Source: Candidatus Nomurabacteria bacterium
GTDB lineage: Bacteria > Patescibacteriota > Minisyncoccia > Phycocordibacterales > UBA9973
NCBI GenBank assembly: GCA_016199805.1
Contig: JACQGC010000005.1
Coordinates: forward strand, 72,019-118,810
Direction: 5' to 3'
Length of the DNA: 46,792 nucleotides
Position numbers and translations under genes: made by a program. Positions 1 to 46,792 of the stretch are shown here, one piece after another. The notes below the pieces were generated by a model. That model was given only the letters and a program-made list of their open reading frames with translations. It made no database searches and was not told the DNA's origin. Positions within the stretch are counted from its first letter, which is position 1, and each line of letters opens with the position of its first letter.

Positions 1-1043
1 ATAGCCCCGAGGGATCCCGTCTCTTCCCCCACTTGCACCATCTGCACCAAGATTCCCGGAACATGCTCGGGATGTTTTGCAAACGCCGCCGAAAGAGAAA
101 GGCCAGACTTTACGCCATCCGCCACAGTTTTTAAAATTTCTTTGTAAGTCAAAGAACCCACTACATCCGAGGTAATATCTATGGAGCGAACTATGGGCAC
201 GCCGGAAGAAAGCATGGTGTTTAAGTTGTCGGTGATTCTGGAAAGATAAAGCTTTTTATAAAGGTTGCCGACAGCGGGAGTGGACAGGCGTAGATTATCA
301 AGATATATTTTACCTTTCTCGGTGGAGGATAACCTCCAAATCCAAATTCCCACCAAGACCAAGAAAATCAACAGAAAAAATCCGTAATGCACGAACAAAT
401 TTGAAACCCCAATTACAAGCAGAGTGAAAAAGGGCGGCGTCTGACCGGAATCCAAAATGATTGATGAGAGCTTCGGAATGACAATCGTGAACATCAGCGT
501 CATGACCACAAAAAATGTGATTATGACGAAAGCCGGGTAAATGAGGGCATTTCTGGTCTTGGAAGTCAGCGCGTATTGGCGGTCCAAGTAGTCCGCCAGG
601 TGGGCGAAAGTCTGATTGAGTTTTCCCGTTTCTTCACCAACCTTGACCATGTTTACATAAAAATCGGAAAATACATCCGGGTGCTTGGCGAGCGCGCCGG
701 AGATGGAAACTCCTGCTTGTAAGTCATCGCATACCTGTGTCAGCTTCTGCCCCAGGAGTTTGTTTTCTGTGTTGGTCGAGAGCATAGTGAAAGCTTTTAA
801 AGCAGAAACCTGCGCTTCGAATAAAGTGGAAATCTGCCTGGAGAGAATCACGATATCTTTCATTTTTACCTTTTCGAAAAATGAAACTTCAAAAATTGAT
901 TTCTTCTCTCCTTCCTCATTTATGGAAATGACCACCAGTCCCCGCCTCTGAAGCCCACTGATAGCTATATCGCGGTTTGGCGCATCAATTTCTCCTTCTT
1001 TATTTGCTCCCGCATTGTCTATGGCTTTGTATTTGAATAGCAT
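1..1043 (-). CDS. pilC: Type IV pilus platform protein PilC / T2SS F family (3' end runs off the window)
   Basis: Manual translation from ATG 1043 gives MLFKYKAIDNAG...; contains VKVGEETGKL and ALIYPAFVI, typical GspF/PilC motifs; lies downstream of pilT. Confidence 0.92.
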   Translation of the reverse strand, partial: MLFKYKAIDNAGANKEGEIDAPNRDIAISGLQRRGLVVISINEEGEKKSIFEVSFFEKVKMKDIVILSRQISTLFEAQVSALKAFTMLSTNTENKLLGQKLTQVCDDLQAGVSISGALAKHPDVFSDFYVNMVKVGEETGKLNQTFAHLADYLDRQYALTSKTRNALIYPAFVIITFFVVMTLMFTIVIPKLSSIILDSGQTPPFFTLLVIGVSNLFVHYGFFLLIFLVLVGIWIWRLSSTEKGKIYLDNLRLSTPAVGNLYKKLYLSRITDNLNTMLSSGVPIVRSIDITSDVVGSLTYKEILKTVADGVKSGLSLSAAFAKHPEHVPGILVQMVQVGEETGSLGA

Positions 1044-1050
1044 ATATTTT

Positions 1051-1086
1051 AAGCTAGTAGCTGTTAGCTAATTAGCTAATTAGCTT
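1051..1086. repeat. Short tandem (TAGC-core, 7-8 nt unit) array at the pilT/pilC junction
   Basis: agctagtagctgttagctaattagctaattagc. Confidence 0.6.
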
Positions 1087-1090
1087 TTAA

Positions 1091-2149
1091 TCATATCAGA
1101 CGTTCGAGTCCTTTAGGGTTTAACGAGTACTGATAAGCGTTTTCGATGGAAATTTCTCCAGCGCGCACCAGCTCTATGAGCGAGTGGTTCAAATCCATCA
1201 TTCCGGATTCCGACCCGGTTTCTATGACCACATCTATCTCGTGAGTGCGTTTTTCGCGAATTAAATTGGCCACGGCATTGTTGTTCAAGAGGAGTTCGTA
1301 AGCCGGAACGAGTCCGCCGGTAATTCTCGGAATAAGTCTTTGAGAAAATATACCCAGGAGTGACGCGGCCAGCTGTGAGCGTATCTGGTCCTGCTGAGTA
1401 CCCGGGAAAGAATCGATTATGCGGTCTATGGTCTGAGAAGCATTGTTCGTGTGCAGGGTCGAGAGCACCAAGTGCCCCGTCTCGGCAGCAGTCACTGCCG
1501 TGGAGATAGTTTCCGGTGTGCGCATTTCTCCTATCATTATCACGTTTACATCTTCACGAAAAACTTCTTTCAAGGCTGTGGGAAAATCTTTGGTATCAAT
1601 TCCGACTTCACGTTGGCTGATGATGGATTTGTTCGGTATATACACGTGCTCGATTGGGTCTTCGATGGTGATGATGGCGCGGGCTTGTTCGTTGTTTATC
1701 AAATCAATCATGGCTGAAAGAGTTGTCGATTTACCTTGTCCGACGGGACCCACCACCAAGAAAAATCCTTGTTTCTTGCGGGCTAGGTCGGCAATGACGG
1801 GCGGCAATCGAAGCTCGGCAATTGTCTTTACTTTTGGAACCAAACGGAAAACCATACTAATCAATCCTTTTTGGAAAAATGCATTTCCGCGCAGTCTGGC
1901 CTCCCCTCTGAAATCATAAGAGAAATCTGCTTCTTGCTCTTCTTTAAATTTTTCAACTTTTGTTTTTTCCAATATTTCACCCAAAAATCCGAGCATGTCC
2001 CCTTCAGTCAAAACTGGGTGTTTAGCCAGAAAGATAAGTTCGCCGGAAACACGAATAGCCGGCACCCGCCCAGCACCCAAATGCAGGTCCGAACCATTTT
2101 CGTGGATAACTGTTAAAATTAAATCTTCAAGTTCTTTTTTATAGTCCAT
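1091..2149 (-). CDS. pilT: Type IV pilus retraction ATPase PilT
   Basis: Walker A GPVGQGKST, TIEDPIE, IGEMR, AETGHLVLSTLHT. Confidence 0.95.
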   Translation of the reverse strand: MDYKKELEDLILTVIHENGSDLHLGAGRVPAIRVSGELIFLAKHPVLTEGDMLGFLGEILEKTKVEKFKEEQEADFSYDFRGEARLRGNAFFQKGLISMVFRLVPKVKTIAELRLPPVIADLARKKQGFFLVVGPVGQGKSTTLSAMIDLINNEQARAIITIEDPIEHVYIPNKSIISQREVGIDTKDFPTALKEVFREDVNVIMIGEMRTPETISTAVTAAETGHLVLSTLHTNNASQTIDRIIDSFPGTQQDQIRSQLAASLLGIFSQRLIPRITGGLVPAYELLLNNNAVANLIREKRTHEIDVVIETGSESGMMDLNHSLIELVRAGEISIENAYQYSLNPKGLERLI

Positions 2150-2151
2150 CG

Positions 2152-2189
2152 TAAGTTATAAAGTTAAAAGTTATAAAGTTTGTAAAGTA
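2152..2189. repeat. AAAGTTAT-type tandem array
   Basis: taagttataaagttaaaagttataaagtttgtaaagt. Confidence 0.75.
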
Positions 2190-2201
2190 AATTGAAAAAC
2201 A

Positions 2202-2600
2202 TTATTTAGGGGTGACCTTATTTGCTAAGATTTTTGCCACTTGCTCGATGACTTCAGCCGGAGTGGAATTCGCTTTTACTATATATCCGGCTACCCCCAA
2301 TGTCTTACCTTTATCAATATCTTTTTGTTCGCTTTTATTTGATAAAACTATTTTTAAGCAGTTGGTACACAATTTTTGTGTATTTATTTTCTCCAACATT
2401 TCAAAACCATCCATCTCCGGCATAATGATATCCATCAACAACACTTCCGGGTTTAACCCACCTTTCATTTTTTCAATGGCCTGCGCGCCGCCCTCTGCCG
2501 TATAAACTTCAAAATTATTCTGGCTAAACTTTAGCGCGTACATATCCAAAAGAAAATTGTCATCATCTACTATTAATATTTTTCTTTTTTTTCCTTCCAT
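2202..2600 (-). CDS. Single-domain response regulator (CheY-like receiver)
   Basis: ILIVDDD, LLMDIIMPEMDG (phospho-Asp), YIVK. Confidence 0.92.
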   Translation of the reverse strand: MEGKKRKILIVDDDNFLLDMYALKFSQNNFEVYTAEGGAQAIEKMKGGLNPEVLLMDIIMPEMDGFEMLEKINTQKLCTNCLKIVLSNKSEQKDIDKGKTLGVAGYIVKANSTPAEVIEQVAKILANKVTPK

Positions 2601-2616
2601 ATGATTATACTATATT

Positions 2617-4365
2617 TTAGTCGTTTTCATTATTAAAGTTATACACTTCGGTAAAAGGAATGATGCCCTCGATGGATTTCAACATCGCGTCTTCTTTCAT
2701 CATCAGCATCCCTTTTCGGCGAGCCACTTCGTAGATGGCGCCATTGGTGGGATTTTTGAGTATCACTGCTTGTATTTCTTTATCAATTTTAAACATTTCA
2801 AAAACCGCAATACGACCACGGGTACCGGATGGGCAATCTCCAGAAGGAACGGTCTCATACATTTCGCTCTTAAAAGTGATATCTTTTTTAAATTCCTCCG
2901 GTAAGTCTTTCATTTGCTCTTCTATTTGCATTTTGATACTTGGGTCCATAGGCACCAGCTTGCGTGAAGACGGGCAAGTCAGCCGGGCTAGACGTTGAGC
3001 GATAGAAACTATCAATGTCGGCGCAATCAAATACGGGTCCACGCCCATGTCCACCAAGCGCGGAATCGCGCCGATAGCGGAGTTGGTATGCAGAGTAGAC
3101 AGTACCAAGTGACCCGTGAGTGCGGCCTGGATGGCTAGCTGAGCTGTTTCCTTGTCGCGAATTTCTCCGACCATTATTATGTCGGGGTCCTGGCGGAGAA
3201 TAGAGCGGAGCCCGGAAGCAAAGGTATAACCAATCTCCGGCATCATTTGCGACTGGTTGATGTCCGGCATGTGGTATTCTACCGGGTCTTCCAGAGACAC
3301 GATGTTGCTCTTTTCTTTATCGAGAGCGTTCATCATCGAATACAAAGTGGTGGATTTTCCGGACCCCGTCGGGCCGGTAATCAAGATGAGTCCGTAAGGC
3401 CTCTTGATAGCTTCCTCAACGATACTCAAATTTGTTTTGGACAAGCCCAACTGGTCGAGAGGTTTTACTCCTTTTTCCGAATCCAAAATACGCATAACAA
3501 CTTTCTCTCCATAGTATGCCGGCATGGTGGAGACACGAAAATCTATTTTGCGTCCGTCTATATTTGCACTAAAGGATCCATCTTGCGGTTTACGCTTTTC
3601 ATCCAAACGCAATTTAGACAAAATTTTTATGCGCGCCACAATTCCGCTGTAGACATTTGGCGGCAAGACTATCGAAGTATGAAGTGTGCCATCCACGCGA
3701 AAACGCACCTTGACCTTTTCCCCAGTGTATTCTATGTGTATATCCGAAGCCACTCCTTCGATGGCGTTGCGCAGTATCACCGCTACTATTTTTATTACCG
3801 GCGCGTCTTCTATAATTTTTGATTCAACTCCTGATTTTATATTTCCTATTTCTTTGCTCAAATTTTCCTCGCTTACACCTTTTACTTCTGCCATTTCATC
3901 CTGTCCGAGCTCGGTCAGAGCTTCTTCGACTTGACTACCCATACCTCGGTAAGCCTCCATTATGGTTTCGTAATTGCTTTTGGAGATTAAAAAAACCTTA
4001 AAAGGAATACCTATTTTATTTGAAATAAATTGTAACGCATCCATGGCCTCCATGTTTTCTGGGTTGGTTATTCCCACCTCCAGCACTCCGTCTTTCAGTT
4101 CGATAGGCACAAAATGGTAGTGGGTAGCCGAATCTTCAGATATATATTTGAGCGTATTAAAGGACATTTGTTCTGAATTTACATTTCTTATAGGCAAATT
4201 CAAATACTCTCCTTTTATTTCAAGAATTTTTTCTTCCGGAACACCGGATTTAATCAGAGCCTCGTCGATATCTCCGCTAAATTCTTCGTTAGCGCGATTT
4301 TTTATTTCACCAATTTGGCTCCCCTCGATGACTCCTTTTTTAGCTAATTCTTCTAAAAAACTCAT
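2617..4365 (-). CDS. pilB: Type IV pilus assembly ATPase PilB/GspE
   Basis: ASDIHIE, GPTGSGKSTT, LRQDPDIIMVGEIRD, ALTGHLVLSTLHTN. Confidence 0.95.
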   Translation of the reverse strand: MSFLEELAKKGVIEGSQIGEIKNRANEEFSGDIDEALIKSGVPEEKILEIKGEYLNLPIRNVNSEQMSFNTLKYISEDSATHYHFVPIELKDGVLEVGITNPENMEAMDALQFISNKIGIPFKVFLISKSNYETIMEAYRGMGSQVEEALTELGQDEMAEVKGVSEENLSKEIGNIKSGVESKIIEDAPVIKIVAVILRNAIEGVASDIHIEYTGEKVKVRFRVDGTLHTSIVLPPNVYSGIVARIKILSKLRLDEKRKPQDGSFSANIDGRKIDFRVSTMPAYYGEKVVMRILDSEKGVKPLDQLGLSKTNLSIVEEAIKRPYGLILITGPTGSGKSTTLYSMMNALDKEKSNIVSLEDPVEYHMPDINQSQMMPEIGYTFASGLRSILRQDPDIIMVGEIRDKETAQLAIQAALTGHLVLSTLHTNSAIGAIPRLVDMGVDPYLIAPTLIVSIAQRLARLTCPSSRKLVPMDPSIKMQIEEQMKDLPEEFKKDITFKSEMYETVPSGDCPSGTRGRIAVFEMFKIDKEIQAVILKNPTNGAIYEVARRKGMLMMKEDAMLKSIEGIIPFTEVYNFNNEND

Positions 4366-4382
4366 AATTTAATTTAACCTAC

Positions 4383-4775
4383 CTAGGGTTTAATGGGAGG
4401 AGGGGTTGTTGGAATAACCGCAGGAACAGAAACTGCATCGTTGCCAAATTGCGCGAATGGGTTTGGCCGGCCGGTTGTCGCATCGGGTACGAGGGTGATG
4501 CTCGAATCATGCAAGCTCCCGAATGCCGGGTCGGCAAATATGGAATCGTCCAGTTTTATATGTTTGACATTCAGCAACAGTGTCAAGAAATCCTGGGTAA
4601 CTAAAGTAGTCCCGTTCGGGATGTTTGCCCCAGAATTGCCGGTATCACTGGTGGCAGGAGCGGATGATACCAGATTGGCTTGGTCGCTCGAGGAGGGTTT
4701 GAAGAAAAAGACGTAAATCAAAACGAGCGCCACCGCTATCGCTGCAAATATTATTATGTTTCGGATTTTAGGCAT
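4383..4775 (-). CDS. Membrane-anchored pilus accessory protein, PilP-like position
   Basis: N-terminal TM helix, GRPNPF motif, located after pilO. Confidence 0.55.
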   Translation of the reverse strand: MPKIRNIIIFAAIAVALVLIYVFFFKPSSSDQANLVSSAPATSDTGNSGANIPNGTTLVTQDFLTLLLNVKHIKLDDSIFADPAFGSLHDSSITLVPDATTGRPNPFAQFGNDAVSVPAVIPTTPPPIKP

Positions 4776-4776
4776 T

Positions 4777-5376
4777 TTAATTTTTTAAATAATAAGTTTT
4801 AATTTTAAAGTCGTATGTATAAACCTCCGAGGAAGGAGTCTTTACGTTTGCATTACCAGCTGCGTTCGTATCGGAGGCAAATGAAATCGACGATATGTCC
4901 ACGATTCGGAGATTGCTTTCCAGGTCTTTGGTAAAATTTATGAAATTGTTATAACTTCCCGTCGTAGAAAATTCCAAATCAAAAATCCCATAATCTCCGG
5001 AAGTTACTTGGCCTGCACCGCCACTGACCACACTGGGCGTAGAAGCTACGGGGTTTGTAGTATTATATTTCACGTCTTTTAGAATCATGCCGTAAGGTCC
5101 GGCTATTTGTTCTATCTCTAAAATCAAACGTATGTTGTCGACATTGTCGGGCAAGAGTTTTTGAATTTTTACCAGGTTGTCAGGGTTGATAGCGTTTTCT
5201 TTGGCAGTCAGAGAGTCTCTGGCATTTTCCAGAGCTTTGGAATTGTCCAAGGCTTCGTTGTAAGAGGTCACTGTTTCTTTGAGCGTACCGATATCGCTAT
5301 AAATTGGATTGGTAAACATGAAAAAGAGCGCAATGGCAATCAGTATTAAAATGGCCGGCATTATAAATCTTGTCAT
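4777..5376 (-). CDS. pilO: Type IV pilus protein PilO
   Basis: TM helix plus coiled coil, LLPD, GSYNNFINFTKDLESNLRIVDI; synteny. Confidence 0.8.
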   Translation of the reverse strand: MTRFIMPAILILIAIALFFMFTNPIYSDIGTLKETVTSYNEALDNSKALENARDSLTAKENAINPDNLVKIQKLLPDNVDNIRLILEIEQIAGPYGMILKDVKYNTTNPVASTPSVVSGGAGQVTSGDYGIFDLEFSTTGSYNNFINFTKDLESNLRIVDISSISFASDTNAAGNANVKTPSSEVYTYDFKIKTYYLKN

Positions 5377-5380
5377 AAAA

Positions 5381-5983
5381 TTAATTATGCGCTTGCGTTA
5401 AAAGATTTTGTTTATAATTCACAAAATTCGGATTGACCGAAAAATCCAAGTCAAAAAGAACATTGCCGGTGTTGTCTAATGTCAGGTCGGAGAAAATCGG
5501 GTCAATGATATTTTTGTTCTGAGTAAACAAGTCGGACTGCAGCGCTATCGAACGATAACCGACCGCGAGCCCTGACATCTTTACTTCCACCATAGAATTG
5601 GAACTCTCGCCCACAGTATAGCTAAACTTGGTATAGCGCACACTTCTCATGGTCAGGTCGGCAAGAGCGGTGAAAATCGGGGTAACGGTAATGTGTTTGG
5701 ATAAAATTTCAGTCGAGGCAGAGAGGCGTTTGTCTAAAACCTGAAGCTCGGTTATCTTTGCCGGCTCAAAGCGGTTTTTGGCTAAAGTCAAAGTCTTTTC
5801 CATGTCGGAAATATTTTTCCCGACAATACCTTTGTAGAAAAAAAGTCCGATGGTAGCGACAATCACCGTAACCAAAACAAAAAGTGAGGTGATAAGAAAA
5901 ATACCGACAGGCCGCGGAGATATAGCGCGTTCGTCCACGATGGGTTTTTTGGGTATAAATGATGTTTGAAAGTTTGGTTCCAT
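5381..5983 (-). CDS. pilN: PilN-like protein
   Basis: Short cytoplasmic N-terminus, single TM helix, coiled coil; between pilM and pilO. Confidence 0.7.
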   Translation of the reverse strand: MEPNFQTSFIPKKPIVDERAISPRPVGIFLITSLFVLVTVIVATIGLFFYKGIVGKNISDMEKTLTLAKNRFEPAKITELQVLDKRLSASTEILSKHITVTPIFTALADLTMRSVRYTKFSYTVGESSNSMVEVKMSGLAVGYRSIALQSDLFTQNKNIIDPIFSDLTLDNTGNVLFDLDFSVNPNFVNYKQNLLTQAHN

Positions 5984-6046
5984 TCTATTCCCCTATTATA
6001 TTACAAAAACAACTTTTAAAGAAGCAAATTGTGCATAACTTTAATG

Positions 6047-7186
6047 TTACTGCAACTTTCGCATCGCCAGGCCCAGAGCTACGGCGAATTCGGGCCCCAT
6101 TGTTTCCAAAACTTTGTCCAAAAATGCCGGCGCTTCGACTTTACTAAAAGGATGGCCCATCTCTACCTCGGCTTTGAAATTATTTATAGCCACTTCTTTT
6201 AGACCCTTGAGCAGTGCTCCCCCTCCGGTAAATATTATCTTGCTGACGGTTCGGTCGTATTTTTTTTCATACCCCAAAAGCACGCTGTTGGTTTCCGAAA
6301 AAATATAATCGATGTGGACTTTTACTATGTCGGCCAGACTTTTTTCAGTAGGGCTTCCAAAAAATCCGAATTCTTTTTTCATCTTTTCCGCTTCACTAAA
6401 AGGAATACTCAAAGACTTGGAAATGGAGTTGGTGATGTCCGCTCCTCCGCGGTCTATGGTGTGATAGCTTTTAATCATGCCGAACTCGACGATGGAAAGC
6501 TTGGTGCGGGAAGCGCCGAAATCCATCAGCAATACCGGAGAAAGTTCGTGTTCAAAGTTTGAGCGGATAGAGGAAAATATTTCAATTTCAAAAAAAGATG
6601 AGGTAAGCCCGCCTTCGGAGACTATCGAACGGTATTTGGCTACGGCATCATTTTGAGTGGCCACCACCAACACATTCATTTTTTCTCCGTCGTTCTTGGA
6701 TAAATCTTCGTTGCTTAAACTATTATTTGCTTCAGTAAAAGACGACTCCTTTTTTGGTAAAATGAAATAATCAATTGACACTTCATCTATGGGAACCGGA
6801 ATATATTTTCTGGCTTCAGTCGGAACAATGGAGGCTATCTGGGATTCTCCCAGTTGGGCTGGAAGTTCAATGGAAAAAATCAAACTTGATTGGATGGGAA
6901 TAGACATGGACAGAGAGGTAGAGGTTACCCCGGATTGTTTCAAAACTTCCTTTAAGGCTAGAGCTATTTTTTCGACGGGAAGGTTGGTGACAGACCCTGC
7001 TTCTGCGTCACCATACGGACCGAGGGCTATCGCTCCGTATGTTTCCAATACGGCCTTGCCCCCCTTCCGTCTTATTTCCACCACCTTTATCGCGCTAGAG
7101 CCAATGTCAACACCGATGGCGGAATCTCCACTTCCGCCCTTATTCATACTAAAACCGGAAATAAGTTTTGTTAAAAAATTGCTCAT
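6047..7186 (-). CDS. pilM: Type IV pilus assembly protein PilM (actin-like)
   Basis: IGVDIGSSAIK, MDFGASRT, TGGGALLKGL, AVALGLAMR. Confidence 0.93.
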   Translation of the reverse strand: MSNFLTKLISGFSMNKGGSGDSAIGVDIGSSAIKVVEIRRKGGKAVLETYGAIALGPYGDAEAGSVTNLPVEKIALALKEVLKQSGVTSTSLSMSIPIQSSLIFSIELPAQLGESQIASIVPTEARKYIPVPIDEVSIDYFILPKKESSFTEANNSLSNEDLSKNDGEKMNVLVVATQNDAVAKYRSIVSEGGLTSSFFEIEIFSSIRSNFEHELSPVLLMDFGASRTKLSIVEFGMIKSYHTIDRGGADITNSISKSLSIPFSEAEKMKKEFGFFGSPTEKSLADIVKVHIDYIFSETNSVLLGYEKKYDRTVSKIIFTGGGALLKGLKEVAINNFKAEVEMGHPFSKVEAPAFLDKVLETMGPEFAVALGLAMRKLQ

Positions 7187-7215
7187 TATTTTATGCTAAT
7201 ATTATATCATAAACG

Positions 7216-7908
7216 ATGTTTTTAAACACTATATTAAATCGGGCTTTAAATATTGTTTTCCCCGTAAAATGCGTCTCTTGCGGAAAAAGCGGCACGGATT
7301 TGTGTTTGGACTGCCTATCACGCACTCCACCCGCCGAACGTGAAAATGCGAATTGGATTTTTTCTTTATATGACTACCGACACCCGCCCACCAAAAAGGC
7401 GCTGTGGTTGCTAAAGTATAAAGGTAAAAAAAGATTGGCTAAGATTTTTGCCGAAATTGTTCACGGCAGAATTCTGGAAGAACTTTCCGACCTGTCCGTA
7501 CTCCAAAATTTTAACAACGTTATTTTGATTCCGGTTCCCCTCTCCTCCAAAAGATATCGCGAGCGCGGATACAACCAGGCGCAACTTATTTGTGAAGAAA
7601 TAATTCACCTCACCCCTGGCCCCTCTCCTTATAAAGGAGAGGGGTGCCCAATACTTACCCTAGCAACTAATATTTTAATCAAACCAAAAGAAACAGAACA
7701 CCAGGCACGCATCAAAGACCGACGCACCAGGTTAAAAAATATAATCGGTTCGTTTGCTGTAAAAGATTCAGAGAAAAATAAAATAAAAAACAGAAATATA
7801 ATTCTGATAGACGACATCACCACCACCGGGGCTACATTGACGGAAGCCAGAAAAGTTTTGAAACAAGCCGGGGCGCGAAAAGTAATTGCTTTCACGATAG
7901 CACACTAA
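7216..7908 (+). CDS. comF: ComF family protein (phosphoribosyltransferase fold) with in-frame palindrome insert
   Basis: CxxC..CxxC, PVPL..RGYNQA, LIDDITTTGATL. Confidence 0.92.
   Translation: MFLNTILNRALNIVFPVKCVSCGKSGTDLCLDCLSRTPPAERENANWIFSLYDYRHPPTKKALWLLKYKGKKRLAKIFAEIVHGRILEELSDLSVLQNFNNVILIPVPLSSKRYRERGYNQAQLICEEIIHLTPGPSPYKGEGCPILTLATNILIKPKETEHQARIKDRRTRLKNIIGSFAVKDSEKNKIKNRNIILIDDITTTGATLTEARKVLKQAGARKVIAFTIAH
7608..7646. repeat. GC-rich REP-like palindrome inside comF
   Basis: cctcacccctggCCCCTCTCCTTtataAAGGAGAGGGGtg-type hairpin; translated as LTPGPSPYKGEG. Confidence 0.75.
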
Positions 7909-7944
7909 GACGCATTAGAATTTATTTTTTGTTATAATAAAATT

Positions 7945-8505
7945 ATGGTTCAGTTGCTGCTCACATATAGATATATCATTCTTATTCCACTGGCTATTAT
8001 TGAAGGGCCCATTACTTCCGTGGTGGCCGGTTTTATGTCTACCAGTGGAATTTTCAATCTGCTGATTGTTTTCCCGATTATGGTTTTGGGAGACATGATT
8101 GGGGACAGTATTTTTTACGGTCTTGGCCGGTTTGGCAGTGGCATATTGCATAGACACGGGCACCGCATCGGAGCCACACCCGAGAGACTGGCTGAAGCAA
8201 AAGTTTATTTTGGTAACAATCATCACAAAGCCTTGATTATGTCGAAACTTATTCACGGCATAGGATTAAGCGGGCTGATAGTCGCCGGTAGTCTGAAAAT
8301 CCCCTACTCTCGCTACATAAAAACCTGCACATTCATAGCCATTGGTCAGTCTGTAATATTTTTGACCTTAGGAGTATTTTTTGGAAGCACTTTTGCAGTC
8401 ATTGGAAAATATTTAGATTATTACGCCGCAGGAGCGAGCGTGCTGGCTTTGTTTGTGATATTACTGATAGTTTTTAACAAATATAAAAATAGAAAAAAAT
8501 TGTAA
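7945..8505 (+). CDS. DedA/VTT family membrane protein
   Basis: IEGP, GDMIGDSIFYGLGR, AGSLKIPY; hydrophobic. Confidence 0.85.
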   Translation: MVQLLLTYRYIILIPLAIIEGPITSVVAGFMSTSGIFNLLIVFPIMVLGDMIGDSIFYGLGRFGSGILHRHGHRIGATPERLAEAKVYFGNNHHKALIMSKLIHGIGLSGLIVAGSLKIPYSRYIKTCTFIAIGQSVIFLTLGVFFGSTFAVIGKYLDYYAAGASVLALFVILLIVFNKYKNRKKL

Positions 8506-8601
8506 CCCTCCCCTCCTTGATTAAGGAGGGGTTAGGGGTGGTAATTCAAAAAATCACCACCTCGCCTCGAAAGGCACTCCTCCTCCGAAAGGAGGAGAGG
8601 G
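8506..8601. repeat. Composite REP-like palindromes (two units, opposite orientation)
   Basis: cccctccttgattaaggagggg-ttaggggtggt and accacctcgcctcgaaaggcactcctcctccgaaaggaggagagg. Confidence 0.8.
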
Positions 8602-8611
8602 TACAGAAACA

Positions 8612-8701
8612 AAAACACTCAACGAGTGCATCGTTGAGTGCGAGGACTGATGCGATATTGCACCAGTCCGAGATATTTTACTGAAAGTCCGCAGCCTTCA
8701 G
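8612..8701 (-). terminator. Three consecutive hairpins ending in an intrinsic terminator
   Basis: Minus strand: CTGAAGG..CTTTCAG; GGACTGGTGC..GCATCAGTCC; CACTCAACGA..TCGTTGAGTG followed by TTTTTG. Confidence 0.65.
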
Positions 8702-9256
8702 CTAGCTGTATTGCTTCTTAGTCTTGATGGCGTTGATGTACGTCCCAAGACTGTGGTAATTACGCTGGTCGAGTCGGTAGGTCGCAGCGTCGTAAATAAC
8801 AAACACGAGCCACACCAGAAACAGGCAACCCGTGGCCGTTATCTCGACCTTCGTGCCCTTCCCCCACACAACAGGCAGAAGAGTTACGAGACAGTAGGCC
8901 AAAAGCGGAGCGATGAATAAGTGGTGATACTTGTCCGCCCATTGCCGAGGGCGATCTTGCCGCCACCATGATACGCCGAAGCAAATACTCAGGGTGGCGA
9001 CAACGAAGTGAAACCTCTCATCCTGAACCCACGCCGGTACAGCATGGACGCGCTGCAATATGCCAGCGGCCATGAGAACAATCACGATGAGAGCACCGTC
9101 GCCTATCACCGCCGAGTACGAGGTGTTGTAATACAACCCTTCACACCGGTCGCGCAGAACGAACAGGACCCCCATCGTCAACACATAAAGAAGGAGCGCC
9201 GTCACCCAAATAGGTAGCGTCGCCAAAACGTAGTAGCTTCCGTATAGTTGTTGCAT
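8702..9256 (-). CDS. Hypothetical polytopic membrane protein (GC-rich orphan)
   Basis: Multiple hydrophobic segments; AAGGAG Shine-Dalgarno before ATG 9256 (MQQLYG). Confidence 0.7.
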   Translation of the reverse strand: MQQLYGSYYVLATLPIWVTALLLYVLTMGVLFVLRDRCEGLYYNTSYSAVIGDGALIVIVLMAAGILQRVHAVPAWVQDERFHFVVATLSICFGVSWWRQDRPRQWADKYHHLFIAPLLAYCLVTLLPVVWGKGTKVEITATGCLFLVWLVFVIYDAATYRLDQRNYHSLGTYINAIKTKKQYS

Positions 9257-9362
9257 AAAACTCCTTTTACAAATAACAACGAGTACCCATTTAGTATAGC
9301 ACAAAACAGCATTTTGTCAACCCTATTTTAAATATTGTAACGCTGTATAATGCCTTTTATAG

Positions 9363-10541
9363 ATGCCTCCGAAAGAAAAACTCAACATCGCCATGGTTTG
9401 CGACCCTATCGGCTCCAATAAGTCCGGAGTGGTGGTTTCAACCGTGCGTTTTGCGAAACTATTGCGGGCGCGCGGACACCACATTATTTTTATCGGCGCG
9501 AAATTATCGGAACAAGATGACAGCGACCACGACAGTATCAAGGCATACAGATATAGAAGTATTCCCATTCCCAAAGGCGACGGCTGGTGTCTGTCCTTCC
9601 CCACCGTCCGAGAATTGAAAAAAGTTTTTATGGATGAAAAAATAGACGTGGTGCATATTATTCTGCCGATGTCCGGCGCCGTTGTGGCGATCAAAGCAGC
9701 TCAAGCATTAAAAATTCCAATCGTGGCTCACTCTCATTCTCAGCCGGAAAACATATTTTTGGAAGCTCCGAAATGGCTTCAGCCGACACTGGGCAGATTG
9801 TGGAACAGATATTTAGTTTGGGTTTACAGTAAAGCCCAAACTTTGATTTATCCTTCGGAGATGGCCAAGAGCTTGCTTCACAACTTGGGTAAAAAAAACC
9901 AATCCTCTATGGTCATCAGCAACGGCATAAACCTATCCCACTTCGTGACCTTGCCCGTAGGTGATTTTTATAAACGTTTCAATATTCCGGAAAAAGCAAT
10001 CAAGTTATTATTCGTCGGTCGCTTGCACTTGGAAAAGTCTGTCGACACATTAATCAAGGCCATGCCATACATTATCAAAACATCCAAAAACATTCACTTG
10101 ATGATTGTGGGTCCGGGATACTTACGACCAAAACTGGAAAAGCTGACGCAAAGTCTCGGCATGCAACCATATATCACCTTTCTGGGACAAGTCAGCGAAG
10201 AAGATAAAATTATCGCCTACAATGCGAGCGACATATTTGTTTTGCCGTCGATTGCCGAACTGGAAGGCATGGTGGTCTTGGAGGCCATGGCCTGTAGTAA
10301 GCCAATTGTAATCTCGGATGCCAAGATGAGTGCCTCACGGTATTTCGTGGATGGCAACGGGTTTTTATTTAAAACACGCGATCATCAACACTTAGCCGAG
10401 CAGGTATTGAAAATAATTGCCGACCCGGTTTTAAGAAAAAAAATGGGCGAAAAAAGTTTTCAAAACGCCCAAAAATACGACATACACAAAAGTGTGGAAT
10501 TACTGGAAGAGGTTTATTATAAAGCGATCACCACCCCTTAG
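9363..10541 (+). CDS. Glycosyltransferase family 4 (GT-B), resembling diacylglycerol glucosyltransferases
   Basis: SGVVVS, LFVGRL..EKS, ELEGMVVLEAMA (E-x7-E motif). Confidence 0.88.
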   Translation: MPPKEKLNIAMVCDPIGSNKSGVVVSTVRFAKLLRARGHHIIFIGAKLSEQDDSDHDSIKAYRYRSIPIPKGDGWCLSFPTVRELKKVFMDEKIDVVHIILPMSGAVVAIKAAQALKIPIVAHSHSQPENIFLEAPKWLQPTLGRLWNRYLVWVYSKAQTLIYPSEMAKSLLHNLGKKNQSSMVISNGINLSHFVTLPVGDFYKRFNIPEKAIKLLFVGRLHLEKSVDTLIKAMPYIIKTSKNIHLMIVGPGYLRPKLEKLTQSLGMQPYITFLGQVSEEDKIIAYNASDIFVLPSIAELEGMVVLEAMACSKPIVISDAKMSASRYFVDGNGFLFKTRDHQHLAEQVLKIIADPVLRKKMGEKSFQNAQKYDIHKSVELLEEVYYKAITTP

Positions 10542-10564
10542 TCCCCTCCTCCGAAAGGAGGGGA
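10529..10564. repeat. REP-like palindrome overlapping the GT4 stop codon
   Basis: caccaccccttagTCCCCTCCTccgaaAGGAGGGGA. Confidence 0.7.
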
Positions 10565-10575
10565 AATATTTATAT

Positions 10576-11394
10576 ATGCAAGAACATATTTTTGAAGACA
10601 GGATATATTACCGGACGAACGAATTTAAACCGGAACGGCTGACTTTGGTTTTCGCGCATGGCGCCGGAGGTTCTTCTTCGGCCTGGCTCCCTTATGAGAA
10701 AATATTTGAGAATAAATACAACATCTTGAGTTATGACATCCGTGGACACGGCAAATCAAAAAAATATCTCAATTACGAGGATTACGAAATTAAAAAATTC
10801 GCTTTTGACCTGCACGACCTGGTGAATTATCTGAAAATCCATAAATTTATTTTAATCAGTAATTCTTTTGCCGGATTGGTGGCTTTTGAATACATAAAAA
10901 TGTGGCGAAGCGATGTCATCGGGAATGTCTTCACTTCCCCCGAGGTATTTCTACACGAGGGACTCTTCGCGAAAATCGTACGCCCCATGGTATCGTTGTT
11001 ATCTAGGCTTTTCACTATTTTGCCGTTTGACCCAAAACCCCGCGGACAAGTGGATTACAGCAAGCACATTGGTTCGAGCGACTGGGACATAAAAAGAAAC
11101 TTGGCCGACATCAGAAACACGACACCCCGCGTGCAATTTTATGCCATACAACAATCGCTCAATCCAAAACAAGAATATTGCTTGGAAAAAATAGACGTGC
11201 CGACTTTGGTCATCCACGGAGAACTCGACTCCATGGTTCCAATGAAAAATTCTATCCGATTGTCCAAGGAAATAAAAAATTCAGAATTTGTATGCGTTAA
11301 AAATGTGGACCACAATACCGTGCATAATGGAGTGAAATTTATGTCCGCGGCCATAGAGTCTTTTATAGAAAAAAATAAAAATGTGCTAAAATAG
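10576..11394 (+). CDS. Alpha/beta hydrolase
   Basis: FAHGAGG, YDIRGHGKS, nucleophile elbow SNSFAG, IHGELD, C-terminal His; ATG 10576 preferred over the ORF-track start. Confidence 0.85.
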   Translation: MQEHIFEDRIYYRTNEFKPERLTLVFAHGAGGSSSAWLPYEKIFENKYNILSYDIRGHGKSKKYLNYEDYEIKKFAFDLHDLVNYLKIHKFILISNSFAGLVAFEYIKMWRSDVIGNVFTSPEVFLHEGLFAKIVRPMVSLLSRLFTILPFDPKPRGQVDYSKHIGSSDWDIKRNLADIRNTTPRVQFYAIQQSLNPKQEYCLEKIDVPTLVIHGELDSMVPMKNSIRLSKEIKNSEFVCVKNVDHNTVHNGVKFMSAAIESFIEKNKNVLK

Positions 11395-11399
11395 CATAC

Positions 11400-12059
11400 A
11401 TGCAACAGTATAAAGATTACTTCGCTGACAGGGATTTTCTTATTTCTTTTTTCAGCAGTTTGGTGCTACTTGCGGTGAGTCTAGTAACCCAATTTTTCAT
11501 CAATGGCTACGTCACCCGCGCCACCAGTGGATCCGTTACCGATATTATTTTGTCCAACACCCGGGTCTACGATGTGGGTGGTGTCTTCGTCTGGGGAGCG
11601 GTGATTTTGACTATCATTGGCGTTTTTATTGGTATCAGACATGTTAATTATGTGCCGTTTACTTTCAAGAGTATGGCGGTTTTTATTCTGATACGGTCTG
11701 TTTTTATCAGTCTCACCCATATCGGCCCATTCCCCACCCATGCGGTCATAACTTCGGTGTTTTTCAACAGAGAAGCTTTTAACGGTATTTTTACCGGCAA
11801 TGATTTGTTCTTCTCGGGGCACACCGGTCTGCCGTTTCTCCTCGCTCTCATATTCTGGGAAAACAAAAGTATGAGATATTTTTTCTTGAGCTTCTCCGCC
11901 CTCTTCGCCGTGGTTGTGCTTTTGGGACATTTGCATTATTCTATAGATGTCTTATCCGCGTTTTTCATCACTTACAGCATTTTCAACATTTGCAAATATT
12001 GGTTTAAAAAAGATTGGATATTATTAAGAATTAATTTTGATAAAAATGAAACACTGTAA
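11400..12059 (+). CDS. PAP2-related integral membrane protein, sphingomyelin-synthase-like C-terminal motifs
   Basis: NDLFFSGHT and HYSIDV motifs; about 6 TM segments. Confidence 0.8.
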   Translation: MQQYKDYFADRDFLISFFSSLVLLAVSLVTQFFINGYVTRATSGSVTDIILSNTRVYDVGGVFVWGAVILTIIGVFIGIRHVNYVPFTFKSMAVFILIRSVFISLTHIGPFPTHAVITSVFFNREAFNGIFTGNDLFFSGHTGLPFLLALIFWENKSMRYFFLSFSALFAVVVLLGHLHYSIDVLSAFFITYSIFNICKYWFKKDWILLRINFDKNETL

Positions 12060-13233
12060 AGATTGCGAGCCGGCGCAAGAAAGTCACCTTGTGGCCTACA
12101 CCTCGGTGGTTTTGGGTTGGATAGATGAGCCGATATTCGACTTCATGGAAAGAATATTCAAAAACACGGCTGAAAATATTTCCGATAAAACCACTCTTCC
12201 ATTTTTCAATCTGATGGTCTCTTTAGGTTTGGGAAAATTTTCTCTGGAACCCGGCGCCAAAGACACTTGGCGCACAAAATGTTTCTGGGACGAAGCGACG
12301 CGACGAAACATAAAAATGAAAGAATTTCACCTGGGTCCGATTCAAGACGGCTTTGTGGCCAAACATCAAAAAGAAACAATAATTTTCGATGGATTGCCTA
12401 GGCCAGATGCCAAAGACTCTCCCGCGCTCAAGTGGATGGACGATAAAGGCATAATGAAAATAAAGTTTTTAAAAGAAGGTTTGCCGGTAGCAGATGGTGG
12501 CGTAGCCTGGACGACAGCTGGCGCGCTCAAGATTTTTAACCGTCTGCAAAAACCGGTAATAACCAAACCAAACCTGGGTTCCCGTAGCCGACATACGACC
12601 ATACATATAAACACCCCGGAGGAGCTGATTGTCGGATTTAAAAAGGCCAGAAAACTTTCTCCGCTGATTGTCATAGAAGAAGAATTGACCGGGGCTCTTT
12701 TCCGGGGAACATTGGTGGGCGAAAAGTTGGTGGGTGTAGTCAGACGAGACCAGCCGGCTGTTGTCGGGGACGGCAAACATACTCTGCAAGAATTACTGGA
12801 TGAGGAAAACAAACGCGCAGAACGAGGTGGACCTATTTTTCATAAAATACTTATAGACAAAGAAGCAAATGCGGAATTGGACAGGCAAAATGTAAAATTG
12901 AGCGATGTTATAGAAAAAGATAAAGTTGTAACTTTCTCTCAAAAAACCAGTCGAGGTTGCGGTGGCACCACTACCGAAGTCACCGATATTACCCACCCAG
13001 AAAATATGGCAATGCTGGAGCATGTGGCCAAGTTTTTAGACGACTCGCTTATAGGCGTGGATTTTATAATGCAGGACATTACTAAATCCTGGAAAGACCA
13101 GCCCCATTCGGGAATAATAGAATGCAACAGCTTGCCGTTTATAGACCTGCACCACTACCCTCTTTTTGGAAAACCAAACAACGTCGCCGGACACTTGTGG
13201 AATCTGGTAATGCCGGAAAGTAAAATAGATTAA
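12046..13233 (+). CDS. ATP-grasp ligase related to the N-terminal domain of cyanophycin synthetase/GshAB
   Basis: DDK, PVITKP..GS, VVGDGKHTLQEL, GVDFI, IIECNSLP. Confidence 0.8.
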   Translation: MKHCKDCEPAQESHLVAYTSVVLGWIDEPIFDFMERIFKNTAENISDKTTLPFFNLMVSLGLGKFSLEPGAKDTWRTKCFWDEATRRNIKMKEFHLGPIQDGFVAKHQKETIIFDGLPRPDAKDSPALKWMDDKGIMKIKFLKEGLPVADGGVAWTTAGALKIFNRLQKPVITKPNLGSRSRHTTIHINTPEELIVGFKKARKLSPLIVIEEELTGALFRGTLVGEKLVGVVRRDQPAVVGDGKHTLQELLDEENKRAERGGPIFHKILIDKEANAELDRQNVKLSDVIEKDKVVTFSQKTSRGCGGTTTEVTDITHPENMAMLEHVAKFLDDSLIGVDFIMQDITKSWKDQPHSGIIECNSLPFIDLHHYPLFGKPNNVAGHLWNLVMPESKID

Positions 13234-13234
13234 A

Positions 13235-13741
13235 TTATTTTTCACTCAAAACAGTTTCAATGGAAACTTCCGATTTCGGGTCGAAAGAATTCGGGTCCAT
13301 TTTTAGATTAGAAATATATTTTTCTTGGCTGACAAATTCTCCCAGAAATTTCAGGAAATCTTCTTTGGCTTCCCTCTCTCCTTTTTCTTCCATGTGTTCT
13401 AGTGGGTGCGCCTCGGGAGTAAATTCAAAATGTCCGCAGATTTCTCCGTCTTTATATACGCGCAAGTGGTATTGGTCTTGAAAATCTGTAAGCTTCCTCC
13501 AGGAGAGAACCTGGTCTTCATCCACCCAAGCTATAAAATGGTTACCAAAACCCCAATTGGTGTGCAGATGGTCTTTCAATTCTTCCAAGGTGCGCCCCGC
13601 CGACAGCCATCCGACGTGATATTTCTGCCTGCCTTTTTTGTGCCAGATAAGGTGGTGTTTCAAAAGGAACTGCCTGGCCGGCAGAAAAAAACCGTAAACA
13701 AAATCCCACATTTTTTGCTTGGCTTTGTCTTCGGGGGTCAT
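13235..13741 (-). CDS. Hypothetical protein
   Basis: 168-aa ORF preceded by the leaderless promoter pattern TGC-TATATT-N6-ATG; QYHLRVY..GHFEFTPEAHPLEH. Confidence 0.7.
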   Translation of the reverse strand: MTPEDKAKQKMWDFVYGFFLPARQFLLKHHLIWHKKGRQKYHVGWLSAGRTLEELKDHLHTNWGFGNHFIAWVDEDQVLSWRKLTDFQDQYHLRVYKDGEICGHFEFTPEAHPLEHMEEKGEREAKEDFLKFLGEFVSQEKYISNLKMDPNSFDPKSEVSIETVLSEK

Positions 13742-13777
13742 GTGTTTAATATAGCATAAATATTTAAATTAATAAGG

Positions 13778-13865
13778 CGGAAGGTATGGGAGTCGAACCC
13801 ATAGAGGAGTTTTAAAGTCCTCACGGTTTAGCAAACCGCTGCCTTACCATTCAGCGCAACCTTCC
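13778..13865 (-). tRNA. tRNA-Ser(GCT)
   Basis: GGAAGGT/ACCTTCC acceptor, G73, GCGGT-TTGCTAA-ACCGT anticodon arm, long variable arm, GGTTCGACTCC; CCA not encoded. Confidence 0.95.
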
Positions 13866-14874
13866 ATTTTCGTATCTTTTGCAGATGTTTCTCATTGTGA
13901 CTTCCTATCTCCTTTATATACTTATTCACAAAACGTGTATCATCTATCCGCACATCTTTTTGATTCTTGCTTATTCTTACATTAAATCCGGAATTTATCA
14001 AAGTTTTTGCAAATGACGACAAAAGAGGTCTTGAGGCGCTCGTAAAAGCTATTTTTAGATACGAATACTTTTTTCCTCTTACAATATATGAATGAGTGAA
14101 AAAACATCCATTTGTATCTATTAATCCCCTTATGCATTCGCGACTAAATACTTTATTTGTCTTAATCCATTCTGGCATATCAACTTGATGCATAACCTTA
14201 TTACCCATTTCAAAACCAAATTTTTGACAAAAATCAACAAGTAATTTTCTGTTAACAATAATACTTACGGCATTAGCTGATTTATGTTTAAAAATTTTTG
14301 GAGAAACTCCAAATAACTTTTGGATAACACTACTCACATATTTGATATAATTTTTTTCTTCTGAAGAAAGAGCGATACCAACATGGTAGGCAGAGATATT
14401 TCCATCACCAAGCAAAATACCAATAAATTCAGCGAGCAATTTACTTTTTCTTGGAATTTTTATTTTTGCCAAAGTCAGAAAACCCTTGGCCGGTTTTTTA
14501 TATTGCCCTATTTCCTCCCACCATTCTTCCCATTTTTCTTTCCTATATTTTTCATTTCCACCCACACTTCCATATTTAAGAAATTTGTTTTTCCCGCCTA
14601 TTTTTCCGGCTTTTTGAAAATGCGTTCTCCAATCAATGACAGTGTGATTTTTAGGAATTGGTACATTTATCAATTTTGAAATTGTTTGCGCCGAAACTTG
14701 AGAAATTGTAATTTTCTCCCGAGTCCAATCAGTTAGGGTTCTTTGGCTAATATTCAACTTTTTTGCCAATTTAACCCCAGTTAATCCCAATATCTTTTGG
14801 GCTTTTAAAATAAAAGCTCTCTGCGTTCCCTTATTGCGAAATTTTATTCTATATTTTACATACGACTCTGACAT
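13828..14874 (-). CDS. HTH plus two-motif LAGLIDADG endonuclease-like protein overlapping the tRNA-Ser 5' half
   Basis: N-terminal HTH (GVKLAKKLNISQRTLTDW), LAEFIGILLGDG, CIRGLIDTNG. Confidence 0.85.
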   Translation of the reverse strand: MSESYVKYRIKFRNKGTQRAFILKAQKILGLTGVKLAKKLNISQRTLTDWTREKITISQVSAQTISKLINVPIPKNHTVIDWRTHFQKAGKIGGKNKFLKYGSVGGNEKYRKEKWEEWWEEIGQYKKPAKGFLTLAKIKIPRKSKLLAEFIGILLGDGNISAYHVGIALSSEEKNYIKYVSSVIQKLFGVSPKIFKHKSANAVSIIVNRKLLVDFCQKFGFEMGNKVMHQVDMPEWIKTNKVFSRECIRGLIDTNGCFFTHSYIVRGKKYSYLKIAFTSASRPLLSSFAKTLINSGFNVRISKNQKDVRIDDTRFVNKYIKEIGSHNEKHLQKIRKWKVALNGKAAVC

Positions 14875-14922
14875 ACTTCTATCATACCATAAATTAAAAA
14901 AATATTGTATAGTGGTTACGTT

Positions 14923-15009
14923 GGACAGATGACCGAGTGGCTTAAGGTAGCGGTTTACTACACCGCCGTCCCCTTAAAAGGACCGTGGGTTCGAATCCCA
15001 CTCTGTCCG
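14923..15009 (+). tRNA. tRNA-Ser with ACT anticodon
   Basis: GGACAGA/TCTGTCC acceptor, G73, GCGGT-TTACTAC-ACCGC anticodon arm, long variable arm GTCC..GGAC, GTGGG-TTCGAAT-CCCAC. Confidence 0.9.
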
Positions 15010-15174
15010 CTAGTATAAAAATGAGTCCAACTTTTGTTGGACCATTTTTATTTAGAGGAAAGAAAAAAGAGAACTGCTTCTCTTTTGTGAGGGATGAGAA
15101 AGATTTTTCGTTGTTTGATTTTAATCAAATCGAAAAATACCCGCCGCAGTATCGGCGAATCCCACTCTGTCCGC
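14992..15174 (+). repeat. 19-bp direct repeat of the tRNA 3' end (14992-15010 and 15156-15174) flanking a 145-bp multi-hairpin spacer
   Basis: cgaatcccactctgtccgc occurs twice. Confidence 0.9.
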
Positions 15175-15271
15175 AAAAAAAATTTATCTCCATAAACGAA
15201 TTCAGGCCACGGGCGTCTTTTGGACGGCCGTGGCCTGTTTGATGCTCGCGCTGCCAACAGCGCGAGCGATA

Positions 15272-15844
15272 CTACTTTTTTGATTTGGGATTGAAGTACG
15301 CCTCTAGAACTGGCATAACTTCTTTCCACACTTCTTCCCAGCTCCACAGCTGGGGCATCTCTTGTGCAGAGACACACGGGCGGTTGACGATAATCTTGTA
15401 CCCATGCACCTCAACACTCTCCACCCCCACTGTGTGCGAGAGTCTCACATGTAGGTTACCTTTGATGTCCGAGACGTGGTATTTTACATCTATGACAAGA
15501 AAGTCTGGGCAGCCCGCGACCGGACGAAATGTCCGAGTTCCGTCATCCACTTTGGACTGTACGGAAACCACGTACTGCTGAGCTCCGAACGAGCCCGTGC
15601 GCGGTCTGAACTCACTGATGCTTGTACCGACGGACGATGATACAAGCGGAAATGGCTGGACGACTTCGAGGTGTTTTTGGGATTGTTGGTGTTTAAAAAC
15701 ATTTACTCCGAATCGAAGCAAAACCAACACGAGCATCAGAGCCATTGACGCTGAAGCTCCTGCCCAAAGCAGTTCCTTGTTGGTGAAAGGAACCAACCCT
15801 CTTAGCCATCTCCATAAATCCGCCTTCCTTATCTTCAGCGGCAT
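15272..15844 (-). CDS. Hypothetical protein with N-terminal TM segment (GC-rich orphan)
   Basis: AGGAGG SD before ATG 15844 (MPLKIRK); two strong hairpins downstream (about 15204-15268). Confidence 0.65.
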   Translation of the reverse strand: MPLKIRKADLWRWLRGLVPFTNKELLWAGASASMALMLVLVLLRFGVNVFKHQQSQKHLEVVQPFPLVSSSVGTSISEFRPRTGSFGAQQYVVSVQSKVDDGTRTFRPVAGCPDFLVIDVKYHVSDIKGNLHVRLSHTVGVESVEVHGYKIIVNRPCVSAQEMPQLWSWEEVWKEVMPVLEAYFNPKSKK

Positions 15845-15907
15845 TAATATTTTCCTCCTGTTTATGGGAATGCCGCAGAGATGTCTCCGCGGCATTGTGA
15901 GGGTGCG

Positions 15908-15997
15908 CTACATCCCCCGAATGTACGCGATGTACTGCCCGCCCAGGAACACCAGGGCGAAAGACACCGCGCAAAGCGCGATTATCCGTTTGCGCAT
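15908..15997 (-). CDS. Small hydrophobic peptide MRKRIIALCAVSFALVFLGGQYIAYIRGM (29 aa)
   Basis: Manual translation; GGGAG SD, upstream TGT-TATATT, downstream hairpin AATGCCGCGGAGA/TCTCTGCGGCATT. Confidence 0.5.
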   Translation of the reverse strand: MRKRIIALCAVSFALVFLGGQYIAYIRGM

Positions 15998-16074
15998 TTG
16001 TGTGCTCTCCCACTACTAATATAACACATTGTGAGCAATATGTAAAATGTAATTACGTTTTAGTGCCGAGGCTT

Positions 16075-16320
16075 TTATCCCCTTTTCTTCTTTGTGGTAG
16101 GTTTTTTAGGCGCCTTTTTGGAAACAGTTTTCCACTCTTTTTTTAATTTTTTGGCGTCGCTTTTCACTTCCTTTTTTATTTTAAATATCAAAGCAGCCGC
16201 TTTTTTTTGATTCTTTTTACCATCCGGCCCTAAAAGATAATACGCTCCGGCACCCAAAGCCGCCATCCCCGCTTCTACCATCAATACTTTGCTACCAGAT
16301 ATTTTACTTTTTTTCTTCAT
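16075..16320 (-). CDS. Small Lys-rich protein, YtxH-like
   Basis: AALGAGAYYLLGPDGKKN followed by a basic coiled coil. Confidence 0.65.
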   Translation of the reverse strand: MKKKSKISGSKVLMVEAGMAALGAGAYYLLGPDGKKNQKKAAALIFKIKKEVKSDAKKLKKEWKTVSKKAPKKPTTKKKRG

Positions 16321-16332
16321 TTGATTTGTATT

Positions 16333-16370
16333 TTACTTTATTAACTTTCGACTTTATAAACTTTATAACT
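16333..16370. repeat. AAAGTTAT-type tandem array (ACTTTATA on + strand)
   Basis: actttattaactttcgactttataaactttataact. Confidence 0.75.
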
Positions 16371-16620
16371 AATCTCTACGACTCTTTCTCTTTTTTCCAA
16401 AGAGAAAATTAAATATTACGCTGTCCCTCATGTCTTCAAATAGATCCCTTGTCGTGTCGCTGATGTTGTTCATGTCTTTTTCTATCTTGTCCATAATTCG
16501 GCTAAAAGCGCTCATTGCCCGGATGAGATAAAACAAAAAAATGGCGGCTAAAATCCACAAAAAAACAAACCCGACAGACGAGATAAAGAAAAAAACTTGT
16601 GATTGTGATGTTGTGTCCAT
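16369..16620 (-). CDS. Small single-TM protein
   Basis: Start MDTTSQS at 16620 with TGC-TACAAT-N6-ATG; TM helix then coiled coil. Confidence 0.7.
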   Translation of the reverse strand: MDTTSQSQVFFFISSVGFVFLWILAAIFLFYLIRAMSAFSRIMDKIEKDMNNISDTTRDLFEDMRDSVIFNFLFGKKRKSRRD

Positions 16621-16648
16621 GAGATAATTGTAGCATAATAATTTACAA

Positions 16649-18856
16649 ATGGAACTACACGACAAATTGGAGACGAAATTTCGCCTGGACGAAAACCAGA
16701 AAAAAGCTCTGCGTAGGCTTAACCTTTTTTCGGTGGCCGATTTACTCTTTCATTTCCCTATACGATATAGCGATATAAGTGAGGTGAAGAAGATTTCAGA
16801 CCTGACTCCGGGAGACACAGCCACTGTCTATGGCAAAGTATCAAAATTAAAAATGAAAAAAGCCTTCCGGTCCGGAATCCCCATGGCCGAAGGCGAAGTA
16901 GCGGATTTGTCCGGGAAAATAAAAATTACTTGGTTCAACCAAGCCTACCTCGCCAAAATGCTTCACGACGGAGAAAGTGTAAAATTGACCGGCAAAGTTA
17001 CCCAAAGTAAAAATGGCATCTACCTAGCCAACCCTGAATTTGAAAAGATGATGGACATGCCCGTTGATATGCATGAGTCACTATTCAGACCCCCTCGCCT
17101 TTCAGGCACTCCCCCTTCGCAGGGGGAGAGGAAATACGAAGGATTTTCATACCCGGTATACGCAGAGACCAAAGGCATAACTTCCAAATGGTTTTACCAC
17201 GCTATAGAAAAAATATTCAAAGAAAAAACTTTGGACAACGTCGCGGATTATATCCCGTCGGATATTCTAAGTGCCTACCACTTGCCCACCCTCAAGACCG
17301 CGCTCGTCTGGATGCACAAGCCGAAAAACGGCAAGGATGCGGAGAGCGCCCGCAAAAGATTCGCTTTTGAAGAAGTTTTTTGCATTCAGCTGGAGCGCCA
17401 ACACGACAAATTGGAATATAGGAAAAATAAATCTTTCCAAATCAAGCCGAATGAAAACGATGTGCAAGATTTCCTGAAACGTTTTCCTTTTGAGCCGACT
17501 AATTCCCAGAAAAAATCTATCGGAACGATATTGGAAGACATGGCAAAAACTTTTCCGATGTCACGCTTACTTGAGGGCGATGTCGGCAGTGGTAAGACGG
17601 CCGTGGCCGCCACGGCTGCCTACGTGACAGTAGAAGAGAGACCCAAAGACAAAAATGGCAAGATGCAAAACTTTGGCAACTTGCAGGTTGGCTATATGGC
17701 CCCGACGGAAATATTGGCCACCCAACATTTTGAATCTTTCATCCAGTATTTCAAACACCTGCCGATAAACATAGGGCTCATCACTGGAAGCGGTTGCAGA
17801 AAATTTCCCTCAAAATTAAATCCGAGTGGATGGACTACAATTTCCCGCGCGCAGCTTTTGAAATGGACGGCAAACGGCGAGATACCTATTTTGATTGGCA
17901 CGCATGCGCTCATCCAAAAAAGTGTGAGATTTAAAAATTTGGGTTTAGTGGTAATCGACGAACAGCACCGCTTCGGCACCGCCCAGAGAAGCAAACTCGT
18001 GCGCAAAGATAACATTGCTCCGCACCTGCTTTCCATGACAGCCACTCCTATCCCCCGCACGCTTGCGCTCACTATCTATGGTGACCTGGATTTATCATTA
18101 CTAGATGAAATGCCGGCAGGGAGAAAACAAATAATTACCGAAATAATTACGCCAAATAAAAGACCAGAAACTTATGAAAAAATAAAATTGGAACTTGCTG
18201 CGGGTAGGCAGCTTTATGTCATCTGCCCGAGGATAAATGAACCAGACCCGGAAAAGGAAATGGCGCTTAACGTAAAGTCCGCAGTGGCTGAAGCTAAAAT
18301 ATTAAAACAAACAGTATTCAAAGAATATGAAATAGGCGTATTGCACAGCCAGATGAGTAAAGATAAAAAAGAAAAAGTAATGGCGGATTTCTCCGCAGGT
18401 AAAATCCATATTCTGTGCGCCACCTCCGTGGTGGAAGTCGGAGTAAACGTGCCAAACGCCACGGTCATTATCATAGAAGGCGCGGAGCGTTTCGGCCTCG
18501 CCCAGTTACATCAACTCCGTGGCCGGGTTATCCGCAGCACGCACCAAGCCTATTGCTATATCTTCGCGGAAGCCAAAAGCGCCAAGACTGTGGAGCGGTT
18601 AAAGGCTCTGAAAACAGCCAAAAATGGTTTTGAACTGGCCGAGCTGGATCTCACTCTCCGCGGCTCCGGAGGCCTCGGTGGCACCAAGCAGTGGGGTATC
18701 ACCGACATAGGTATGGAAGCCATCAAGAATATAAAAATGGTGGAAGCCGCCCGCACGGAAGCCGTGCGCTTGATACAACAAGACCCCGAACTGACAAAAT
18801 ACCCTCTCTTAAAACAAAAAGTTCACCAAAAAGCCGGCGAGTTTCATTTTGAGTAG
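16649..18856 (+). CDS. recG: ATP-dependent DNA helicase RecG
   Basis: LLEGDVGSGKT, MAPTEILATQH, DEQHRFG, MTATPIPRT, QLRGRV. Confidence 0.97.
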   Translation: MELHDKLETKFRLDENQKKALRRLNLFSVADLLFHFPIRYSDISEVKKISDLTPGDTATVYGKVSKLKMKKAFRSGIPMAEGEVADLSGKIKITWFNQAYLAKMLHDGESVKLTGKVTQSKNGIYLANPEFEKMMDMPVDMHESLFRPPRLSGTPPSQGERKYEGFSYPVYAETKGITSKWFYHAIEKIFKEKTLDNVADYIPSDILSAYHLPTLKTALVWMHKPKNGKDAESARKRFAFEEVFCIQLERQHDKLEYRKNKSFQIKPNENDVQDFLKRFPFEPTNSQKKSIGTILEDMAKTFPMSRLLEGDVGSGKTAVAATAAYVTVEERPKDKNGKMQNFGNLQVGYMAPTEILATQHFESFIQYFKHLPINIGLITGSGCRKFPSKLNPSGWTTISRAQLLKWTANGEIPILIGTHALIQKSVRFKNLGLVVIDEQHRFGTAQRSKLVRKDNIAPHLLSMTATPIPRTLALTIYGDLDLSLLDEMPAGRKQIITEIITPNKRPETYEKIKLELAAGRQLYVICPRINEPDPEKEMALNVKSAVAEAKILKQTVFKEYEIGVLHSQMSKDKKEKVMADFSAGKIHILCATSVVEVGVNVPNATVIIIEGAERFGLAQLHQLRGRVIRSTHQAYCYIFAEAKSAKTVERLKALKTAKNGFELAELDLTLRGSGGLGGTKQWGITDIGMEAIKNIKMVEAARTEAVRLIQQDPELTKYPLLKQKVHQKAGEFHFE
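17089..17131. repeat. REP-like palindrome inside recG
   Basis: acccctcgcctttcaggcactcccccttcgcagggggagagg closely matches the intergenic copy at 8555-8600; translated as PPRLSGTPPSQGER. Confidence 0.8.
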
Positions 18857-18878
18857 AGTAGTTTTTCATTTTTATTGG

Positions 18879-18915
18879 TATTATCACTTTTTGACAGCTG
18901 TAAAATATGATAATA
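18879..18915. promoter_or_regulatory. Imperfect palindrome overlapping the promoter of the PaaX-like gene (copy 1)
   Basis: TATTATCActttttgacagctgtaaaataTGATAATA. Confidence 0.6.
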
Positions 18916-18922
18916 TATAAAT

Positions 18923-19405
18923 ATGTCATACAACTCACCAAGTATTGGAGATTTATTAATGGCTACGATATGTAGCGGAAAAAGTACTCGTCGTTTTTAT
19001 GCCATAATTCGAGAGCGAGAATTTAAAAGATATAAAAAAGAAAGCGTGAATGTCACTCTTTCGCGATTAAATAAAAAAGGTTATTTGAAAAACACCAGTG
19101 GCGGGTGGTCGCCAACCACAAAAGGCATTTTGCGTAATAAAGAAATTAATCTATATTCTTACATCCCCTCTTTTTTTAACGAAAAATCTCCAGTAAACAC
19201 TATTGTTTCTTTTGATATTCCGGGACCAAAAAGAACAACGCGGGACTGGTTGCGAAACCAAATAAAAATATTTGGCTATAAAATGCTGCAACAAAGCCTG
19301 TGGTTAGGTCCTGGCCCATTACCTCCTATATTCTTGAAAAGACTCGAGGAATTAGAGATAAGAAAAAATATTAAAATCTTTTCTGTAAAGAAAAAAGAAG
19401 TTTAG
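18923..19405 (+). CDS. PaaX-like protein (winged helix plus Cas2-like ferredoxin domain)
   Basis: VTLSRLNKKGYL (wHTH); IVSFDIP..RDWLRNQIKIFGYKMLQQSLW. Confidence 0.8.
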   Translation: MSYNSPSIGDLLMATICSGKSTRRFYAIIREREFKRYKKESVNVTLSRLNKKGYLKNTSGGWSPTTKGILRNKEINLYSYIPSFFNEKSPVNTIVSFDIPGPKRTTRDWLRNQIKIFGYKMLQQSLWLGPGPLPPIFLKRLEELEIRKNIKIFSVKKKEV

Positions 19406-19409
19406 TTAT

Positions 19410-19446
19410 TATTATCACTTTTACACAGGTGTTGAAAATTGATAAG
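19410..19446. repeat. Second copy of the palindrome, downstream of the PaaX-like gene
   Basis: TATTATCACTTTTacacaggtgttgaaaatTGATAA; first 13 nt identical to copy 1. Confidence 0.65.
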
Positions 19447-19464
19447 ACGATATTTTACGGAAAA

Positions 19465-20022
19465 TCATTTGTAGTCCGGTTTTATTTCTTCCACACCTTC
19501 AATATGCCCGGAGATACGGGCAAGTGCATAAAGCAAGCTAGAGAGACGGTTTAGGTAGGTCATGGTCTCGGCGCTCACGGTAATTTTTCCTTCTTCTTTG
19601 ACAGCTACCACTCGCCTCTCGGCCCTCCGTGAGAGCGTCCTCGCGAAATCAAATGTCGCAGAAATAACAGTCGCTCCGGAAAGGAAAAAACTTTTAATCG
19701 GCGGAAGAACTTTTTCAATTTCATCCACGATTTTTTCTATACTTTTTATTTTATCCACACTGATAGTCATCGTCGCGCCAGCTACTTCCGCCTGCACGAT
19801 AAATAAATTTTGTTGCACTTCTAAAACCACGTCGGAGAATTTTGTTTCACCCAAGGCTGTTTTAAAACTCATTCCCGCAGTTTTGGCGCGGGCCAGCCCC
19901 AGAAACGAATTTGTTTCATCTAGTGAACCGAGGGCTTCGGCCACAGAGGAACTTTTAGAAATGCGCTGGTCGCACCCAAAAGTCTTCGTTGTGCCATTGT
20001 CCCCTTTTCTGGTATAGAGCAT
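19465..20022 (-). CDS. pduO: ATP:cob(I)alamin adenosyltransferase, PduO type
   Basis: LYTRKGDNGTT, GSLDETNS, ARTLSRRAERR, YLNRLSSLLYALAR. Confidence 0.93.
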   Translation of the reverse strand: MLYTRKGDNGTTKTFGCDQRISKSSSVAEALGSLDETNSFLGLARAKTAGMSFKTALGETKFSDVVLEVQQNLFIVQAEVAGATMTISVDKIKSIEKIVDEIEKVLPPIKSFFLSGATVISATFDFARTLSRRAERRVVAVKEEGKITVSAETMTYLNRLSSLLYALARISGHIEGVEEIKPDYK

Positions 20023-20028
20023 ATTTTT

Positions 20029-20060
20029 TTATAAACTTTATAACTTTACACTTTATAACT
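20029..20060. repeat. AAAGTTAT-type array; exact reverse complement of 29209-29240
   Basis: ttataaactttataactttacactttataact. Confidence 0.85.
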
Positions 20061-20063
20061 AAG

Positions 20064-22358
20064 TTATATTTCACAAACACCGGCAACACAAGCAAATTCT
20101 TTGGCCCCAGTCGTATTGTCTACGATTTCATATTGAGAAAGTTTAGAGAAATCAATTTTACCGATGGCTTTTGTGCGTCTTTCGTATTCTTCTTTGGTGA
20201 TTGTCTCGTAGGGGGCGAGTTTATAGACATGGTCTGACCTAGGTAAGAAAGAAAGTCCACCAACCCAGTCCCAATTTTCATAAACAAAGTTTCCAACAGC
20301 TAGCCACTCATTGGGACCGACGTAAATTGTCGCTGATGGATTGTGTTCTACGAAGTGTTCTTTTAATCTCTTCCATTCCTTGAGCAGGTCCAGGGCTGAA
20401 ACTTCATCCTTGAAGATAGCTCCTGCCGGGGCTTTGACCGGGAATTCCAAGACAAAAGTTGTGGCCGTCTCGGCAGACTGTCCAACCTCCGGCAAACAAG
20501 GAACTCCTTGATCTCTGGCCATTTGTAGAAGTGTGTCGGTGTGAGAAATACGAACTCGGCGCACAAAGTATGGAGCGTACCAAGGATGCATGCCGGAACC
20601 CACACCGAGGAGCTGTCCGGAATTTCCATGAGGCTTCACGCAAGTGATAGCTGTCGAAGCATTGACGCCGAAACGCTTAGCATATTTTTTATTTACTTCA
20701 ATTCCTTCCAGTCTTAGAGTGTCCAAAACTTTATCATTTCTGATAATTGGATTATCATAGTAACCTGTCAAAGAAACACCAAGCAATCTTTCCTCTTCAC
20801 AGTTTTCTTTCCATTTTTTTGAAAGATAACCGAAGTTGGTTAAGGTGGATTGATAAGTTCCGACAAGTGTCGCCAATTCCATTTTTCTTTTTAGCATCGC
20901 GACGGTATCGTTCGGACGAATTACAATACTGGTTAAATTACAAAATTGTTTAGAGCGTAAATAAATTTCTCCACAAGGATTCATTCCTATCTGCCTCTCA
21001 TCTTTGATGGCAGCCCATCTGCGAGCCGGAAGTTGTTTCTCTAATCCTGCGCGATTAAAAATTCCTCGCTCACCGGAACGAGATTTTACCAAAGCCGTCC
21101 ATTCATCTAAAAATTCTTCCGCTGATGGTTTAGAATTATATACTGCGGAATTGTTGGCCATGGCTCTTTGCCCCTCCGTCAGATAAAATTGCCCTTTCTT
21201 TGAATCACGCATCTCTGTGTCTTCAAGTTCAGAAAGAGAAATGAGGGCGCTGCGTCGCACTCCTCCGGCCACAACAATCAAACCAATCTGACAAATTACA
21301 TCGTGTAAGTCCAAGTTTGAAAGACGGCGACCTTGTTTAGATAAAATTTTACGTTTAGCAAACTCCATAAGATCAATCAAGGGCTGAGGACCTGATGCTT
21401 TTCCCCCGGCCGTTTCTAGTCGCGCTCCGGCTGGGCGAATCGCTGAATAATCAAACTTTATGTCTTTCCCTCCAAACCATGCATCCAAGCCCATAACAAA
21501 AGCATCTGCCCAACCTTCTTTGCTATCTACGACAACATGTGTAGGTATTGCTACTTTAGTTTGTTTTTTAATTTGTGGAAATTGCTGAACGTTTTCCCAC
21601 TCCACGGCAAAACCAAGTCCGGCTCCGCACATTGAAATGTACATGATTTCTCCCAAGTCTTGCGTACAAGTAGGAGCAACATAGGAACAATTATAGGCCC
21701 AAACATTTGATTGTCGGCAAGCTTTACCTGAAGACCATAAAAGACGCATAGAAGGACAAATATCTTGTTTTAGAATAGCTTCCCTGACTTCCTCATATTC
21801 TTTGGTGGTTAGCTTGTTCCCCATGTTTTCCTTCATGTAATCCATAAAGCGGCCAATCGCTTCTATCCATGTCTCACGACGACCTAATTCTGGAACCCAC
21901 CTAGCATAAAATTGATAGAAAATATATTCCGAATAAGCGCTACCAAAATATTTACTGGACTCCTCCACAGCTTTCTTGACTGCCTCTGGCACCGGACCAA
22001 AAGCTTTGCGGAGTTCTGAACGTTTGTTTCGGTAGAGAATATATTTCTTGGCCGTGTCGGTGAAATTATTTTTCATCAATTCCTTTTCCACCAGGTCTTG
22101 AATGAGCTCCACTGTTGGCAAAAATTTCGCTCCTTTGTTTTCCTTAAGTAATTTTGTTTGAATTTCAAGTAAACTTCTGAAGACGATAGCGGCTACTGCC
22201 TCCGCATCTGATTCTTTCCCTTCTCCGCTAACTTCAAAAGCTTTCAGCACCGCCTGCGCGACTCTCTTTAAATCAAAATGCACAACCTCACCGGTTCGTC
22301 TACGGATTGATTTTATTTTTTTTAATTCGCTTTTTAAAATTTTGGCTGTTTTTTTCAT
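20064..22358 (-). CDS. nrdJ: Class II (AdoCbl-dependent) ribonucleotide reductase with N-terminal ATP cone
   Basis: ATP cone (VELIQDLVEKELM..AKKYILYR), YNCS, VRRSA, NPCGEI, FCNLT, TCVKP, C-terminal CVAGVC. Confidence 0.92.
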   Translation of the reverse strand: MKKTAKILKSELKKIKSIRRRTGEVVHFDLKRVAQAVLKAFEVSGEGKESDAEAVAAIVFRSLLEIQTKLLKENKGAKFLPTVELIQDLVEKELMKNNFTDTAKKYILYRNKRSELRKAFGPVPEAVKKAVEESSKYFGSAYSEYIFYQFYARWVPELGRRETWIEAIGRFMDYMKENMGNKLTTKEYEEVREAILKQDICPSMRLLWSSGKACRQSNVWAYNCSYVAPTCTQDLGEIMYISMCGAGLGFAVEWENVQQFPQIKKQTKVAIPTHVVVDSKEGWADAFVMGLDAWFGGKDIKFDYSAIRPAGARLETAGGKASGPQPLIDLMEFAKRKILSKQGRRLSNLDLHDVICQIGLIVVAGGVRRSALISLSELEDTEMRDSKKGQFYLTEGQRAMANNSAVYNSKPSAEEFLDEWTALVKSRSGERGIFNRAGLEKQLPARRWAAIKDERQIGMNPCGEIYLRSKQFCNLTSIVIRPNDTVAMLKRKMELATLVGTYQSTLTNFGYLSKKWKENCEEERLLGVSLTGYYDNPIIRNDKVLDTLRLEGIEVNKKYAKRFGVNASTAITCVKPHGNSGQLLGVGSGMHPWYAPYFVRRVRISHTDTLLQMARDQGVPCLPEVGQSAETATTFVLEFPVKAPAGAIFKDEVSALDLLKEWKRLKEHFVEHNPSATIYVGPNEWLAVGNFVYENWDWVGGLSFLPRSDHVYKLAPYETITKEEYERRTKAIGKIDFSKLSQYEIVDNTTGAKEFACVAGVCEI

Positions 22359-22362
22359 AAAT

Positions 22363-22908
22363 TTAAATTATTTTTGGATTAAGGGTGTTAATGGTTGAGA
22401 CAGATTCTTTTTTCCTTTTCCGAATTAAAAAATGATAAATCCCCGGGGACAAGCAAGCGGCCAGAGTGACATTGCCTAGCAAGTGCAGCGCCGTGAATGG
22501 AATTTGCCCGACCAAGGATCCGACAAACGACTGATGGAAGAAAATAGGGCCGACGGTGAGCCCCGTAACTGCGTCAAAAAAAAGTGTTCCGTAAACCGCA
22601 AAGAGCATATAATCGGTAATTTTACCCTTTCGTTTCTTAAAATAGAGTGAAGAATAAAGACCGATGAGGCCATAAGCTGTCGCCGTAAAAATTGTCTGCA
22701 TACCTATAGTATGTGTGGCAAAATCGTAAATTAAAATACTTAAAACGGCAAAAGAGAAACCGAAAAATGCGCCGTACGCCCGGCCTATTGGCATAGTTCC
22801 GGCCATTATCGGCTCGATGTTTGGCGCGCGAAAAGGAATCAGCCGAACAAGCAGGCACAAAACCAGAGTCGCGAAAAATTTGAAGTAGTTTTTTCCAGTG
22901 GTTTGCAT
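22363..22908 (-). CDS. ECF-type S component, probable cobalamin uptake (BtuM/CbrT-like)
   Basis: About 6 TM segments, RLIP..PNIEPI, IPFTALHLLGN; directly upstream of nrdJ-pduO. Confidence 0.65.
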   Translation of the reverse strand: MQTTGKNYFKFFATLVLCLLVRLIPFRAPNIEPIMAGTMPIGRAYGAFFGFSFAVLSILIYDFATHTIGMQTIFTATAYGLIGLYSSLYFKKRKGKITDYMLFAVYGTLFFDAVTGLTVGPIFFHQSFVGSLVGQIPFTALHLLGNVTLAACLSPGIYHFLIRKRKKESVSTINTLNPKII

Positions 22909-23159
22909 GTGAGGTCTATTATACACGAAGACGCTCCCCCGGTGTAAAGATATCGGCTTGAATTTTTCACAAATTCAGCAGAACAAAACACAGATAAAAA
23001 TAAAACAAGGCGTGTTTTAGGCCTGTCACTTTTTGCTGTTTAAAATAGGTCTTTTTTCGTGGGAATTTTTCCAAAATTTTCCGTTTTTAAAAAACCGCAG
23101 GCCTTGACGGTGCATAAAATGTCATTTGTAATGCAAAAAGAGTAGATTTTAAGAAAAAA

Positions 23160-23756
23160 TTATTTTGGAAACAATTTTTTCTTGTTTTTAATAAGTTCCT
23201 TTTTAAGTTCCTGCCAATACTCATCAAAATATGATGAGGAAGAAAGAATTTTATTCTTGTAATTAAGTTGTTTTAATAAAGAAACTTTTTTCTTGTGCCA
23301 CATCTTGCCGTCTTCTAGATATATCTGAATGGGAGGCAGTAATTTATCCAAAATATAAATAAATTTACTCTCTTCGTCTTCTCTTTTTTCGTAATTTTGG
23401 ATTATTTTGATTAAATTTTTGAATTTTGAGAATCTTTTTTTGATTTTAACCAGAGCTTCTTTCTCTCTTTGGTGTTTTGAAACCTTTTTCTTTTTATCAA
23501 AAATAAATGTGTCTTCGGCGTAGATTTCCACCAAGTCGTGCGCGAGCGCGTACATCAGGCAAAGTTCTTTGTTTAATTTTAAGTTATCTTGCTCAATCAA
23601 AAACCAGGCGACCATCGCTACCTGGTAGCTGTGTTCATTGCTGGTCTCTACTTTTTTCCCAAGCTTGGAGCCCTCGTACCTCACCACCTCGCGAAATTCT
23701 TCGGTAAACTTTACGAAGTCGAGAAGCTGCGCGAATTTTTTAGAAAACTTTTTCAT
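23160..23756 (-). CDS. HD-domain phosphohydrolase (YfbR-like)
   Basis: EHSYQVA, LAHDLVEIYAED, LDKL. Confidence 0.85.
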   Translation of the reverse strand: MKKFSKKFAQLLDFVKFTEEFREVVRYEGSKLGKKVETSNEHSYQVAMVAWFLIEQDNLKLNKELCLMYALAHDLVEIYAEDTFIFDKKKKVSKHQREKEALVKIKKRFSKFKNLIKIIQNYEKREDEESKFIYILDKLLPPIQIYLEDGKMWHKKKVSLLKQLNYKNKILSSSSYFDEYWQELKKELIKNKKKLFPK

Positions 23757-23777
23757 GTATTTATAGGTTTGTGTAAT

Positions 23778-24155
23778 TTATATTTTTAACAATTTTGATA
23801 TTTCTTCTATAGAAAGCCCAGAATAAAAAGTAACTTCACTACCATATTTATTAAAGACATCTTCTAATTTATGTTTCGTGACAGGACCTTCTGTGCCAAA
23901 TTTTGAAATAACCATATTATTTTCTAACCAAATTCCAACATGATTTAAATCTTTCCCTTTTCTGTAAAAAATATAGTCTCCTAATTTTGGTTTCTCGGTT
24001 AGTTTAAGATTACCATATTTAACCCAAAAAATAAATTTATCAGATTCTAATCTTATTTTGGGAGGTTTACCGTTAAAACATAAAAAATCGAGGTTATTAT
24101 CTAAACCAAAAGCATACACAAAACAATTAAATTTTATTGTTGAGTTTGTTTCCAT
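23778..24155 (-). CDS. Hypothetical protein with possible papain-like Cys-His dyad
   Basis: NCFVYAFG ... NHVGI ... SKFG; AT-rich. Confidence 0.55.
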   Translation of the reverse strand: METNSTIKFNCFVYAFGLDNNLDFLCFNGKPPKIRLESDKFIFWVKYGNLKLTEKPKLGDYIFYRKGKDLNHVGIWLENNMVISKFGTEGPVTKHKLEDVFNKYGSEVTFYSGLSIEEISKLLKI

Positions 24156-24903
24156 TGTTAGAATTTGATTCTAAAAGTTTTTTTTGGACTTTGGAACCAA
24201 ATGTTGGAGTTTTATAGTGACAAGGAAGACATAAGGTTCTTCCATTGTTTATATCCCACAATTCATTACATTTTATCGCATCCTCGTAACTTTCAATTTT
24301 ATTTCTGTAGATCAATAGTATAAAAGGCTCAATATGATCCGCACATAATTTTCCGCCACGAACTTTACAAATTTGACAGATAAAATTATCCCGTTTAAAA
24401 ATTCTTTCTCTCCACATACTATATTTAGAACACCTGCGTAGTAGATTCTTAAACTTAGATACGATGTTGGAGAGGTATTGTAAGTCTTTATTAATATTAC
24501 TGCGGATTATTTCGCTTTGATTCATTCTAAATTCTTCTGTTTTAAAGTAGAGTTTATGGCAATTAAGTGAGCAAGTCTTTGAGCCAGCACGATATTGATC
24601 TACTAGAAAATCTTTACTACAAATAAGACAGATTTTCTTAATTTGTCCGCCTTTCCATTTATTATTTTTCTCACCAGTATTAGCTTTTGAAAAACAATCT
24701 TTAGAGCAGTAAATTTTTCCAATTCTTTTAACTGGATTTGTTTTACAATAAGCACATATTTTTATTTCCATCCTCCTTGTGTCATCAAAACATTTCTTGG
24801 AGCAAAATTTATGTCTAGTTTCCCAATTCTTTTCGGATTCATTCTGTGGTTTCTGAAAAAAGGTTTTGCAGTATAAGCATAATTTTTCAGGTGGATGCTT
24901 CAT
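24127..24903 (-). CDS. HNH endonuclease with repeated CxxC/CSxxC zinc-binding modules
   Basis: Three CxxC...CSxxC repeats; FKRDNFICQIC, ADHI, NGRTLCLPCH; start ATG 24903 because the ORF-track extension is tRNA sequence. Confidence 0.88.
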   Translation of the reverse strand: MKHPPEKLCLYCKTFFQKPQNESEKNWETRHKFCSKKCFDDTRRMEIKICAYCKTNPVKRIGKIYCSKDCFSKANTGEKNNKWKGGQIKKICLICSKDFLVDQYRAGSKTCSLNCHKLYFKTEEFRMNQSEIIRSNINKDLQYLSNIVSKFKNLLRRCSKYSMWRERIFKRDNFICQICKVRGGKLCADHIEPFILLIYRNKIESYEDAIKCNELWDINNGRTLCLPCHYKTPTFGSKVQKKLLESNSNNGNKLNNKI

Positions 24904-24911
24904 ATTTTTTG

Positions 24912-24984
24912 TCCGCCCTCCACGACTCGAACGTGGGACCGATCCGGTATAAGCGGATTGCTCTACCAACTGAGCTAAGGGCGG
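24912..24984 (-). tRNA. tRNA-Ile with TAT (UAU) anticodon
   Basis: CCGCCCT/AGGGCGG acceptor, A73, GCTC D stem, ATCCG-CTTATAC-CGGAT anticodon arm, CCACG-TTCGAGT-CGTGG. Confidence 0.93.
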
Positions 24985-25036
24985 ATATGCCAACACAACA
25001 ACTATAACAAAATAAGGCCGAAATGCAATTTAAGAT

Positions 25037-25699
25037 TTATTTGATTAAATTATCTTGAATATATCTCAGACCCATTATAACCTTTTCATGTAATCTAGCC
25101 CCACCTACTAAAACCGAACATGTTCCCTGCCCAAAGCCATTGTGATATGTAATTGAAGAAAATTTTGTATCTTTTATATACGATTTCCTAAATTGCGAAA
25201 GTGGAATGGACAATTCTTCAGACCAATATTTTTCTTGCTTCTTTATGTTCATATCGGAATAAAGATGTAAACTCACCTTCATCTGATTTCTTTTTATGCC
25301 CAACAAGTCTAGCCATTTTATATAGAACTTTAACATACTTGGATTAGTATTCGTAAGACCTATGGCAGCATTTGTCGTTTTACTGCCCTCACCCCAGTAT
25401 AAGAAAAGCCCCGCTAAAAATAATTCACGCGAAGAAAGTTTTTTTATTTTCTGCGACATTTCATGATATGCACTAGCAAATTTCTTTTCTCTCTTCGCTC
25501 TCATGGTATTTCTATATCTCTCAATCCGAATAGGGTTATCAGCTTGAAGTTCTCTAATTCTTTTTTCAGAAAGTGGCATATTATAAAGCCACCCGCTCAA
25601 TGTGCTTTTATTAATTCCGAGCTTTTCTTTTATTTGGCTGTAGCTCATGCCTTTTTTGCGCATGGCTATGGCCTTTTGTTTATCCTTTTTTCTTGCCAT
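25037..25699 (-). CDS. HTH plus single LAGLIDADG-like motif protein
   Basis: GMSYSQIKEKLGINKSTLSGW (HTH); LAGLFLYWGEG; TNTNPSML; start MARKK. Confidence 0.7.
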   Translation of the reverse strand: MARKKDKQKAIAMRKKGMSYSQIKEKLGINKSTLSGWLYNMPLSEKRIRELQADNPIRIERYRNTMRAKREKKFASAYHEMSQKIKKLSSRELFLAGLFLYWGEGSKTTNAAIGLTNTNPSMLKFYIKWLDLLGIKRNQMKVSLHLYSDMNIKKQEKYWSEELSIPLSQFRKSYIKDTKFSSITYHNGFGQGTCSVLVGGARLHEKVIMGLRYIQDNLIK

Positions 25700-25768
25700 A
25701 AATATGAACCTACAAATAGTAGTTACTGGTATATTATACCATGGTTCACATATTACCGACAAGTAGAT

Positions 25769-27691
25769 TCATGCAACTTCCACTGGAACAACTAGGTCCT
25801 TCTTCTTGAGCAGTATCCCGTGGGCAACCAAAATCTTTTCGTATTCTTCCTGCTCCAGGGTTTCCACTTCAATCAGTTTATGCGCAATCGCCGTGAAAGC
25901 TTTTTTATGTTCGTTCAAAACTCCTTCCGCCGTTTTCAATCCATCTTGAATAATTCTGGAAACTTCGGCATCTACTTTCGTGGAAACTGTCTCTGAAAAT
26001 TCTTTCTCCACTATTTCTCCGAATTGTGGACGGCCACCGGAATCCACCAAGGCTATCGGCCCGATAACATCCGACATTCCCCACCTGGTGACCATGGCCC
26101 GCGCCAAACTCGTGGCTACTTGCAGATCGCTCGATGGTCCGGTGGTGATATCTCCGAAAGTCATCTGTTCAGCTACATATCCCCCGAGTGACATGGCTAT
26201 ATCATCAATGAATTCTTTCTTTGATTGCAGACGCCTTTCTTCTAAAGGCAATTTCAGTGTGTACCCGCCAGCGTTGCCCCGGGCGATGATGGAAACTTTG
26301 TGCACCGGGTCAGCATGCGGCAAGACCGAAGCCACAATGGCGTGCCCGGCTTCGTGATAGGCGGTGATTTCTTTTTCTTTTTTGGAAAGCAGATGGCTTT
26401 TTCTCTCGGGGCCGAGCATCACTTTTTCGATAGCTCGGATGAGGTCAAACTGGAAAACTTTCTTGCGGTTTTCGCGGGCGGCCAAGATGGCGCCTTCGTT
26501 CATGAGCGAATACAAATCCGCGCCGGAGAAACCCGGAGTGCGTTCGGCAATCAGCTTTAGATTTATGTCTTCGGCAAGCGGCTTCTTCACGGCATGAATT
26601 TTGAGTATCTCTTCACGGTCGGCGCGGTCCGGTAAATCTAAAATTACTTTTCGGTCAAAACGCCCCGGGCGGACCAAGGCTGGGTCCAAGACATCGGGGC
26701 GATTGGTCGCCGCCATGACGATAACTTTATCGTTTGGCTCAAAGCCGTCCATCTCCACCAAGATTTGGTTTAAAGTTTGTTCGCGTTCATCGTTGCCTCC
26801 GCCGAAGCCTCCGCCGCGAGTGCGGCCTATGGCATCTATTTCATCCACGAAAATAATTGCCGGCGCCGCGCGTTTGGCCATCTTAAATAGATCGCGCACA
26901 CGACTTGCTCCGACGCCCACAAACATTTCCACAAACTCGCTACCCGACAAATGAAAGAAGGGCACGCCCGCTTCCCCGGCCACAGCCCTGGCGAGAAGTG
27001 TCTTGCCTGTGCCCGGAGCTCCGGTCAAAATAACGCCTTTCGGAATTCTGGCGCCGATGTCCAAAAACTTTTTCGGACTTTTTAAGAAATCCACTATTTC
27101 TTTCAATTCTTCTTTAGCCTCTTTACATCCGGCTACGTCTTTGAAAGTCACCCGGTTGTTTTTATCATTCGGGTCGGTGATGCGCGCTTTGGATTGCCCA
27201 AAGGTAAAGGCCTGCATACCGGCGCCTTTCACTTGCCTCGAGATGTACCAGAAGAAAACTAAAATAAAAATTATAGGAACAATGATTGGCGACATATTCA
27301 GGAGCCAGTAACCAAATCCGCTTTCGTCTTTGATTTGAATATCTGTCTTTGCTAAAGCCACAGCTGGCACACCGTAGTCGGCGAGCGTCTGCGTGAGTGG
27401 CGAGCTGACTTCTTTTTTGGATTCCTTCACGTCGCCATTTTGATAAGTGATAGTGAGCTTGTCCCCTTCCACCAGAATGGTTTTGACATTTCCAGCGACA
27501 ACGTTATTAGCCAATTCGGAAATAGAAACCTGTGGGGTGACCTTTCCATCCCCAGCAACCAGTAAATATATAGCAGTAATAACTATGAAGAAAACCACAG
27601 CGCCAATAATACTACTGGAAAAATTCCCGTTTTTCTTGGACTTTTTACCCTTACCCTGAGGCTCTTTTTGATTTAGAAAATTGAAATCCAT
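25769..27691 (-). CDS. ftsH: ATP-dependent zinc metalloprotease FtsH
   Basis: Two TM helices, [27 protein letters not shown]. Confidence 0.97.
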
Positions 27692-27745
27692 TTGGATACT
27701 TTAACACAAAATATTAGAAAAGTGAAATGGTTTTTATTTGTAAAG

Positions 27746-28148
27746 TGGTGGAACTGACGGGAATTGAACCCGTGTGCAGAAGGTTTTTGCAAGGACGTCT
27801 ACATACATAGCTCGCTTTTTTTGTTTAAGTTAAAAAATTCAGAAACGAGCCAAATATTTTTTAACCGAGTTCCTTTGTTTTGCTCCTGCGTCAGAACGGT
27901 CGCAGAAACTATCCCGATAATATTACACCCCTACTTATATATCGGAAGTCTATAAGAGAGACGCCAACCCAGGCTTACGCGAAGGCTGGAGCGAAAGCGA
28001 AATCATTCATTCCGAAGAATGGAGAGACAACAGCTTTTGCTTTAGCAGTCAATTTTGCAATTAACATTTGAACAAATTTTTACGAGATTATGTTCATGCT
28101 CGGTATGCATCAATAACAAATGGCCAACTGTCTATGCCTTGCAGTCCC
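27746..28148 (-). ncRNA. ssrA: tmRNA
   Basis: 5' GGGACTG pairs with CAGTTCC-A-CCA (G3:U70), T arm ACGGG-TTCAATT-CCCGT; tag frame 28058-27975 AKLTAKAKAVVSPFFGMNDFAFAPAFA*; immediately downstream of smpB. Confidence 0.93.
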
Positions 28149-28170
28149 ATGTTTTTGTCTTTTTTTGTTT

Positions 28171-28617
28171 TCAACGTCCTTTGTATTCTCGGCGAATCTC
28201 GCGATCCATATCGCGTTTTTTCAGAGTCTCGCGTTTATCGAATTTTTTCTTCCCTTTCACCAAAGCGATTTCCACTTTGATTTTTCTGTTTTTATTATAC
28301 ACTGAAATAGGCACTATTGTCAAACTCTTGTTTTTCTCACTGCCGGCCAGCTCGGCGATTTCTTTTTTAGTCAGCAAAAGTTTTCGGTTGCGCAACGGGT
28401 CGTAATCTTGCGGCGCATTTTTTGCCTGGTATGGCGGAATATTCGCATTGATTAGGTATGCTTCTCCTCCACGTGCAATAACAAAAGCGCCTTCCAGAGA
28501 CATCTGCCCGCCGCGCACAGACTTCACCTCGGTGCCCAAAAGTTCAATACCTGTTTCGTATTTTTCTAAGAATTCGTAATTGAACCGCGCTTTTCTGTTT
28601 TCGGCATAATGAGGCAT
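28171..28617 (-). CDS. smpB: SsrA-binding protein SmpB
   Basis: NRKARFNY, GIELLGTEVKS, RKLLL, KGKKKFDKRE. Confidence 0.97.
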   Translation of the reverse strand: MPHYAENRKARFNYEFLEKYETGIELLGTEVKSVRGGQMSLEGAFVIARGGEAYLINANIPPYQAKNAPQDYDPLRNRKLLLTKKEIAELAGSEKNKSLTIVPISVYNKNRKIKVEIALVKGKKKFDKRETLKKRDMDREIRREYKGR

Positions 28618-28637
28618 AAATACATATTATCACATTG

Positions 28638-28666
28638 TTGACTTTAAGCCCCGAATACGCTATTAT
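28638..28666 (+). promoter_or_regulatory. Sigma70-type promoter for infC-rpmI-rplT
   Basis: TTGACT-17 nt-TATTAT. Confidence 0.6.
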
Positions 28667-28706
28667 CTTGTAGTCAAAGGCTTTTCTACTTGGACACAAA
28701 TATCAA

Positions 28707-29210
28707 TTGCGAGAACGAATAAACAACCAAATAAGGGCTAAAGAACTTCGGGTTTTGGACAGTGAAAACAAGAACCTTGGTATCTTGAGTATTAAGGATG
28801 CTTTGGAACTGGCGCAAAGCAAGGGTATGGACCTGATTGAGATAGGTCCAAATGCCAATCCCCCACTGGCCAAGGTTATGGAATTCGGCAAGTATCAGTA
28901 CGAGGCCAGCAAGAAGATGAAAAAGGCCAAGGCTGGCGCAAACAAAACCGAGACAAAAGGAATTCAGATAAAGATAGGCACTGGAGACCACGACTTGGAG
29001 CTGAAAGCGAAAACGGCTTCCAAATGGATAAAGGAAGGACATCGAGTGAAAGTGGAATTGTTTTTGGCCGGACGCGCCAAATACATGGATGAGAAATTTT
29101 TGAGAGAACGTTTGGACAGAGTGCTGCATTTGGTTACCGAGGATTATAAAATATCGGACGCCTACAAAAGAGGCCCAAAAGGGTTAACAACAACAATAGA
29201 ACGGAAGTAG
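28707..29210 (+). CDS. infC: Translation initiation factor IF-3 (TTG start)
   Basis: RINNQIRAKELRV, DLIEI..A.PP.AKVMEFGKYQYE. Confidence 0.95.
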   Translation: MRERINNQIRAKELRVLDSENKNLGILSIKDALELAQSKGMDLIEIGPNANPPLAKVMEFGKYQYEASKKMKKAKAGANKTETKGIQIKIGTGDHDLELKAKTASKWIKEGHRVKVELFLAGRAKYMDEKFLRERLDRVLHLVTEDYKISDAYKRGPKGLTTTIERK

Positions 29211-29243
29211 TTATAAAGTGTAAAGTTATAAAGTTTATAAAGT
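29209..29243. repeat. AAAGTTAT-type array upstream of rpmI
   Basis: agttataaagtgtaaagttataaagtttataaagt. Confidence 0.85.
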
Positions 29244-29256
29244 AAAATACAATTTT

Positions 29257-29454
29257 ATGGGAAAAGGAATGAAAACAAATAAGTCATACAGTAAGAGATT
29301 AAAAATTACCAAAAGCGGTAAGTTGATTGCCCGCAAGCCGGGGTTCAACCATTTTAATGCGAAACAATCCCGCGGCACCCAGCTCGCCGGCAAAAAAGGA
29401 AAGAATTTTGTTATTAAAAACAAAGACAAGTCGCACTTGTTGCCTTTTAACTAG
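29257..29454 (+). CDS. rpmI: 50S ribosomal protein L35
   Basis: MKTNKSYSKRLKITKSGK; synteny. Confidence 0.93.
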   Translation: MGKGMKTNKSYSKRLKITKSGKLIARKPGFNHFNAKQSRGTQLAGKKGKNFVIKNKDKSHLLPFN

Positions 29455-29487
29455 CTTTCAACTTTATAAACTTTATAACTTTCAACT
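29455..29487. repeat. Inverted AAAGTTAT-type array downstream of rpmI
   Basis: 29461-29482 is the perfect reverse complement of 29222-29243. Confidence 0.85.
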
Positions 29488-29493
29488 AATAAT

Positions 29494-29838
29494 ATGACAA
29501 GAGTAAAAAAAGGAGTACATGCGTTAAAGAGAAGAAGGAGTGTCTTGAAGCAGACCAAAGGTTTTCGCCATGGTCGCGGAACCAAAGAGCGCCAGGCCAA
29601 GGATGCCCTCTTGCACGCGGGTAGCTATTCTTTCGCCCACCGCAAAGACAAGAAATCTCACAACCGAAAGCTTTGGAACATTAAGATAAACGCCGGAGCG
29701 AGAGAGCTCGGAATGTCCTACTCTCAACTGATAGGAGCATTGCACAAGAAAAATATAATGCTGGATAGAAAAATCCTTTCCGACTTCGCCGAGTTTCATC
29801 CAAAGATATTTGCTAAAATTCTGGAAGCTGTAAAATAA
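29494..29838 (+). CDS. rplT: 50S ribosomal protein L20
   Basis: MTRVKKG, LWNIKINAGAR, LDRKILS. Confidence 0.97.
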   Translation: MTRVKKGVHALKRRRSVLKQTKGFRHGRGTKERQAKDALLHAGSYSFAHRKDKKSHNRKLWNIKINAGARELGMSYSQLIGALHKKNIMLDRKILSDFAEFHPKIFAKILEAVK

Positions 29839-29840
29839 AT

Positions 29841-29879
29841 AAAAAAATCCCTCATGAGTTATCTTGGGGGATTTTTTTA
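29841..29879. terminator. Bidirectional intrinsic terminator between convergent genes
   Basis: aaaaaaatccctca..tgggggattttttt. Confidence 0.75.
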
Positions 29880-29880
29880 T

Positions 29881-30498
29881 TTAGTTTGTATCCGAAGCGG
29901 AGTCTTTGTGGGCTTTAAATTCAGATATTTTATCTACCTTAACTAGAGCCAGGACGTCTTGTAGGAGTTTCTTGGCATCTTTGCCTTTGGCAATCTTGGC
30001 ATTTGGGCGATGGCCTTTTTCTATAATTTGTTCCAACTCTTTGCCCATGTCCCACGGCCCTTCGAAAATACCTATCGGCTTGCCATCTTCAAAGGCCACA
30101 GTGAATTCATGAATAGTGCCAATGCGCCCACAACCGCAGATGACGGCGTCGGACGAACGAGTGAGTAGTATGTCCCGCCCCGGATAACCAAAGCCGGTGT
30201 AAATAATCAAATCCATATAATCGAGCGGAAGTTTGTAAACCTCCACATGCTCGCGTTCACTCGCGGCCGGAGATATACCAATGGAAATTCCTCCTTCTTC
30301 TTTCACGCCCATCGCCGCCCATAAAGGAAATCCTGTAGTCGCCCCGGTAATTAAAATTGCCCCTTGCCTGGCTATCTCCCGCCCGAGCTCTTTGGCCAGG
30401 TCCAGGGCGCCGATGCCGCAGTTGCCCGTCTCGGCCGCGCCAGAGACGCAGATTTTTATTTGATTATGCCCGTGTTTTTTAAAATATTCTAAATCCAT
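29881..30498 (-). CDS. LOG/SLOG family nucleotide-binding protein
   Basis: ICVSGAA, LITGATTG, GISP, GRIGTIHEF. Confidence 0.85.
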   Translation of the reverse strand: MDLEYFKKHGHNQIKICVSGAAETGNCGIGALDLAKELGREIARQGAILITGATTGFPLWAAMGVKEEGGISIGISPAASEREHVEVYKLPLDYMDLIIYTGFGYPGRDILLTRSSDAVICGCGRIGTIHEFTVAFEDGKPIGIFEGPWDMGKELEQIIEKGHRPNAKIAKGKDAKKLLQDVLALVKVDKISEFKAHKDSASDTN

Positions 30499-30597
30499 CC
30501 CGTACGAAGTAAAGAGTATTTTTTTTCTTTACTTTAATTAAATAATAATCAAAATTTTTCTTCCCCGTAAGAACATATTACATAAACTTTGTACGGG
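30499..30597. mobile_element. 99-bp MITE-like insertion with 12-bp terminal inverted repeats and 6-bp target duplication
   Basis: atccat[CCCGTACGAAGT...ACTTTGTACGGG]atccat; TIR matches 11/12. Confidence 0.75.
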
Positions 30598-30610
30598 ATC
30601 CATATCCATT

Positions 30611-31975
30611 TTAGCATTCCAACGTCACCGTACTGCCCTGCTCCGGCACAAAAGCATTTATTCCCAAACTATCCCGCAGCTTTTGCGCGAGGAACATTTC
30701 CGATTCCGGCTCACCCATGACCACAAAAATTTTCTTAACTTTATCCTGCATGTCTTCCACGAAGGCCAAAAGTCCATCCGAATCTTTGTGCCCGGAATAT
30801 CCGGAAATCGTCACGATGTGCGCCCGCACCACCACATCTTCCCCGGTGATGCGCACCGTCTTCACTCCTTCTTGTATGAGGCGCCCCGGGGTACCCACAG
30901 ACTGGTACCCCGTCAGCAGCAAGGTATTGTTTGGGTCCGGCAGGTAATGCCTCTCGTGATGCACAATGCGCCCACCGGTGGACATTCCGCTCCCGGCAAT
31001 GACTATCTTTGGATTCGGCACGTTGTTTATCATCTGCGACTCTTCGGATTTCAGCGTGCTATGCAACCCCGGAAAATCGAAAATATATTTGTCGTGCACC
31101 ATGGCTTTTTGCGCCGTCTCATTTAAATAATTTCTGTATTGTTTGAAAACTTCCGTCAGACGGATAGCCAGCGGTGAATCAAAAAAAATCGGCATTATGG
31201 GGATGCGTTTATTTTTCACCAATTCATCGAGCTCAAAGAGAAGTTCCTGAGAACGTTCCAAGGAAAAAGTCGGAATGATGAGAGCCCCCTTTCTCTTATA
31301 GTTGTCTTCAATGGTTTCTTCCAAATACCTTCGCCTATCGTTCCTGGATTCATGGTTCCTGTCTCCATACACAGATTCCATCACCAAATAATCCACATCG
31401 GTAACTTTTTCCGTGTCCGGTAAAATTGGTGAAGGGCTGTTGCCCAAGTCTCCGGTAAAAAGAATTTTTTTGCCGTTATACATAAACTCAATCATAGCCG
31501 AACCCAGGATGTGCCCGGCGTTTAAAAATGTGACCTCCATATTTGGAGTGATATTTACCTTGTCGTGATATTTAAAACCTGTCCAGAGTGAGAGCGCCAG
31601 CTGTATATTCTCTTCGGTGTAGATTTTATCCAAATTAAGTTCCTTATTATTCTTTAAAATACCGGCAGTGTCTTCCAGCATAGGGCCCGCTAGGCTCTTG
31701 GTCGGCTCGGTGGAATATATTTTCCCGCGAAAGCCTTCGCTAATCAATTTTGGCACCCTGCCTAAATGGTCCACGTGTCCGTGCGTTATGAAAAGTATAT
31801 CTATAGTCTTTGGGTCATAAACAAAAGGATCCCAGTTTATATCGTCGGCCAGTTTTTCTCCCTGGGTAAGCCCGCAATCTACCAATATTCTCTTTCCGTC
31901 TATTTCCAAAAGAAAATTCGCGCCTGTGACACTACCCGTTCCCCCGTAAAAAGTAATTTTAGCGTTTTTTTCCAT
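30611..31975 (-). CDS. MBL-fold beta-CASP ribonuclease
   Basis: VTGAN, THGHVDHLG, AGHILGS, FTGDLG, MESVYG, YSGHKD; start MEKNAK with leaderless promoter pattern. Confidence 0.92.
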   Translation of the reverse strand: MEKNAKITFYGGTGSVTGANFLLEIDGKRILVDCGLTQGEKLADDINWDPFVYDPKTIDILFITHGHVDHLGRVPKLISEGFRGKIYSTEPTKSLAGPMLEDTAGILKNNKELNLDKIYTEENIQLALSLWTGFKYHDKVNITPNMEVTFLNAGHILGSAMIEFMYNGKKILFTGDLGNSPSPILPDTEKVTDVDYLVMESVYGDRNHESRNDRRRYLEETIEDNYKRKGALIIPTFSLERSQELLFELDELVKNKRIPIMPIFFDSPLAIRLTEVFKQYRNYLNETAQKAMVHDKYIFDFPGLHSTLKSEESQMINNVPNPKIVIAGSGMSTGGRIVHHERHYLPDPNNTLLLTGYQSVGTPGRLIQEGVKTVRITGEDVVVRAHIVTISGYSGHKDSDGLLAFVEDMQDKVKKIFVVMGEPESEMFLAQKLRDSLGINAFVPEQGSTVTLEC

Positions 31976-32002
31976 TGATTTAGTATAACATAGTGTTGTC
32001 CC

Positions 32003-32036
32003 AAGAAAAAATCTCCTCGAAAGGAGAGTTCTTCTT
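32003..32036 (-). terminator. Intrinsic terminator
   Basis: TCTCCT-TTCG-AGGAGA followed by TTTTTTCTT on the minus strand. Confidence 0.8.
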
Positions 32037-32161
32037 AGGACTATTTCAGAAATATTACCATAGCTTCTAGCTAAGTGGGTGCGAGACGTGTATAGGCCAA
32101 GGCCTAACTCGATCGACGCTCCCATAAAATAGTGTTCTAGGTAATAATCGGAAATAACCCT
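32037..32161 (-). ncRNA. Candidate structured ncRNA, rod with central bubble (6S RNA-like)
   Basis: GGGTTATTTC/GAAATAGTCC, TATTACC/GGTAATA, central bubble, TGGG-A-GCG/CGC-A-CCCA, apical TAGGCC-TT-GGCCTA; flanked by promoter and terminator. Confidence 0.6.
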
Positions 32162-32167
32162 ACTAAA

Positions 32168-32195
32168 AGTATATTCCCTTCCAATATTTTTGCAA
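32168..32195 (-). promoter_or_regulatory. Sigma70-type promoter driving the candidate ncRNA
   Basis: TTGCAA-16 nt-TATACT, about 6 nt before the rod's 5' end. Confidence 0.6.
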
Positions 32196-32224
32196 CTGGA
32201 CGAGATATTTTTTATGTTTCCGAA

Positions 32225-32821
32225 TTATTCCTTCAAATATTGCTTCATTACTTTTTCAAAATCTTCAAAAGTAGTGTAAAGTTCGGCGTGAATTCCAAAT
32301 TCCTCGGCGCCTTTTACATTTTCCAGCTTATCATCCAAAAACAATATTTCTTCTTTCTTGAAATTTTTCAAATCATCAAAGATTGTGGAGAAAAATATTT
32401 GGTCCGGCTTTTTATGACCTATCTGCGCCGAAGAATATGTCTTATCAAACAATTCCGCAAAGCCCATTTTGTCGAGCATATAAGCGACGCGATATTTTTC
32501 ATTATTTGTGCCTAAAACACACACTATTCCTTTCTTCCGCAGGTTATTTATATAAGAAACCAGTTGCTGGTCTATCTTGTGGTCACGTCCAAACCAATAA
32601 TCAAGCAGCGCATCCACGCCTTTATCCCAACCCCAGGCATCTAAATATGGAGGCAGTACTTCTTTCAGGTCAGCTTGGCCTGCTACGCAATCCTGAAGTG
32701 CACCTTTGAAAAAGGGTAAGGTTTTTTCTAATGGAATATTATAATCTCTAGCCAAACCGACACTTAGCGGTTCCTGATGTGATATGCAATTAATACCATC
32801 AAAAATAATTACTTTTATCAT
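32225..32821 (-). CDS. HAD-superfamily hydrolase
   Basis: IIFDG, GTNN, KKPD, LFLDDKLENV. Confidence 0.85.
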   Translation of the reverse strand: MIKVIIFDGINCISHQEPLSVGLARDYNIPLEKTLPFFKGALQDCVAGQADLKEVLPPYLDAWGWDKGVDALLDYWFGRDHKIDQQLVSYINNLRKKGIVCVLGTNNEKYRVAYMLDKMGFAELFDKTYSSAQIGHKKPDQIFFSTIFDDLKNFKKEEILFLDDKLENVKGAEEFGIHAELYTTFEDFEKVMKQYLKE

Positions 32822-32824
32822 AAA

Positions 32825-33271
32825 TTACTCTAAGTGTTTTTTAATTTCTTTTACAACCGCATCCAGTTCTTCATCCGGGGATGTCTCTCTGCTCCCGGGT
32901 CTGTAAAGAAATTTTCTTGGGTCATATTCAGTAATTCCCGTGTCCCCTTCTTTTCTCGGCAACATATGTAAATGAAAATGCGGAACCGCCTGTCCGCCAA
33001 CCTCGGCTTCGTTCCAGGCGTAATTAAAACCCTCGGCACCAAAAACTTTCTTGAAAGCTTTTTTTAATTTTTTCTGTAAATCAAAAATCGCTAATACTTC
33101 TTCTTGAGTTAAATCATTGAAATCATCCACGCACCGGATTGGACATATTAAAACATGCCCTGGAACAATAGGAATATTTGTAGGAAAAGCCCAAGCCAAT
33201 TCATTCCTAATGATTTCTCTTTCCTTCACACCCGGATTTGTACAAAATACACAGATTTTTTTATTTTCCAT
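32825..33271 (-). CDS. HIT family nucleotide hydrolase
   Basis: CVFC, PGHVLI, GQAVPHFHLH. Confidence 0.92.
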   Translation of the reverse strand: MENKKICVFCTNPGVKEREIIRNELAWAFPTNIPIVPGHVLICPIRCVDDFNDLTQEEVLAIFDLQKKLKKAFKKVFGAEGFNYAWNEAEVGGQAVPHFHLHMLPRKEGDTGITEYDPRKFLYRPGSRETSPDEELDAVVKEIKKHLE

Positions 33272-33301
33272 AAAACTATATTAACATAAAAATTCATTTA
33301 T

Positions 33302-33991
33302 TTATCCAGCCAGTGCCTTAGACTCTGTCGGAAGACTATCTTCTTCTAAAAGAGACATCTTCCCTCTCTCCTCTCTAATGATAAAAACAATTTCGTCACA
33401 ATGTTTTTTAAAATCTTTATTTCCACCAAAAATACCTAAAATTCTTTCTCCTTCTTCTTTTGAAATAATTTGAAAATTATTGTTTTCATATTCTGTATCA
33501 CTCGCAAAAACAAAGTCGGCTTTATTTTTTGGAATATTATGAACTTGATAATTTTTATTCACATATCCAATAATCTTATTAAAGTAATTTTCACTACTAA
33601 TGTGGTGAGATTTAAAAGTTCCTTGAAAAAGTGCTCCAGTGCGAGAATTTTTTACATTAAAATAATATGTGTAGCCACCTTGCAACTTCTGCATAAACTT
33701 GGCTATTCCACCGTCTACTAATTGTTTTAAAACAAAATGAAAATGGTTTGGATTTAGGCAATAAGCAACAAACGCAACCAAGGGCTCCGAAGAGAACTTG
33801 GTCAGTGCCTTAGGCTCTGTTTTATTCTTCCTTATATCCCTTATGCTGCCTATGGTTTCAACTTGATTGAATTCATTTATACTTTCGACAAAACGCAAGA
33901 GATCTGCTTTGTTTTTAAAAACATCGCGCTTATCTACTCCGCGATTATAGATATGATAATACTCACCTGTTATTATTGATTGTAATCTCAT
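33302..33991 (-). mobile_element. REP-associated (RAYT-like) Y1 HUH transposase
   Basis: YYHIYNRG, YCLNPNHFHFVL (HUH), YFN..GALFQGTF, conserved Tyr in GYVNKN. Confidence 0.88.
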
Positions 33992-34037
33992 ATAACTAAT
34001 TATAACATATTTTAGACAGAGCCTAAGGCACTGGCTG
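33307..34037. repeat. 23-bp inverted repeats (33307-33329 and 34015-34037) plus an internal 18-bp copy (33803-33820)
   Basis: cagccagtgccttag[a/g]ctctgtc, 22/23 identity. Confidence 0.9.
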
Positions 34038-34039
34038 TT

Positions 34040-34588
34040 CTAATTTAGCTGATATTCCCAACCAGGTTTCCAAGCTTTGGCTTTGCGCCAGTCTTCTTTT
34101 AGCGCTTGTTCCCATGTCCTCCCCTTCAACAATACATCAAGAGCCAATTGCGGAGCTTTATGAGCAACTATTGCCACATTTTTTCCATCATAATCTTTTT
34201 TCAAAAATTCTAAAAAGTCAGCCATTCTGGTTTTTACGTCTTCGTAACTTTCCCCTTCCGGAAATCTATTATAAATACATTCCCCTTCGCACATTGGCTC
34301 AATTAAATTTTTAGGACCACCATTCAACTTTCCATAGCTGCATTCACGCAACCTAGAATCAATGACGATGGGTGCCCCTTCTTTAAAAGCCAACTTTGCG
34401 GTATTGAGGGCTCGTTTAAGATCAGAAGAAAATACTACATCAAATTTCCTGTCTTTGATTTTTTCTCTTAATTCTAGGGATTGTTTTACACCCATTTCTG
34501 AAAGTTCCACATCAGACCAACCAGAAGAAATTTCTTTATCTTCATCCGCATCGGCCCCGTGAGCAAAATAAGTTATTTTTACTGACAT
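34040..34588 (-). CDS. Histidine phosphatase (phosphoglycerate mutase-like) family
   Basis: AHG in place of RHG, FSSDLKRA..TA, RLRECSYG, GES, IVAH. Confidence 0.85.
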   Translation of the reverse strand: MSVKITYFAHGADADEDKEISSGWSDVELSEMGVKQSLELREKIKDRKFDVVFSSDLKRALNTAKLAFKEGAPIVIDSRLRECSYGKLNGGPKNLIEPMCEGECIYNRFPEGESYEDVKTRMADFLEFLKKDYDGKNVAIVAHKAPQLALDVLLKGRTWEQALKEDWRKAKAWKPGWEYQLN

Positions 34589-34593
34589 AAAAT

Positions 34594-35145
34594 TTATTTA
34601 CTTTTCATTTTTTCATAAAGCATAATGTCGTATTTGCCATCTAGAACCACATCAGACTTAGACACACCGACAATCTCCAGAAAATCAAACAATTTCTCTT
34701 GGATTTTTTTCCTGTCTTCGTGATTTTTATGTTTCACTATCTTTTCTATTTCAATAAATTCTCCTAAATGTTTTACATTATCTAGAACTATCTCCATGTC
34801 TTTATAATTCGTCTTTATCCTCTTTTTATCTACGGGTATAAATTCTTCGTAACCAATCATGTTCAGTATCTGAAGCATCATTTTTCCATCTGATATTTTC
34901 AACTCCCTTTCCAGTGAGTCCTGCCTACTTCCCTGAGAAATTTTCAAAGTAAAAATATATTCATTGTTTTGTTTACGTACTCGAAGGACGGGTACATCAA
35001 AAGGTGAAGGAAAAGGTGTTCCTTTGGGCAAGAAAATGTGATCTACTTGATGCAACTCTTCCCCAAACTTACAACCAAAATCTTTCAACTTTTTCATTAC
35101 GGTCTTTCTGTTTCTTAATTTTGCTTTTATTTCTATTTCGTACAT
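34594..35145 (-). CDS. CYTH / class IV adenylate cyclase-like protein (paralog 2)
   Basis: EIEIK (ExExK), LRVR, TLK, GEFIEIE. Confidence 0.85.
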   Translation of the reverse strand: MYEIEIKAKLRNRKTVMKKLKDFGCKFGEELHQVDHIFLPKGTPFPSPFDVPVLRVRKQNNEYIFTLKISQGSRQDSLERELKISDGKMMLQILNMIGYEEFIPVDKKRIKTNYKDMEIVLDNVKHLGEFIEIEKIVKHKNHEDRKKIQEKLFDFLEIVGVSKSDVVLDGKYDIMLYEKMKSK

Positions 35146-35150
35146 AAAAT

Positions 35151-35708
35151 TTATTTTTTCTTTTTCATTCTCTTTTCCCAAAGCATAATTGGGTATTTAC
35201 CTTCATATACTCTGTCCTTTTCTCCTATTCCCAACGTTCCCAGAAAATCAAAAAGTTCTCTTTGAATTTTCTTTCTTTTTTCGGGATTTTTTGCAGTCAC
35301 AATTTTTTCGGCCTCAATAAAATCCCCTAGACCTTTCACTGTGTCTAGAACAATTTCTATGTCTCCGACGTGAGTTTTAATTCTCTTTTTATCAACAATC
35401 GGTATTTCATAAAATTTAATATGCTTAACTATTTCCACCATCATACTCCCGTCCAGTATTTCCAATTCTCTTTCTATGCAGTCTTGTCTGCCGCTTTGTG
35501 TTATTTTGAGAGTAAATAAAACTTTTTCGTTTTCTTTCCTGACACGAAAAACAGGGGTTCCCAAGGGTTCAGGTAAAGGTATCCCTTCCGGCAGGAAAAT
35601 TCTATCAACTTGGTGCAGTTCTTTTGAAAATTTACAACCAAAAGTCTTCAGTCTTTTTATGACTTCTTTTCTGTTCTGTAAGTGGGCTTTTACTTCTACT
35701 TCATACAT
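35151..35708 (-). CDS. CYTH / class IV adenylate cyclase-like protein (paralog 1)
   Basis: EVEVK, FRVR, TLK, GDFIEAE. Confidence 0.85.
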   Translation of the reverse strand: MYEVEVKAHLQNRKEVIKRLKTFGCKFSKELHQVDRIFLPEGIPLPEPLGTPVFRVRKENEKVLFTLKITQSGRQDCIERELEILDGSMMVEIVKHIKFYEIPIVDKKRIKTHVGDIEIVLDTVKGLGDFIEAEKIVTAKNPEKRKKIQRELFDFLGTLGIGEKDRVYEGKYPIMLWEKRMKKKK

Positions 35709-35720
35709 ACCACAATACTA

Positions 35721-36803
35721 CTAGAGATTCAGAGCTTTGACTAGTTGCTTTATGAGTCCGACAACCACTGGTGGGGCTAGAAGACTATAAGAATCAAGAC
35801 CTTCGTCGTCTTTGACAATCCAAGGCTCTTCTGTAATGGTTACTTTGTTGGTTTTTTCCTCGCGATTGAAAACATATTTTGGAGTTATTTCGTAATCATC
35901 CACAATTCCGTCTTTGATACTATTTACGGGCACAGCGTTCCTAAGAAGAATTTTTGGGATACCATGCAAAGACATCACCTTGGTAATTAATTTTTCGTCC
36001 AATTCCAAGCGGTCCTTGATGCTTTCAATGCCGGCATTATCCCCTTCCTTACCAACCATTCTCGCGCCATTACATTCCGGATTGTCGCATTTCAAGAAAA
36101 ACTTTCCGGTCTTTTCGTCATAGCCCGCTTCTTTGGTCGGGAAAGTTGTCAGATTTCTGGGTGCCTGGCACACAGGGCAAACTACGCGGTTGCGCATACG
36201 TTCATCTATCACCGATAGAGGTATGCTGATAGCCACAAATATGTCCGGATCTAGACGATAGTTTACTAAATCCCTGAAATACAATGAGTATTGCACTTGA
36301 TCCAAGTCTCTAGGAAAACCATCCAAGAAAATAACCTTGCGGCCAAGTTTGTCGATTTCTCTTTTTACGAGGGCCATAATAAATTCTGTTGGCAAAAGAT
36401 TTTTCTGACTTTTACCTATCAAGGCATCAATGGCCTCGTCGATAGAAATATAACCGCGATAGTGTTGCTCTAGATAATCGGTGATTATTTTTCTTTCTTT
36501 CGGATCTTCAATGATTTTATGCGTTTCGCGAACCAAATCTCCCACAGAGATATGTCCGATTTTATCCGCGCCGAAAATTTCCGCCATCAATTTGGTATAA
36601 GTTCCCTTACCTGAATTTTTCTTTCCAAGAAGATAAGCGATAAAGGTGTTTTCTTTCAAGTATTCTCTTAATTTAGCTATTTCCGGTCCGACTTTCGCTT
36701 CGAAATACTCCTTACGGTCATTTCGGTCGTTAAGGTTAAACTTCTTGGTAACGTCAGGTATTGTGGTTTTTAAAACCGGAAAATCAGTTAATGGTCCTTT
36801 CAT
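35721..36803 (-). CDS. Extended adenylate-kinase-like protein with Cys4 lid
   Basis: GKKNSGKGT, HISVGDLVR, LDGFPR, CPVC..CDNPEC; start uncertain (36803 or 36836). Confidence 0.78.
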   Translation of the reverse strand: MKGPLTDFPVLKTTIPDVTKKFNLNDRNDRKEYFEAKVGPEIAKLREYLKENTFIAYLLGKKNSGKGTYTKLMAEIFGADKIGHISVGDLVRETHKIIEDPKERKIITDYLEQHYRGYISIDEAIDALIGKSQKNLLPTEFIMALVKREIDKLGRKVIFLDGFPRDLDQVQYSLYFRDLVNYRLDPDIFVAISIPLSVIDERMRNRVVCPVCQAPRNLTTFPTKEAGYDEKTGKFFLKCDNPECNGARMVGKEGDNAGIESIKDRLELDEKLITKVMSLHGIPKILLRNAVPVNSIKDGIVDDYEITPKYVFNREEKTNKVTITEEPWIVKDDEGLDSYSLLAPPVVVGLIKQLVKALNL

Positions 36804-36890
36804 AAAATTATATAAACTAAAAATGGCTTTCGCCAATATGATAATATGCCTATTCTAACAGAAAAAAGTAATTTTGCAAAATGCAAAAAA

Positions 36891-36968
36891 ACCTCATCCC
36901 CCGCCTTCCCCTGGAAATGGGAAGGAGCTGAATTCCCCCTCTCCTTCCAGGAGAGGGTTAGGGTGAGG
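36891..36968. repeat. Composite REP-like palindromes
   Basis: acctcatcccccgccttcccctggaaatgggaagg ... ccctctccttccaggagagggttagggtgagg. Confidence 0.8.
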
Positions 36969-39737
36969 TTACTCCATCGACTTATACCTCCCCATGATTT
37001 CCGCTTCCACTTCTTCGCGGTCGCGGCCGAATTTTACGTACGAAAGTTGTTTCAAACTGTCTACTATATCCGGGTTGCCCTGCTCGGGAGCCATGGTATG
37101 TAAATTGAACGGTTTGGTGGGCTGACCATTAACCAGCATGCTCATATAGGCATTATAATTGTCCAGCTTGGTGATATCGGAAGCGCTAAATTGTGGTTTG
37201 AATTTCGGCTCCAGGAATGTGGCATCTTCGGTGCCCACACGGAACACGGCAATGGAACCGACGTTGCCAAAGACGGCATTTTTGATATTGTCTTCCAGTT
37301 GGGAAATATACTGATGGGCAATATTGAGCGACAATCTGTATTTGCGAGCTTCCGACAAAATGGAAGCGATGGAATCTGTCGTAACATTTTGGAACTCGTC
37401 GATATAAAGATAAAAATCATTCATAGGCTTCCCAAACATATCCACCCGGGACAGCGCAGCCATTTGTATTTTGCCGACGAGCACGAGACCGATGAGGTTT
37501 GCGTTGATGTCTCCCAGGCGTCCTTTGGAAAGATTCACCAAGAGAATTTTTTTCTCATCCATAATTTTCCTGAAGTTGAAAACGGAATTTTGCTGGAGCA
37601 CCACAGGGCGCATGATGTCGTTTGAGATGAAATTATCAAACTTGGAAGAAATATATGGCACGAAGTTTGCCAAGCTTTGGTCGCCGGTCGTCTGCTCGGC
37701 GGAAATCCAAAACTGCTTGATGATTGGATTCTTGCACTTAGCGAGTTTCATATCGCGGAATTCTTTGTCGGCCAGAATGCGCGTAATCTCTAGCAGTGTG
37801 GAGCCGGACTCCGGGTCTTCCATCACCAAAAAAGCGCTGTTTCGGAAATATTGTTCAAACATCGCTCCGCCGCCCACTTTCATGTCAAAAAGTTTGTTGA
37901 AAATTCCCATCATCTCGTTAACCACGAAAGTTTTCTGCTCGGGGTACTTTGGGTCATACTCCAGCATGTTTAGCCCCATCGGGCGGGCCGTGTATGCCGG
38001 GTCAAAATATATGACATCGTCAATACGCTCCTTGGGGATACGCGACAAGATAGTTTGAATGTCTGTGCCGTGCGGGTCTATATAGCAGCAACCGTCTCCG
38101 TTTCGGATATCCTGCGTTATCATATTGAGCATGATGTTGGTCTTACCGGTACCCGTCTGGCCGATGACATAAAAGTGCCGCATACGGTCTTCGCGAGCCA
38201 TGTGTATATCGGTGTCTTTGCCACGGTAGCTGTTTACCCCTAGCACAATCCCTTGCTGGCCCATTTCAATAGGCGCAGGCGCTATACCGGCTTTGGCTTC
38301 TTTGAGTTGTGGCTGGCTGCCGATACCGACCGGGAAATGGAATACCGAAGACAATTCTTTTAAATTCATCGGCAATATTTTGTCGTTGGAAAATGTGCGG
38401 TAAGAAAAATCGTGGAAAAGTTTCTTTAAGTCTCCCCCGTGCGCTTCTTCAAACACAAAAGAGTTGCTGGCTGCTTCGGAAAACTGGTTGAACGAAGATT
38501 CAATTTCTTTAAGTATGGACTGGGCGCGTTCCCTGGTCTCCCCCGAGGCGATGACCCGGATATTCGCCTTCATGATGGTGCTTTTTATCTTGTTAGCTAT
38601 CTTTTCGGCAGCACCTTCGTCCACGGCCCGCCTGCCTTTCATATATTTTTCCTTCTTTTCGTCTTCTGTTTTTTCTTTATAACCAAAAAGTAAACCCTTG
38701 CCGACTTTCATGAGAGCATGATTGAATTTGTAGAAGTTGTCCGAGGCGTGTTTAACCGAATACCCGTCTTTGATATCGTCTAAAATTTTGTGGAACTCGT
38801 CTATGAATTTATCTCCGGCCGGGGCCACGACAAACTGTATCGCTGCGCCTTCACCGGCAGTTTGTAGCTTGGAGAAAACATTCAATATCGGGCTCATGGG
38901 GTCATGGTCTATGTTTTCGTAAGTTTTTATCGGCATTACTCCCCGCTGGGTAAAAGACGCGTACGCGCCGGCCGAACCTCCCATTTCGTTGAACACATTG
39001 TAATCGTCCTCAACTTCACGGACTTTTGCATTGTGGTAAAAAGATAAAATTTGTTTTTCAAAAAGAGAAAGGTGCTTGTTGGGAATGGCGGCATAGATGA
39101 TGACTTCGTCGTGTTGATTGCCCAGAGCTATCTCCAAGCTGAAATAATTTTCTTTCTCGTTGTTGCGCCCTTCCGATATGGATTGCATGCCGGCATAAAA
39201 TTGTTCCATCGCGCCGATGAATTCCTTGAAGCCTTTTGATTTGTCGGCTTCTTCTGTAGGTGGCGGCAAGGTGATTTCAAAAAGAGTCATATTGAGAGCT
39301 TTATAAATCGGCGTGCCTTCTTTGAAATCCGATATTGCTTGCCCTGTCTTTAAATACTGAATAAGTACGCGGTGAAAATCGTCATCTACGTGCGGGCTGT
39401 TCATGGCCTCCACCACACTAAGCGCGTTGCGTACTCCTTTGGTAATGACAATGCCGAGAAGTTCTTCCATCACGGCGTCATGCGGTTCAGGCTTTAGTTT
39501 AAGTACTATGCCTTCCGCTTCTTTTTTGCCAATGATAGTGTCCTTGTGGACCAAATCTTCCGCCGGCAAATTTTTGTACCCACTGATGACATCTCCGGTC
39601 GCTTTTTCAGTGGCATTTTCAAAATGGCCCAGACCGATGAGTTCTTCTTCCCTCTTGGCTACATGCGCGCGCAAATAATCCAGTTCCTCTTCGGGAGTCT
39701 TGAACTTTGGCATCTCTTTAAAAAAGGATGGTTCCAT
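36969..39737 (-). CDS. Large VirB4/TraD(HerA-FtsK)-like ATPase, T4SS coupling-protein-like
   Basis: RHFYVIGQTGTGKT, IDPHG, LYIDEFQN, SEARKYRL..AHQY..QL, GNVG. Confidence 0.85.
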   Translation of the reverse strand: MEPSFFKEMPKFKTPEEELDYLRAHVAKREEELIGLGHFENATEKATGDVISGYKNLPAEDLVHKDTIIGKKEAEGIVLKLKPEPHDAVMEELLGIVITKGVRNALSVVEAMNSPHVDDDFHRVLIQYLKTGQAISDFKEGTPIYKALNMTLFEITLPPPTEEADKSKGFKEFIGAMEQFYAGMQSISEGRNNEKENYFSLEIALGNQHDEVIIYAAIPNKHLSLFEKQILSFYHNAKVREVEDDYNVFNEMGGSAGAYASFTQRGVMPIKTYENIDHDPMSPILNVFSKLQTAGEGAAIQFVVAPAGDKFIDEFHKILDDIKDGYSVKHASDNFYKFNHALMKVGKGLLFGYKEKTEDEKKEKYMKGRRAVDEGAAEKIANKIKSTIMKANIRVIASGETRERAQSILKEIESSFNQFSEAASNSFVFEEAHGGDLKKLFHDFSYRTFSNDKILPMNLKELSSVFHFPVGIGSQPQLKEAKAGIAPAPIEMGQQGIVLGVNSYRGKDTDIHMAREDRMRHFYVIGQTGTGKTNIMLNMITQDIRNGDGCCYIDPHGTDIQTILSRIPKERIDDVIYFDPAYTARPMGLNMLEYDPKYPEQKTFVVNEMMGIFNKLFDMKVGGGAMFEQYFRNSAFLVMEDPESGSTLLEITRILADKEFRDMKLAKCKNPIIKQFWISAEQTTGDQSLANFVPYISSKFDNFISNDIMRPVVLQQNSVFNFRKIMDEKKILLVNLSKGRLGDINANLIGLVLVGKIQMAALSRVDMFGKPMNDFYLYIDEFQNVTTDSIASILSEARKYRLSLNIAHQYISQLEDNIKNAVFGNVGSIAVFRVGTEDATFLEPKFKPQFSASDITKLDNYNAYMSMLVNGQPTKPFNLHTMAPEQGNPDIVDSLKQLSYVKFGRDREEVEAEIMGRYKSME

Positions 39738-39757
39738 ATTTTATATTATACACCAAG

Positions 39758-39862
39758 GGGGCAGCTTTTTGAATTTTGGAGACTTGCGCAGGCTGGCGAG
39801 CCGAGCAGGAGGAATTTTTTAGCAAAAAAATATCTGTGCTCCAAAATTTAAAAACCGACACC
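39758..39862. repeat. ~105-bp element with imperfect 24-bp terminal inverted repeats (MITE-like)
   Basis: tttttgaattttggag ... ctccaaaatttaaaaa core. Confidence 0.5.
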
Positions 39863-40632
39863 TAGACTTTGGTTAAAACTTCTGCATCCCCTTCTGTAAT
39901 CAAAATAGTATGTTCAAAATGAGCACTAGGTTTGCGGTCGGCGGTGCGGAATGTCCAATCGTCTTCATCTATCGTCACGTTTTTGGTGCCCAGGTTTAAC
40001 ATCGGTTCGAGCGCTATCACCATGCCGGGCACGAGCTTTACCCCTTTGCCTTTCTTGCCGAAATTCGGGATAAACGGGTCTTCGTGAATGTGTTTGCCTA
40101 CCCCGTGCCCAGCCAGGACCTCCACGATACCGTATCTGCCCTGCGAATGAATAAAGCTCTCTATAGCTTCCCCAATATCTCCTGTTGTATTGCCTCCCCG
40201 GGCCGCATCTATGCCTACTTGGAGAGCTTGCTCGGTGACGCTCATGAGCTTTGAGATTTTTTCATCGACTTTGCCCACGGGCGCAGTCAAAGCCATATCT
40301 GTGAAAAGTCCTTTGTGTTTTATTCCCAAATCAATGGAAACGATATCACCCTCTTTTAAAATTCGGTTTTTCTTTGGAATACCGTGCACCACTTCGTCGT
40401 TGACCGACACGCAAAGCGCCGCCGGGAAAGGAGTACTCGCGCCCTCGGGGCGATAATTTAAAAATGCGGGAGTGTCCCCCATCTCGCGTATCAATTTCTC
40501 CGCGTAAGTATCCAAATCTTTGGTGGAAACGCCGGGCTTGATGATGTCGCGGACAGCGTAAAGCACCGAAGCCAAATGCTTCCCGCCTTCGCGAATTATT
40601 TCTATTTCTTCGGGTGTTTTGATGATAATCAT
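39862..40632 (-). CDS. map: Methionine aminopeptidase type I
   Basis: SVNDEVVHGIP, D..D, GHGVG..IHEDP, EPM, AHFEHT. Confidence 0.97.
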   Translation of the reverse strand: MIIIKTPEEIEIIREGGKHLASVLYAVRDIIKPGVSTKDLDTYAEKLIREMGDTPAFLNYRPEGASTPFPAALCVSVNDEVVHGIPKKNRILKEGDIVSIDLGIKHKGLFTDMALTAPVGKVDEKISKLMSVTEQALQVGIDAARGGNTTGDIGEAIESFIHSQGRYGIVEVLAGHGVGKHIHEDPFIPNFGKKGKGVKLVPGMVIALEPMLNLGTKNVTIDEDDWTFRTADRKPSAHFEHTILITEGDAEVLTKV

Positions 40633-41220
40633 TTAATATCCCAAGGCTTTAAAAATATCCTTGTGCACATCTTCTATACTTTGCTCTCCATTGATGGTGA
40701 AAGTTTTATAGTTTTCTTTGTCTTCAAAATAATTCATTGCCGGAACAACGTTGTTCACATACTCGTTAAATCTCGTGGCAATTCCCTCGTCTGTGTCGTC
40801 ATGCCTTCCCCTGAGTTTTAATCTTTTAATGGCTTCTGCTTTTGATATTTCTATATAAATAATTTTTATGTCTTTTCTGTCATAAAATTTCATCATATCC
40901 GCAAAACTCATTGATTGAGCCACGGCCCGAGGATATCCGTCGGCAATTATGTGCTTTTCTGGAGTCAAAAAGGAAATAAAAAGATTAGCCATTATTGCGT
41001 CGGTTAAAAATCCCGGAAGGAGCTCCCCGCGAGAAAGAGGGCCTTTTACCAAGGTGCCGGTATAATTGTCGGACTGTATCATGCTCCGATACTCCTTGCC
41101 CGGGGAAACATAGACGGTTTCTAGCCCATCTTTCTTTTTCAAGTAATCTGTGAGCAATTCTATTTGTGTCCCTTTGCCGGAGCCCACTTGTCCAAAAAAT
41201 ACGAATGTTTGCGGTTGCAT
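40633..41220 (-). CDS. adk: Adenylate kinase (short-lid type)
   Basis: GQVGSGKGTQ, DGYPR, RGRHDD; position before map. Confidence 0.85.
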   Translation of the reverse strand: MQPQTFVFFGQVGSGKGTQIELLTDYLKKKDGLETVYVSPGKEYRSMIQSDNYTGTLVKGPLSRGELLPGFLTDAIMANLFISFLTPEKHIIADGYPRAVAQSMSFADMMKFYDRKDIKIIYIEISKAEAIKRLKLRGRHDDTDEGIATRFNEYVNNVVPAMNYFEDKENYKTFTINGEQSIEDVHKDIFKALGY

Positions 41221-41260
41221 ATATTTTTAGAATACAGGAATTTTGGTCAAAAATCAAATA

Positions 41261-41314
41261 ACCTCATCTTCGCCTTCTCCTCCCCCTAAATGTAGGGGGA
41301 GGTTAGGTAGGGGT
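41261..41314. repeat. REP-like palindrome
   Basis: cctccccctaaatgtagggggagg-ttaggtaggggt. Confidence 0.7.
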
Positions 41315-41348
41315 ATAATTTTGAGCAGAAACGTGCTTTAATATAAGC

Positions 41349-41945
41349 ATGAAAAAACTTGGCTTTAATATAGTGCTCTTGGGCATGATAGCCTCTGGCA
41401 AAGAAACTCAGGCAAATATTCTGAAAAAGAAATATGCATTAAAATTTATAGAAACAGGGGTATATTCTCGCAATCTCCTAAAAGAGAAAAGTAAAAATGG
41501 CGACTGGGCCAGGCGTACGGCTGGCAAAGGTAAACCCCTACCAACTGCCTTAATGCAAAAATTTTTGGTTAAGGAAATAAACAATAAGCCCAAAAATAAA
41601 GATTTGCTTTTTCTTGGAGGGCCAAGACTGAAACCGGAAGCCCAGCTTGTTAAAAAAATTCTAAATAAAGCAAATCAAGATTTTCTGGTTTTATACATTT
41701 CTTTGCCCGATAAAGAAGTCTACAGGCGTTCCCTTTTACGAAAAGAAGGAAACATGAAAGCGATTTATAAAGTCTTTGATACAAAAAAAATTATTGCAGT
41801 AAGAATTGCCTGGCACAAAGACCAAGTCGGCAAAACGGTAAAATATTTCAAGGGTTTAAATAAACTAAAAATAATAAACGGTAATCAACCGATTCTAAAA
41901 GTTACAAAAGATATTTTGAAGGAGATTGAGAAATACAAAAACTAG
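41349..41945 (+). CDS. Divergent nucleoside monophosphate kinase (Adk-like), antisense to the operon
   Basis: GMIASGKETQ, GGPR..EA, INGNQPI; stop overlaps the secY stop. Confidence 0.75.
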   Translation: MKKLGFNIVLLGMIASGKETQANILKKKYALKFIETGVYSRNLLKEKSKNGDWARRTAGKGKPLPTALMQKFLVKEINNKPKNKDLLFLGGPRLKPEAQLVKKILNKANQDFLVLYISLPDKEVYRRSLLRKEGNMKAIYKVFDTKKIIAVRIAWHKDQVGKTVKYFKGLNKLKIINGNQPILKVTKDILKEIEKYKN

Positions 41946-43213
41946 TACTCCCGCATAGAAACCTGCGCGTCGACTTTTTTGATGAGGTCTAGGACTACCG
42001 AAACCACGATGAGCACCGAGGTGCCACCTAGGGCCAAGGACGTGTCTCCGGTGATGAACTGCATTATGAGTGGCAAAACGGCTATAAAGCCTAGGAATAC
42101 TGCGCCTAGAAGCGTAATTCTGGTCAAAACATTTGAGATATAAGACGAGGTGGATGCGCCCGGGCGAATGCCTGGAATGAACGCGCCGTTTTTTTGCAGG
42201 TTGGTGGAAAGCGCTTCCGGGTCAAAGGTGACCGCCGTATAGAAATACGTAAACATAAATACAAAAATAAAATACAGTACTGCATAGAGTACGGATGTTT
42301 GGGTAAATTTAAGAAGCACACCGGAGATGCTGTGTAAAACAGGATTTGCAAAACGAGCCAGAAATGTTCCAATCATTTGTGGAAAAAGAAGAATAGACAG
42401 CGCGAAAATTATCGGAATAACTCCGGCTTGGTTTACGCGAAGTGGTAAATACGTGGAACCACCGCCATACATCTTCATGCCGCGCACGCGTTTGGCATAA
42501 GTGACAGGTATCGGTCTCTCCGCTTCGGTGACGAGCACAATGCCAGCCAAGATGAGCACTCCGACTACGGCAAATACCAAATATAGAGGAACCTGGGAAA
42601 CATCGAAGGTGAAAATGTGCTGGCTGACCCAAGATGGCAAACGGGAAACTATACCGGCAAAAATAATAAGTGAAACACCGTTACCGATACCAAATTCCGA
42701 CACGAGCTCGCCAATCCACATCAAGAGAACCGAGCCGGCAATGACGATAAATAAATTGGTGATGCGGTCAAAGGCGGTGAGATTAACCAAAATATTTTGC
42801 TTTTCCAAAATATACAAAAGACTGAAACCCTGGATAGCGGCCAAGGGCACAGTGAGTAATCTGCCATATTGAGTAAACCTCTTTCGTCCAGCTTCCCCTT
42901 CTTCGTGGTAAATACGTTTCAAGGAAGGAACCATGATAGTCAGAAGCTGCATGATGATGGAACCGGTGATGTATGGGCCGACACCGAGCATGATGACAGA
43001 CAGAGTGGAAAGTCCGCCGCCGGAGAATATATTTAAGATACCAAAAAATTGGTTGTTGGAAAGAAATCTATTTAGCTCTAGTGTATCAATTCCGGGAATA
43101 GGAATAGCCGCGAGTAATCTGAAAACTACCAAAGCAAAAAGCACGAACAAAACCCGCATACGCAAAGTCTTGTCTGTCCAAATTAATTTTATTTTATTCC
43201 AGAATGAATTCAT
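41942..43213 (-). CDS. secY: Preprotein translocase subunit SecY
   Basis: IPIPGI, LGVGPYI, GIGNGVSLIIFAGI, IPGIRPG, GGTSVLIVV. Confidence 0.98.
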   Translation of the reverse strand: MNSFWNKIKLIWTDKTLRMRVLFVLFALVVFRLLAAIPIPGIDTLELNRFLSNNQFFGILNIFSGGGLSTLSVIMLGVGPYITGSIIMQLLTIMVPSLKRIYHEEGEAGRKRFTQYGRLLTVPLAAIQGFSLLYILEKQNILVNLTAFDRITNLFIVIAGSVLLMWIGELVSEFGIGNGVSLIIFAGIVSRLPSWVSQHIFTFDVSQVPLYLVFAVVGVLILAGIVLVTEAERPIPVTYAKRVRGMKMYGGGSTYLPLRVNQAGVIPIIFALSILLFPQMIGTFLARFANPVLHSISGVLLKFTQTSVLYAVLYFIFVFMFTYFYTAVTFDPEALSTNLQKNGAFIPGIRPGASTSSYISNVLTRITLLGAVFLGFIAVLPLIMQFITGDTSLALGGTSVLIVVSVVLDLIKKVDAQVSMREY

Positions 43214-43250
43214 AGGTTCTAGGTTTTAGTCACTAGCACCTAGTCGCTAG
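43214..43250. repeat. Heptamer (CTAG-core) tandem array at the rplO/secY junction
   Basis: aggttctaggttttagtcactagcacctagtcgctag. Confidence 0.55.
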
Positions 43251-43257
43251 AAACTAA

Positions 43258-43569
43258 TTACTTAATAATTATGTGCTTTCCTTTGACGCCGAGACGCTTT
43301 CTGATTTCAGAATAACTTTCTCTTTTGTCGCCGACAGAGAGAACTTTATCCAAGGCCAATTTGAAAGGTTTCTTTTTGGATTTGAACTGATATCCGCGGT
43401 TTTTTGGAAGCTTCTTTATGATATCACGAAGTTCCGGTCGGCGCTTGTTGCCGGCACGGGCGGTCTGCCCCTTGCCACCACGGCCCGAAGTCTTGGCATG
43501 TTTGCCTCCTCGGCCCACCAGGCGGTCTCTCTTGTTCTTGTGAACTCTTTTTAAATTATGTATTTGCAT
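43258..43569 (-). CDS. rplO: 50S ribosomal protein L15 (short form)
   Basis: VGRGG..KTSGRGGKGQTARAG, LPKNRG. Confidence 0.9.
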   Translation of the reverse strand: MQIHNLKRVHKNKRDRLVGRGGKHAKTSGRGGKGQTARAGNKRRPELRDIIKKLPKNRGYQFKSKKKPFKLALDKVLSVGDKRESYSEIRKRLGVKGKHIIIK

Positions 43570-43573
43570 TAGA

Positions 43574-44158
43574 TTATTCGGTTACTTTTAACTCTTCTTT
43601 GTTGCCGACAACGACTGTTTCCGGAACAACTTTTACGTATTTGGAAGAAACTTGAGATAACGCCGCCATGACAGCTTTGGCGTTGTTCAGTTTGTTTTTA
43701 CTGTTGGACACAATCTTACCGGTAATGTCTTTGATTCCGGAAAGTTTGACTATATCACGGACAACCGAGCCGGCTACGAGCCCGCGGCCCTTGTTTGGCA
43801 TCAGTCTGACACTGGAGCTCGAAAATTTTGCGGATAGCTCGTGAGGAATGGACATGGTTTTGGTAAGGTTTAATCTAATCATGTTTTTCTTGGCGTTGCG
43901 AAGAGCTTTGTTTATGGCTAGAGCGGTATCTCCAGCTTTTCCGAGTCCCAAACCCACAGAACCTTTCTTGTCCCCGGCTACGAGCGCGACACTGAAAGAA
44001 AATCTGCGTCCTCCGGCAACCACACGAGTAACACGGCGAATATTTAAAATTTTCTGGTCAAATTCCGGCTTTACACGCCCAAAAGAAGAACCTCGGCGAT
44101 TGCTGTTCCTTTTTCCTCCGCTATCTCTTGTGTTTTCTTTTGGTTTATTGGTATCCAT
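43574..44158 (-). CDS. rpsE: 30S ribosomal protein S5
   Basis: RRVTRVVAGGRRFSF, GDKKGSVG. Confidence 0.97.
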   Translation of the reverse strand: MDTNKPKENTRDSGGKRNSNRRGSSFGRVKPEFDQKILNIRRVTRVVAGGRRFSFSVALVAGDKKGSVGLGLGKAGDTALAINKALRNAKKNMIRLNLTKTMSIPHELSAKFSSSSVRLMPNKGRGLVAGSVVRDIVKLSGIKDITGKIVSNSKNKLNNAKAVMAALSQVSSKYVKVVPETVVVGNKEELKVTE

Positions 44159-44166
44159 AATTTTTT

Positions 44167-44195
44167 ACTTTATAACTTTATAACTTTCTACTTTA
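44167..44195. repeat. AAAGTTAT-type array
   Basis: tactttataactttataactttctacttta. Confidence 0.75.
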
Positions 44196-44534
44196 AAACT
44201 CTAGACCTCCTGCTCGGGCTTCATCTGCCACTATTTTTATTCGTCCGGTATATTTGAATCCGTTTCGGTCAAAAACTACTTGCTTGATTTTTTTGGCGAT
44301 AGCGGCAGTGGCAATAGCCTTACCCACTTCTTTGGCCCTCTCGCTCTTGGTACCTTTGGTAGCTTTCACGTCGCTCGCTTGTACCAAAGTCTTACCAGCT
44401 ATATCGTTTATGACTTGCGCATAAATAAATTTGTTGGATCTGAAGACTGTCAGTCTCGGACGCACCTGCGTACCTCGGATTTTTGTCCTAATTTTTTTCT
44501 TCAGTCGTATTCTTTTGTCAGTTTTGTTAATCAT
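44193..44534 (-). CDS. rplR: 50S ribosomal protein L18
   Basis: RPRLTVFRSNK, VVFDRNG.KY.GR. Confidence 0.97.
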   Translation of the reverse strand: MINKTDKRIRLKKKIRTKIRGTQVRPRLTVFRSNKFIYAQVINDIAGKTLVQASDVKATKGTKSERAKEVGKAIATAAIAKKIKQVVFDRNGFKYTGRIKIVADEARAGGLEF

Positions 44535-44536
44535 AT

Positions 44537-44570
44537 TACTTTAAACTTTATAACTTTTTACTTTATAACT
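44537..44570. repeat. AAAGTTAT-type array
   Basis: actttaaactttataactttttactttataact. Confidence 0.75.
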
Positions 44571-45102
44571 ATACTGTTTTCTTTCCCTGCTTGCGTCTGA
44601 TAACTTCACCTTCGTAACGCATTCCCTTTCCTTTATATGGTTCCGGCTTCTTTAAGGCTCGGACACCGGCAGTGAAACTTCCAACCAATTCTTTATCGAT
44701 TCCCGTAATGGTAATATTGTTTTTCTCGGCTGTAGCGGTGATGCCCTCCGGAATTTTTACAATCACCGGATGGGAAAAACCGAGAGCGAAATGAAGCTCC
44801 TTGCCTTTGACTTCGGATTTGAATCCGACACCTTCCAAAATAAGCTTTTTACTGTAAGGTGTCTGTACGCCGGCAATCATGTTTTTGATGTGGGAAGCAT
44901 ATGTGCCCCACAATGATTTGGAAAATTTATCGTTTCTTTTGATATTTAAATTGATTGTCTTATCAGTGATAGCGATGGTGATGTCATCTCTGAAAATTTT
45001 AGTCAGTGTTCCTTTTGGGCCAGTGACGGTGAAAACATCGCCACTATGGGTGACTTTGATTCCGGCCGGTATAACTATTTCTTGTTTGCCTATTCTACTC
45101 AT
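44569..45102 (-). CDS. rplF: 50S ribosomal protein L6
   Basis: MSRIGK, LGFSHP, PEPYKGKG. Confidence 0.98.
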   Translation of the reverse strand: MSRIGKQEIVIPAGIKVTHSGDVFTVTGPKGTLTKIFRDDITIAITDKTINLNIKRNDKFSKSLWGTYASHIKNMIAGVQTPYSKKLILEGVGFKSEVKGKELHFALGFSHPVIVKIPEGITATAEKNNITITGIDKELVGSFTAGVRALKKPEPYKGKGMRYEGEVIRRKQGKKTV

Positions 45103-45110
45103 ATATTTTC

Positions 45111-45135
45111 TTTATAAACTTTTAACTTTATAACT
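45111..45135. repeat. AAAGTTAT-type array
   Basis: tttataaacttttaactttataact. Confidence 0.7.
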
Positions 45136-45144
45136 TGCTCAGGA

Positions 45145-45531
45145 TTACCAAATCCTGAATAGCGCTTCGCCTCCGACTTGCTCTTTGCGGGCTTCTTTAC
45201 CTGATAAAATTCCTTTTGGTGTCGAAAGCACGAGCAACCCTGTGCCGTTTCGCACCGAATGAATATCTTTCATGCCAAAGTAAACGCGGCGGGATTGTTT
45301 GGAAATTCTTTCCACTTCAGTGATTTTTGGTTTTTTGTCCACGTACACCAAGCCGACTTCTAGAAGCGGCTGTCCTTTTTTAACTTTCTTGGAAACTTCA
45401 GTTACATATCCGGCTTTTTTCAAACATTCGCCGATGGCGTTCTTCATTTTGGAGTATGGAAAAGTCACGGACTCTTTGCCCGCGAGGCTTCCATTCTTCA
45501 TTATTATTATCATGTTTGAAATTGAATCCAT
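45145..45531 (-). CDS. rpsH: 30S ribosomal protein S8
   Basis: RISKQSRRVY, LSTPKG, VGGE. Confidence 0.97.
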   Translation of the reverse strand: MDSISNMIIIMKNGSLAGKESVTFPYSKMKNAIGECLKKAGYVTEVSKKVKKGQPLLEVGLVYVDKKPKITEVERISKQSRRVYFGMKDIHSVRNGTGLLVLSTPKGILSGKEARKEQVGGEALFRIW

Positions 45532-45538
45532 TGCTTTA

Positions 45539-45573
45539 GTTAAAAGTTCGTAAAGTTATAAAGTTCATAAAGT
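45539..45573. repeat. AAAGTTAT-type array, inverted relative to 45111-45135
   Basis: gttaaaagttcgtaaagttataaagttcataaagt. Confidence 0.75.
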
Positions 45574-45574
45574 A

Positions 45575-45760
45575 CTACCATGAGGATTTACGCACACCCG
45601 GCAACATTCCTTCGTTGGCTAGTTCCCTGAAACAAATACGGCAAATACCAAAATCTCGCATAAAGCCATTGCCCCGCCCACAGCGAAAACATCGATTTTT
45701 TGCTCGAGTGGAAAATTTTGGTTTTTTAGCTGCGCGGGCTTTTACTGATGTTTTTGCCAT
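45575..45760 (-). CDS. rpsZ: 30S ribosomal protein S14, zinc-binding type Z
   Basis: 61 aa, [19 protein letters not shown]. Confidence 0.97.
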
Positions 45761-45780
45761 ATAAAATATATATCCGTTTT

Positions 45781-45850
45781 ATGGATGATATCTTGTGTAT
45801 TTTCTTAAAACCTCAATAAGGCCTTAAGGAGAAACACAGATCAAACCCAT
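45781..45850 (-). promoter_or_regulatory. Long hairpin in the putative 5' leader of the rpsZ-rpsH operon
   Basis: ATGG/CCAT, ATCT/AGAT, GTGT/ACAC, CTTAAGGC/GTTTTAAG; extended -10 TGC-TAGTAT near 45867-45874. Confidence 0.5.
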
Positions 45851-45892
45851 CTCTAGGACTCTTTGATACTAGCAGATAACCTTAAAAAACAC

Positions 45893-45925
45893 AACCCCCT
45901 AAATCCCCCTTTTGTCAGGGGGACT
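45893..45925. repeat. REP-like palindrome
   Basis: aaccccctaaaTCCCCCTtttgtcAGGGGGA. Confidence 0.65.
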
Positions 45926-46078
45926 GTCAAACACAAACGTAGAACCGCCCGAGGAGCGAGGAGCTCTACGGGCGGTGATGTTGAAACTATCGATACTGAC
46001 TAAACGGGTGGAAGAAATTCCAGACGGCGTTGCGGATTTGCCGCCAAAGATACTTCAGCGTGAACTCTTCCGGTATGT

Positions 46079-46615
46079 TCACTCTGCACCCCCAGACTTC
46101 GGTACTGGAGGAGGACCGAACGCCTCGTTGAGCTCGGCATCGCTCATCCCTAGATAGAAACCATAGGGCCTAATCTTTTCCTCGATCTCCCGAACGACCG
46201 CCTGTGCCTGCGGCGTGTCCAGAAAACGAGATCTGGGCGTCTTGAACAGATTCCGGAATGTGCCGCCGCAAGCTCCGCAGAAGAGCGACGCAGTGACTGT
46301 CCGAGAAAAACCAAAGATACTCACGGAACAGCTCTCAGCCAGATCTTCTCCTCGCTCGATCTTGAGTCTGTATTTCCCCTGAAGCTGTCGGTATAGAGCG
46401 ATGCGTTGCTGTTGCATTCTCGCCAGCATCTGTGGCGAATCCTCGCTCCACACAACACCCAGACGGTCCTCCTTGAAAAACTGGAGGGCGTCGAGGAGCA
46501 GTTCCATACTCTTTTTAGAGCGACTGCCGTTGCTGATAAGCGAGACGGCCGTGCTGTACAGCGCAGCCAGTCTAGAAATAATACTGACGTCGTTTTGCCT
46601 GGTTTTCGCAGACAT
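46079..46615 (-). CDS. Hypothetical protein (GC-rich orphan)
   Basis: 178-aa ORF, AAGGAAGG SD-like sequence upstream; no recognisable motif. Confidence 0.6.
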   Translation of the reverse strand: MSAKTRQNDVSIISRLAALYSTAVSLISNGSRSKKSMELLLDALQFFKEDRLGVVWSEDSPQMLARMQQQRIALYRQLQGKYRLKIERGEDLAESCSVSIFGFSRTVTASLFCGACGGTFRNLFKTPRSRFLDTPQAQAVVREIEEKIRPYGFYLGMSDAELNEAFGPPPVPKSGGAE

Positions 46616-46792
46616 TTTATTTTCCTTCCTTTTCCAGTTGGTTTTAGCAACTGGAATAGTTAGTTACCTTTGAAGTAGGACAGTTAGAATTAATGCATTA
46701 GCAAAATTAATTTTAATTGTCATATGAAATATCATCATTTGCGAGACGAAGAAAGGTTTTGTATTGAAAAGATGTATTGCGGCGGTTTTGCC

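Follow-up and report, generated by a model that had tools for sequence, protein, structure and literature searches.

A free-standing LAGLIDADG homing endonuclease gene that ends in the anticodon loop of tRNA-Ser(GCT): a probable deletion fusion within a tRNA-flanking gene family of Patescibacteria

The stretch analysed here (the window) covers 46,792 nucleotides of a Candidatus Nomurabacteria genome (assembly GCA_016199805.1, contig JACQGC010000005.1, positions 72,019 to 118,810 of the forward strand). The host is an ultra-small groundwater bacterium with a genome of 753 kb. At the locus (Table 1), a free-standing gene encoding a helix-turn-helix (HTH) domain and two LAGLIDADG motifs, hereafter the homing endonuclease gene (HEG), lies between two divergent tRNA-Ser genes. 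Both this placement, recovered by ARAGORN and Rfam, and the extension of the ORF into tRNA-Ser(GCT) had been described in an initial annotation and were confirmed. The stop codon TAA (13830..13828) corresponds to tRNA bases 36–38, that is, anticodon base U36 followed by A37 and A38, and tRNA bases 1–35 code for the C-terminal tail. This tRNA, with a “type B” 5' end beginning GGAAGG, is the sole GCT tRNA-Ser that ARAGORN found in the genome. Its divergent partner, tRNA-Ser(ACT), carries a -10-like TATAGT 9 nt upstream of its first base and was called in 26 of the 29 loci from other genomes of the same order. The HEG is present in one copy (tblastn, whole genome). In a search for an intron or intein setting, Rfam (E ≤ 1, positions 13000–16000) returned the two tRNAs and sub-threshold matches on them. 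Since tRNAs alone were recovered and the ORF starts independently, with a promoter-like box of its own, the HEG is not intron- or intein-encoded.

Table 1. Features of the HEG–tRNA locus, in window coordinates.
Feature	Position	Strand	Evidence or remarks
tRNA-Ser(GCT)	13776..13865	-	ARAGORN; Rfam tRNA, 47.9 bits at 13778..13865
ORF/tRNA overlap, 38 nt	13828..13865	-	tRNA bases 1–38 read as (W)KVALNGKAAVC + TAA
HEG (free-standing HTH and two-motif LAGLIDADG gene)	13828..14874	-	ORF, 348 aa; Pfam
LAGLIDADG motif 2, IRGLIDTNG, Asn255	14107..14133	-	Asn255 codon AAT, 14112..14110
LAGLIDADG motif 1, EFIGILLGDG, catalytic-position Asp157	14401..14430	-	Asp157 invariant, 102/102
XRE-type helix-turn-helix, residues 29–73	14656..14790	-	Pfam HTH_3, E 5.2e-6
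TGn-extended -10 box TG-G-TATGAT, 6 nt upstream of ATG	14881..14889	-	Sequence; putative function
Divergent partner tRNA-Ser(ACT)	14923..15010	+	ARAGORN; Rfam 52.9 bits

The encoded protein matches Pfam LAGLIDADG_3 (E 1.3e-10) in two stretches. Its AlphaFold model (mean pLDDT 90.2) shows two alpha-beta-beta-alpha-beta-beta-alpha halves, each led by a LAGLIDADG motif, and N-terminal helices at residues 17–69 in the HTH region, the profile of which also matches the MBF1-like HTH 2MEZ. The top Foldseek matches were all LAGLIDADG enzymes, the best being I-Tsp061I (2DCH, E 5.7e-11, TM 0.76 on the target), and profile searches matched 2DCH (E 5.8e-8) and 7QSU (E 2.1e-10). Residues 342–348 fall below pLDDT 50, and the end of the tRNA-coded tail is thus predicted to be disordered. 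As the initial annotation had noted, the second motif reads IDTNG, with Asn at position 255. This residue is private to the window protein, with Asp at the position in 101 of 102 aligned relatives, the same proportion that retains both catalytic Asp residues; the acidic, metal-binding residue ending each motif is therefore a family-wide feature (102/102 and 101/102) that the window copy lacks at motif 2. Changes of the D255N type abolish activity in other LAGLIDADG enzymes, and homing endonuclease genes usually decay over time. By analogy, the substitution has probably left the window enzyme inactive or crippled, an early stage in the decay of the element, and the protein is a two-motif LAGLIDADG homing endonuclease by descent that is probably defective.

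Relatives of the HEG number 130 in the database and 479 in metagenomes, of which the best 80 of 479 were used. The family loci were obtained by an alignment-based metagenome scan (a single-protein scan of genome contigs gave only 5 loci), and 87 of the 97 were informative. A same-strand tRNA lies at most 35 nt past the stop, or overlaps the ORF end, in 83 of these 87 loci, an adjacency far beyond chance. The loci thus describe, at the sequence level, a large Patescibacteria family of free-standing HEGs, each directly 5' of a tRNA gene. In 59 of the 87 loci the ORF has its own stop 0–35 nt upstream of the tRNA, in or beside the -10 box of the latter, while in 24 it runs into the tRNA and stops in the D arm, in the anticodon loop or 3' of the anticodon. 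Among the database relatives, the run-in state is shared by a clade in which 32 of 38 proteins enter the tRNA (24 with anticodon-loop stops, 5 in phase 1 and 3 with D-loop stops). The homologue count therefore gave a divided answer: in the wider family the ORF mostly ends ahead of the tRNA, and the loss of a separate stop is not unique to the window. A chance, one-off loss of the stop in the window was rejected, as no fewer than 35 of the top 120 database proteins carry this same tail, encoded by the tRNA. On the trees, own-stop and run-in forms switched at least 7–8 times, and this interleaving could reflect repeated deletions or recombination between alleles.

The position of the stop codon within the tRNA appears to need no special explanation. 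In the window tRNA, all three phases meet a stop within the first 38 bases (TGA 13–15, TAA 20–22 and TAA 36–38). An ORF entering in the phase of the window copy must therefore end in the anticodon loop; as judged from the tRNA sequence, the TAA is simply the first in-frame stop and its position is incidental. The proposal of a designed stop in the anticodon loop did not hold, since 59 of 87 relatives stop before the tRNA and the 24 that stop inside it do so at varying positions. The persistence of the run-in form with intact ORFs across the 38-protein clade suggests that it is at least well tolerated, and selection in its favour could also have contributed.

Comparison with own-stop relatives points to how the two genes were joined. 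At L008, the HEG has a separate stop, after which come the box TGTTAAAGT, a gap of 8 nt and a tRNA beginning GGAAGG, and two copies of AAATGGAA are found 36 nt apart, start to start. The window form fits, and probably arose by, a deletion across a pair of such AAATGGAA repeats that took out about 35 nt (35 nt in the L008 model), as derived from this comparison rather than from a direct ancestor. Copy one would correspond to the Lys-Trp-Lys codons of the ORF, and copy two would span the end of the leader and the beginning of the GGAAGG tRNA. The last codons of near relatives (..W-K-x-x-x-N-M-L-K/E-stop) are themselves the TGn-extended -10 box of the tRNA and the A-rich DNA preceding it. The deletion would hence have cost the ORF its stop codon and the tRNA its own -10 box, so that the ORF would read on into the tRNA as far as U36-A37-A38. 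All seven intact run-in Ser-GCT loci with a GGAAGG-type tRNA join at exactly the same point, ...AAAT followed directly by GGAAGG. The TGn -10 box is retained at L019, where a GGAAGG-type tRNA occurs without an HEG, and in a same-genus spacer lacking the HEG (L115) the DNA resembles the tail of own-stop copies as far as the Trp codon.

The start of the HEG reads TG(14889-14888)-G-TATGAT(14886-14881)-AGAAGT-ATG(14874), which is the leaderless promoter pattern reported in the initial annotation. The arrangement TAnnnT-N6-ATG recurs in the family at 62 of 84 loci (with TGn at 39 of the 62), and a further 13 of the 84 have ATA or GTG in place of ATG. Across the genome, a -10-like hexamer occurs at N6 upstream of the first ATG in 105 of 594 long ORFs, compared with about 20 at other spacings, and an SD-like motif in 50 of 594. 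The box is likely to act as promoter for a leaderless HEG mRNA, and transcription of the downstream tRNA probably also starts from it. A terminator-like site was looked for between the ORF and tRNA-Ser(GCT), and none was found. In own-stop relatives the TGn-extended -10 box of the tRNA sits exactly in the approximately 35 nt absent from the window copy, which makes it likely that mRNA and pre-tRNA share one transcript. The earlier proposal to this effect thus gains support from the missing terminator, the conserved start context and the absent tRNA box, and we consider it likely that the ORF and tRNA-Ser(GCT) are co-transcribed from a conserved leaderless-type promoter. RNase P RNA (110.9 bits), tmRNA (in the window) and SmpB are all encoded by the genome.

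The distribution of the HEG is that of a mobile element. Of 24 other genomes belonging to the genus, only 2 yielded a full-length relative. Of the 29 loci that the partner tRNA retrieved from other genomes of the order, none is occupied, and their divergent tRNA spacers measure 62–131 bp. These loci correspond to the empty sites with adjacent tRNAs that the initial annotation had suggested looking for. Signs of decay were also observed: L018 is a remnant with an internal deletion, L020 is a near-complete deletion in which the HEG -10 box and the last 14 nt of the HEG remain, and internal stops interrupt the HEG at four loci. The proposed tRNA-linked homing element is thus well supported by a family that is site-specific and sporadic and has empty sites, a deletion remnant and pseudogenes. 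A comparison of occupied and empty spacers for the left border of the mobile unit gave no clear junction. Contigs from four DNA sequencing runs matched the tRNAs in short fragments only, in part derived from other organisms, and showed no junction informative for the locus.

Taken as a whole, the account we find probable is that of a selfish HEG 5' of a tRNA gene, fused by deletion into tRNA-Ser(GCU), using a stop codon borrowed from it and now present as a decaying copy. Members of the family would be inserted in the short, promoter-proximal spacer that immediately precedes a tRNA gene on its 5' side, in this case the spacer common to tRNA-Ser(GCU) and the divergent tRNA-Ser(ACU). Since the deletion, tRNA-Ser(GCU) would be transcribed mainly from the leaderless-type promoter of the HEG and freed by RNase P, the cut at the tRNA 5' end leaving an mRNA without a stop. 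Only ribosomes passing before cleavage would complete the protein, with tmRNA-SmpB rescuing those that come later. This effect of cleavage would be a tolerated by-product, perhaps lowering endonuclease output, and not a designed switch. Of the interpretation first attached to the locus, the homing element and the likely single transcript are retained, and the domesticated regulator and the designed stop are not. A stronger version, rather unlikely when its claims are taken jointly, holds that tRNA-Ser(GCU) has no promoter of its own and is made solely as the 3' part of the HEG mRNA, and that the overlap limits the endonuclease. As the ORF ends inside the tRNA, only ribosomes ahead of RNase P would then finish the protein; very little endonuclease would be made per transcript, the remainder would go to tmRNA, and this throttle would aid persistence. 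RNase P would make the insertion harmless, as splicing does for intron-borne endonucleases, and the essential nature of tRNA-Ser(GCU) would mean that the host cannot delete the HEG promoter.

Other readings of the same unit differ in where the tRNA promoter lies and in what the overlap does. The tRNA may be served by a separate promoter within the 3'-terminal part of the ORF, leaving the overlap without consequence for it, which we hold to be possible but unlikely. A weak -10-like hexamer, AAAGAT, lies inside the ORF 8 nt upstream of tRNA base 1, where relatives have TAAAAT, TAAGAT or AAAAAT; the tRNA boxes of the group lie 8–16 nt upstream of base 1; and the run-in relative L045 clearly retains TGGTATAAT inside its ORF, 13 nt upstream of the tRNA. 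AAAGAT could thus fire independently. However, it arises from Lys-Ile codons, within a conserved Lys-Ile-x-Lys series, that are also present in own-stop relatives, there about 40–50 nt from the tRNA, and for this reason the hexamer neither favours nor excludes an internal promoter. It agrees with TATAAT at only 3 of 6 positions, a -35/-10 consensus scan found nothing just upstream of the tRNA and no excess of sites in the region over shuffles (7 against 5.7 ± 2.5), and read-through from the upstream promoter would still happen. The deletion derivative L020 retains both AAAGAT and the HEG -10 box. A selected switch, in which RNase P cleavage competes with translation on one transcript, the product is tmRNA-tagged and the endonuclease limits itself against the tRNA supply, would draw on the encoded RNase P RNA, tmRNA and SmpB, on the lack of a terminator and on the persistence of the run-in state, with intact ORFs and both Asp residues, in its clade. 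We regard such a switch as improbable: the majority of loci (59 of 87) end at a separate stop, the run-in clade varies in phase and stop position and conserves no particular tail or stop, the tail end is disordered in the model, and a simple deletion accounts for the origin of the overlap.

A further set of observations concerns what moves, and whether the gene is selfish at all. It is conceivable, although doubtful, that the HEG travels as a cassette with its own GGAAGG-type tRNA-Ser(GCU), which replaced the resident tRNA, the tRNA-like start of the ORF being the 5' end of the displaced one. Two very different tRNA-Ser(GCT) types occur in one genus. The window type (91–98% identity) is found in only 5 of 60 other genomes, which show no match to the other type, and as a variant in G010; of the seven genomes with this tRNA type, four (G000, G010, G071 and G067) have the HEG, a remnant or a scar. 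In addition, the 17 nt from 6 nt upstream of the ATG are the locus-best match to a tRNA-Ser 5'-end matrix at 26 of 84 loci, among about 2000 positions each. Against this, GGAAGG-type tRNAs with their own -10 box occur without an HEG at L019, L021 and L022, the near-identical HEGs of L008, L035 and L036 precede different tRNA types, and the -10 box directly adjoins the tRNA-like stretch, which is not the case in real tRNA genes here. The ORF start also shows no co-variation with the adjacent tRNA (mean score 3.24 for its own and 3.19 for others; 2.38 when shuffled), for which reason continuing conversion or pairing between the two was no longer considered. The suggestion that the protein is a domesticated, non-cutting DNA-binding regulator of the two tRNA-Ser genes, similar to WhiA, could appeal to the N-terminal HTH, the Asn at the catalytic position of the window copy and the placement over a divergent promoter region. 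It is largely refuted, and we consider it extremely improbable. WhiA-like proteins have lost their catalytic residues family-wide, and their gene is vertically conserved in nearly all members of a clade; in the HEG family 101 of 102 relatives retain the Asp, 22 of 24 genus genomes have no full-length copy, none of the 29 partner-tRNA loci is occupied, and remnants and pseudogenes exist. The private Asn255 and the sporadic presence with many empty sites argue for a mobile element and not a domesticated regulator.

If the preferred reading of a deletion-fused selfish gene is correct, its implications reach beyond the window. On the prevailing view, homing endonuclease genes persist because the introns or inteins of conserved genes conceal them. 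For a large family among ultra-small bacteria, a different refuge appears to be in use, the few nucleotides that separate a tRNA gene from its promoter. Material upstream of a tRNA can be removed by tRNA processing. In run-in copies, the ORF depends on the tRNA for a stop codon, and the selfish gene in turn probably supplies the tRNA with a promoter. Should transcript mapping bear this out, the unit would be a natural bacterial case in which tRNA excision sets the mRNA end and part of the product is passed to tmRNA. The family would also offer new site-specific nucleases directed at the tRNA flank. For annotation, it would account for a recurrent class of ORFs overlapping tRNAs and for proteins of Patescibacteria with unusual C-terminal tails.

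Compared with known systems, the HEG shares its fold and both motifs with the monomeric two-motif LAGLIDADG enzymes (I-Tsp061I 2DCH, I-AniI, I-DmoI, the I-OnuI group and VMA intein endonuclease domains). The catalytic Asp is likewise conserved across the family, which is similarly sporadic and site-specific, with remnants and pseudogenes. Unlike those enzymes, the HEG is free-standing, outside any intron or intein, has an additional N-terminal XRE-type HTH and occupies the 5' flank of a bacterial tRNA gene, and the window copy has Asn at the second catalytic position. According to the main text of a paper on CPR bacteria (J Bacteriol 2024, PMC11270868), LAGLIDADG genes occur there inside 16S or 23S rRNA insertions and are mostly single-domain. 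These genes resemble the HEG in their phylum-level hosts, their superfamily and their site-specific homing into a conserved RNA gene region, as far as that text describes them, but lie within rRNA and not at a tRNA flank; the same main text does not mention tRNA. A literature search turned up no account of LAGLIDADG genes at tRNA flanks or of the ORF–tRNA overlap. In phage T4, SegB is a free-standing homing endonuclease of the GIY-YIG type in a tRNA gene cluster, and intron-less homing of free-standing endonuclease genes is expected to co-convert flanking markers. The HEG resembles SegB as a free-standing endonuclease gene beside tRNA genes, but differs from this phage enzyme in being a LAGLIDADG gene on a bacterial chromosome, fixed to one flank of one tRNA, with an ORF that runs into it. 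In animal mitochondria, tRNA punctuation lets tRNA excision set the mRNA 3' end and may leave the stop codon incomplete. The HEG–tRNA unit would putatively work alike; unlike in mitochondria, no polyadenylation would complete the stop on a bacterial chromosome, and tmRNA-SmpB would carry out the rescue.

The free-standing homing endonuclease gene (HEG) of the window encodes an HTH domain and two LAGLIDADG motifs (Pfam HTH_3, E 5.2e-6; LAGLIDADG_3, E 1.3e-10). From the end of the ORF and the ARAGORN coordinates of the tRNA-Ser(GCT) downstream, the ORF covers tRNA bases 1–38 and its stop codon is U36-A37-A38, so the initial annotation was right that the gene reads into the tRNA and that its TAA lies in the anticodon loop. 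The other sequence features it had described were also recovered: the promoter pattern before the gene (TG-G-TATGAT, then six bases, then ATG), a divergent second tRNA-Ser (the partner tRNA) and, in the protein sequence, a second motif that reads IDTNG with its Asn.

Positions of the features in the window and, where indicated, in compared loci (L) or the window genome (G000)
Feature	Position	Strand	Remarks
HEG ORF	ATG 14874 to TAA 13830..13828	-	348 aa
tRNA-Ser(GCT)	13776..13865	-	ARAGORN; Rfam 47.9 bits
Gene downstream of tRNA-Ser(GCT)	ATG at 13741		-10-like hexamer 6 nt before ATG
tRNA-like ORF start	14855-14880; corresponding place in L001-L110		
Partner tRNA-Ser(ACT)	14923..15010	+	divergent to HEG; ARAGORN and Rfam; A at wobble position
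19-nt direct repeat	14992-15010 and 15156-15174		exact; tRNA-Ser(ACT) 3' end
Terminator-like hairpin	15025-15042		between the 19-nt repeats
tRNA-Ile(TAT)	24911-24984	-	tRNA-Ile(GAT) elsewhere in genome
tmRNA gene, 27-residue tag peptide	27746-28148; G000:C3:100198-100623	- (window)	smpB directly adjoining
Inverted tRNA-Ser(GCT)	L004:1160-1248		endonuclease ORF enters antisense of tRNA 3' end

A total of 97 loci were compared, comprising 16 from genomes (the window counted once), one remnant and 80 metagenome loci, the best 80 of 479 relatives. Ten were uninformative (eight contigs ending too early, two partial matches), leaving 87; identical proteins occur in four pairs of loci, and each locus was tallied separately. 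The overlap seen in the window occurs in 24 of the 87, whose stop falls inside the tRNA (run-in), and does not extend to 59 others, which have their own stop before a same-strand tRNA beginning 0–35 nt downstream. Two further own-stop loci have the tRNA at +51 or +129, and only L015 and L004, with its inverted tRNA, are without a same-strand tRNA. The 753-kb window genome carries 31 tRNA genes, so this adjacency cannot be chance; the family is tied to the 5' flank of tRNA genes. The tRNA concerned is mostly Ser(GCT), with Ser(TGA), Ser(CGA), Ser(GGA), Tyr(GTA) and Gln(CTG) also represented. Among the 24 run-in loci, the stop lies at the anticodon loop in 13: nine have tRNA-Ser(GCT) with TAA at bases 36–38 (the window and one pseudogene among them), two have tRNA-Tyr(GTA), and in the other two, with tRNA-Ser(TGA), the anticodon itself is the stop. 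The remainder stop in the D arm (7) or 3' of the anticodon (4).

Among the 120 best database proteins, at least 35 end in a tRNA-encoded tail reaching the anticodon-loop stop, 11 more have other stops inside a tRNA-Ser(GCT), 9 finish within the 5' end of a different tRNA, and 20 carry an own-stop promoter-box tail. In a tree of 80 of these proteins, with tails removed, the window falls within a well-supported clade of 38, of which 24 run in to the anticodon loop, five run in in phase 1, three reach the D loop, two have their own stop and four are unclassified by the tail patterns used. Own stop and run-in interchange at least seven times on this tree (five changes forced by strong branches) and at least eight times on a tree of 81 locus-derived proteins, where own-stop L007 is the sister of run-in L032. 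These repeated changes, together with the varied stops, indicate that the junction is labile in phase and stop position. ORF and tRNA stay in direct abutment while the ORFs remain intact and both Asp are retained; this state is tolerated, perhaps favoured, and no particular tail is under selection.

The own-stop relatives nearest the window suggest how the run-in form arose. Their ORFs end in ..K-W-K-x-x-x-N-M-L-K/E-stop, and the DNA of these last codons holds a TGn-extended -10 box (e.g. TGTTAAAGT in L008), 8–16 nt upstream of the tRNA. Since L115, a HEG-less spacer from the same genus, carries matching DNA from the Trp codon onward (its box being TGCTAGAGT), the own-stop tail is tRNA promoter-region DNA. 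In L008, which is likely to represent the precursor of the window's arrangement, the ORF and its own stop are followed by a -10 box and, 8 nt further on, by a tRNA beginning GGAAGG. Here AAATGGAA stands once at the Lys-Trp-Lys codons and once more where the tRNA begins, with 36 nt from the start of one copy to that of the other. A deletion between these two words (35 nt deleted) would take away both the HEG stop and the tRNA's own -10 box, and would create the junction, AAAT directly followed by GGAAGG, that the seven intact run-in loci with a Ser(GCT) tRNA of the GGAAGG type all show exactly (the window, L003, L031, L032, L038, L039 and L055). A GGAAGG-type tRNA without HEG (L019) has its own TGn box. 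As the three phases of the window tRNA stop at bases 13–15, 20–22 or 36–38, the anticodon-loop stop follows automatically and is incidental. The same genus (L017–L023, L029, L115) has two very different tRNA-Ser(GCT) types, starting with GGAAGG versus GGAGCC or GGAGAC; in the five genomes with the GGAAGG type, no match to the second type or to the window's tRNA-Ser(ACT) was found.

Of 84 loci, 62 keep a TAnnnT-N6-ATG start context, 39 of them with TGn, and 13 more had matching start DNA with ATA or GTG replacing ATG. Of 594 long ORFs in the window genome, 105 carry a -10-like hexamer exactly 6 nt upstream of their first ATG, compared with about 20 at other spacings, and only 50 have an SD-like word; the leaderless-type start pattern is thus genuine, yet nothing unusual in this organism, where gene starts are mostly of this type. 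No terminator-like site was found between the HEG ORF and tRNA-Ser(GCT), and the sole -10-like hexamer near the tRNA, AAAGAT, lies 8 nt upstream of the first tRNA base. With no terminator, the start context kept, and AAAGAT arising from Lys-Ile codons also present in own-stop relatives, it is reasonably probable that most of the window's tRNA-Ser(GCU) is transcribed from the endonuclease promoter. L020, a HEG scar, keeps both the HEG -10 box and AAAGAT and thus does not decide between the two promoters. The genome encodes RNase P RNA (110.9 bits) as well as tmRNA and SmpB, and RNase P cleavage at the tRNA would logically leave a non-stop HEG mRNA, with late products tagged by tmRNA. The self-limiting switch proposed on this basis is unproven. 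Overall, the initial interpretation holds in part: the tRNA-linked homing element stands and co-transcription of HEG and tRNA is probable. The anticodon-loop stop is incidental, and Asn255, the Asn of IDTNG, is a private change and putative defect.

The initial annotation had left the choice between a tRNA-linked homing element and a domesticated DNA-binding regulator. The AlphaFold model (102 relatives as input; mean pLDDT 90.2) has an HTH bundle at the N terminus, a LAGLIDADG core of two halves and, in addition, two long Trp-rich helices; its confidence drops below pLDDT 50 at residues 342–348, where the tRNA-encoded tail ends. In the structure search it came closest to I-Tsp061I, an archaeal intron enzyme (2DCH, E 5.7e-11); VMA-intein endonuclease domains, I-AniI and the I-OnuI group came next, and a profile-to-PDB search was consistent with these matches. 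By descent, the enzyme is an ordinary two-motif LAGLIDADG endonuclease. In the alignment of full-length relatives, the acidic residue is Asp in 102/102 at motif 1 and in 101/102 at motif 2, the sole exception being Asn255, which is thus private to the window copy and not a family trait. In other LAGLIDADG enzymes, replacing the corresponding Asp by Asn leaves cleavage crippled or abolished, and by analogy Asn255 would be a defect of this copy.

The distribution also speaks against a domesticated regulator and bears out the homing element: HEG is mobile, not a conserved host gene. A full-length relative was found in only two of 24 other genomes of the genus (G007, G010). The partner tRNA-Ser(ACT) is not a one-off: of 301 genomes sampled from the order, 167 gave a match, a tally that takes in one genome flagged unpublished (G310), which underlies no other result. 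ARAGORN found tRNA-Ser(ACT) in 26 of 29 partner-tRNA loci from other genomes, mostly adjoining tRNA-Ser(GCT), and none of the 29 contained an endonuclease gene. The empty sites sought were found as HEG-less divergent ACT/GCT spacers of 62–131 bp. Stages of decay were also observed: the L018 remnant joins codons 1–47 to about the last ten codons, L020, which shares its upstream flank, is reduced to the -10 box plus 14 nt matching the ORF's last bases directly 5' of the tRNA, and L037, L046, L065 and L072 have internal stops.

Furthermore, the 17 nt from 6 nt before the HEG ATG, directly after the -10 box, resemble a tRNA-Ser 5' end (e.g. GGAGATATGGCTGAGTC in L045). With a matrix built from 95 tRNA-Ser 5' ends, this place was the best of ~2000 positions in 26 of 84 loci, which are homologous and thus represent one conserved resemblance, not 26 independent ones; a few more fell within 3 nt. 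The resemblance is conserved even with ATA in place of ATG, and no co-variation with the adjacent tRNA was found. It may be what an ancestral insertion left of a tRNA-Ser gene, or else an operator mimicking the target. Separately, the 19-nt repeats, 164 nt apart, look like the scar of an element once integrated at the tRNA-Ser(ACT) 3' end.

The main text of a 2024 survey (PMC11270868) of the LAGLIDADG genes carried by rRNA insertions in CPR bacteria makes no mention of tRNA. In the literature searched, no description was found of a 5' tRNA-flank niche of LAGLIDADG genes or of an ORF–tRNA fusion. The nearest functional parallels are those free-standing phage endonucleases that lie beside tRNA genes and the tRNA punctuation of mitochondria.
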